A DNA stretch of 38,904 nt from assembly GCA_036642175.1 (NCBI GenBank), contig JAVWDK010000001.1, positions 1 through 38,904 on the forward strand. The letters are read 5' to 3'. The notes beneath the pieces were generated by a model, which saw nothing but the letters and a program-made list of their open reading frames with translations, was not told the origin of the DNA and did not search any database. Position 1 is the stretch's first letter. Every line of letters begins with the position of its first letter. Shown one piece after another: positions 1 through 38,904 of this stretch. A program made the position numbers and the translations under genes. Source of the stretch: Bacilli bacterium (GTDB lineage Bacteria > Bacillota_I > Bacilli_A > RF39 > UBA660).

Positions 1-230
1 AAAGCTTAAAAAATTAGAGCATTTTGAAAACAAAAATATTGATAATAATGCAAATATAATATGCATTAATCTAAAATTTTTAATTAATAAAGCATAAGGT
101 TTTCTTAAAATCATTTTATCAGTCCTTCTATTCTAGATATAGTATAACCTAGAATAAAAGCAAAAGCAATTTTTTATAACAATATTTTTTACAAATTTTT
201 GATCAACTAATTTATCACTTATTATATTAT

Positions 231-252
231 AAAAAAAAAGATATTTCTATCT
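231..252 (-). terminator. Weak candidate intrinsic terminator after rpsR
   Basis: The minus strand reads AGATA-GAAA-TATCT (5-bp stem, GAAA loop) followed by a run of 8-9 T. The stem overlaps the rpsR TAG stop. It has only one G:C pair, so it is weak. Confidence 0.3.
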
Positions 253-469
253 ATTTTGTAAATGGAACTAAAGCCATAAAACGAGCTTTTTTAACTTCAT
301 CAGCTATATGTCTTTGATGTTTAGCACATGCTCCAGTCATTCTTCTAGGTAATATCTTTTTACTTTCATTACTTATATATTTTTTAATTATGTCAATATC
401 TTTATAATCAACGCTTTTTCCAGCACACATTTGACATATTTTTTTCTTTTTTCTATAAAATTCAGCCAT
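251..469 (-). CDS. rpsR: 30S ribosomal protein S18
   Basis: 72-aa ORF with ATG at 467-469. It has the S18 signature region PRRMTGACAKHQRHIADEVKKARFMALVPF. It sits in the canonical rpsF-ssb-rpsR order. Confidence 0.95.
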   Translation of the reverse strand: MAEFYRKKKKICQMCAGKSVDYKDIDIIKKYISNESKKILPRRMTGACAKHQRHIADEVKKARFMALVPFTK

Positions 470-481
470 GTTTATTCCTCC

Positions 482-943
482 TTATTCTAAGAAATTGTCA
501 TCAATAGTAACTTCTTCACCATATTCTGCAAAAGGACTTGCTTCAACATTAACATTATTTCCTTGTACATTAGCTTGATAATCATAAGGACTTGTATCAG
601 CCCCTTGACTACGTGCTTGATTTTGTGATTTAGTATCTAAAAATTCAACACTATCGGCAGCAACTTCTACTGTATAACGCTTATTTCCGTCTTTATCATC
701 ATAACTACCAGTCTGAATTCTTCCTTCAATTGAAACACGACTACCTTTATCTAAATAATTACAAACATTTTCAGCTTGTTTTCTCCAAATAATAATATTT
801 ATAAAATCGGCTTCTCTTTGGCCCTGACTGTTAGTAAAATTACGATTTACTGCAACAGAAAATCTTGAATATGGTAAATTAGAACTAGTATATCTTAATT
901 CAGGTTTACCAGTAAGTCTTCCTATTAATAAAACTTTATTCAT
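482..943 (-). CDS. ssb: Single-stranded DNA-binding protein
   Basis: The N-terminal OB fold (MNKVLLIGRLTGKPELRYT ... RFSVAVNR ... ADFINIIIWRKQAENV) is typical SSB. A low-complexity Q/N/G-rich linker and an acidic tail follow. The gene lies between rpsF and rpsR. Confidence 0.93.
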   Translation of the reverse strand: MNKVLLIGRLTGKPELRYTSSNLPYSRFSVAVNRNFTNSQGQREADFINIIIWRKQAENVCNYLDKGSRVSIEGRIQTGSYDDKDGNKRYTVEVAADSVEFLDTKSQNQARSQGADTSPYDYQANVQGNNVNVEASPFAEYGEEVTIDDNFLE

Positions 944-955
944 ATTTTTTCTCCA

Positions 956-1246
956 TTAAACTTCTACTTTAGTTATTAAATGGCGAATAATATCACCACT
1001 TATTAAAGCTAAGCGATCAAACTCTTTAATAGCTTTGTCATCATTACTTAAAATAGTATATATATAATAATATCCACTATTAAACTTTTTAATTTCATAA
1101 GCTAATTCTCTTTGTCCAACTTCTTTAACATCTTTAATTGTCGCACCATTATCAGTTAAGATTTTTTCAAAATTCAATGCAGTTTTTTTGATTTCATCTT
1201 CTCCTAATGTTGGTCTAACGATAAACATGATTTCATAGTTTCTCAT
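956..1246 (-). CDS. rpsF: 30S ribosomal protein S6
   Basis: The ORF track extends to 1306. The S6 N-terminus MRNYEIMFIVRP starts at the ATG at 1244-1246, 8 nt downstream of an AAGGAGGTGG Shine-Dalgarno (1251-1260). Confidence 0.9.
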   Translation of the reverse strand: MRNYEIMFIVRPTLGEDEIKKTALNFEKILTDNGATIKDVKEVGQRELAYEIKKFNSGYYYIYTILSNDDKAIKEFDRLALISGDIIRHLITKVEV

Positions 1247-1312
1247 TTTTCCACCTCCTTCTGGTCTTACGGCTTTAAATAAAGCAAGGAGTAATTTAAT
1301 ACTCAAGACAGA

Positions 1313-2050
1313 TTATAGCAAATTTTTTTGTTTATGTAAACAATTTTTGTTAAAATAAACAGGAATATAAGCAATAAGCATAATTAATATTGCTGCTACT
1401 TCTAAAAGAACTGCAGGATAATCAATTTTTCTAAATATTGGATATAATTCCAAAAAAAACTCTGGTAAGCTATTGGACATAATATAATTTGTTTTAAAAA
1501 TATAATTAAATCCACACATAAATATAAAAACCGCATTAATAAAGACAAAAGTCCTAATTACATCTTTCTTTTCTATTTTGTAATTATATGCATAATATAA
1601 AAACAAATTACCACATAAAAATAAATGATGACTAATAAAAAATTGATAAAAAACAAATGAATTAGGTGGATAAACATCAGGCCAAATTATTGCAACTAAG
1701 GGGCCTATATATCCTAAAAAATAAGTAATTTTAATTAAACTCTTTTTTTTAAAAAACCAAGCATACATAAATAAATAACCAGAAATAAAACAAAAATGAA
1801 AAGGCAAATTAGTCTTATAATCATATGTTCCATATATAATCTCTGATAAATAATATATACTCATATTTAAAAACATAATAGCAATTAAAAAAATAGTTAT
1901 TTTTCTTTTTGTTTTATCACTTAAACTATAAATTTTCTTACGATTAATTACAATAAAAACTATTCCAATAACAACTATTAAAATACATATTAAATGAACA
2001 ATTCCAAAGGTTTCTAATAAATCTTTTTTACCAACAAAAAACTCTCTCAT
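1313..2050 (-). CDS. Multi-pass integral membrane protein (possibly YwaF/TIGR02206-like)
   Basis: Hydrophobic ORF with about 7 predicted TM segments. The preferred start is MREFF at 2048-2050, preceded by AGGAG (2055-2059), which avoids overlap with ychF. The family assignment is from memory only. Confidence 0.55.
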   Translation of the reverse strand: MREFFVGKKDLLETFGIVHLICILIVVIGIVFIVINRKKIYSLSDKTKRKITIFLIAIMFLNMSIYYLSEIIYGTYDYKTNLPFHFCFISGYLFMYAWFFKKKSLIKITYFLGYIGPLVAIIWPDVYPPNSFVFYQFFISHHLFLCGNLFLYYAYNYKIEKKDVIRTFVFINAVFIFMCGFNYIFKTNYIMSNSLPEFFLELYPIFRKIDYPAVLLEVAAILIMLIAYIPVYFNKNCLHKQKNLL

Positions 2051-2057
2051 AATACTC

Positions 2058-3158
2058 CTAAACGTTAAATCTAAAGGTACAAATATCACCATCTTGCATT
2101 ATGTATTCTTTACCTTCTAAACGCATTCTCCCTGCTTCTTTAACAGCTTTCTCAGAACCATATTTTTCTAAATCAATATAACTCATAACTTCAGCTTTTA
2201 TAAAACCTCGTTCAAAATCAGTATGAATAATTCCTGCACAAGCCGGTGCCTTCATACCTTTATGATAAGTCCAAGCTTTTACTTCATCTGTTCCAACCGT
2301 AAAGTATGTAGCAAGGCCCAATAAATTATATGTGGCTTTTATTAATTTATCTAAACCACTTTCTTTAATATTTAAATCAACTAAAAACATATTTTTTTCA
2401 TCATCATTTAATTCACTTAATTCAGACTCAATTTTAGCACAAACAGTTATAACACTACTATTTTCAGCTTTGGCATATTCAATTACTTTATCAACATAAA
2501 TATTTCCATTATTAAGTAAATCTTCTTCATTAATATTTGCCATATATATAATAGGTTTTAATGTAAGTAAATTAAAAGATGAAATAAAGTTCAATTCTTC
2601 TTCATTTAGTTCTAATTTACGAACTGGCTCATTTTTTAATAAAGATTCTCTTATTTTTTCCATTAAAACAGTTTCTTTTATAGTTTCTTTATCCTTTGCC
2701 ATCATTGCTTTTTTTCCAAGTCGTTTAATCCTATTTTCAATAATTTCTAAATCAGCTAATATAAGTTCAATACCAACAATTTCAATATCTCTAATAGGAT
2801 CAACATTACCTTCAACATGAATAATATTATTATCAACAAAACATCTTACAACTTCACAAATTGCATCAACTTCTCTTATATAAGATAAGAATTTATTGCC
2901 AAGGCCTTCGCCTTTAGAAGCGCCTTTTACTAGCCCAGCAATATCTGTAAATTCAAAATTAGTAGGAATTAGCCTATCTGGAATATAAAGATTTTCCAAA
3001 AATTGAAGTCTAACATCTGGTACAGTTACCATTCCCACATTTGGATCAATTGTTGCAAACGGATAATTAGCTGCTAAAATGTTTTTCTTTGTTATTGCAT
3101 TAAATAAAGTTGATTTACCAACATTGGGTAATCCAATAATTCCTGCAGTTAAACTCAT
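2058..3158 (-). CDS. ychF: Redox-regulated ribosome-binding ATPase YchF
   Basis: 366 aa with G1 motif GIIGLPNVGKSTLFNA. It has a coiled-coil insert and a TGS-like C-terminus (GFIKAEV ... MRLEGKEYIMQDGDI). Confidence 0.95.
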   Translation of the reverse strand: MSLTAGIIGLPNVGKSTLFNAITKKNILAANYPFATIDPNVGMVTVPDVRLQFLENLYIPDRLIPTNFEFTDIAGLVKGASKGEGLGNKFLSYIREVDAICEVVRCFVDNNIIHVEGNVDPIRDIEIVGIELILADLEIIENRIKRLGKKAMMAKDKETIKETVLMEKIRESLLKNEPVRKLELNEEELNFISSFNLLTLKPIIYMANINEEDLLNNGNIYVDKVIEYAKAENSSVITVCAKIESELSELNDDEKNMFLVDLNIKESGLDKLIKATYNLLGLATYFTVGTDEVKAWTYHKGMKAPACAGIIHTDFERGFIKAEVMSYIDLEKYGSEKAVKEAGRMRLEGKEYIMQDGDICTFRFNV

Positions 3159-3271
3159 AAACTTCCTCCTAATATAATGTGCTTATAATTATTAATCACA
3201 TTTTCTTTTATATTCTATATCAAAATATCTATAAAACTTATAATAACTTATTCTAAGTTATTAATAAACTA

Positions 3272-4777
3272 TTATAATGATGGAAATGAATTGATTCCTA
3301 AAGGCAATCCTATTAAAAACCAACTTAATAATATTAATAATAATAATCCTGATAAAATCATTGTTACTGGAAAAGTTAATTTAATTATACCAAACAATGA
3401 AATATCATTTTGATTTTTATATTTATAAATCAAACCAAGCATAATTATATAATAAGGAAAAATAGGTGTTAAAACTTTCCCAACACTATCAGCAACACTA
3501 AACATATGCTGTGTATAATCAGGAGTTATATTAGATCTCATAAATAAAGGAATTATAATTGGGGAAAATAATATCCACTTATCCATACTAGAAGGAATTA
3601 AAATAGTAATAAAAACAATTATTAAAAAAGATATAAATATTAGTGGTAATCCTGAAAATTGTAAGCCACTCATAAAATCTAATAAATTAACAGTTATAAC
3701 ATTACCAATATTAGTCCATTCCAATAAACCAATTAATTGTGATATAAAAAATATTAAAACAAATATATATCCAGTTTTATCAAAAACAGCTGCTAAGCCT
3801 TCATTATAGTCATAAGATGTTTTAATGTTTTTAGATATTTTACCATAAATAAAACTACAAATCATCATTATAATCATAACTATATAAGGAAATCCAATAT
3901 TAAATGGTGAATTATCACCAAGTAACATCGCAATATATTTTGGTTGTTCCTTATCAAGCAAAAATCCCATATAAGGTGACCCTGGTATAATCAAATAAAT
4001 AATTAACAAAAGTAATAACATCAATGCCATTAAAGTATATTGACCAGCTTCTTTTGATATAATTATTTCATCTTCTTTAACTTCTGGATTATTAAATTTA
4101 GGAGCAATTTTAGTTTCAATTAAATTAGAACAAACAATAACTAAAACAGCTGAACTAAAAATCATTATATATAAATTTGATAATAAATTAAAAGAATAGG
4201 TTTTATCAACATCTACTTGTGCAGATAATTCAGTCATTATTCCTAATGAATAATCTTGATAATCATAAAATATACCAAGTCCATATCCTAATGTTAATGC
4301 TAAAAAAACAGTTATTATTCCTAAAATAGGATTTTTACCGATATGTTTGTAAATTAAAGCAACAAACGGCATTAAAAAAGCAAAACTATAATCACCAAAA
4401 AATATACTAATAATACTTATTGTCATAACTAAAATCGTTAAATATTTGAATTTTAACTTTTTTATCTTTTCAGCAATAGCTTTTAATAAGCCACTTCTTT
4501 CAGCTATTCCTAAACTAATTAAAGACATTATTAAATAAAATAATGGTTTAAATGTTTGTAAATTAATAATGGAATTACCAAAAAAGCTCTTAATTCCTTC
4601 TATTGAAAAAATATTTTTTATAGTAATTAAATATGTTTCTAAAATACCATTAGTAATAATTGTTTGTTGCCCCTCAAATCCAATTAAAGAAAGAATGGAA
4701 GTAATAATCATTACAATAATAGTTATTAGAATAATTGTTGTTACTGGGCCTAATGTTTTATTCTTCTTTTTTCTCAT
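3272..4777 (-). CDS. AbgT-family (p-aminobenzoyl-glutamate type) transporter
   Basis: 501-aa polytopic membrane protein. The N-terminal region, including GIAERSGLLKAI, resembles the AbgT family motif (GVAE.SGL). The size is typical of the family. Confidence 0.65.
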   Translation of the reverse strand: MRKKKNKTLGPVTTIILITIIVMIITSILSLIGFEGQQTIITNGILETYLITIKNIFSIEGIKSFFGNSIINLQTFKPLFYLIMSLISLGIAERSGLLKAIAEKIKKLKFKYLTILVMTISIISIFFGDYSFAFLMPFVALIYKHIGKNPILGIITVFLALTLGYGLGIFYDYQDYSLGIMTELSAQVDVDKTYSFNLLSNLYIMIFSSAVLVIVCSNLIETKIAPKFNNPEVKEDEIIISKEAGQYTLMALMLLLLLIIYLIIPGSPYMGFLLDKEQPKYIAMLLGDNSPFNIGFPYIVMIIMMICSFIYGKISKNIKTSYDYNEGLAAVFDKTGYIFVLIFFISQLIGLLEWTNIGNVITVNLLDFMSGLQFSGLPLIFISFLIIVFITILIPSSMDKWILFSPIIIPLFMRSNITPDYTQHMFSVADSVGKVLTPIFPYYIIMLGLIYKYKNQNDISLFGIIKLTFPVTMILSGLLLLILLSWFLIGLPLGINSFPSL

Positions 4778-4784
4778 AATACTC

Positions 4785-4964
4785 CTATTTAACTTTTTTT
4801 AATTTTTTATTAAAATCAATTCTTGGCATCATAATACTGCGTCCACACTTCAAACATTTGATTTTAATATCTGCTCCAACCCTTGTTATTTCCCATTCAT
4901 TAGTGCCACAAGGATGAGGCTTTTTCATTATAACAATATCACTTAGTTTATACTCTTTAAGCAT
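4785..4964 (-). CDS. DUF951 (YyzM-like) small protein; not in the ORF track
   Basis: Hand translation gives MLKEYKLSDIVIMKKPHPCGTNEWEITRVGADIKIKCLKCGRSIMMPRIDFNKKLKKVK (59 aa, TAG at 4785-4787). The KKPHPCG ... C..C core matches the DUF951 family that sits near ychF in Bacillus. The ATG (4962-4964) overlaps the upstream MscS stop by 8 nt. An alternative start is at 4928. Confidence 0.7.
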   Translation of the reverse strand: MLKEYKLSDIVIMKKPHPCGTNEWEITRVGADIKIKCLKCGRSIMMPRIDFNKKLKKVK

Positions 4965-5742
4965 TATGTATTACCAGTTGTGGAAAAGGTACTTCTATTT
5001 TATTTTTTTCTAATACTTCGATTAACTCTTTTCTTAAAATTCTTTCTATTTCATATTGTTCCATCGGAGCCGTTTCAACAACTATACGGTAAATAATTGC
5101 TGATTCGCTTAATTTTTGAATACCTAAACATGTAATATCACTTTTTAAATTCGATAATGATTTAGTCAACTTTTCACAAGTTTCATTTAAAACTTTTTCA
5201 ATTTTATTTAAATCAGAATTATAAGCAATCGCTATATCAACAATCGCTAAAGAATTAGCAATTGAATGATTTATTATTTCTGTAATTGTTCTATTAGCAA
5301 ATATTCTTATTTCCCCTTTAAAAGATTTGACTCTTGTACTTTTCATACTTAAATAAATTACTTCACCTTGAAAACCATTAATTGTAACAATATCTCCAAT
5401 ACAATATTGATTTTCAAAAATAATTGACATTCCAGTAATAAAATCTTTTAATAAATCTTGTAATGCTAAACCAGCTACTAATCCCACCACACCTAAAGAT
5501 GTTACTAATGATTTAGTATCAATACCATATACATCCATAATCATTAAAATAGCTATTGTTATAAGAAATACTTTGATAATGTTTTTTATTAAAGCAGCAA
5601 TTGTCTTCTGCTTCTTACCATCAATTATTTTTATTTTAAATAAATTATTAATTATATGGTTTAATATTACCCATAATATTATACTAATAAATATAATGAG
5701 TATTGGTGCAATAATTTGTTTTGTTAATATTTTATCTAACAT
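4957..5742 (-). CDS. Small-conductance mechanosensitive channel (MscS family)
   Basis: 261 aa with N-terminal TM helices followed by the MscS beta-domain (GDIVTINGFQGEVIYLSMKSTRVKSFKGEIRIFAN). Confidence 0.8.
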   Translation of the reverse strand: MLDKILTKQIIAPILIIFISIILWVILNHIINNLFKIKIIDGKKQKTIAALIKNIIKVFLITIAILMIMDVYGIDTKSLVTSLGVVGLVAGLALQDLLKDFITGMSIIFENQYCIGDIVTINGFQGEVIYLSMKSTRVKSFKGEIRIFANRTITEIINHSIANSLAIVDIAIAYNSDLNKIEKVLNETCEKLTKSLSNLKSDITCLGIQKLSESAIIYRIVVETAPMEQYEIERILRKELIEVLEKNKIEVPFPQLVIHNA

Positions 5743-5743
5743 A

Positions 5744-6628
5744 TTAATCTTCCTTTATATTTATAATTTCTAAAATACGATTTAAATCAGCAATATTTGT
5801 AAAAGATATTTCAATTTTATGCTCTTTTATTTTAACTTTAGAATCTAGTTTCTCACTTAAAAGATTTTCTACATTTTTAAAATCACGATCTGATTCTCTT
5901 TTACGACGTTCAATTTTTATTTTTCTTTCAAAATCAGTTCCTTCCGCTAATCTTTCTACTTCTCTAACTGGTAAATTATTATTAGCGATTTTAAGAGCTA
6001 CTTCTTTAATTTTTTCCTCATCTTCTAATTTACTTAATACTCTAGCATGCCCCATTGAAATTTTATTTTCTTCAAGCATTTCTTGAACTTCTTTAGGAAG
6101 CCTTAATAATCCTAAAAGATTGGTAATATGACTTCTACTTTTTCCAACTTTTTTAGCAAGATCTTCTTGAGTTAAATTCAATTTTTCAATCATTTTTTTA
6201 TAAGCATTAGCTTCTTCAATAACATTTAAGTTTTCTCTTTGTAAGTTTTCTAATAAGGCAATTTCCATCATTTGTTCATCAGTAAATGATCTAATAATAG
6301 CGGGAATTGTTTTTAATCCAGCTAACTTTGAGGCTCTAACTCGCCTTTCTCCAGCAATTATTTCATAACCTTTAATACTTCTTTTTATAATAATTGGTTG
6401 AAAAACACCATGTTCCTTTATTGAGTCAGACAATTCTTGTAAAGCCGTATCTTTAAACTGCTTTCGTGGTTGATGAGGATTGGGTCTTAATTCTTCCAAA
6501 TTTACTTCAATAATTTCTTCATTAGTAACTGTTTCATAAATTTGCTTTTCAATTGTTTCTAAATCTAAATTGTCACTATTAAAAAGTTCTTCTAATCCAC
6601 GTCCTAAAGCTCTTTTTCTATTTTCCAT
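5744..6628 (-). CDS. parB: Chromosome partitioning protein ParB/Spo0J
   Basis: It has the N-terminal LGRGLEELF motif, the CTP-binding/arginine patch IIAGERRVRASKLAG, and the HTH LTQEDLAKKVGKSRSHITNLLGLLRLP. The ORF-track start at 6637 is a TTG. I prefer the ATG at 6626-6628. Confidence 0.9.
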   Translation of the reverse strand: MENRKRALGRGLEELFNSDNLDLETIEKQIYETVTNEEIIEVNLEELRPNPHQPRKQFKDTALQELSDSIKEHGVFQPIIIKRSIKGYEIIAGERRVRASKLAGLKTIPAIIRSFTDEQMMEIALLENLQRENLNVIEEANAYKKMIEKLNLTQEDLAKKVGKSRSHITNLLGLLRLPKEVQEMLEENKISMGHARVLSKLEDEEKIKEVALKIANNNLPVREVERLAEGTDFERKIKIERRKRESDRDFKNVENLLSEKLDSKVKIKEHKIEISFTNIADLNRILEIINIKED

Positions 6629-7403
6629 TATGTTCAATCACTTCCTTTGCTAAATTTATATACGCTTCTGTTCCACGACTATTTGGATCATAATATACAA
6701 TTGGCTTTCCATGACTAGGAGCTTCTGACAATCTAACTAACCTTGGAATAATTGTATCATATACTTTTTCTTTAAAATAGCTTTTAATTTCTTCTACTAC
6801 TTCTAATCCTAAATTAGTTCGATTGTCAAGCATAGTAAGTAAAACACCTTCTATTTCTAATTGAGTATTTAAACTCTTTTGAGCCATCATTATTGTATTT
6901 AATAATTGCATTATTCCTTCTAAGGCAAAAAATTCACATTGAACTGGTATCATTACTGAATCAGCTGCTGTTAATGCATTTGTCGTTAAAAGACCTAATG
7001 ATGGAGGACAATCAATTATAATAAAATCAAATACAGGTTTTAATAAATCAAGATGCTTTTTTAATTGACCATTTTTTAAAAATTCTTTGTTTTCACGGCT
7101 TTGTTCCATTAACTCAATATCAGCTCCCGCTAAACGAATGGTTGCTGGAAGAACATATAAGTTTTTATATTTTGTTTTAACAAGAACTTCTTTCATTGGT
7201 GATTTACCAATTAATAAATCATATATGCAATGATTTATTTCCATTTTATCAACACCAGTTCCGGTTGTTGAATTTCCTTGTGGATCTAAATCAACTAAAA
7301 GGACTTTTTGTTTTAAACATCCTAATGAAGCTGCTAGATTTATACTCGATGTGGTCTTACCAACACCGCCTTTTTGATTTACAAGTGCGATTATTTTTCC
7401 CAT
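6618..7403 (-). CDS. parA: Chromosome partitioning ATPase ParA/Soj
   Basis: It has the deviant Walker A NQKGGVGKTTSSINLA, DLDPQGN, and Walker B IIIDCPPSLG. Its stop overlaps the parB start region. Confidence 0.92.
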   Translation of the reverse strand: MGKIIALVNQKGGVGKTTSSINLAASLGCLKQKVLLVDLDPQGNSTTGTGVDKMEINHCIYDLLIGKSPMKEVLVKTKYKNLYVLPATIRLAGADIELMEQSRENKEFLKNGQLKKHLDLLKPVFDFIIIDCPPSLGLLTTNALTAADSVMIPVQCEFFALEGIMQLLNTIMMAQKSLNTQLEIEGVLLTMLDNRTNLGLEVVEEIKSYFKEKVYDTIIPRLVRLSEAPSHGKPIVYYDPNSRGTEAYINLAKEVIEHNGK

Positions 7404-7839
7404 TATACCACCAATTTTCTATTTATATAACAGTATATATTTTAACACAAAATATCAATTTAATCTACTATAATTTTTTGATGTAAAAACTCTTTTAGTA
7501 TGACTTTTTTTATGGTTAAATTGTGTTTTACTCTTTATTTACAATACTTTTATATTAAATAAAACTAATTAAGTCTATATAAATTTTGTAAATTTATCTT
7601 ATCAATTTACTACTTTTTAAAATAAAAGTCCTATTTAATTGTTTTAAACAAAAAAAAAGCAATCTTATTTATAACTTAGTTTTATCAATCTTCCATTTTA
7701 TAAATTGTAATTTATCAGAATAATTATTATCACTAATCATTTTCTTTTTAAATACAATAAAACATTAAAATTATAATAGTTATAAACTAAATACAATAAT
7801 ATTGATAGTACTTATTAATTCTAATTATAAAAAGATCAT

Positions 7840-9093
7840 TTAAACATTTCTATGAAAAGTTAAAATTTTTTGCGCTATTTCTTCTTTTCCACTTTCAGTT
7901 ATTCGTCCACACTTTCTTATTGCCTTAACAACATCTTCCATTTTAACTGTACTTTTATTTTGAATTCCAGCATAAGCAAAAGACTTTGCTAAAATAGATA
8001 AAGCTAAATCTGGATTATAATTAGCATCTGCTTTTATTCTAAATTGTTCATCTGATACACTCACAATACCGGCTAAAGCAATTGCTTTTTCCTGTTCATT
8101 TTTAATAAATTTAACATTTGTTTCTTGCTCATAATATTTTATTGAACTATCTAATATCCTAATTGTTGTTTCTAATGATGATTCTTCAATATTAATAATT
8201 TCAAAACGACGTTTAAAAGCTTTATCTTTAGATATTATTTTTTCATATTCTTCATTTGTTGTTGCCCCAATTATTTTGATTTTTCCTTCAGCTAAATACG
8301 GTTTTAAAATATTGGCAACATCAATATTAGTATTTTCACTCATTCCTGCACCTATTAAAGTATGAAATTCATCTATAAAAACAACTAATTTTTTTATACA
8401 AGCAATACTTTTTAATAACTCTTTCATTCTTTCTTCAAATTCACCACGATATTTAGTCCCAGCTACTAATAAACTAGAATCAAAAGAAACTATTTGAAAA
8501 TTTTTAAAACAAGCCGGTACTTGTCCCCTTTGTAAGCGATATGATAATCCTTCTACAATAGCAGTTTTGCCAACACCAGGATAACCAACTAACAACGGAC
8601 TTTTTTTAGGTGTTAATAAACAAGCTTCTAATTCAGCAAGTTCTTCATCTCTTCCAATTGCTGGATCCATTATATATAGCTTATTAGTTAAAATTTCTCC
8701 ATATTTTAAAATATTAGTTGGAACATCAAAATCATAAGAAAAATCTATATTGTCATCTAAATTGTTTTTATAAATATCTTCTTCTTTAAATGCCTGTCTT
8801 GCCTTTTCAATTAACTCAGGTGTTTCAATTACAATTAATTCATCATTTTCTATTCTGTAATAAATACTATTTTCAATATCAAACTGGCAAAGAACTTCTA
8901 AATCACCATTAATTGTAATACCATCATATTGATGATTTTTAAAGTTTAAAATAGGCACATATGTATTCGCAATATTTTTTTTTAACTGCAATTCAGAAAT
9001 AATTATCGTTTCTTCATATTTAAAAATTGCGATTTCTTGCTCTTCACTATTAATATATGCTGCTTTAAATACTAAAACTGTATTTGCCATCAT
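7840..9093 (-). CDS. Single-domain AAA+ ATPase homologous to the D1 ring of ClpA/ClpB/ClpC, with an unrecognised N-terminal domain
   Basis: 417 aa. From about residue 125 it aligns with Hsp100 D1:
- DPAIGRDEELAELEACLL
- Walker A VGYPGVGKTAIVEGL
- VAGTKYRGEFEERMKELL
- Walker B VVFIDEFHTLIGAG
- NILKPYLAEGKIKIIGATT
- KDKAFKRRFEII
It has no Clp_N repeats, no M-domain and no D2. Confidence 0.85.
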   Translation of the reverse strand: MMANTVLVFKAAYINSEEQEIAIFKYEETIIISELQLKKNIANTYVPILNFKNHQYDGITINGDLEVLCQFDIENSIYYRIENDELIVIETPELIEKARQAFKEEDIYKNNLDDNIDFSYDFDVPTNILKYGEILTNKLYIMDPAIGRDEELAELEACLLTPKKSPLLVGYPGVGKTAIVEGLSYRLQRGQVPACFKNFQIVSFDSSLLVAGTKYRGEFEERMKELLKSIACIKKLVVFIDEFHTLIGAGMSENTNIDVANILKPYLAEGKIKIIGATTNEEYEKIISKDKAFKRRFEIINIEESSLETTIRILDSSIKYYEQETNVKFIKNEQEKAIALAGIVSVSDEQFRIKADANYNPDLALSILAKSFAYAGIQNKSTVKMEDVVKAIRKCGRITESGKEEIAQKILTFHRNV

Positions 9094-9118
9094 AATTATT
9101 TACACCTCATAAGATGAT

Positions 9119-9147
9119 ATTCTAACAAAATACTTTATTATTGTCAA
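9119..9147 (-). promoter_or_regulatory. Near-consensus sigma-A-type promoter for the AAA+ gene
   Basis: The minus strand reads TTGACA (9147-9142), a 17-nt spacer, then TAGAAT (9124-9119). A GAGGTG ribosome-binding site (9104-9109) lies 10 nt before the ATG at 9093. Confidence 0.5.
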
Positions 9148-9169
9148 TTAAAGACTAAACTTTTTACAA

Positions 9170-9703
9170 TTAATGATATAAATACGTAATCGCAATAATA
9201 ATTAATAAAACCCCTCCTATAATAGTAGAAACTTTACCAAATATAGTCTTTACTTTCTTACCTAAAATTAAACCGACTAAAGTAAAAAAGCAACTTAACA
9301 AACAAAATATAAGAGAACTTTGCAAATGCATACTAGTTACAGTTTCTAATCCAATTCCTACTGAAAAACTATCAATACTAACCGCTAAGCCAAAAGCAAG
9401 AAAATCAAATAAATTATTTTTATTGCTTACTTTCTTATTTTCAAAAGATTCTCTTATTAAATTAATTCCAATAAACAATAAAATAATAAAAACTATTATA
9501 TTAGAAGGAACTTTAATATACTTTATAATAATTTCTCCAAACAAAGTTCCCAATAATGGCATTATAAAATGATATAATCCCACAATTATTGATAGTTTAA
9601 AAATATCTTTTCTTTTTATACCTAAAGTCCCATAAGCCAAAGCTAAAGAAAAAGCATCCATGCTAAGAGCAATACCAATTATAATTATTGCTGTTAATTT
9701 CAT
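9170..9703 (-). CDS. mntP: Manganese efflux pump MntP family (YtaF/DUF204-type) membrane protein
   Basis: 177 aa with 6 TM segments. It carries the duplicated DUF204 motif (LSMDAFSLALAYG and VSIDSFSVGIG). Confidence 0.7.
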   Translation of the reverse strand: MKLTAIIIIGIALSMDAFSLALAYGTLGIKRKDIFKLSIIVGLYHFIMPLLGTLFGEIIIKYIKVPSNIIVFIILLFIGINLIRESFENKKVSNKNNLFDFLAFGLAVSIDSFSVGIGLETVTSMHLQSSLIFCLLSCFFTLVGLILGKKVKTIFGKVSTIIGGVLLIIIAITYLYH

Positions 9704-9751
9704 AAAAAAAACCTCCTATAAGATTTTACTTATTAAGAAGGTATTTTAGAC

Positions 9752-10273
9752 TTAAAAATATTTATCTAGAATTTCTTTAACATAAGATTTATATTCAACA
9801 TTAGTACTTTCTTCAGCTTCTAAAAGACATAAAGGAGGAAATAGCACACACCACCAATTATCACCTTGTCCTTCTCCAAGCGTTACAACTAGTGATTCAT
9901 AAAATCCTTCTTTATATTTAATACCTTTAAAAGTTTTATCAGGAAAATAATTATAACCAAAATTAACATTATACTTTGTCTTGTCATTTAAATAAGATAA
10001 AGCTTTTTTTACAGAAATATCTATTTTATCTAAATTATGATTAATAATTGATCTAGTTTCTTCTATTGTTTTAGCATCTTTCAATAAATAATAAACATCA
10101 TTTTCTACACTATTTTTAACCTGTTTCTTAATATTTTGATCATTTACAGAATTACTATTAGCAATTATTCTAATTCTTATTGCTTCATTAGGAATCAGCA
10201 CTTTAGAGCCAACACTAGAAACAAATATATAAAAGCTTATTATAAAAATTAATATAATTAAAGTTTTTTTCAT
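9752..10273 (-). CDS. spoIIR: Stage II sporulation protein R
   Basis: It has a signal/anchor peptide, then AIRIRIIANSNSVNDQNIK and the diagnostic C-terminal GDNWWCVLFPPLC motif of SpoIIR. Confidence 0.8.
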   Translation of the reverse strand: MKKTLIILIFIISFYIFVSSVGSKVLIPNEAIRIRIIANSNSVNDQNIKKQVKNSVENDVYYLLKDAKTIEETRSIINHNLDKIDISVKKALSYLNDKTKYNVNFGYNYFPDKTFKGIKYKEGFYESLVVTLGEGQGDNWWCVLFPPLCLLEAEESTNVEYKSYVKEILDKYF

Positions 10274-10319
10274 AAAAATATCCTCCTAATTTATAGTGAA
10301 TATTTTTATTACTTTTTAT

Positions 10320-10775
10320 TCATTTATGATAAGATTCATTATTAATTATTTTAAAAACGCGATAAATTTGTTCTAAAAGAACTACTCTAAATAATTGATG
10401 AGGAAAAGTTAACTTAGAAAAGCTTAATTTATAATTACTTCTTTCTTTTACACAATCATGAAGTCCATAGGAACCCCCAATTATAAAAACTATATTTGAA
10501 TTAATTATTAAAGTCTGCTCAATTTTATAAGCTAACTCTGATGAAGATAACAAAGTTCCATCTATTTCAAGTGTAATCACATAATCTTTTGGCATAATAT
10601 GTTTTAAAATATGTTCCTTTTCTTTTTCTAAAACTAAATCAATACTATTTTCATATTCATCTGATACTTCTATTATTTCAAATTTAGTATATTTAGATAA
10701 ACGCTTTTGATATTCCAAAATAGCTTGCCTAAAAAAATTCTCTTTTATTTTTCCAACACAGATTATTTTTATCAT
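10320..10775 (-). CDS. rlmH: 23S rRNA (pseudouridine1915-N3)-methyltransferase RlmH
   Basis: 151-aa SPOUT fold with MIKIICVGKIKE ... YQKRLSKY ... FIIGGSYGL ... LSFSKLTFPHQL. Its ATG overlaps the yycJ TGA in an ATGA junction at 10772-10775. Confidence 0.85.
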   Translation of the reverse strand: MIKIICVGKIKENFFRQAILEYQKRLSKYTKFEIIEVSDEYENSIDLVLEKEKEHILKHIMPKDYVITLEIDGTLLSSSELAYKIEQTLIINSNIVFIIGGSYGLHDCVKERSNYKLSFSKLTFPHQLFRVVLLEQIYRVFKIINNESYHK

Positions 10776-11536
10776 ACTTCAATCAAATCCGTTCTCTCAT
10801 TTTGCTTAGCAATAATTATTTTCTTATTTTCAATATGCTCCTCTTTTAACTTTTTTTCTAACGTGCTATAAGCTATTTCTTCTGTATTATTTTCTTCACT
10901 TAGATGAATAAGAATAATATACTCGGTTTTTTGTCCAATAAACTCTTTTAAATAATTAGTTGCCATTTCATTTGACAAATGTCCCCTATCTCCTAAAATT
11001 CTTACCTTTAAATCATATCTATACTTACTGTTCATTAACATTTCCACATCATGATTACTCTCTAAAATATACATTTTTTTGTTTTTTAGTCGCTCAAAAT
11101 ACTTTACGTTAATATAACCTGTATCTGTAATGTAAACTAAAGATGAAAATTCTGTTTCAAAAATAAATCCAACAGAATCTATAGCATCATGTGATGTTTT
11201 TAAAATATCAACAGTTAATTCATCAAGCAATAATTTGTTATTTATTATTTGATATTTTTCCAAAATAATTTTTTTTTCTATTTCTTCTTTTATTTTTTTT
11301 GTTACATAAACTGTTGGATGATTTTTTTTCAAAAATACTTTTAAAGCACTTATATGGTCTATATGATCATGAGTTATAAATATTGTATCAATTGAACTTG
11401 GTAAGACATCAATATCAAGCAGTTCTTTTTCTATATATTTACAGTTAGTCCCAATATCAATCAATATTTTATGACTAGTTGTTTCAAGGTATGTACTATT
11501 TCCTTTAGAACCACTAGCAAGCACACTTACTTTCAT
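10772..11536 (-). CDS. yycJ: MBL-fold metallo-hydrolase YycJ/WalJ
   Basis: It reads MKVSVLASGSKGNSTYLET ... ITHDHIDHISAL (HxHxDH). The preferred ATG at 11534-11536 shares one base with the upstream TAA (TAATG). The ORF-track start at 11554 is also possible. Confidence 0.8.
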   Translation of the reverse strand: MKVSVLASGSKGNSTYLETTSHKILIDIGTNCKYIEKELLDIDVLPSSIDTIFITHDHIDHISALKVFLKKNHPTVYVTKKIKEEIEKKIILEKYQIINNKLLLDELTVDILKTSHDAIDSVGFIFETEFSSLVYITDTGYINVKYFERLKNKKMYILESNHDVEMLMNSKYRYDLKVRILGDRGHLSNEMATNYLKEFIGQKTEYIILIHLSEENNTEEIAYSTLEKKLKEEHIENKKIIIAKQNERTDLIEV

Positions 11537-12990
11537 TATTTGTATATACTCCATGGATTAAGAGAATATCCTCCATAATAAGGAAATCCATAAAATACGC
11601 CAAAGTGTAAATGTGGTCCAGTTGCCCAACCAGTTGAACCAATTAAACCAATTTGTTCTCCCCTCGCAACTGTTTGACCTTTTTGAACTAAATACCTTGT
11701 CATATGACCATAATAAGTATAATATCCATTATTATGATTAATAACTACAAAATTACCATTAACATTACCATATGATGCAGTTACTACTATTCCATTATTA
11801 GCAGCATATATAGGTGAATTATAGCCTGTTCCTGCAATATCAATACCATCATGTAACTCACGAGCTCCATTAATTGGGTTTATACGATATCCATACCCAG
11901 AACTAATTGTCCATCCTCCTGCCGTAGGCCATGCCCAAACAGTAAGACTACCAATCGTTGGAATATATTTTTGGCCAATTACAATAATCTGATTTATAGT
12001 TGGTTTAGCTTCAATTTTACTTTGCGTGTTAACATACGTAATCGCACCATTAGTTCTTTTCACATCTTTAGAAACACGGTCTATACCATCGGCACCATAC
12101 TGTATAACTTGATTATTTCCAATTGGTCTATTAGCATCGTATTGTTCAATTGTTTTATGCTTATTTAAAACATCTTCAATAACATATTCTTCTACAACAA
12201 CTTTAATTTGAGGATCAGTTACAGCTATAGAAACCGTTTGTCCAGCAAATAATAAATTCTTAGAATTAGTTATATTATCATTTGACAGTAAAAATTCCTC
12301 TACGCTTATTTTATTATCAAAAGCAATACTTTCAATAGTATCACCAGGTTTAACTATATAACTGTTTTTCTGCATTTTTTTACCAAAAATAAAATACTGA
12401 TTTAAATCTTCTGAATTAGTATAAATCAATTCATCAGTTGAAATAAAAGTTTCTTTAATTGTTTTAGTATTTTCAATATATACATTTTCAATTATTTTTC
12501 CTGTTTCAACAATCTTCTTTTGTGACTTATTTATATAATTCTTATAATTATCTTTTCCAACAAAAGTCTCAATTGTACTTTCTAAAGCCTTAACAAAAAC
12601 ATTAGAATTAGTTGCATAAATAACTTGCGATTTTTCACCATCTTTAATAGTCATTTGAAAGCCTTTAATTGTAAAAGCTTTTTTATTTTTTATTTTATTA
12701 TATACATCACTTATTTTGTCTGCTTTACTAGAATAAGTTACTATTTTTTCTATTTCTAGTCCATTAGGTGAATATACATCAGTCACCTTATATTTGTTTT
12801 TAATATATTCATTTTGTCCATTTATATATTTTTCTAATTTTGATTTAGATGTTACAACACCTACTAAATCACCATCAAGAAATACTTGATAATATATATT
12901 AGGCTCATCACTTTTTCGGTAATCAAAGCCAAGCCAGAATATAGACAAACTCAATATTATAATGGATATAATTAATAATCCTTTTTTCAT
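11536..12990 (-). CDS. Secreted M23 family metallopeptidase with LysM and G5 domains
   Basis: It has an N-terminal TM anchor. A LysM-like segment (YIVKPGDTIESIAFDNKISVEEFLLSN ... AGQTVSI) follows. A G5-like segment (QVIQYGADGIDRVSKDVKRTNGAI ... IIVIGQK) comes next. The M23 motifs HDGIDIAG and GPHLHFGV are present. Confidence 0.85.
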   Translation of the reverse strand: MKKGLLIISIIILSLSIFWLGFDYRKSDEPNIYYQVFLDGDLVGVVTSKSKLEKYINGQNEYIKNKYKVTDVYSPNGLEIEKIVTYSSKADKISDVYNKIKNKKAFTIKGFQMTIKDGEKSQVIYATNSNVFVKALESTIETFVGKDNYKNYINKSQKKIVETGKIIENVYIENTKTIKETFISTDELIYTNSEDLNQYFIFGKKMQKNSYIVKPGDTIESIAFDNKISVEEFLLSNDNITNSKNLLFAGQTVSIAVTDPQIKVVVEEYVIEDVLNKHKTIEQYDANRPIGNNQVIQYGADGIDRVSKDVKRTNGAITYVNTQSKIEAKPTINQIIVIGQKYIPTIGSLTVWAWPTAGGWTISSGYGYRINPINGARELHDGIDIAGTGYNSPIYAANNGIVVTASYGNVNGNFVVINHNNGYYTYYGHMTRYLVQKGQTVARGEQIGLIGSTGWATGPHLHFGVFYGFPYYGGYSLNPWSIYK

Positions 12991-12998
12991 ATAATCAC

Positions 12999-14339
12999 CT
13001 ATTCTTCTTTATTTATATAATTTACAAAAGTACTAGTATTTTTTTTAAATACTAAATCAATTGAACCAGTTGAACCATTACGATGTTTAGCTAAAATAAG
13101 TTCTGATTTAACTGTATTTTCATCAATCGCTAAATCTTTTTTATAGTAAGCCTCACTAAACAAGAAAGAAACTATATCAGCATCCTGTTCAATTGATCCG
13201 GACTCTCTTAAATCACTAAGTAATGGTCTTTTGTCTTCACGTCCCTCAACACTACGAGATAACTGAGCAGCCGCAATAACAGGAACATTCAATTCCATTG
13301 CCATTGTTTTTAGCCCTCTTGAAATATCAGAAACCTCTTGTTGACGATTATTACTATTTCTAGAAGTTCCACTAATAAGCTGTAAATAATCAATTACAAT
13401 AACATCTAATCCTTTTTCACTCGTAGCAAGGCGACGACATTTAGCTCTTATTTCATTAATTGTCATATCCGAAGTATCATCAATAAATATCTTCGTATCA
13501 GCTAATCTACTAATTGCCTCATTTAACTTTTTCCAATCATCATGTTCTAATCGTCCTGCCTTCAACTTATTATTATCAATTTGTCCAACAGATGATAACA
13601 TCCTCATTACTAATTGTTCAGCATTCATTTCCATATTAAAAAGTGCGACTGTCTTCTTTGAATTAATAGCAATATTAGTTGCTACATTTAAAGCAAAAGA
13701 TGTTTTTCCCATTCCTGGACGAGCAGCCAATATAATTAATTCACCACCATGCATGCCTAAAGTCTTTTTATCTAAATCATAAAATCCTGTCGCAATGCCC
13801 GTTACCTCATTATGATTTTGTGACAATTTTTCCAATTGTTGTTGCGTTTTAAATAAGACATCTTGAATAGTTCTAAACTCAGTTCCTTTTTGTGTTTTAA
13901 CAACACTAAATATTCTTTTCTCAGCATTTTCAAGGATTTCACTAAACGGTTTAGTCTGTTGATAACATTCAGAAGTTATCACTGTTGTCTCATCAATTAA
14001 TTTTCTTAAAATAGCATTTTCATCAACTATTTTGATATATTCATCAATATTAGCGGCTGTTGGAACCGAAGTAACTAGCTCACTTAAATACTCATTACCT
14101 CCAATTTGTTTCAACAAACCTCTTTTTTTCAGTTCTGAACTAACAGTAGTAATATCAACCGAACTCTTTTTTTCACATAAATCACTAATAATTCCAAATA
14201 TTTTTATATGAGCATCAATATAAAACAACTCTTTATCTAATGATTCAACAGCTTTTTGTAGGGCATTTTTAGATAGAAACATAGCACCGATTACTGATTG
14301 TTCTGCTTCAACATCGTGTGGAATTCTTTTTTCTAACAT
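12999..14339 (-). CDS. dnaB: Replicative DNA helicase (DnaB family; DnaC in B. subtilis nomenclature)
   Basis: 446 aa. The N-terminus reads PHDVEAEQSVIGAM, and Walker A is LAARPGMGKTSFALN. It also has IVIDYLQLI and SRGLKTMAMELNVPVIAAAQLSR. It lies directly downstream of rplI, as in Firmicutes. Confidence 0.95.
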   Translation of the reverse strand: MLEKRIPHDVEAEQSVIGAMFLSKNALQKAVESLDKELFYIDAHIKIFGIISDLCEKKSSVDITTVSSELKKRGLLKQIGGNEYLSELVTSVPTAANIDEYIKIVDENAILRKLIDETTVITSECYQQTKPFSEILENAEKRIFSVVKTQKGTEFRTIQDVLFKTQQQLEKLSQNHNEVTGIATGFYDLDKKTLGMHGGELIILAARPGMGKTSFALNVATNIAINSKKTVALFNMEMNAEQLVMRMLSSVGQIDNNKLKAGRLEHDDWKKLNEAISRLADTKIFIDDTSDMTINEIRAKCRRLATSEKGLDVIVIDYLQLISGTSRNSNNRQQEVSDISRGLKTMAMELNVPVIAAAQLSRSVEGREDKRPLLSDLRESGSIEQDADIVSFLFSEAYYKKDLAIDENTVKSELILAKHRNGSTGSIDLVFKKNTSTFVNYINKEE

Positions 14340-14343
14340 AATA

Positions 14344-14793
14344 CTACCTACTTTCTTTTTGCAATTCGACTTTTATTTCTCCTATTATTTCTTTATAAAG
14401 ATTTACTTTAACATTATAAATTCCTAAACAAATCAAAGGAAAATCAATAATAATTTTCTTTTTATCAATATTAAAACCTTTATTTTTTAATTCATTTTCA
14501 ATTTGCTTTTGACTAATACTGCCAAAAACCTTATCTGAAGATCCTGTTTTAACTTTAAAAATAAGATGAATCTTTTCTAATTGATTTTTTAAATTAATTG
14601 CTTCTTCTTTTAATTGATTAACTTCTTCTTCTTTTTTTCTTATTTCTGTATTTAATTTTTTCATACCACTACTATCTGCCAATATTCCTAATTGATTTTT
14701 AATTAAATAGTTCATACCAAAACCATCTTTCACGGTTATTATTTCACCTTTTTTACCATGACCTTTTACATTTGCCGTTAAAATTATTTTCAT
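14344..14793 (-). CDS. rplI: 50S ribosomal protein L9
   Basis: 149 aa with MKIILTANVKGHGKKGEIITVKDGFGMNYL, a long connecting helix and a C-terminal domain. Confidence 0.9.
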   Translation of the reverse strand: MKIILTANVKGHGKKGEIITVKDGFGMNYLIKNQLGILADSSGMKKLNTEIRKKEEEVNQLKEEAINLKNQLEKIHLIFKVKTGSSDKVFGSISQKQIENELKNKGFNIDKKKIIIDFPLICLGIYNVKVNLYKEIIGEIKVELQKESR

Positions 14794-14801
14794 ATTACCT
14801 C

Positions 14802-15761
14802 CTATTTTAATATCTCTAATAGTTGTTCTTTTATTTCTTTTATGCTTGAATTTTCTATTTTTGATGCAGCATTACTTGAATGACCACCACCACCAAGTTT
14901 TTTCATTATTTGTTCAACATCAATATTGCCTAAGCTTTTAGCACTTATACCAATTGCATTTTTTGAAACTTTTCCAATTGCAAATCCTACTTCAACATTA
15001 TCAAATTGTAATAATTCATTAGCAATTATTGATAAATCTTCTTGTTTATAAATATCTTCATCAAATAAACAAAGAGCCATTGTTTTATTAATCATAAAAG
15101 CATTTTTTATTAATTCTTGTCGTTTTAAATATTCTTCTTTATTTTCTTGTAATAATTCTTTTTTTATTAAATTATCAGCTCCTAATTTTAATAATTGAGC
15201 TGCTGTTTCATGAGTTCTTTCAGTTGTTTTTATATTAAAATTATTAGTATCAATTTCAATACCAGCTAACATAATAGTCGCAATAATAGGATTAATTTGT
15301 TTATTTAAATATTTTAAATATTCAGTAATTATTTCAACAGTACTAGATAGATTAGAATTTATATAAGACATTATAGTATCTTTAATATTATTAGTAGCTT
15401 TTATATGATGGTCTATAACTATCTTATCTTTTACCTTTTTTAATATTTCATTTGACTCTATTATTTCTTCTTTATGTGTATCAAGAATTATTAATAAATC
15501 ATTTTCTAATACTTTATTTTTATTATATATATAATTTATTTTTATGTTGTTTTGTTCTAATTTTAATTTTGCTTTTTTAACTGACTCGTTAGTTTTTCTA
15601 TTTATTACGATATATACTTTTTTATCAAACGATTCTATTATTTTATATAAACATAATAAAGATCCAATTGCATCTAAATCAATATTTTGATGTGCCATTA
15701 ATATTATTTGATTATGTTCTTTAATTGATTCTGTTAAACATTTAAATATATCATCCATCAT
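14802..15761 (-). CDS. Stand-alone DHH/DHHA1 phosphoesterase (NrnA/Pde2-like; occupies the GdpP/YybT position)
   Basis: 319 aa. It has DHH motifs HQNIDLDAIGS, ILDTH and VIDHH, plus the DHHA1 motif GGGGHSSNAAS. It lies immediately upstream of rplI-dnaB, where B. subtilis has yybT (gdpP). The TM, PAS and GGDEF parts are absent. Confidence 0.75.
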   Translation of the reverse strand: MMDDIFKCLTESIKEHNQIILMAHQNIDLDAIGSLLCLYKIIESFDKKVYIVINRKTNESVKKAKLKLEQNNIKINYIYNKNKVLENDLLIILDTHKEEIIESNEILKKVKDKIVIDHHIKATNNIKDTIMSYINSNLSSTVEIITEYLKYLNKQINPIIATIMLAGIEIDTNNFNIKTTERTHETAAQLLKLGADNLIKKELLQENKEEYLKRQELIKNAFMINKTMALCLFDEDIYKQEDLSIIANELLQFDNVEVGFAIGKVSKNAIGISAKSLGNIDVEQIMKKLGGGGHSSNAASKIENSSIKEIKEQLLEILK

Positions 15762-16016
15762 TTCACCTCAGTTATTCATTATTATACTATATTTTAAGCA
15801 AAATGTCTTTATTTTAATATTTCAAATTCAAACTTTCATAAAGATTACTAATTAAATTTGAAAGCATACAACATTAAACATTACTATAATTTTTTAAACT
15901 TATTAACACTTATTTTATCATTAAATTTTTTAAATCAAAAACTAGCTTTCCTACTTTTCATACATACAATATATAAAATTAGTTAGTAATAAAAAAAGAC
16001 TTCTTTAAAAAAATCT

Positions 16017-16223
16017 TTATTTAGCTTCTTTCTTGCTTAACTTAGCATTAAATCTTTCAATATTTCCAGTCTTACGGCCACTTGTTTGTAAACCAGTATA
16101 TTGCGGATGACAATTATTACACGTTTCAACATGTAACTCATTCTTCGTTGACTTAACAGTAAATGTATTACCACAAGCACACGTAACCTTTGTATCAACA
16201 TATTTTGTACCAATTTCTTGCAT
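16017..16223 (-). CDS. rpmE: 50S ribosomal protein L31 (Cys-containing, Zn-type)
   Basis: 68 aa with VTCACGNTF ... CNNCHPQYTG ... ERFNAK. The N-terminus is diverged from the usual GIHP motif. Confidence 0.85.
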   Translation of the reverse strand: MQEIGTKYVDTKVTCACGNTFTVKSTKNELHVETCNNCHPQYTGLQTSGRKTGNIERFNAKLSKKEAK

Positions 16224-16309
16224 ATTTATTCTCCTTCTGCCATGACTAATTACATCATAGAAATTTGTTTCTTCAATAGTATAGCAATTATTTGAAAAAA
16301 ATGCAATAA

Positions 16310-17038
16310 TTATTTGAACAAACTTTCATCTAATATACCAATAATAACATCAGCAATTTTTTTATAACCTTTTTTATTCGGATAAACATTATAATTATCA
16401 ATCAAATAATCATTACTATTTTTAAATTGATTATAAATATCAACATATTTTATATTATATTTACTAGATAAATAGTCATATTTTGAATTAACATAGCTAA
16501 AAAATTTATTGACTTTCTCATTATCTGCAATAGGACTATAATAACCAACCATAACAACATCTTCCTTACAATATTTTCTAATAATTTTAAACAATTCTTC
16601 AACATCAACCATTATTTCATCTACATACTTAAAAATTGTTATATCATTTTCTTCAAGCAAAGATAAAAGGCTATTCTTATTAATAAAATCATTCATTCCA
16701 ACTGATATTGTTACCAAATCAGCTTTTATCAAAGCATGCTTAATTGTTACCTTCTTTCCATCAATTAAAACTTTTTCATTATCATTAATAGCTCTAATCA
16801 AATCAGTAGTACGATAACTACTTTTAGCAAAATTATTTATATATTTTTCCAATACTTTTTTTTGACTTAAATAATCCTTTATATAATCAGTGTAACCATA
16901 ATCATAATTATTATATGGAGTCATACCTAAAGCTAAAGAATCACCCAAGGCTAAATAATAAACTTTCTTATCTAATGTCGTTAAATATATTAAAAAAACA
17001 GATAACAAAACAACTGCTAAAACAAAAATTTTTTTCAT
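16310..17038 (-). CDS. Secreted or anchored SGNH/GDSL-family hydrolase
   Basis: It has a signal/anchor peptide, block I LALGDSLALG and block III VGMNDF. The size (242 aa) is typical of the family. Confidence 0.7.
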   Translation of the reverse strand: MKKIFVLAVVLLSVFLIYLTTLDKKVYYLALGDSLALGMTPYNNYDYGYTDYIKDYLSQKKVLEKYINNFAKSSYRTTDLIRAINDNEKVLIDGKKVTIKHALIKADLVTISVGMNDFINKNSLLSLLEENDITIFKYVDEIMVDVEELFKIIRKYCKEDVVMVGYYSPIADNEKVNKFFSYVNSKYDYLSSKYNIKYVDIYNQFKNSNDYLIDNYNVYPNKKGYKKIADVIIGILDESLFK

Positions 17039-17073
17039 ATCTTCTCCTAAAAAAATAGAGTTATTTTCTCTAT

Positions 17074-18333
17074 TTAATCATATTCTTCAATCTTTATTTT
17101 AGCACCAACATTAGATAATTTTTCTACTATATTTTCATATCCTCTTAAAACATGTTCTATTTCTTTAACAACTGTCACACCTTTTGCTTTAAGACCAGCT
17201 AAAACCAAACAAGCTCCTGCTCTTAAATCTGTCGCACTTACTATAGTTCCTACCAAATCAGAAGGACCGCTCACTTCTATATGCTGATTATCAATTAATT
17301 TTATATCAGCTCCTAATTTAATTAAAAACTCAACATTTTTAAATCTATTTTCATAAATAGTTTCATCTAGTTTTGAAACACCATTACATTGGGTTAATAA
17401 TACGGTTAATGGCTGCTGCAAATCTGTTGCAAAACCTGGATAACCAAGAGTCTTAACCCTTACTGCTTTTAAACTAGGCATACTAGAAATTTCTAGAAAA
17501 TCACTTCCAATATTCATTTTAAATCCCATTTCTTTTAATTTTAAAGTAAGAGCTTCAATATGATCAGGAATAATGTTCACTATTTTTAAATTATTTCCCA
17601 TTAAAGCACCAGCAATTACATAAGTACCTGCTTCAATTCGATCTGGTATTACTTCAATATAAGCTTTACCCAATTTTTCAACTCCTTGAATAATAATTTC
17701 ACTAGTTCCTGCTCCCGTTATTTTAGCTCCCATATTATTCAAAAAAATCGCAATATTAACTATTTCAGGTTCTTTAGCCGCATTTTCAATAATAGTTTCA
17801 CCTTTTGCCTTAACTGCAACTAACATCGTATTTACTGTTGCACCAACACTTGGCATATCTAAATAAACATGCCCTCCGACTAAATCGTTAGCTATAATAG
17901 TATACTTGTTTCCCTCTTCTAAAACTGTTGCTCCCAGAGCCTTATAGCCTTTCAATGTTTGATCAATTGGTCTTGCACCTATTGAACAACCTCCAGGAAA
18001 ATACATTTCCACTTTTTTAAATTTTCCTAATAAAACTGACATAAAATAATAAGAAGCTCTTAATTTTTTAGAAATTTCCTCTGGTATTTCTCTGTTAACT
18101 ATATTAGAAGAATCGATTTTCATAGTTAAACCATCACTTACAACTTTGGCACCTAAATATTCTAATATTTCATTTAAAGCACTTATATCAGATATATTAG
18201 GGACATTTTCAATTACTACATTTTCATCAGATAAAATAGCTGCAGGTATTAATGCTACCGCACTATTTTTAGCACCACTTACTCGTATTGTGCCTGTCAA
18301 TTCTTGATTTCCTTCAATTACTATTTGTTTCAT
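17074..18333 (-). CDS. murA: UDP-N-acetylglucosamine 1-carboxyvinyltransferase
   Basis: 419 aa with GAKNSAVALIPAA. The active-site loop FPGGCSIGARPID retains the catalytic Cys that is the fosfomycin target. Confidence 0.95.
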   Translation of the reverse strand: MKQIVIEGNQELTGTIRVSGAKNSAVALIPAAILSDENVVIENVPNISDISALNEILEYLGAKVVSDGLTMKIDSSNIVNREIPEEISKKLRASYYFMSVLLGKFKKVEMYFPGGCSIGARPIDQTLKGYKALGATVLEEGNKYTIIANDLVGGHVYLDMPSVGATVNTMLVAVKAKGETIIENAAKEPEIVNIAIFLNNMGAKITGAGTSEIIIQGVEKLGKAYIEVIPDRIEAGTYVIAGALMGNNLKIVNIIPDHIEALTLKLKEMGFKMNIGSDFLEISSMPSLKAVRVKTLGYPGFATDLQQPLTVLLTQCNGVSKLDETIYENRFKNVEFLIKLGADIKLIDNQHIEVSGPSDLVGTIVSATDLRAGACLVLAGLKAKGVTVVKEIEHVLRGYENIVEKLSNVGAKIKIEEYD

Positions 18334-18383
18334 CCAATCACTCCTTAGTTACTATATTAATATGTAAATTGATTTTTTTGGTG

Positions 18384-19235
18384 TTATGCCTTGTTTTTAC
18401 TGCCTAATATTTCTATTTTATTGATAACAGCATTTTTAAGTGCTAATTCACCTGATTTTATTATTTTTCTTGGATCATATACTTTAACATCATTATCAAG
18501 AAATTTTCGCACTTCATTAGTCCAAATTATTTGCAATTCGGTATTTATATTAAGCTTATTTATCCCACAACTGATTGCTTTTTTTATTAATTCATCTGAA
18601 ATGCCAGTCCCTCCATGTAAAACTAAAGGAATTTGTAATTCTTGACTAATTTGTAGCATACGATCCATTGCTAATTTTGGTTCGCCATTATATAATCCAT
18701 GAACACTTCCTAAAGCTGGAGCTAAAAAATCTATGTTAGTATTTTCATAAAACATCTTTGCTTCCTTAACATTAGTATATAAAATCTCATTAATAACACC
18801 ATCTTCTACTCCACCAATATGACCTATTTCTCCTTCTACAGTAACATTAAAAGGATGGGCGTAATTAACAACTTTTTTTGTCAAATAGATATTATCTTCT
18901 AATGAATATTTAGAGGCATCTATCATTACAGAAGTAAAACCAGCATCAATTGCTTTTTTACAACTTTCATAAGATGTTCCATGGTCTAAATGAAGAGCAA
19001 CATCAACCGTTATGCTTAAATCTCTAATTAATGATTTCACTACATTAACAACAACATGATAACCACCAAAATATTTAATTGCTCCCTCAGATACTCCTAA
19101 AATAATAGGACTTCTTACACTTTCACTTGCCTCTAGTATGAATTTTGTCCATTCTAAATTATTAATATTAAAATGAGGAACACAGTATTTTTCCTTACAA
19201 GCTTTAAGTAACATTTTATTCATATTTACTAACAT
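18384..19235 (-). CDS. fba: Class II fructose-1,6-bisphosphate aldolase
   Basis: It reads MLVNMNKMLLKA ... PHFNINNLEW ... ALHLDHG ... LVLHGGTGI. The ORF-track start at 19244 is a GTG. The ATG at 19233-19235 aligns with the FbaA N-terminus. Confidence 0.9.
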   Translation of the reverse strand: MLVNMNKMLLKACKEKYCVPHFNINNLEWTKFILEASESVRSPIILGVSEGAIKYFGGYHVVVNVVKSLIRDLSITVDVALHLDHGTSYESCKKAIDAGFTSVMIDASKYSLEDNIYLTKKVVNYAHPFNVTVEGEIGHIGGVEDGVINEILYTNVKEAKMFYENTNIDFLAPALGSVHGLYNGEPKLAMDRMLQISQELQIPLVLHGGTGISDELIKKAISCGINKLNINTELQIIWTNEVRKFLDNDVKVYDPRKIIKSGELALKNAVINKIEILGSKNKA

Positions 19236-19368
19236 ATTCTTCACCCTATTTTAATTATATAATACTTTTAAAACATTTAAAAGGATAATAACAAAAAAAA
19301 TGCTCTCTATACAGAAAATATAACACATAAAGTCTTTTAATATAAAAAAAACTAAAATTATTATAACT

Positions 19369-19719
19369 TTAAGTTTTTTCATTATTTAAAATATCTTGAC
19401 GCAATTTAATAACTTCTTCTTTTAACTTTTTAACTTCCAAATACAAATCTTTTTCTTCTAATTCCTTACTAATACCAGAATTTTGCTTTCTTTTTTGTTT
19501 AACTGTTACTCCTTGGGCATTAACAGTCAAAATTACTTGTCCTAATAATTCAAAAAAATTACCTAAAGAATTTTGCTGATTAATAGTCAAAGTTGGTGAT
19601 ATTATAAATCCTATAATTGTTGCGATACTTGTAAATTCATAAGGATTTAAAGAAAAAAGCCAATTGGAAAAAGATGGAAAATCACTATTGATAAAATCTT
19701 GAAACTCTTTTGTATTCAT
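19369..19719 (-). CDS. Hypothetical protein (central hydrophobic segment plus charged coiled-coil tail)
   Basis: 116-aa ORF between ftsH and fba. It has a hydrophobic core (FTSIATIIGFIISPTL ... LGNFFELLGQVILTV) followed by KQKRKQ ... KKLKEEVIKLRQDIL. I recognise no family with confidence. Confidence 0.5.
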   Translation of the reverse strand: MNTKEFQDFINSDFPSFSNWLFSLNPYEFTSIATIIGFIISPTLTINQQNSLGNFFELLGQVILTVNAQGVTVKQKRKQNSGISKELEEKDLYLEVKKLKEEVIKLRQDILNNEKT

Positions 19720-19780
19720 ATTAACTCTCTTTTAATTATATTATTTTTACTCATAAATATTACAAAAAAAAGAACGTTTT

Positions 19781-21772
19781 TTATTCGTCTTTTAAATGCT
19801 TTAATAACTCTTCTTTACTCATTTTAGAATAACCTTTAATTTTTTGCTCTTTAGCTAAATTTTTTAATTCCTCTAAATTCAAATCTTTTAAAGATAATTC
19901 TTTAAAATCACTATCATCAATTTCACCATCTTCATCTGGTAAACATTTGTTTTTAACTAAATAATCAATTTCTTCTTTAGTTAAAGTTTCTTTTTCAATC
20001 AATGTTTCAGCAATTAAATTAAGTAAATCAATATTATCTGAAAGAATTTTTTTAGTGACATCATATTGCATTCCAACAATTTTTCTTACTTCTTGGTCAA
20101 TTTCAAAAGCCACTTGACTCGAAAAATTCCTTGATTTATTATAATCTCTACCTAAAAATACACTTGATTCTTGATGTTCAAATTGAACTGGTCCTAAACT
20201 ACTCATTCCATATTCAGTAACCATTGCTCTAGCTATTTTAGTTGCTTTTTCAAAGTCATTATGTGCTCCTGTTGTTACTTCATTAAATATCAATTCTTCA
20301 CTTACTCGACCACCAAGTAAACCACTAATAGTTTCTAGCAGTTCGTTTTTTGTTGTCAAATAAGTTTCTTCCTTAGGAAGCATTAAATTATATCCTCCAG
20401 CATTACCTCGTGGAATAATAGTAATCTTTTGTACATCATTAGCACCATCTAATTTAATACCAACAACTGCATGTCCAGCTTCATGAAAAGCTACTAATCT
20501 TTTTTCTTTTTCAGTATATTTATGGCTTTTTTTAGCTGGGCCCATTAGTACACGATCATGTGCTTCGTCAATATCAACCATTGCAATTGCATTTCTATCT
20601 TTTCTAACTGCTAAAAGGGCAGCTTCATTTAATAAATTTTCCAAGTCAGCACCACTAAAACCAACTGTTCTTTTAGCCACATTAGCTAATTTTATTCCTT
20701 TAGCAAATATTTTATTCTTAGCATGAACTTCAAGTATTTCTTCTCTTCCCTTAACATCTGGCAAATTAACTGTAACTTGTCTATCAAATCTACCTGGTCT
20801 AAGTAATGCAGGATCTAATACATCAGGACGATTAGTAGCAGCAATAATAATAATTCCTTCATTTGCACCAAAACCATCCATTTCAGTTAATAATTGATTT
20901 AAAGTTTGCTCACGTTCATCATGTCCGCCACCTAGTCCAGCACCTCTTTGACGTCCTACCGCATCTATTTCATCAATAAAAATCAAACAAGGAGCAGTAT
21001 GCTTAGCCTGTTTAAACATATCTCTTACACGACTAGCACCAACACCTACAAATAATTCCACAAATTCAGAACCACTTATAAAATAAAATGGTACATTAGC
21101 CTCACCAGCTACAGCTTTTGCAAGCAAAGTCTTTCCTGTTCCAGGAGGACCAACTAACAAAACTCCCTTTGGAATACGAGCACCAAGTCTTGTAAATTTC
21201 TTAGGACTCTTTAAAAAATCTATTAACTCACTTAGTTCTTCTTTTTCTTCATCTAAACCTGCTACTTGTTTAAAAGTAACTTTATTTTCATCATTATTTA
21301 AACGAGCTTTGCTTCTACCAAAATCCATTGATTTATTAGCAGTTCCACCCATTTGTCTAGTAATAAAGAAAAATGCAAAACCAACTAATAATAATGTTGG
21401 CAATAGTCTTACCATAAAAATTAAAAACCAACTTGACTCTGGATCATTTATTGTTGTAAGAGCAATACTATGCTCATCTGCAATATCCAAAATTCTATTA
21501 ATTACTTCATCTGATAAAGGTACAGTTAAACTAAAAGTTTCATTCTTTCCATAACCTTCTAATTTTCCTGTTATTTCATATACACTGGCACTCTTCTTAG
21601 GAATTATATTTAACTCCGTAATTTCTGAAGCATTAGCAAATCCCATAAATTCATCATAACTTAACTGATTAACTTTTTGATTTAATATACTAAAAAAGAA
21701 AACTATTCCTGATAGTATCATAATTAAAGCCAAATATGGCAATAACCCCTTTTTTATTTTGTTTTTATTCAT
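19781..21772 (-). CDS. ftsH: ATP-dependent zinc metalloprotease FtsH
   Basis: 663 aa with two N-terminal TM helices and Walker A GPPGTGKT. Walker B is IIFIDEIDA-type ([11 protein letters not shown]). The SRH region and the zinc site HEAGHAV are present. An extra C-terminal tail is described in the findings. Confidence 0.97.
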
Positions 21773-21787
21773 TAAAATTCTTCCTCC

Positions 21788-23113
21788 TTAATAATACTTA
21801 AGTATTATATCATACTTTTCTTCTTTTGTTCTATCGAATTTAGATTTTTTAAGTCCAGGTAACCAAACAATATCCCCATTTGAATCAATAACAACCGGCC
21901 ATATATCTCTTTCTTTTAATGGTATCTTACTATCAATAAATATATCATTAATTTTTTTTCTACCTAACATACCTTTTACATACATTTTATCCCCATTTTG
22001 TCTGTTTCTAATATGTAGTGGTAATTTTACTAAAGAACTATCTAACCGACAAATAAAATTATTATCAATGTTTGATTTACTAACAATTTCGATATTCATC
22101 CCATTAACTAAATTAGCATAATCACATAACTCAATTTCATATAAATTATCTTTTGGCTCAATTTTAGCTAATACTAAAGTATCATATTCTTTAATTGCTT
22201 TAATATTATTAGGTAAATGAATTATTGAATTAGTTCTTTTTGAATTAATTAATTCATATATTAATTCTGCATGACTATCTGTTATTAACATTAAATCATC
22301 CAAATATATTTGTTCTAAAATATAATAAATAACTTTCATTTGAATAATATGCTCTAATTTATTAAATTCTTCTATATTAAGAACATTTTGTGGGTATACT
22401 TTCTTTATAATTTTGCTGACTTGTTTATCAATATATTCATTATATTCTAATAGAGTAGTACTAAATTTATAAAATTTTTTATGAACATTTATATCTTCTT
22501 TTTTTAATTGAGGAACAATATATTTTCGAAAACGATTTCTTGTATAAACATCATTAATATTTGATTTATCTTCAACACATCTTAAATTGTTGTTTTTCAA
22601 ATATAAAATAATTGCTGACTTTGTTACATTAATCAAAGGTCTTAAAACAATATAATTGTCCATAGAAACCATTTTTGAAAATCCACTATATCCTCTTAAC
22701 GTTGAACCTCTAACAAGACGCATTAGAATAGTTTCAATTAAATCATCACCATGATGGGCCGTTAATAAATACTTTGCATTATATTTTTTAACAACTTGCC
22801 CAAAATAATAATATCTTTTACTTCTTGCTTCATTATGAAAATTATCGTCGCCATAATTTTCTATTTTCATATATTCAAAAATTATATTGTTGTTAGCACA
22901 ATATCTTTCCACAAAAACTTTTTCATCAGCACTTTCTTTTCTAACGTTATGATTTACATGAGCACAAATAACTTTTAAATCAATGGCTTTTTTTAGTCTT
23001 ACTAAAAGATGTAATAAAGCCATTGAATCTGGTCCACCAGAAACACCGACAACAATACTATCATTATATTTTAATCCAACTTCTTCTAATAAATAATTAT
23101 AAGCTTCTTCCAT
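21788..23113 (-). CDS. tilS: tRNA(Ile)-lysidine synthetase
   Basis: 441 aa with the PP-loop VGVSGGPDSMALLHLL. It lies upstream of ftsH, as in Bacillus, but without an intervening hprT. Confidence 0.9.
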   Translation of the reverse strand: MEEAYNYLLEEVGLKYNDSIVVGVSGGPDSMALLHLLVRLKKAIDLKVICAHVNHNVRKESADEKVFVERYCANNNIIFEYMKIENYGDDNFHNEARSKRYYYFGQVVKKYNAKYLLTAHHGDDLIETILMRLVRGSTLRGYSGFSKMVSMDNYIVLRPLINVTKSAIILYLKNNNLRCVEDKSNINDVYTRNRFRKYIVPQLKKEDINVHKKFYKFSTTLLEYNEYIDKQVSKIIKKVYPQNVLNIEEFNKLEHIIQMKVIYYILEQIYLDDLMLITDSHAELIYELINSKRTNSIIHLPNNIKAIKEYDTLVLAKIEPKDNLYEIELCDYANLVNGMNIEIVSKSNIDNNFICRLDSSLVKLPLHIRNRQNGDKMYVKGMLGRKKINDIFIDSKIPLKERDIWPVVIDSNGDIVWLPGLKKSKFDRTKEEKYDIILKYY

Positions 23114-23117
23114 ATTA

Positions 23118-23771
23118 TCACTCCCATTTTATTTCTTTTTTATTTAAACTTTTTAAAATTTGATTAGTTTTTGAAAATGGTTTACTACCAAAAAAACCTC
23201 GATTAGCCGATAATGGCGATGGATGAACTGATTCAATTATATAATGATTTTTATTAGTAATATATTTTTTTTTACTACGTGCAAAATTTCCCCATAATAT
23301 AAAAATAATAGGTTCACTCCGTTTATTTAATTTTTTAATTATTTCATCAGTAAATATTTCAAAGCCAAATCCTTTATAAGACAAAGGCTTTCCTGCTTCA
23401 ACCATTAAAATGCTATTCAAAAGTAAAATTCCCGACTTTGCCCAGCTAGTTAAATCATTAGTTTTCTTTACTATACCTAAATCATTATACAATTCTTTAA
23501 AAATATTGTTTAGGGATTGTGGTCGTCTCACGTCATTACCAGCAGAAAACGATAATCCATGAGCCTGATTTTGTTCATGATAAGGATCTTGTCCCAAAAT
23601 AACAACAGTTACATTTTCATAAGAAGTAAGTTTTAAAGCATTAAATATTTCTTCATATTTAGGATATATTATTTTGCTTTGATATTCTTTTTTTACCATA
23701 TTCAATAAATTTATAAAATAAGGTTTTTCAAATTCATCTTTCAAAATTTCATCCCACTTATTATTTATCAT
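23118..23771 (-). CDS. ung: Uracil-DNA glycosylase (family 1)
   Basis: It has the motifs GQDPYH, the GVLLLN-type ILLLNS, and HPSPLSA. The preferred start is MINNKWDEIL at 23769-23771, preceded by AGGAGGGG (23774-23781). Confidence 0.9.
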   Translation of the reverse strand: MINNKWDEILKDEFEKPYFINLLNMVKKEYQSKIIYPKYEEIFNALKLTSYENVTVVILGQDPYHEQNQAHGLSFSAGNDVRRPQSLNNIFKELYNDLGIVKKTNDLTSWAKSGILLLNSILMVEAGKPLSYKGFGFEIFTDEIIKKLNKRSEPIIFILWGNFARSKKKYITNKNHYIIESVHPSPLSANRGFFGSKPFSKTNQILKSLNKKEIKWE

Positions 23772-23819
23772 AACCCCTCCTATCTTTATAACATATTTTA
23801 TCATTTTTTATAAAAATAG

Positions 23820-24647
23820 TTAAATACTATTAGCTATATCAACAAATATTTTAATGCTTAGTTGCTCCGCTCTTACACTTAAATCATAATTATATTTTTT
23901 TAAAACATCACTAATTATATTTAAATCATAATTAATTAAATTATTTCTAATATTTTTTCGTTTTTGCTTAAAACTATCCCTTATTAATTTAAAAAATATT
24001 TCTTTATCTTTTAAATATAACTTACTTTCCTTTTTACTAAATTCTACTACAATACTATCAACATTTGGTTTTGGAATAAAAACATTTTTACTAACATCCA
24101 TTATTTTATTTACATTAAAATAGTAATTTAGAAAAACAGATAAAGAACTGTAATCTCTGCTATTAGGCTGCGCTTTAAAACGATTTCCAACTTCTTTTTG
24201 AACCATAACAACAATTTTATCTACATCGATATCATCTTCTATTAATTTAACAATAATTGGTGTTGTTATATAATAAGGCAAATTAGCAACCACATATAAT
24301 TTATTATAAATATACTTTTTTAAATCATCTTTAACACTTCTTTTTAAAAAGTCATCATAAATAATTTCAACATTTTTAGTGTTTTTTAAATTATTATTTA
24401 AAATAGTTGCTAGAGTTGCGTCTATTTCATAAGTTAATACTTGTTTTGAAACAAGTGCTAATTTATATGTTAAAGATCCTGCTCCAGCACCTATTTCGAT
24501 AACTAAAGTATCTTTATCAATATTAGTTCTATTTATTATATTCGTAATTGTATTTTCATCAATGATAAAATTCTGTCCAAACTTTTTTTTAAAAAGAAAA
24601 TTGTTTTTATTTAATTCTTCATTCATTTTTTTCGGTGAATATTCCAT
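23820..24647 (-). CDS. rsmA: 16S rRNA (adenine1518/1519-N6)-dimethyltransferase
   Basis: 275 aa with KKKFGQNFIIDEN, the SAM site EIGAGAGSLT and VANLPYYITTPII. Confidence 0.92.
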   Translation of the reverse strand: MEYSPKKMNEELNKNNFLFKKKFGQNFIIDENTITNIINRTNIDKDTLVIEIGAGAGSLTYKLALVSKQVLTYEIDATLATILNNNLKNTKNVEIIYDDFLKRSVKDDLKKYIYNKLYVVANLPYYITTPIIVKLIEDDIDVDKIVVMVQKEVGNRFKAQPNSRDYSSLSVFLNYYFNVNKIMDVSKNVFIPKPNVDSIVVEFSKKESKLYLKDKEIFFKLIRDSFKQKRKNIRNNLINYDLNIISDVLKKYNYDLSVRAEQLSIKIFVDIANSI

Positions 24648-24667
24648 AATTCCACTTCCTATTTAAA

Positions 24668-24695
24668 ATTATACTATATTAATGTAATATTTCAA
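24668..24695 (-). promoter_or_regulatory. Candidate sigma-A-type promoter for rsmA
   Basis: The minus strand reads TTGAAA (24695-24690), a 16-nt spacer, then TATAAT (24673-24668). This lies about 20 nt upstream of the AGGAAGTGG ribosome-binding site and the ATG at 24647. Confidence 0.45.
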
Positions 24696-24747
24696 ACATT
24701 AGTTAAAACATTTAGAGTAATCTTTTTAAATATAAGAAAAAAGATGA

Positions 24748-25437
24748 TTACCAACCCCATCTTTTAACAGTAAAATTTGTTTTTTTATTAGTAATTGAAT
24801 GAACTAGTGATTCCTTTTCAAACGCCATATCAATAAGTATCCAGCCAGAATCAAAAGCTTTTCTCATTCCACCACCAGTATCTAAAACAACACCTATTTC
24901 TTTATTAAAAACCTCATTATTAATTTCAATAATTGTTCCACATGGAAATTCTCGATGGTCAGCCGATAAAATTCGCACTTTACCAAATTCCTCATCATCA
25001 TAATAAATTCCATCATTAATTAAACTATGAGTTGTTTTTTTCTTTGTATAACAATTAACATTCCCAACTGAGCTACATCCTACACAATCTGGGCCATATC
25101 CTGTAAGCATTCCTGTATATAAACCAGTTTTACCACTACCTATTTCAATAACTTCTGTAATTGGTTCTACTAAAACAACTTCCTTTTTTCCGTCATTATA
25201 AGCAACACCACTAACACCTTTAGTTATTATTTCTTCATGCGTTTTAGGTAAATTTCTATCATATACATATTCTGTTTTATAATCTATAACAATACTATTA
25301 TAAGAAACATTCTTATTTTTAGCATCATTTATGATAACATTTTCAATAGTTTTATATCCAAAATTAAATAAAGAAACAACAAAAACTAAACCAATTCCCA
25401 TCCATTTCCCAATTAAATTTAATAAACATAAATTCAT
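24748..25437 (-). CDS. G5 plus 3D (MltA/RlpA-like) domain cell-wall protein, YabE-like
   Basis: It has an N-terminal anchor and a G5-like segment (TEYVYDRNLPKTHEEIITKGVSGV ... VIEIG). The C-terminal 3D-type segment reads GTIIEINN ... GVVLDTGGGMR. It lies between tatD and rsmA, where B. subtilis has yabE. Confidence 0.7.
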   Translation of the reverse strand: MNLCLLNLIGKWMGIGLVFVVSLFNFGYKTIENVIINDAKNKNVSYNSIVIDYKTEYVYDRNLPKTHEEIITKGVSGVAYNDGKKEVVLVEPITEVIEIGSGKTGLYTGMLTGYGPDCVGCSSVGNVNCYTKKKTTHSLINDGIYYDDEEFGKVRILSADHREFPCGTIIEINNEVFNKEIGVVLDTGGGMRKAFDSGWILIDMAFEKESLVHSITNKKTNFTVKRWGW

Positions 25438-25464
25438 TTCTTCACCTCATTGACACTTAAAATT

Positions 25465-26229
25465 TTAGCATAATTTTTTATCTAAGTCAAATTGATAAAT
25501 TGCATTATTAGTTGTTGCTGAAATAACTTCTTCACAAGAAATTTTCTTAATTAAAGCAATTTCTTGTGCTACATAAATAATATTATATGGTTCATTTTTT
25601 GTACCTCTTAAAGGAACTGGAGCTAAATAAGGACTATCAGTTTCTAAAAGTAGATACTTCAAATCAATATTTTTAACAACATTTTTTAAAATTTTACTGT
25701 TTTTAAAAGTTAAAACACCACCAATGCCAAGCATTGCATTCATCTCAATAAATAAAAAAGCCATTTCTAAACTAGAACTGTAGCAATGAATATCTATTTT
25801 TATATTATTATTTTTATATTGTTTTAATATATTATATGTATCATTTATGGCATCGCGACTGTGAATAACCATTGTCTTATTATATTTATTAGCTAGCTTA
25901 ATTTGTCTTATAAAAACTTCTTTTTGTTTTTCTTTATTACAATCATAATGATAATCTAAACCAATTTCTCCAATTCCAACTATTTTTTTATTATTCATGT
26001 TATCTGCAATAAAATTAAAAGATTCTTCAGTAATTAATTCAACTTCACTGGGGTGAATTCCGATAACACCATAAATATTATCATAGTTATTAATTAAATT
26101 AATAACTTGTCTATTTTCTATATCATTTGTCCCACTTACAATTATTATATTATCTTTCATTTTTTTTATTACTTCATCAATATTATCATTAATATTTAAA
26201 TGTGCGTGCGTATCAATCAAATTTATCAC
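25465..26229 (-). CDS. tatD: TatD-family metal-dependent hydrolase/DNase (YabD)
   Basis: 254 aa with LIDTHAHL, GEIGLDYHY, VIHSRDA and LLETDSPYLAP. Confidence 0.9.
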   Translation of the reverse strand: MINLIDTHAHLNINDNIDEVIKKMKDNIIIVSGTNDIENRQVINLINNYDNIYGVIGIHPSEVELITEESFNFIADNMNNKKIVGIGEIGLDYHYDCNKEKQKEVFIRQIKLANKYNKTMVIHSRDAINDTYNILKQYKNNNIKIDIHCYSSSLEMAFLFIEMNAMLGIGGVLTFKNSKILKNVVKNIDLKYLLLETDSPYLAPVPLRGTKNEPYNIIYVAQEIALIKKISCEEVISATTNNAIYQFDLDKKLC

Positions 26230-26243
26230 CTAAAAAGATTATA

Positions 26244-26432
26244 TCACATATCGATATAATCCTTTTGCTTTTTTTTGATTATTAAATATCTAAAATAGAA
26301 TATAGAAGATAATATCAAATAAATTAAATCATAAATATTAAATACTTTAAACAAATTATAAATTATAATACCCGATACTACAACAAACAAAATGGTTGCT
26401 ACAACAACTTCTTTTCTTATGCTGTCACACAT
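26244..26432 (-). CDS. Small hypothetical membrane protein (2 TM)
   Basis: 62-aa ORF with two hydrophobic helices and a basic tail. It has its own upstream gap. I recognise no family. Confidence 0.4.
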   Translation of the reverse strand: MCDSIRKEVVVATILFVVVSGIIIYNLFKVFNIYDLIYLILSSIFYFRYLIIKKKQKDYIDM

Positions 26433-26541
26433 ATTATATTTTTCTCCTTTTTCTTACTATTAAAGTGTAACATCTGGCATTTGTAAATACAATAAATTGT
26501 GTATGTTATAATTCGACATTTTACAACATTTTACATGTTTT

Positions 26542-27075
26542 TTAAATTATTAGCTGTTTTTCTAAAAAACTTGATACTATTTTTATGATTTTAACATCTA
26601 TATCATTGACTTTTTCTTCAGCAGATAAAATAATAATTAATCCTACAGCATCTCCATTAACAATTATTGTATTAATAATGTAAGTGCATTCTAAACATTT
26701 TTCCTTAATAATACATAAATCTTTTGTGTGATGTTCAAAGATACATTCTCTTCTTTTTATTGATTCAAGCATATTATCACTTAGTTCTTGATTTAAAAGT
26801 TCTTTTTTTAAGTCTCCAGATGCAGCTATAATCTTATCTACATCGGTTATAATAATGTTTTTTTTTATAAAGCCATAAATTGCATCAGTAAAGTTTTGTG
26901 CATAATTAGCAATTTTACTCATTATCATGTGTTTTTTTAAAATAATATTTTCTTCATTATCAATCATTATTTCCATATTTTCTCCATCATGAATGCGTAA
27001 ATTAGTTCTAATTTCTTTTGGAATAACAATTCTACCAAGTTCATCAATTCTTCTAACAATTCCCGTTATTTGCAT
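26542..27075 (-). CDS. spoVT: Stage V sporulation protein T (AbrB/SpoVT-type regulator with GAF-like C-domain)
   Basis: MQITGIVRRIDELGRIVIPKEIRTNLRIHDGENMEI matches the swapped-hairpin N-domain of SpoVT. The length from this ATG (27073-27075) is 177 aa. It lies directly downstream of mfd, as in B. subtilis. Confidence 0.85.
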   Translation of the reverse strand: MQITGIVRRIDELGRIVIPKEIRTNLRIHDGENMEIMIDNEENIILKKHMIMSKIANYAQNFTDAIYGFIKKNIIITDVDKIIAASGDLKKELLNQELSDNMLESIKRRECIFEHHTKDLCIIKEKCLECTYIINTIIVNGDAVGLIIILSAEEKVNDIDVKIIKIVSSFLEKQLII

Positions 27076-27128
27076 AAAAAAATCCCTACTTTCTAACAAT
27101 TATTTTGTTAAAAAACAAGAATTTTATA

Positions 27129-30100
27129 CTAACATTTTTGTAATAAAGACATCAAATCAATTAAATAGTAAATAAAATGCTTTTCTAAATTAATTAAGTT
27201 TAATGTTATTATTAAATATTTACCTCGCATAGAAAATTTAAAATTTCTACTTATATTACTAACATTCACAAATAATTGTGTTACTTTGATTTTTTTAAAT
27301 AATTCATCAGGAATAATAATTTCAATTTCTCTATTAGTTTGTTTAATATTTTTTATTTCTAATCGACCTGCTAATTTTTCAAAAAGTTCTTCGTACATGT
27401 AAATTTCCATATCTTCTGTAATTTTGCCAAAACGATCAAGTAATTCTTTAGTTACACTATTTAATTTATCAATAGAATCTATTGTATTAATTATTTTATG
27501 AATTTCAATTTTTAAGTCTTCATCACTTACAACTTTATCATCTATATTAGTTGCAACGGTTAACAATGGTTGTGTATCTTCTACACTATCAGTTTCAATG
27601 CCTTTTTTTCTGTTTATTTCGTCATTTAGCATTTCCATAAATAGTTCAATTCCAACTGAATCAACAAATCCAGCTTGCTCGCTTCCTAATATGTCACCAG
27701 CACCTCTTATTGATAAATCACGCATGGCGATGGAAAATCCACTTCCTAACTCAGTAAATTCTTTAATAGCATTCAATCTCTTAACAGCAATTTCATTTAG
27801 CACTTTATTTTTATTATACATTAAATAACAATAAGCAATCTTGTTACTCCTACCAACACGACCTCTTATTTGATAAAGCTGAGATAACCCAAAACAATCA
27901 GCATCTATAATTATTAATGTATTAACGCTAGGAATATCGATTCCAGTTTCAATAATAGTTGTGCAAAGTAAAATATCATATTCTTTATTAATAAATTTCT
28001 CCATGACAATTTCTAATTGATCTTTATCCATTTTTCCATGAGCAATTACAATCTTGGCACTTGGTACAAGTTTTTGTATTTCTATCTGCTTAGAAATCAT
28101 GTCATTGATTTTATTATAAAGAATAAAAATCTGTCCTTCTCGTGATAATTCCTTATAAATAGCATCTTTTATGATTTGTGTGTTTTCTACCAAAACATAA
28201 GTTTGAATAGGATATCTATTGACTGGTGGTGTTTCAATTAAAGATAAATTTCTAACTCCCGTTAAAGACATCTGTAAAGTTCTTGGAATTGGTGTTGCTG
28301 ACAAAGTTAAAACATCAACATTATTTTTATATTTTTTAATCTTTTCTTTATGCTTAACTCCAAAACGCTGTTCTTCGTCTATAACTAATAATCCTAAATT
28401 TTTAAAATCTACATCATTACTTAAAATTCGATGTGTTCCAATCAACAAATCAATTTTTCCTAATTTGACATTATCCAATATTTCTTTTACTTTTTTTCTT
28501 GATGTAAAACGATTTAAAAAAGCAATATTAACAGAAAAATTTTTAAATCTTTCTATTGCATTTTGATAATGTTGTTTAGATAAAATTGTAGTTGGGCATA
28601 AAAGTGCTGTCTGTTTATTTGATAAAATTGCTTTAAAAATTGCACGAAAAGCAACTTCTGTTTTTCCATAGCCAACATCCCCACATAACAAGCGGTCCAT
28701 CGGATGAATATTTTCCATATCTTTTTTAATTTCTTTGATTACTTTTAATTGATCTTCTGTTTCAGCATATTCAAAATCATTTTCAAATTCTCTTTGCATT
28801 TCAGTATCTTTATCAAAAGCAAATCCAATAACACTTTCCCTTGCTGCATAAAGTTCTAATAATTCACACGCAATATCTTCAATTTTTCTGCTAACGCGTT
28901 GTCTTGTTTTTTGCCATTCTAAGCTATTAAGTCGGCTAAGATTAGGAGCCATACCACCATTTGATGAATATTTATGAATTAATTCTATTTTTTCAACAGG
29001 AATGTATAATTTATCATCGCCCTTATATTGAATATGTAAATAATCCTTTTTTAAACCATTTTTTTCTAATATCTTTATCCCACAATATCTACCAATTCCA
29101 TAAATTGAATGAACAACGTAATCTCCAATTATTAATTTTCCTGTGTTTTTGATTTTTGTTCCTATTTTGAAATTAGTTTTATATTTAAAATTACTTACTT
29201 TAGATTTAAATAAATCATTCTCACTTACTACAATATAATTTTGAAAATAAAATCCTTTATTAACATTTTTCTTAATAATATTAATTCTATTTTCAAATAT
29301 TTCATCTTCAGTTGTTAAAATGACACTTTTATTATCTAGTTCTCGTTCCAACTTTCTTATTCTTATATTATCTTGTAAACAAATAATGACTGTTCGATTT
29401 TTTATAAATTTGTTTAAATTTTTATTAATTTCTTCATAATTTTCACCTAAATAGTCAAGTTCTTTAGTTTCATAATTTACCGTTTCCAAATTTTTTAATG
29501 AATTATCAAAAGACTGAAAATATAATTCCTGACTATTTAAAATTTCATAAAAATCATTCATATAAATTGTCTTGTTAGAAATATTTAAACTAATATTATA
29601 TTCAAATATTTCATTTAAAAGCGACTTATAACTACTAGATAAAGCACTATAATCATTGAAAAAAACAGTACTTTTATATAAATTGCTTATGTTGGTAATA
29701 GATGTATATTTATAAAGATTTTTTTGTTTCATTTCTTCAAATGATACTTCTTTATTAGCAATAAATTCAGTATTAGAAAAAATTTCGATTTTTTCTATCT
29801 CTTTTAAAGATAATTGATTATCTATATTAAAATAGCGAATTGATTCAATTTCATCTCCCCAATATTCTATCCTGATAGGATTTTCCTCGAATAAAGGAAA
29901 AATATCAACAACATATCCTCTTACTGCTATTTCACCAGTTTTATTTACTACTGCTTCACGGTGATAACCAATATTATATAATTTTTTTACTAATTCTTCA
30001 ATTTTTATACTTTCATTTTTTATCAAAGTAATAAAATTGTTTTTATAATCTTTTATTGTCGGTAAAAATCTTAAATACCCCATTAAATTAGTAACAACAA

Positions 30101-30401
30101 TTTTTTTTGAATCAAAGGTCAAAACAGCTAAAGTTTCTAATCTAATTGTTTTAAATTCTGGAGATATAGCTAAAGCTTCACTAGTTAAAAACTCATCCAT
30201 GGGAAAAAATAAAACATCACTATTATAATTTAATAAATTTTGATATAAAGTATTGGCTTCGTATAATGTCGATGCAACAAATACTATCGTTTCTTTTTTT
30301 TGTATAAAATAGTTGTTAATATATATGGCTTTTAATTCATCAGTTAAACCAAGAATTTGCTTTGTTTTTTCAACATTAAATAGATTATTAAAAATACCCA
30401 T
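27129..30401 (-). CDS. mfd: Transcription-repair coupling factor
   Basis: 1090 aa. It has a UvrB-homology N-terminus and a CarD/RID region (GDYVVHSIYGIGRY). The helicase motifs are GDVGYGKTEVA, VIDEEQRFG and LSATPIPRT. A TRG-type region is also present. Confidence 0.97.
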   Translation of the reverse strand: MGIFNNLFNVEKTKQILGLTDELKAIYINNYFIQKKETIVFVASTLYEANTLYQNLLNYNSDVLFFPMDEFLTSEALAISPEFKTIRLETLAVLTFDSKKIVVTNLMGYLRFLPTIKDYKNNFITLIKNESIKIEELVKKLYNIGYHREAVVNKTGEIAVRGYVVDIFPLFEENPIRIEYWGDEIESIRYFNIDNQLSLKEIEKIEIFSNTEFIANKEVSFEEMKQKNLYKYTSITNISNLYKSTVFFNDYSALSSSYKSLLNEIFEYNISLNISNKTIYMNDFYEILNSQELYFQSFDNSLKNLETVNYETKELDYLGENYEEINKNLNKFIKNRTVIICLQDNIRIRKLERELDNKSVILTTEDEIFENRINIIKKNVNKGFYFQNYIVVSENDLFKSKVSNFKYKTNFKIGTKIKNTGKLIIGDYVVHSIYGIGRYCGIKILEKNGLKKDYLHIQYKGDDKLYIPVEKIELIHKYSSNGGMAPNLSRLNSLEWQKTRQRVSRKIEDIACELLELYAARESVIGFAFDKDTEMQREFENDFEYAETEDQLKVIKEIKKDMENIHPMDRLLCGDVGYGKTEVAFRAIFKAILSNKQTALLCPTTILSKQHYQNAIERFKNFSVNIAFLNRFTSRKKVKEILDNVKLGKIDLLIGTHRILSNDVDFKNLGLLVIDEEQRFGVKHKEKIKKYKNNVDVLTLSATPIPRTLQMSLTGVRNLSLIETPPVNRYPIQTYVLVENTQIIKDAIYKELSREGQIFILYNKINDMISKQIEIQKLVPSAKIVIAHGKMDKDQLEIVMEKFINKEYDILLCTTIIETGIDIPSVNTLIIIDADCFGLSQLYQIRGRVGRSNKIAYCYLMYNKNKVLNEIAVKRLNAIKEFTELGSGFSIAMRDLSIRGAGDILGSEQAGFVDSVGIELFMEMLNDEINRKKGIETDSVEDTQPLLTVATNIDDKVVSDEDLKIEIHKIINTIDSIDKLNSVTKELLDRFGKITEDMEIYMYEELFEKLAGRLEIKNIKQTNREIEIIIPDELFKKIKVTQLFVNVSNISRNFKFSMRGKYLIITLNLINLEKHFIYYLIDLMSLLQKC

Positions 30402-30443
30402 GGTGTCTCCTTTCCATCACAAAAATGATACTTTTGGTATCAC

Positions 30444-31004
30444 CTATCTATGATTATATTTATTCATTAGTAATTCAAAACTATTTTCTATAAAATCATT
30501 GATTATATCAAATGTTAAATCAATAACAGGCTTAATTTGTTTTATTTCGTCTTCATTAATATTTCCCAAAACATAATCTTTAGTACTAATTGTTTTATTG
30601 TTAGATATTCCAATTTTTAAACGCTTATAAGCTGAAGTTTGTAAATTTATTTCAATGTTTTTCAAACCATTATGACCTGCACTGCTACCATTTTCTTTTA
30701 ATTTATATTTTCCAACTTCTAAATCTAAATCATCATTAATTATTAAAATATCTTCTATTTTAATTTTGAAAAAATCAATATACTTTTTTATTACATCGCC
30801 ACTTAAATTTATATAAAGTTGAGGTTTTAAAAGTATTATTTTTTCATTTTTTTCTTTTATTTCTCCATATACTCCATTAAATTTAATTTTATTCATCAAT
30901 ATGTCTTTTTTGTTAGCATAATTATCAATTACCATAAATCCAATATTATGACGAGTTCTTTCATATTCTTTACCAGGATTTCCAAGTCCTACAATTAGTT
31001 TCAT
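30444..31004 (-). CDS. pth: Peptidyl-tRNA hydrolase
   Basis: 186 aa with MKLIVGLGNPGKEYERTRHNIGF and GSSAGHNGLK. Confidence 0.95.
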   Translation of the reverse strand: MKLIVGLGNPGKEYERTRHNIGFMVIDNYANKKDILMNKIKFNGVYGEIKEKNEKIILLKPQLYINLSGDVIKKYIDFFKIKIEDILIINDDLDLEVGKYKLKENGSSAGHNGLKNIEINLQTSAYKRLKIGISNNKTISTKDYVLGNINEDEIKQIKPVIDLTFDIINDFIENSFELLMNKYNHR

Positions 31005-31180
31005 AAATTTCTAACATTCCTTTCCCATTCACTTCATTCTTACTCAAGGCATAAATTGAAGTTAAAATAAATCTTTGATAAAATAGTAAATTGTTATTAG
31101 GCATACTACAAAACACGAGAGATAAAGTGGTATTATAATTTATTAATTCTAAACCTGTATAAATATATATTTTGATTACT

Positions 31181-31215
31181 TCTAAAGTCTAAGTAATGTA
31201 GACTTTAGATTTTAT
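31181..31215 (+). terminator. Perfect 11-bp hairpin followed by T-tract (plus-strand intrinsic-terminator geometry)
   Basis: TCTAAAGTCTA (31181-31191), then the loop AGTAATG, then TAGACTTTAGA (31199-31209), followed by TTTTAT. The T-tract is present only in the plus-strand reading. Confidence 0.35.
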
Positions 31216-31316
31216 ATCTACTATTTAGAATACAAAACCTTCTATTTATTAAAACAATTTTTCTTTTTTTATCAGAAGTTTTCTGTTAATCCCTCTTAAC
31301 AAAAATTTTTATTAAA

Positions 31317-31718
31317 ATGATTACTACTTTTACTAATGATATCTTTGATATTTGTATGGAATCTAATTACAAATACTAAAATTCAGTATTTAATATACTT
31401 GAAGAAAAATGCAAAAGTATTATAACTCATCATAAATATATTAAAAGTATTGCCGGTAAGAAAACTGACAATAAAAATTCATTTAATATCGTAGACTTTT
31501 TCAAATTTGAATTAGCAGAACCATCATTCATGCCACCTACTAATATTAGTTTATACATATCACGTATTGAATGATAATGTTATTTTAATTTAGATAGATT
31601 TAATAAACTTCTTGAAAAAAATATTAAAAAACATAATAGTTCAATTCAGAATACTAATGATATAGTTTCTCATTTAACAAAATTCGTTTATAACATTTCT
31701 TTACAGAATACCAAATAA
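31317..31718 (+). pseudogene. Decayed plus-strand ORF of unknown family (three in-frame stops)
   Basis: A single frame reads:
- ATG at 31317 ... MITTFTNDIFDICMESNYKY, then TAA
- NSVFNILEEKCKSIITHHKYIKSIAGKKTDNKNSFNIVDFFKFELAEPSFMPPTNISLYISRIE, then TGA TAA
- CYFNLDRFNKLLEKNIKKHNSSIQNTNDIVSHLTKFVYNISLQNTK, then TAA
A 64-codon stop-free run is unlikely by chance at this A+T content. Confidence 0.3.
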
Positions 31719-31790
31719 CAATTTATTATTTTCAAAAAACAGTCTGTTTTAATGGCTTAATTATTACATTTTATTTACAACATTACCTGC

Positions 31791-32627
31791 TTAATTATGA
31801 TAATCATGATAAACATCACTTTTAGAAATTTTTCTTTCTTTTGCTACTTCCTTCATAGCTTCTTTTAACTCATATCCTTGATTTAAGTAAAAATTCAAGT
31901 GTTCTTTTACATCTATTTCATTATATTTTATGTCAACTTTTAGATTTCCTTCTACTACTATAACAAATTCACCTTTTGCATCACTAACTTGAAAAATAAT
32001 TTCTTGAATAGTACCACGATATATTTCTTCATATTTTTTAGTTATTTCCCGGGAAATACTTATTTTGCGATTTCCAAATATTTCCAGCATGTTTTTTAAA
32101 CAATCAATAATACGATGCGGAGATTCATAAAATATCAATGTCGTTTTAACTGTTTTTAAATTTTCTAATTCTTTTTTTCTTTTAGATTCTTTATTATTTA
32201 AAAAGCCATAAAAAGTAAAGGGCATTGGAGAAAGACCTGATGTTATTAATGCCGGTATTAATGCCGTTGCTCCTGGTAAGGCTACAACATTATATCCTTT
32301 TGAAATCACATAACTTGCCATTTCATAGCCAGGATCACTAATTACGGGAGTTCCTCTATCACTGACTATTCCAACATCTTTTCCGTTATTTAGATAATCT
32401 AAAACTATATTGAAATTTTTTGTTTCATTGTATTCATGACTAGAAATTAACTTTTTTTTGATATCAAAATGATTTAACAATTCAATAGTAACTCTTGTAT
32501 CTTCAGACAATAAAACATCAACTTTTTCTAGAATTTTTAATGTTCTAAAAGTAATATCATCCATATTTCCAATAGGCGTAGGAATTAAATATAAAGTGGC
32601 TGAATTATCATAACTTTTTTGACTCAT
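31791..32627 (-). CDS. rsmI: 16S rRNA (cytidine1402-2'-O)-methyltransferase
   Basis: 278 aa with LYLIPTPIGNMDDITFRTLKIL ... LLSEDTR ... ISDPGY. Confidence 0.9.
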   Translation of the reverse strand: MSQKSYDNSATLYLIPTPIGNMDDITFRTLKILEKVDVLLSEDTRVTIELLNHFDIKKKLISSHEYNETKNFNIVLDYLNNGKDVGIVSDRGTPVISDPGYEMASYVISKGYNVVALPGATALIPALITSGLSPMPFTFYGFLNNKESKRKKELENLKTVKTTLIFYESPHRIIDCLKNMLEIFGNRKISISREITKKYEEIYRGTIQEIIFQVSDAKGEFVIVVEGNLKVDIKYNEIDVKEHLNFYLNQGYELKEAMKEVAKERKISKSDVYHDYHN

Positions 32628-32629
32628 GT

Positions 32630-33355
32630 TTATTCCTCCTGAAAATATTTTTTAATCATATCTGTATATTCTCCATCAGCTTTATGTGTATAAATTGGTG
32701 ATAAAACTTTTAATCCAGGTTTCCCATTTTTTCGTCCTTCAATTAACAAGATATTAGCATCCTTATTTTCATAAGGATATACAAACTGTATCTTTTTAGG
32801 TTCGATATTATTTTTTTGCATCTCATTAACTATTTCTAGTAAACGTTCTGGCCGATGTACTAAAGCAATAATACCATTATTTTTTAATAATTTTCGTGCT
32901 ACTTTTAAAATTTGTGCTAAATTAAGCATTGACTCATGACGAGCTATTGTTTTAAACATTATATTATTTAATTTAGAAGATTTATTAACCTTAAAAAACG
33001 GAGGATTGCAAGTTATAACATCAAATATATCAGATTCTTGCTTTTTACTATATTCTAAAATATCATCATTAATTAAGCTTATTCTATTTGACAAATTATT
33101 TAGTTCAACTGATTTAAAAGCCAAGTCAAATACTTCTTTTTGTATTTCCACTCCAACTATTTTGGCATTTGTTTTTTTTGAAAGAATTAAAGGAATTGGA
33201 GCATTACCTGTTCCAATATCAAGAATTCGATTTATATTGGGATTAATGGTAACAAAATTTGGTAATAAAACAGAATCTAGTGAAAAATTAAACATTTCTG
33301 TATTTTGAATAATAAATAAATCCTTATATCCTAATAAAAAATTTTTCACTTCCAT
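32630..33355 (-). CDS. tRNA1(Val) (adenine37-N6)-methyltransferase-like SAM-dependent methyltransferase (YabB/TrmN6)
   Basis: 241 aa with the SAM site ILDIGTGNAPIPL and the N6-MTase motif CNPPFF. It lies between ricT and rsmI, as yabB does in B. subtilis. Confidence 0.8.
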   Translation of the reverse strand: MEVKNFLLGYKDLFIIQNTEMFNFSLDSVLLPNFVTINPNINRILDIGTGNAPIPLILSKKTNAKIVGVEIQKEVFDLAFKSVELNNLSNRISLINDDILEYSKKQESDIFDVITCNPPFFKVNKSSKLNNIMFKTIARHESMLNLAQILKVARKLLKNNGIIALVHRPERLLEIVNEMQKNNIEPKKIQFVYPYENKDANILLIEGRKNGKPGLKVLSPIYTHKADGEYTDMIKKYFQEE

Positions 33356-34137
33356 TATTTAACCATTATTTCAACTATTCCTATTTTCGGAATATCAATT
33401 TTATATGATAAATTTAAAATATTAATATTTGTAACGATTCCAACACCTTTTTCAGTTGTTACTGTTTGTCCAATATTTGGTAGTTTACTTCGATTTTTAG
33501 TATAATTTTCATCTTCATATTTTAAACAACATAATAATCGACCACATACTCCATTAATTTTTGTGGGATTTAATGCAATATTCTGATTTTTAGCCATATT
33601 AATTGATACTGAATCAAAGTCATAAGAATACTTAGTACAGCATAATTGTCTTCCACAAGGAGCTATTCCACCAATTTCTCTTGCTTTATCACGAACGCCA
33701 ACTTGTCTTAATTCAATTCTTGTTTTATATATTGAAGCAAGATTACGAACAAGTTCTCTAAAGTCAACTCTATTTTCTGATATAAATCTAAAAATTAATT
33801 GGTCACGATTAAATGTAAAATTAGCGTCCATTATCTGCATTGGTAAGTTCATTTTATCGACTGTTTTTTTACATTCAACCAAAGCTTTTTCAGCATCTTT
33901 TAGATTCTGTCTATGTGTTTGATAATCATTTTTAGATGCAATTCTAATTATTTCTTTTAGTGGACTTTTTAAGTTTAATGCATCAATTTCTATAATAGAA
34001 GTTTCCACTTTTCCAAATTGTAATCCTCTTTCTGTTTCTACAATAACTGTAATATTTGGTTTTAAACTAATTTTTCCTGGAGAAAAATAATATATTTTTC
34101 CTTTTTCTTTCAATGAAACTCCTACTGCATTTATCAT
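33355..34137 (-). CDS. ricT: PSP1-domain protein RicT (YaaT, stage 0 sporulation protein)
   Basis: 260 aa. It has GKIYYF near the N-terminus and the PSP1 region with Cys clusters CGRQLCCTKY and CGRLLCCLKYE. It lies immediately downstream of holB. Confidence 0.85.
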   Translation of the reverse strand: MINAVGVSLKEKGKIYYFSPGKISLKPNITVIVETERGLQFGKVETSIIEIDALNLKSPLKEIIRIASKNDYQTHRQNLKDAEKALVECKKTVDKMNLPMQIMDANFTFNRDQLIFRFISENRVDFRELVRNLASIYKTRIELRQVGVRDKAREIGGIAPCGRQLCCTKYSYDFDSVSINMAKNQNIALNPTKINGVCGRLLCCLKYEDENYTKNRSKLPNIGQTVTTEKGVGIVTNINILNLSYKIDIPKIGIVEIMVK

Positions 34138-34138
34138 A

Positions 34139-35065
34139 TTATTTTTTCCTTTCTAATTCAATTATAAGTTTGTCCATTAATAAAGCACTATTCATATTTA
34201 ATTTAATTTTTTCTTTTTTATCTAAAATCACATTTATCTTATCAAATAAATTTGAAATGCTATTATTATTTTTTATTTCATCTATAATGTTTATATATTT
34301 ATTAAACAGTTTTGTGTGCATTTCTAATTTTTCTTTTAAAACTACTTGATAAAATAATATCATTATATCTAAGCCTAAACTAATATTTTCTTTATCTTTA
34401 AAATCTTTAAACCATTTTTTATTTATAACAGCTAAAGTAGCATATCCATTTTCTTCATAATACTTAACAAAATCGATACAAATATCTATTTTTTGTTTTA
34501 ATTCTTCATCTGATAATGTTGTTATATTTTTTTTAAAAAAGCTTATTTCATCAGTTTCAATTGGATTATTTAAAGAAATAACTTGACACCTTGAAACAAT
34601 AGTAGGTAATAATTGATAAATGTTATTAACTATTAATATTGCAGTTATTCCAGATTCTGGATCTTCTAAAAATTTTAAAATTGAATTTGCTGATGATAAA
34701 TTTAACTTCTCGGCATCATTTATTATATATATTTTTTTATTTCCCACGATTGATTTTTTTTGAAATTCTAATTGTAATTCTTCTAATTGAGCTTTTTTTA
34801 TCCACATTCCATCAGCTGATATTATTTTTAATTCTAAGAAGTTTTTATCATCAATAATTTGACATTGAAAACAATTAGAACATTTTTGATTATTTGTAAA
34901 ATTATGTGGACAAAAAAGACATTTTGAAAATGAAAGAGCAAACTCTAGTGCTTTATCTGCACCATTTGATTCTATTATATAAGCATGTGAACAGCTATTC
35001 TTTGTTATAGCTTTTTTTAATATTTCATACGCAAATGGTTGTGTATTTTTAAAATCATCTAACAT
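34139..35065 (-). CDS. holB: DNA polymerase III delta-prime subunit
   Basis: 308 aa. It has an AAA+-like fold with a degenerate P-loop region (SHAYIIESNG). A Cys-rich zinc module (CPHNFTNNQKCSNCFQC), SRC-like TIVSRCQVI and Bacillus-type synteny with ricT support the call. Confidence 0.85.
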   Translation of the reverse strand: MLDDFKNTQPFAYEILKKAITKNSCSHAYIIESNGADKALEFALSFSKCLFCPHNFTNNQKCSNCFQCQIIDDKNFLELKIISADGMWIKKAQLEELQLEFQKKSIVGNKKIYIINDAEKLNLSSANSILKFLEDPESGITAILIVNNIYQLLPTIVSRCQVISLNNPIETDEISFFKKNITTLSDEELKQKIDICIDFVKYYEENGYATLAVINKKWFKDFKDKENISLGLDIMILFYQVVLKEKLEMHTKLFNKYINIIDEIKNNNSISNLFDKINVILDKKEKIKLNMNSALLMDKLIIELERKK

Positions 35066-35078
35066 AATTCACATCCTT

Positions 35079-35276
35079 TTAATATATTATCAATAGTATA
35101 GCAATAAGAGCAAACAAAGCAGGTAATCCTACAATAGCTAGCAATAAAATTGTTATTAGATTAATAGGAATTATCAAATTCAATGGCGCTGCAATTAAAT
35201 TGTAACTATATAAAATAAAGGAACTTACTACTATTTTTTTTAGTATTTTGAATATTTTTTTCAACAATTTGTCCAC
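35079..35276 (-). CDS. bofA: Pro-sigma-K processing inhibitor BofA (short form)
   Basis: The C-terminal half NLIAAPLNLIIPINLITILLLAIVGLPALFALIAILL closely parallels B. subtilis BofA (GIHVPINLVTTAISGILGIPGIAALVVI). It lies downstream of recR, as in Bacillus. The track start at 35276 is a GTG. A TTG at 35267, 6 nt after GAGGTGG, is an alternative. Confidence 0.65.
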   Translation of the reverse strand: MDKLLKKIFKILKKIVVSSFILYSYNLIAAPLNLIIPINLITILLLAIVGLPALFALIAILLIIY

Positions 35277-35306
35277 CTCATAAAAATATATGAATTGAAG
35301 TTATTT

Positions 35307-35906
35307 TTATGATATTGTTGTACGATTTTCTAAGGCTAATTCTAATGTTAGGGCATCAATATATTCCATATCTGCACCTATTGGAATTCCATGAGCAATT
35401 TTTGATATTTTAACATTTGATTTTTCTAATAACTTAGATATATATAAAGCTGTTGTTTCTCCTTCAATACTGGGCTTTACTGCTATTATTACTTCTTTTA
35501 TTATTCCTTTTTCTATTCTCTTAAGTAAAGAATTAAGTTTAATATCTTCAGGATTTATTCCATCTAAAGGTGAAATTAGCCCATCAAGAACGTGATACAA
35601 TCCTTTATATGTACCAACTTTTTCAAATAATATTACATTTTTAGCTTCTTCTACCACACAGACCACCATTTGTTCACGCGAGGAATCTTTACATATTTCA
35701 CAAAAATCATCTTCTGTTAAATTATTACAAATTTTGCATCTTTTAATTTTAGTCTTTATGTTTTTTATTGATTCTGAGAAAAGACAGTTTATTTCATTAT
35801 CTAAGTTTAATGTAGATAATGCTAATCTTTCTGCCGTTTTTTCTCCAATACCTGGTAATTTTTTAAAACAATCTATTAAATCTTTAATAGTTTTAGGATA
35901 ATTCAT
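35307..35906 (-). CDS. recR: Recombination protein RecR
   Basis: 199 aa with the HhH motif LPGIGEKTAERLA, the zinf finger CKICNNLTEDDFCEIC and a Toprim domain. Confidence 0.95.
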   Translation of the reverse strand: MNYPKTIKDLIDCFKKLPGIGEKTAERLALSTLNLDNEINCLFSESIKNIKTKIKRCKICNNLTEDDFCEICKDSSREQMVVCVVEEAKNVILFEKVGTYKGLYHVLDGLISPLDGINPEDIKLNSLLKRIEKGIIKEVIIAVKPSIEGETTALYISKLLEKSNVKISKIAHGIPIGADMEYIDALTLELALENRTTIS

Positions 35907-36202
35907 TAAAATAACCCTGGAAGTCCTTGGGTATACTGTCCTAATTTAGCTTCCATTTCTTTGTCAATTTTTTTATTTATGTCATTAACCACAACTAATA
36001 TCATGTCTTGTAACATTTCAATTTCTTCATTTTCTATATTTTCAATGTTCAATTTTACTTCTATTATTTCTTTTTTGCCATTTTCTTTTATTGTTAAAAA
36101 AGAAGAGTTTCCTTCATATATTTTTTTTTCTAATTCCTCTTTTGCTGTCATCATATCTTTCTGTAATTTTTGGGCTTGTTTCATCATTGCTTGTATATTC
36201 AT
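35906..36202 (-). CDS. ybaB: Nucleoid-associated protein YbaB/EbfC
   Basis: 98 aa with MMKQAQKLQKDMMTAKEEL ... GLPGLF. It sits in the dnaX-ybaB-recR order. Confidence 0.9.
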   Translation of the reverse strand: MNIQAMMKQAQKLQKDMMTAKEELEKKIYEGNSSFLTIKENGKKEIIEVKLNIENIENEEIEMLQDMILVVVNDINKKIDKEMEAKLGQYTQGLPGLF

Positions 36203-36211
36203 TTTTTTCTC

Positions 36212-37834
36212 CTATTTATATTCTATTATATTTTCAAACAAATTTTCTATTTCATTAGATTGTAAATTAACTGGTGGTGATTTTTTTGGTTCTTTAATAT
36301 ATGTATAATGCTTTGTTTTCCCATTAAATTCAGCTTTGATTTTTTCCCATTCTTCACTAATAACAGCTATTACTTTATATTTTTTATTTAAACATAATTC
36401 AATTATTTCTTCTATTATTAGTATACTTTCATTGAAAATTTCAACATCGCTTTCACTTTTATACATAAATATTATATTTTCTTCACTAGCTGCTCTTATT
36501 GAGCCATCTAATATTATTGAGACATATTTACTATATTTTGGTTCTATCAACATTCTTTTTATACTTTCGATATCTTTTTTTAATTTTAAACAAATATTTT
36601 TATCAAAATTTGCTAAAGTATTGTTAATTCGAATCGATTTAAAATTTAAAATTTCACCACTTTCTAACAATATATTTTTAGATGAGTAATTTTCTTTAAA
36701 ACAGTTATCGTGAATTTTTTTTTCTGCTTCTTTATTACTATCTATTTCGTTTTTAGTTATTTCTAAAGTTGGCACAAATGATATATTTTTGATAAAAATT
36801 AATTCAAAATTTAATTTTGGATTGCCTGAATTTTTCATTTCATTTACTGTTAAATTTATTTCTCGAATTAGATTAACTATCACACTTTCTTCTGTTTTTT
36901 TTGCTGTTTGTTCATATATTATAGTCTTTATATGATTATTTTGAAAATATTTTGGACACTTAATATATATTAAAGTATTTTTTAAGTAATAAACAAATTC
37001 TTGTGCCAATTTAATTAAATTTTTACCATTATCATTATACTCTTGAATTTTATTCAATGCATATTCTAAATCATTTTCAAAAAATTTTGAAAAGAACATT
37101 TCTATTTCTGCTTGTGACACAGTTCCATTCATTTGATGAATATCTTCTAATGTTATTTTTTCACTAGCATATGAACTGGCTTGATCCAACAAATTTATGG
37201 CATCACGCATTCCGCCATCAGAAATTCTCGAAATTTCAATTAATGCTTCATCATCTGTTTTAATTTTTTCTTTTTTTGATATTTCTTTTAATTTTTTTAC
37301 TATAGATTCTTCATCAATTCTTTTAAAATCAAATTTCTGACATCTTGATATTATTGTTGTCGGTATTTTTTGTGGTTCTGTTGTTGCTAATATGAATATA
37401 ACAAAATTAGGAGGTTCTTCTAATGTTTTTAATAAAGCATTAAAAGCACTTATTGTAAGCATATGAACTTCATCTATTATATATATTTTGTATTTTCCAT
37501 AAGTTGGAACAAGATTAATTTTATTTTTTAATTCTCGTATTTCATCAACACCATTATTTGAAGCAGCATCTATTTCAATTATATCAGAATTATTTTGTGT
37601 GCAACTAACACATTTATTACATGGTCCATCTTTTGATGACTGTTCACAATTTACAATTTTAGCAATTAATTTTGCAACACTTGTTTTTCCAGTTCCTCTT
37701 GGTCCCGAAAACAAATAAGCATGTGATAAAGTGTTGTTTTTTATTGCATTTGTTAGTGTATCAATTATACTTTTCTGTCCTAAAACATCATTAAACGAAG
37801 ATGGTCTATATTTTCTATACAAAGCTTGATACAT
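36212..37834 (-). CDS. dnaX: DNA polymerase III subunit tau (gamma/tau)
   Basis: 540 aa with YRKYRPSSFNDVLGQ, Walker A SGPRGTGKTSVAK and the zinc module CEQSSKDGPCNKCVSC. It also has YIIDEVHML and TIISRCQKFDF. Confidence 0.95.
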   Translation of the reverse strand: MYQALYRKYRPSSFNDVLGQKSIIDTLTNAIKNNTLSHAYLFSGPRGTGKTSVAKLIAKIVNCEQSSKDGPCNKCVSCTQNNSDIIEIDAASNNGVDEIRELKNKINLVPTYGKYKIYIIDEVHMLTISAFNALLKTLEEPPNFVIFILATTEPQKIPTTIISRCQKFDFKRIDEESIVKKLKEISKKEKIKTDDEALIEISRISDGGMRDAINLLDQASSYASEKITLEDIHQMNGTVSQAEIEMFFSKFFENDLEYALNKIQEYNDNGKNLIKLAQEFVYYLKNTLIYIKCPKYFQNNHIKTIIYEQTAKKTEESVIVNLIREINLTVNEMKNSGNPKLNFELIFIKNISFVPTLEITKNEIDSNKEAEKKIHDNCFKENYSSKNILLESGEILNFKSIRINNTLANFDKNICLKLKKDIESIKRMLIEPKYSKYVSIILDGSIRAASEENIIFMYKSESDVEIFNESILIIEEIIELCLNKKYKVIAVISEEWEKIKAEFNGKTKHYTYIKEPKKSPPVNLQSNEIENLFENIIEYK

Positions 37835-37889
37835 ATGCTCACCCCATTATTTTATTATAACATTATAAATAGCTTATTTAAAGACTTGA

Positions 37890-38330
37890 TTACTTTCTTT
37901 TACTTTTAAAAAATTGTTTTAATAGTCTTTCAGCTTCATTTTTACAGATTCCTTTTTCAATTTTAAGACAACTGTTTTCTAATTTGTCGATATCAACAAT
38001 AAATTTTAAAAATCCTGATTTAGAATTTTCTGTAGCATATACTATTTTAGAAATTCTTGATTGAATAATTGCTCCTATGCACATTAAACAAGGTTCTAAA
38101 GTTATGTAAATAGTACAATCTTCTAAATGCCACGTTTTTAGTTTATTACAAGCTTTTTCTATTGCAATTATTTCAGCATGTTTTATTGCATTATTTTTTT
38201 TTTCTTTTTCATTATATGCTTGGGAAATAATTGTTTCGTTTTGTACTATTATTGCACCAACTGGAACGTCATCATTTTTTAATGCTATATTTGCTTGTTT
38301 TAAAGCTATTTTCATATATTTTTCATTCAT
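37890..38330 (-). CDS. tadA: tRNA adenosine(34) deaminase
   Basis: 146 aa with the CDA motifs HAEIIAIEKA and PCLMCIGA. It lies upstream of dnaX, as in Bacillus. Confidence 0.9.
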   Translation of the reverse strand: MNEKYMKIALKQANIALKNDDVPVGAIIVQNETIISQAYNEKEKKNNAIKHAEIIAIEKACNKLKTWHLEDCTIYITLEPCLMCIGAIIQSRISKIVYATENSKSGFLKFIVDIDKLENSCLKIEKGICKNEAERLLKQFFKSKRK

Positions 38331-38341
38331 GTTTCACCTAT

Positions 38342-38418
38342 AAAAAAGCACACACATTTATTTACTTTTAAGGATGCTGTTTTTCAACTCTGACCTATTT
38401 CAAGTTTAAATGTTGTGC
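38342..38418 (-). ncRNA. ffs: Small (4.5S-type) signal recognition particle RNA
   Basis: The minus strand reads GCACAACAUUUAAACUUGAAAUAGGUCAGAGUUGAAAAACAGCAUCCUUAAAAGUAAAUAAAUGUGUGUGC followed by U6.
- The ends pair as GCACA/ACAUUUA with UAAAUGU/G/UGUGC (12 bp with one bulge).
- The apex is GUU-GAAA-AAC (GNRA tetraloop).
- The apex is flanked by the conserved domain IV strands GGUCAG and AGCA.
- An AGG/CCU helix and an asymmetric loop lie below the apex.
B. subtilis has scr in the same tadA-dnaX neighbourhood. Confidence 0.62.
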
Positions 38419-38424
38419 TATAAC

Positions 38425-38453
38425 AATATAATATATATATATAAAAATATCAA
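38425..38453 (-). promoter_or_regulatory. Candidate sigma-A-type promoter for the SRP RNA
   Basis: The minus strand reads TTGATA (38453-38448), a 17-nt spacer, then TATATT (38430-38425). This puts the predicted start about 7 nt downstream, at the G (38418) that opens the terminal helix. Confidence 0.4.
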
Positions 38454-38524
38454 CTTAAATTTATTTTTAAGTTACTTTTTATTATTAATTAATGGTTGGC
38501 TTTTTATTTTAAAACAAGTTTATA

Positions 38525-38540
38525 TGTTCCACGTGGAACA
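38525..38540. promoter_or_regulatory. parS-like ParB binding site (unit 1 variant, perfect palindrome)
   Basis: TGTTCCACGTGGAACA matches 15 of 16 positions of TGTTNCACGTGAAACA. With its flanks (38524-38541) it forms a perfect 18-bp palindrome, ATGTTCCACGTGGAACAT. Confidence 0.75.
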
Positions 38541-38620
38541 TTGATTAAATTGTTTTCCAAGCACTATTTATTTACATTAATTATTAAATGATTATATATA
38601 GATTATATAATAAGTTTATA

Positions 38621-38636
38621 TGTTTCACGTGGAACA
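38621..38636. promoter_or_regulatory. Consensus parS site (unit 2)
   Basis: TGTTTCACGTGGAACA is the exact reverse complement of TGTTCCACGTGAAACA, the B. subtilis spo0J-internal parS (16 of 16). Confidence 0.85.
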
Positions 38637-38716
38637 TTGATTAAATTATTTCCCAAACACTATTTATTTACATTAATTATTAAATGATTATATATAGATT
38701 ATATAATAAGTTTATA

Positions 38717-38732
38717 TGTTTCACGTGGAACA
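38717..38732. promoter_or_regulatory. Consensus parS site (unit 3)
   Basis: TGTTTCACGTGGAACA, identical to unit 2 and exactly 96 bp from it. Confidence 0.85.
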
Positions 38733-38812
38733 TTGATTAAATTATTTCCCAAACACTATTTATTTACATTAATTATTAAATGATTATATATAGATTATAT
38801 AATAAGTTTATA

Positions 38813-38828
38813 TGTTTCACGTGGAACA
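38813..38828. promoter_or_regulatory. Consensus parS site (unit 4)
   Basis: TGTTTCACGTGGAACA, identical to units 2 and 3 and exactly 96 bp from unit 3. Confidence 0.85.
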
Positions 38829-38904
38829 TTGATTAAATTATTTCCCAAACACTATTTATTTACATTAATTATTAAATGATTATATATAGATTATATAATA
38901 AGTT

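Follow-up and report, generated by a model that had tools for sequence, protein, structure and literature searches.

The 38.9-kb stretch of DNA analysed here (hereafter the window) has a GC content of about 25% and a GC skew that is negative throughout, and its gene content is that of a chromosome, with housekeeping and sporulation genes. All 37 gene-like open reading frames of at least 100 aa (window positions 1-38330) lie on the minus strand, so that 100% of them are co-oriented with replication; since the genes all point one way and the skew is uniformly negative, we take the minus strand to be the leading strand and the origin to lie to the right of the tandem array with which the window ends. 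The genes and features of the locus are as follows.

Window, minus strand: ssb, rpsF, ychF, parB, parA, spoIIR, rlmH, a dnaB-type helicase gene, rplI
Window, minus strand: murA, fba, ftsH, tilS, ksgA, tatD, spoVT, mfd, pth, rsmI
Window, minus strand: the gene for a PSP1/YaaT protein, holB, recR, dnaX, tadA
5744..6637, minus strand: parB (Spo0J type), Pfam domains ParB_N, HTH_ParB and ParB_C
6618..7403, minus strand: parA (Soj-type ATPase), Pfam AAA_31, E 3e-65; overlaps the parB start
35307-35906, minus strand: recR
36212-37834, minus strand: dnaX (DnaX = MEG0825878.1)
37890..38330, minus strand: tadA (tRNA adenosine deaminase; Pfam)
38332..38429, minus strand: small SRP RNA gene (Rfam RF00169, 50.8 bits), between tadA and the array
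38453-38425: promoter-like site TTGATA-17-TATATT (promoter scan), between the array and the SRP RNA gene
38516..38904: array of 96-bp units in tandem, 4.05 copies as assembled, ending at the contig end

In B. subtilis, ssb-rpsF-ychF, parBA and dnaB-helicase-rplI lie on one side of oriC, with ksgA, spoVT, mfd, pth and dnaX on the opposite side. In the window all of these genes share one replichore within 39 kb, which implies a rearranged and very compact origin region. The SRP RNA gene of B. subtilis sits between tadA and dnaX. No SMC gene is encoded in the 38.9-kb window. Directly upstream of parA (7840-9093, minus strand) lies a gene whose product, an AAA+ ATPase of 417 aa, shows weak similarity of the TniB-like kind; at a guess, it might be a SpoVK-like sporulation ATPase.

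The parA and parB genes lie about 31 kb from the array. The best solved relative of the window's ParB is B. subtilis Spo0J (6SDK; E 2e-61, 211 bits), with Noc at about 148 bits, and its CTP-binding box AGERRVRAS, which holds the motif GERRVR, aligns with AGERRFRAA of that Spo0J structure. Jalal et al. found that positions 173, 179, 184 and 201 (Caulobacter numbering) set the specificity for parS versus the Noc-binding site (NBS): parS binders always have R173 and favour G201, and Noc has Q173, K179, K184 and R201 (PMC7383237). With the register of the window's ParB stretch GKSRSHITNLLGLLRLPKEVQEMLEENKISMGHAR fixed by the conserved G170-K171-S172, N178 and R204, the residues at these positions (GKSR...N...MGHAR) are R173, L179, R184 and G201, which is the parS type. 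The true start of parB is likely the ATG at 6628 (MENRKRALGRGLEELF...) rather than the TTG that overlaps parA, and this would explain why the TTG-started ParB is missing from the protein collection.

Tandem Repeats Finder (TRF) reports the array with a period of 96, 4.1 copies, 98% matches and a score of 750, by far the top repeat of the window, and a reading of the sequence agrees with it in finding head-to-tail units with one 16-bp palindrome each. In the window sequence units 2-4 are identical to one another, whereas unit 1 (38516-38611) departs from them at a few positions, and a fifth unit opens at 38900 (AAGTT), where the window stops. A motif search placed the palindromes as follows.

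38525..38540: parS site 1, TGTTCCACGTGGAACA, a perfect palindrome, also present in L001, L122 and L123
38621..38636: parS site 2, TGTTTCACGTGGAACA
38717..38732: parS site 3, TGTTTCACGTGGAACA
38813..38828: parS site 4, TGTTTCACGTGGAACA

All four match the consensus TGTTNCACGTGNAACA with zero mismatches, and they are the only matches to it at up to two mismatches in the 38.9-kb window, against 0.07 expected by chance; when three mismatches are allowed, four weak further matches appear, none of them in parB. In B. subtilis one parS site lies within spo0J. Against TGTTNCACGTGAAACA, units 2-4 have no mismatch (on the reverse strand) and unit 1 has one. Read on the opposite strand, TGTTTCACGTGGAACA is TGTTCCACGTGAAACA, which has been termed the optimal B. 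subtilis parS (PMC8299390). The spacers between the sites are 80 bp long with about 13% GC. A cluster of Noc-binding sites was rejected as an identity for the array, since the palindromes are parS and the sole ParB-family protein of the window is of the parS type. A promoter array or an RNA gene was likewise rejected, as a promoter and terminator scan and a permissive Rfam search found no promoter-like site, no terminator-like site and no Rfam family in the units, and a mobile-element origin was rejected after blastn against 72,556 plasmid and 50,697 phage records gave no match.

The preliminary description of this DNA had read it as a 96-bp head-to-tail repeat of canonical parS palindromes, on a chromosome and about 31 kb from a ParA/ParB pair with a GERRxR motif, and on these points our analysis agrees with it (TRF and sequence reading; zero-mismatch sites; Pfam domains, the GERRVR box and parS-type residues; housekeeping genes on the contig and no plasmid or phage match). 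It had also raised a dispersed repeat as a possible outcome; within the 38.9-kb window there is no other copy of the 96-bp unit at up to three mismatches, and a scan of JGI metagenome contigs with a unit-specific pattern gave 0 matches.

How real and how long the array is can be judged from the contigs of the same species, namely the window, L122 and L123, which come from separate MAG assemblies (three sister MAGs exist). L122 and L123 begin 263 bp and 101 bp into the array, respectively, and a Logan unitig (run SRR25820365) covers the flank with the SRP RNA gene, enters unit 1 and ends after its first 44 bp. L122 contributes a 98-bp variant of the unit as well as a hybrid unit in which the TGTTTCACGTGGAACA site is joined to a spacer of the unit-1 type; with two distinct spacer types and the 98-bp variant among the same-species contigs, at least three different units are real. 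Because several distinct units exist, the repeat is genuine, and because all three contigs and the Logan unitig stop inside it, its length is at least three to four units. Of the earlier statement that there are at least four units with identical interior ones, the repeat itself and its several units stand, but the count of four and the identity are one assembler's rendering, for L122 has other variants, and the way in which the assembler walked the repeat may account for part of the identity of the three interior units. Exact-protein look-ups with TadA and RecR, which reached contigs of two of the three sister MAGs and several Logan unitigs, found only sequences that stop inside or before the array, and a search for the far end with the closest relative's GyrA, together with contig look-ups, returned other species only and not this species' gyrA contig.

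The same address is occupied in related species. In 13 listed loci, all of 22-32% GC, tblastn with the window's proteins places a parS cluster in the tadA-dnaX-recR block as in the window, and with two further species the clusters at this locus, of 2-9 consensus sites, number 15 species. The SRP RNA gene adjoins tadA in 12 of the 13 listed loci, lying upstream of it in this clade (the window and these 12). The order SRP RNA-tadA-dnaX-ybaB-recR is kept in the window and in L004, L015, L019, L022, L024, L038, L052, L069, L083, L107, L119 and L121. The cluster itself is found, depending on the species, upstream of the SRP RNA gene, in the gap between it and tadA, or in the tadA-dnaX gap, and its far flank, wherever annotated in the relatives, is recF-gyrB-gyrA. 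A related species from the same sequencing project, whose proteins are 45-66% identical to those of the window, has the order rpmH / dnaA-dnaN-comK-recF-gyrB-gyrA-(gap)-tadA-dnaX-ybaB-recR-holB-...-pth-mfd; every parS site in its 22-kb loci falls in the gyrA-tadA gap, with spacings of 53 bp and about 100 bp, and about 9 kb separate the start codon of dnaA from the beginning of the cluster. This gap varies from 455 to 724 bp among related-species strains with identical GyrA, and a run of 100 N interrupts it in all five scaffolds that cross it. We infer from this synteny that the missing continuation of the window is gyrA-gyrB-recF-dnaN-dnaA. The GC skew, the orientation of the genes and the synteny, this last at 45-68% protein identity, make it most likely that the window array lies near oriC.

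Several other features of these loci were seen. The cluster is a systematic assembly breakpoint in related MAGs (L129-L135, L137, L142); L132, L134, L135 and L142 break shortly past gyrA, and several contigs end 40-300 bp after it. A gene of the ComK family (PF06338) lies between dnaN and recF in the origin gene block of the related species, in L129 (6360-6833) and also in L130, L131 and L142. L038, a locus of uncultured Bacilli, has 10 parS sites in 2 kb: its main 44-bp tandem array is upstream of tadA, and two extra mini-clusters of consensus sites at about 45-bp spacing (6652-6712 and 7874-7979) lie one just after tadA and one in a region that aligns with dnaX. L015 and L083 are labelled 'Muribaculaceae' (27-28% GC) and have the Bacilli-type SRP RNA-tadA-dnaX-recR synteny; they look mis-binned or mislabelled.

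Tight parS clusters extend well beyond this group. A scan of a genome collection for pairs of parS sites with centres 76-106 bp apart matched at least 120 loci in Actinomycetota, Bacillota, Bacteroidota, Pseudomonadota, Acidobacteriota, Patescibacteria and others; the listed loci are from genomes other than the window's own. A run of at least three sites is present in 87 of the 120 listed loci, and some have up to 10; by tblastn 55 listed loci are beside parA-parB, 13 are in the tadA-dnaX-recR block and 52 are in another context or were not placed. One locus, labelled 'Nitrosopumilus sp.' (L048, 63% GC), has a bacterial parA-parB with parS and looks mis-binned or mislabelled. The following are true tandem repeats by TRF.

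L121: 82 bp x 8.1, SRP RNA-tadA-dnaX locus, low-GC Bacillota
L069: 106 bp x 4.6, SRP RNA-tadA-dnaX locus, low-GC Bacillota
L038: 44 bp x 3.6, SRP RNA-tadA-dnaX locus, low-GC Bacillota
L062: 46 bp x 7.4, directly upstream of parA-parB
L049: 99 bp x 6.3
L093: 175 bp x 2.6, 8 sites
L076: 81 bp x 3.3

Like the window array, L121, L069, L049, L062, L038 and L093 have at least one consensus parS in each unit of a true tandem repeat; they differ from it in period, and their spacers are unrelated to its own. Our search of the literature found none of these six arrays described, nor any explicit description of near-identical tandem-repeat parS arrays on chromosomes, nor of a parS address between gyrA and SRP RNA-tadA-dnaX in low-GC Bacilli.

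Clustering as such is well documented. According to reviews, parS sites are clustered in most bacteria, with a scattered layout as the exception in Bacilli such as B. subtilis; further published clusters are those of Caulobacter, Corynebacterium, Pseudomonas and Streptomyces, and Hi-C of gut bacteria found several parS sites inside single 5-kb windows (PMC10197239). The closest published parallel in density is Myxococcus xanthus, with 22-24 parS sites in about 3 kb upstream of parAB, to which ParB binds in vitro (Iniesta 2014, PMC3899335; Harms et al. 2013, PMC3778016). Its cluster, like the window array, is a dense chromosomal run of consensus parS 16-mers, and it is origin-proximal, as the window array most likely is too. 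The mean site spacing in Myxococcus is about 140 bp; ParB binding to the cluster has been demonstrated, and it is regarded as the centromere. In Myxococcus about 4 kb separate the cluster from the downstream parAB and about 30 kb separate it from ori, whereas the window array is 31 kb from parAB, between gyrA (by synteny) and the SRP RNA gene; the window units are near-identical 96-bp tandem repeats. The window array is thus a further case of the tight chromosomal parS clustering already known, not a new arrangement, and three statements made when the DNA was first read have to be given up: that single, dispersed parS sites are the norm on chromosomes, which generalised from B. subtilis and is at odds with the reviews and with at least 120 loci whose sites lie no more than 106 bp apart; that regular tandem arrays are a plasmid trait, given that several bacterial loci of the scan are true tandem repeats by TRF; and that the arrangement is unusual, in view of the 22-24 Myxococcus sites in 3 kb and of the listed tandem arrays with periods of 44-175 bp.

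B. subtilis resembles the window in the 16-bp sequence itself, in the closest solved ParB (6SDK), in its ParA (Soj) and in being a spore-forming member of the Bacillota. The main B. subtilis sites, however, are single and spread over about 60 kb, with distal ones in addition (bioRxiv 2020.12.04.411900), whereas all consensus sites in the 39 kb of the window lie within less than 0.4 kb. The sopC centromere of the F plasmid has 12 copies of a 43-bp direct repeat, and every copy contains a 16-bp inverted repeat (PMC3177203). The window array shares its architecture, namely head-to-tail direct repeats with a single palindromic site for a ParB-family protein in each, and nothing beyond this: sopC is on a plasmid beside sopAB, is bound by SopB and has a different motif, whereas the window array is chromosomal, consists of the universal chromosomal parS in a 96-bp unit, and is far from parAB. 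No plasmid or prophage setting with its own adjoining partition operon was found on this contig, which carries ssb, dnaB, ftsH, mfd and dnaX and has parAB 31 kb away.

The spacers separate what is old in these arrays from what is recent. Within arrays they are 0.92-0.99 identical (window, L122, L121, L069 and L132; 99% in the window array), whereas between species their identity is at the level of shuffled controls, which is about 0.6 in this AT-rich DNA. Because spacers are homologous only within arrays, the 96-bp repeat is a recent, local and lineage-specific amplification, as the preliminary description had suspected in speaking of recent expansion or concerted evolution, and the features that are kept are the 16-mers, their multiplicity and their address. 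L024, L052, L014 and L022 have perfect parS 16-mers with mutually unrelated spacers; in L024 four perfect TGTTTCACGTGAAACA sites are separated by spacers as dissimilar as shuffled sequence. Since relatives of this kind keep perfect sites amid decayed spacers, the comparison indicates that selection acts on the 16-mers themselves.

We think it probable that the array serves this bacterium as its chromosomal centromere, or as the main part of one, with canonical parS sites clustered a few kb away from the origin. The reading that competes with this most directly is that a single parS is functional and the other copies are neutral products of slippage or unequal recombination in AT-rich DNA, in other words a minisatellite that happens to contain parS. 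Units that are 98-100% identical do speak of very recent amplification, the MAGs of the same species differ in unit content, the gyrA-tadA gap of related-species strains with identical GyrA differs in length as given above, and in model species a single parS is enough. Neutral copies, though, should decay as a whole, and multi-site clusters persist in 15 species, in some of them with perfect 16-mers between decayed spacers; the multi-site pattern moreover recurs beside parAB in many phyla. We therefore regard a neutral origin of the additional sites as unlikely.

The period of the repeat has no evident role in positioning the sites on the DNA helix. It had been suggested that the sites lie on roughly the same face, but 96 bp correspond to 9.14 turns, so that the phase drifts by about 50 degrees per unit and between site 1 and site 4 the shift reaches about 0.43 turn, and the periods of related arrays vary (44, 53, 82, 99 and 106 bp). 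The 307 inter-site spacings of the listed loci are weakly non-uniform (R about 0.17), and their phase averages about 0.7 turn and not 0, in a sample that is biased by many near-identical Collinsella loci and by the spacing window of the scan. Given the drift, the varied periods and pooled spacings that show no in-phase preference, helical phasing was rejected as unsupported.

A different function for the array would be regulatory: it could act mainly as a ParB-dependent regulator of SRP RNA-tadA-dnaX transcription, in the manner of silencing by KorB or plasmid ParB. About 60 bp separate the start of the array from the promoter-like site that lies downstream of it and belongs to the SRP RNA gene, and the clusters of the relatives are always in intergenic gaps of this operon-like block, both of which would fit such a role. 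The cluster nevertheless shifts among three gaps from species to species, as would suit any non-coding spot nearby and not a fixed operator-promoter geometry, and the spreading of chromosomal ParB in B. subtilis barely affects transcription. We consider a mainly regulatory function very unlikely. Slightly less probable still is an assembly artefact or chimeric join, that is, an inflated single site or a misjoined plasmid or phage centromere: every contig does stop in the array, units shorter than the k-mer cannot be counted in a de Bruijn assembly and units 2-4 are suspiciously identical, but three contigs from separate MAG assemblies and the Logan unitig run from the SRP RNA gene into unit 1, at least three different units occur, no similarity to plasmid or phage records was found, and equivalent clusters of relatives were assembled with both flanks.

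If the array is the centromere, it would be expected to work as follows. Dimers of the bacterium's own Spo0J-type ParB would recognise each 16-bp palindrome, bind CTP, close as clamps and slide to the flanks; several adjacent sites would allow faster clamp loading and so give one compact partition complex to be moved by ParA (Soj), and by analogy with B. subtilis this complex would probably also load SMC. Nucleation of ParB, CTP clamps, movement by ParA and recruitment of SMC are reviewed in PMC7333895. Experiments with B. subtilis ParB in vitro found that condensation force and stability rise with the number of tandem parS copies, which the authors connect with a greater loading rate at more sites (PMC8299390), and sites packed into less than 1 kb avoid the SMC collisions expected of widely spaced loading sites (bioRxiv 2020.12.04.411900). 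The 96-bp period, on the other hand, would be a trace of the recent tandem duplication, by unequal exchange or slippage, of a unit with one parS, and not a functional need. Such arrays would then turn over in a cycle in which local amplification adds sites, the spacers decay, and selection keeps the 16-mers.

For this genome, the array marks what is probably the centromere, and by synteny the contig end would be within about 10 kb of oriC. The presence of the array also accounts for the contig breaks and scaffold gaps found at the same spot in the examined assemblies of this species and in several relatives. As far as sequence comparison goes, our results show that tight and often truly tandem parS arrays are widespread in uncultured bacteria, that they keep to a few preferred addresses, in many phyla upstream of parAB and in a group of low-GC Bacillota between gyrA and SRP RNA-tadA-dnaX, and that local amplification renews them with the 16-mer alone conserved. 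The more interesting residue of the analysis is this recurrent amplification and decay at fixed addresses, with variation at the level of strains.

Why parS sites cluster was called an open question in a 2020 review (PMC7333895); the comparative pattern bears on this question, and on why the sites vary in number, and does not overturn current understanding. We also raise, as a tentative possibility that we think more doubtful than not, that a clade of low-GC, small-genome, uncultured Bacilli places all centromere function in one 'satellite-like' parS array of fast turnover at a fixed address between gyrA and SRP RNA-tadA-dnaX, the copy number of which may tune the loading of ParB and SMC. The signs that could be read in this way are periods that differ by species, a unit content that differs by strain, and spacers that are homogenised within arrays and unrelated between them. 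If true, such an array would be a bacterial parallel to the concerted evolution of eukaryotic centromeric satellites, and would offer a natural system in which to ask what the clustering of parS sites is for.
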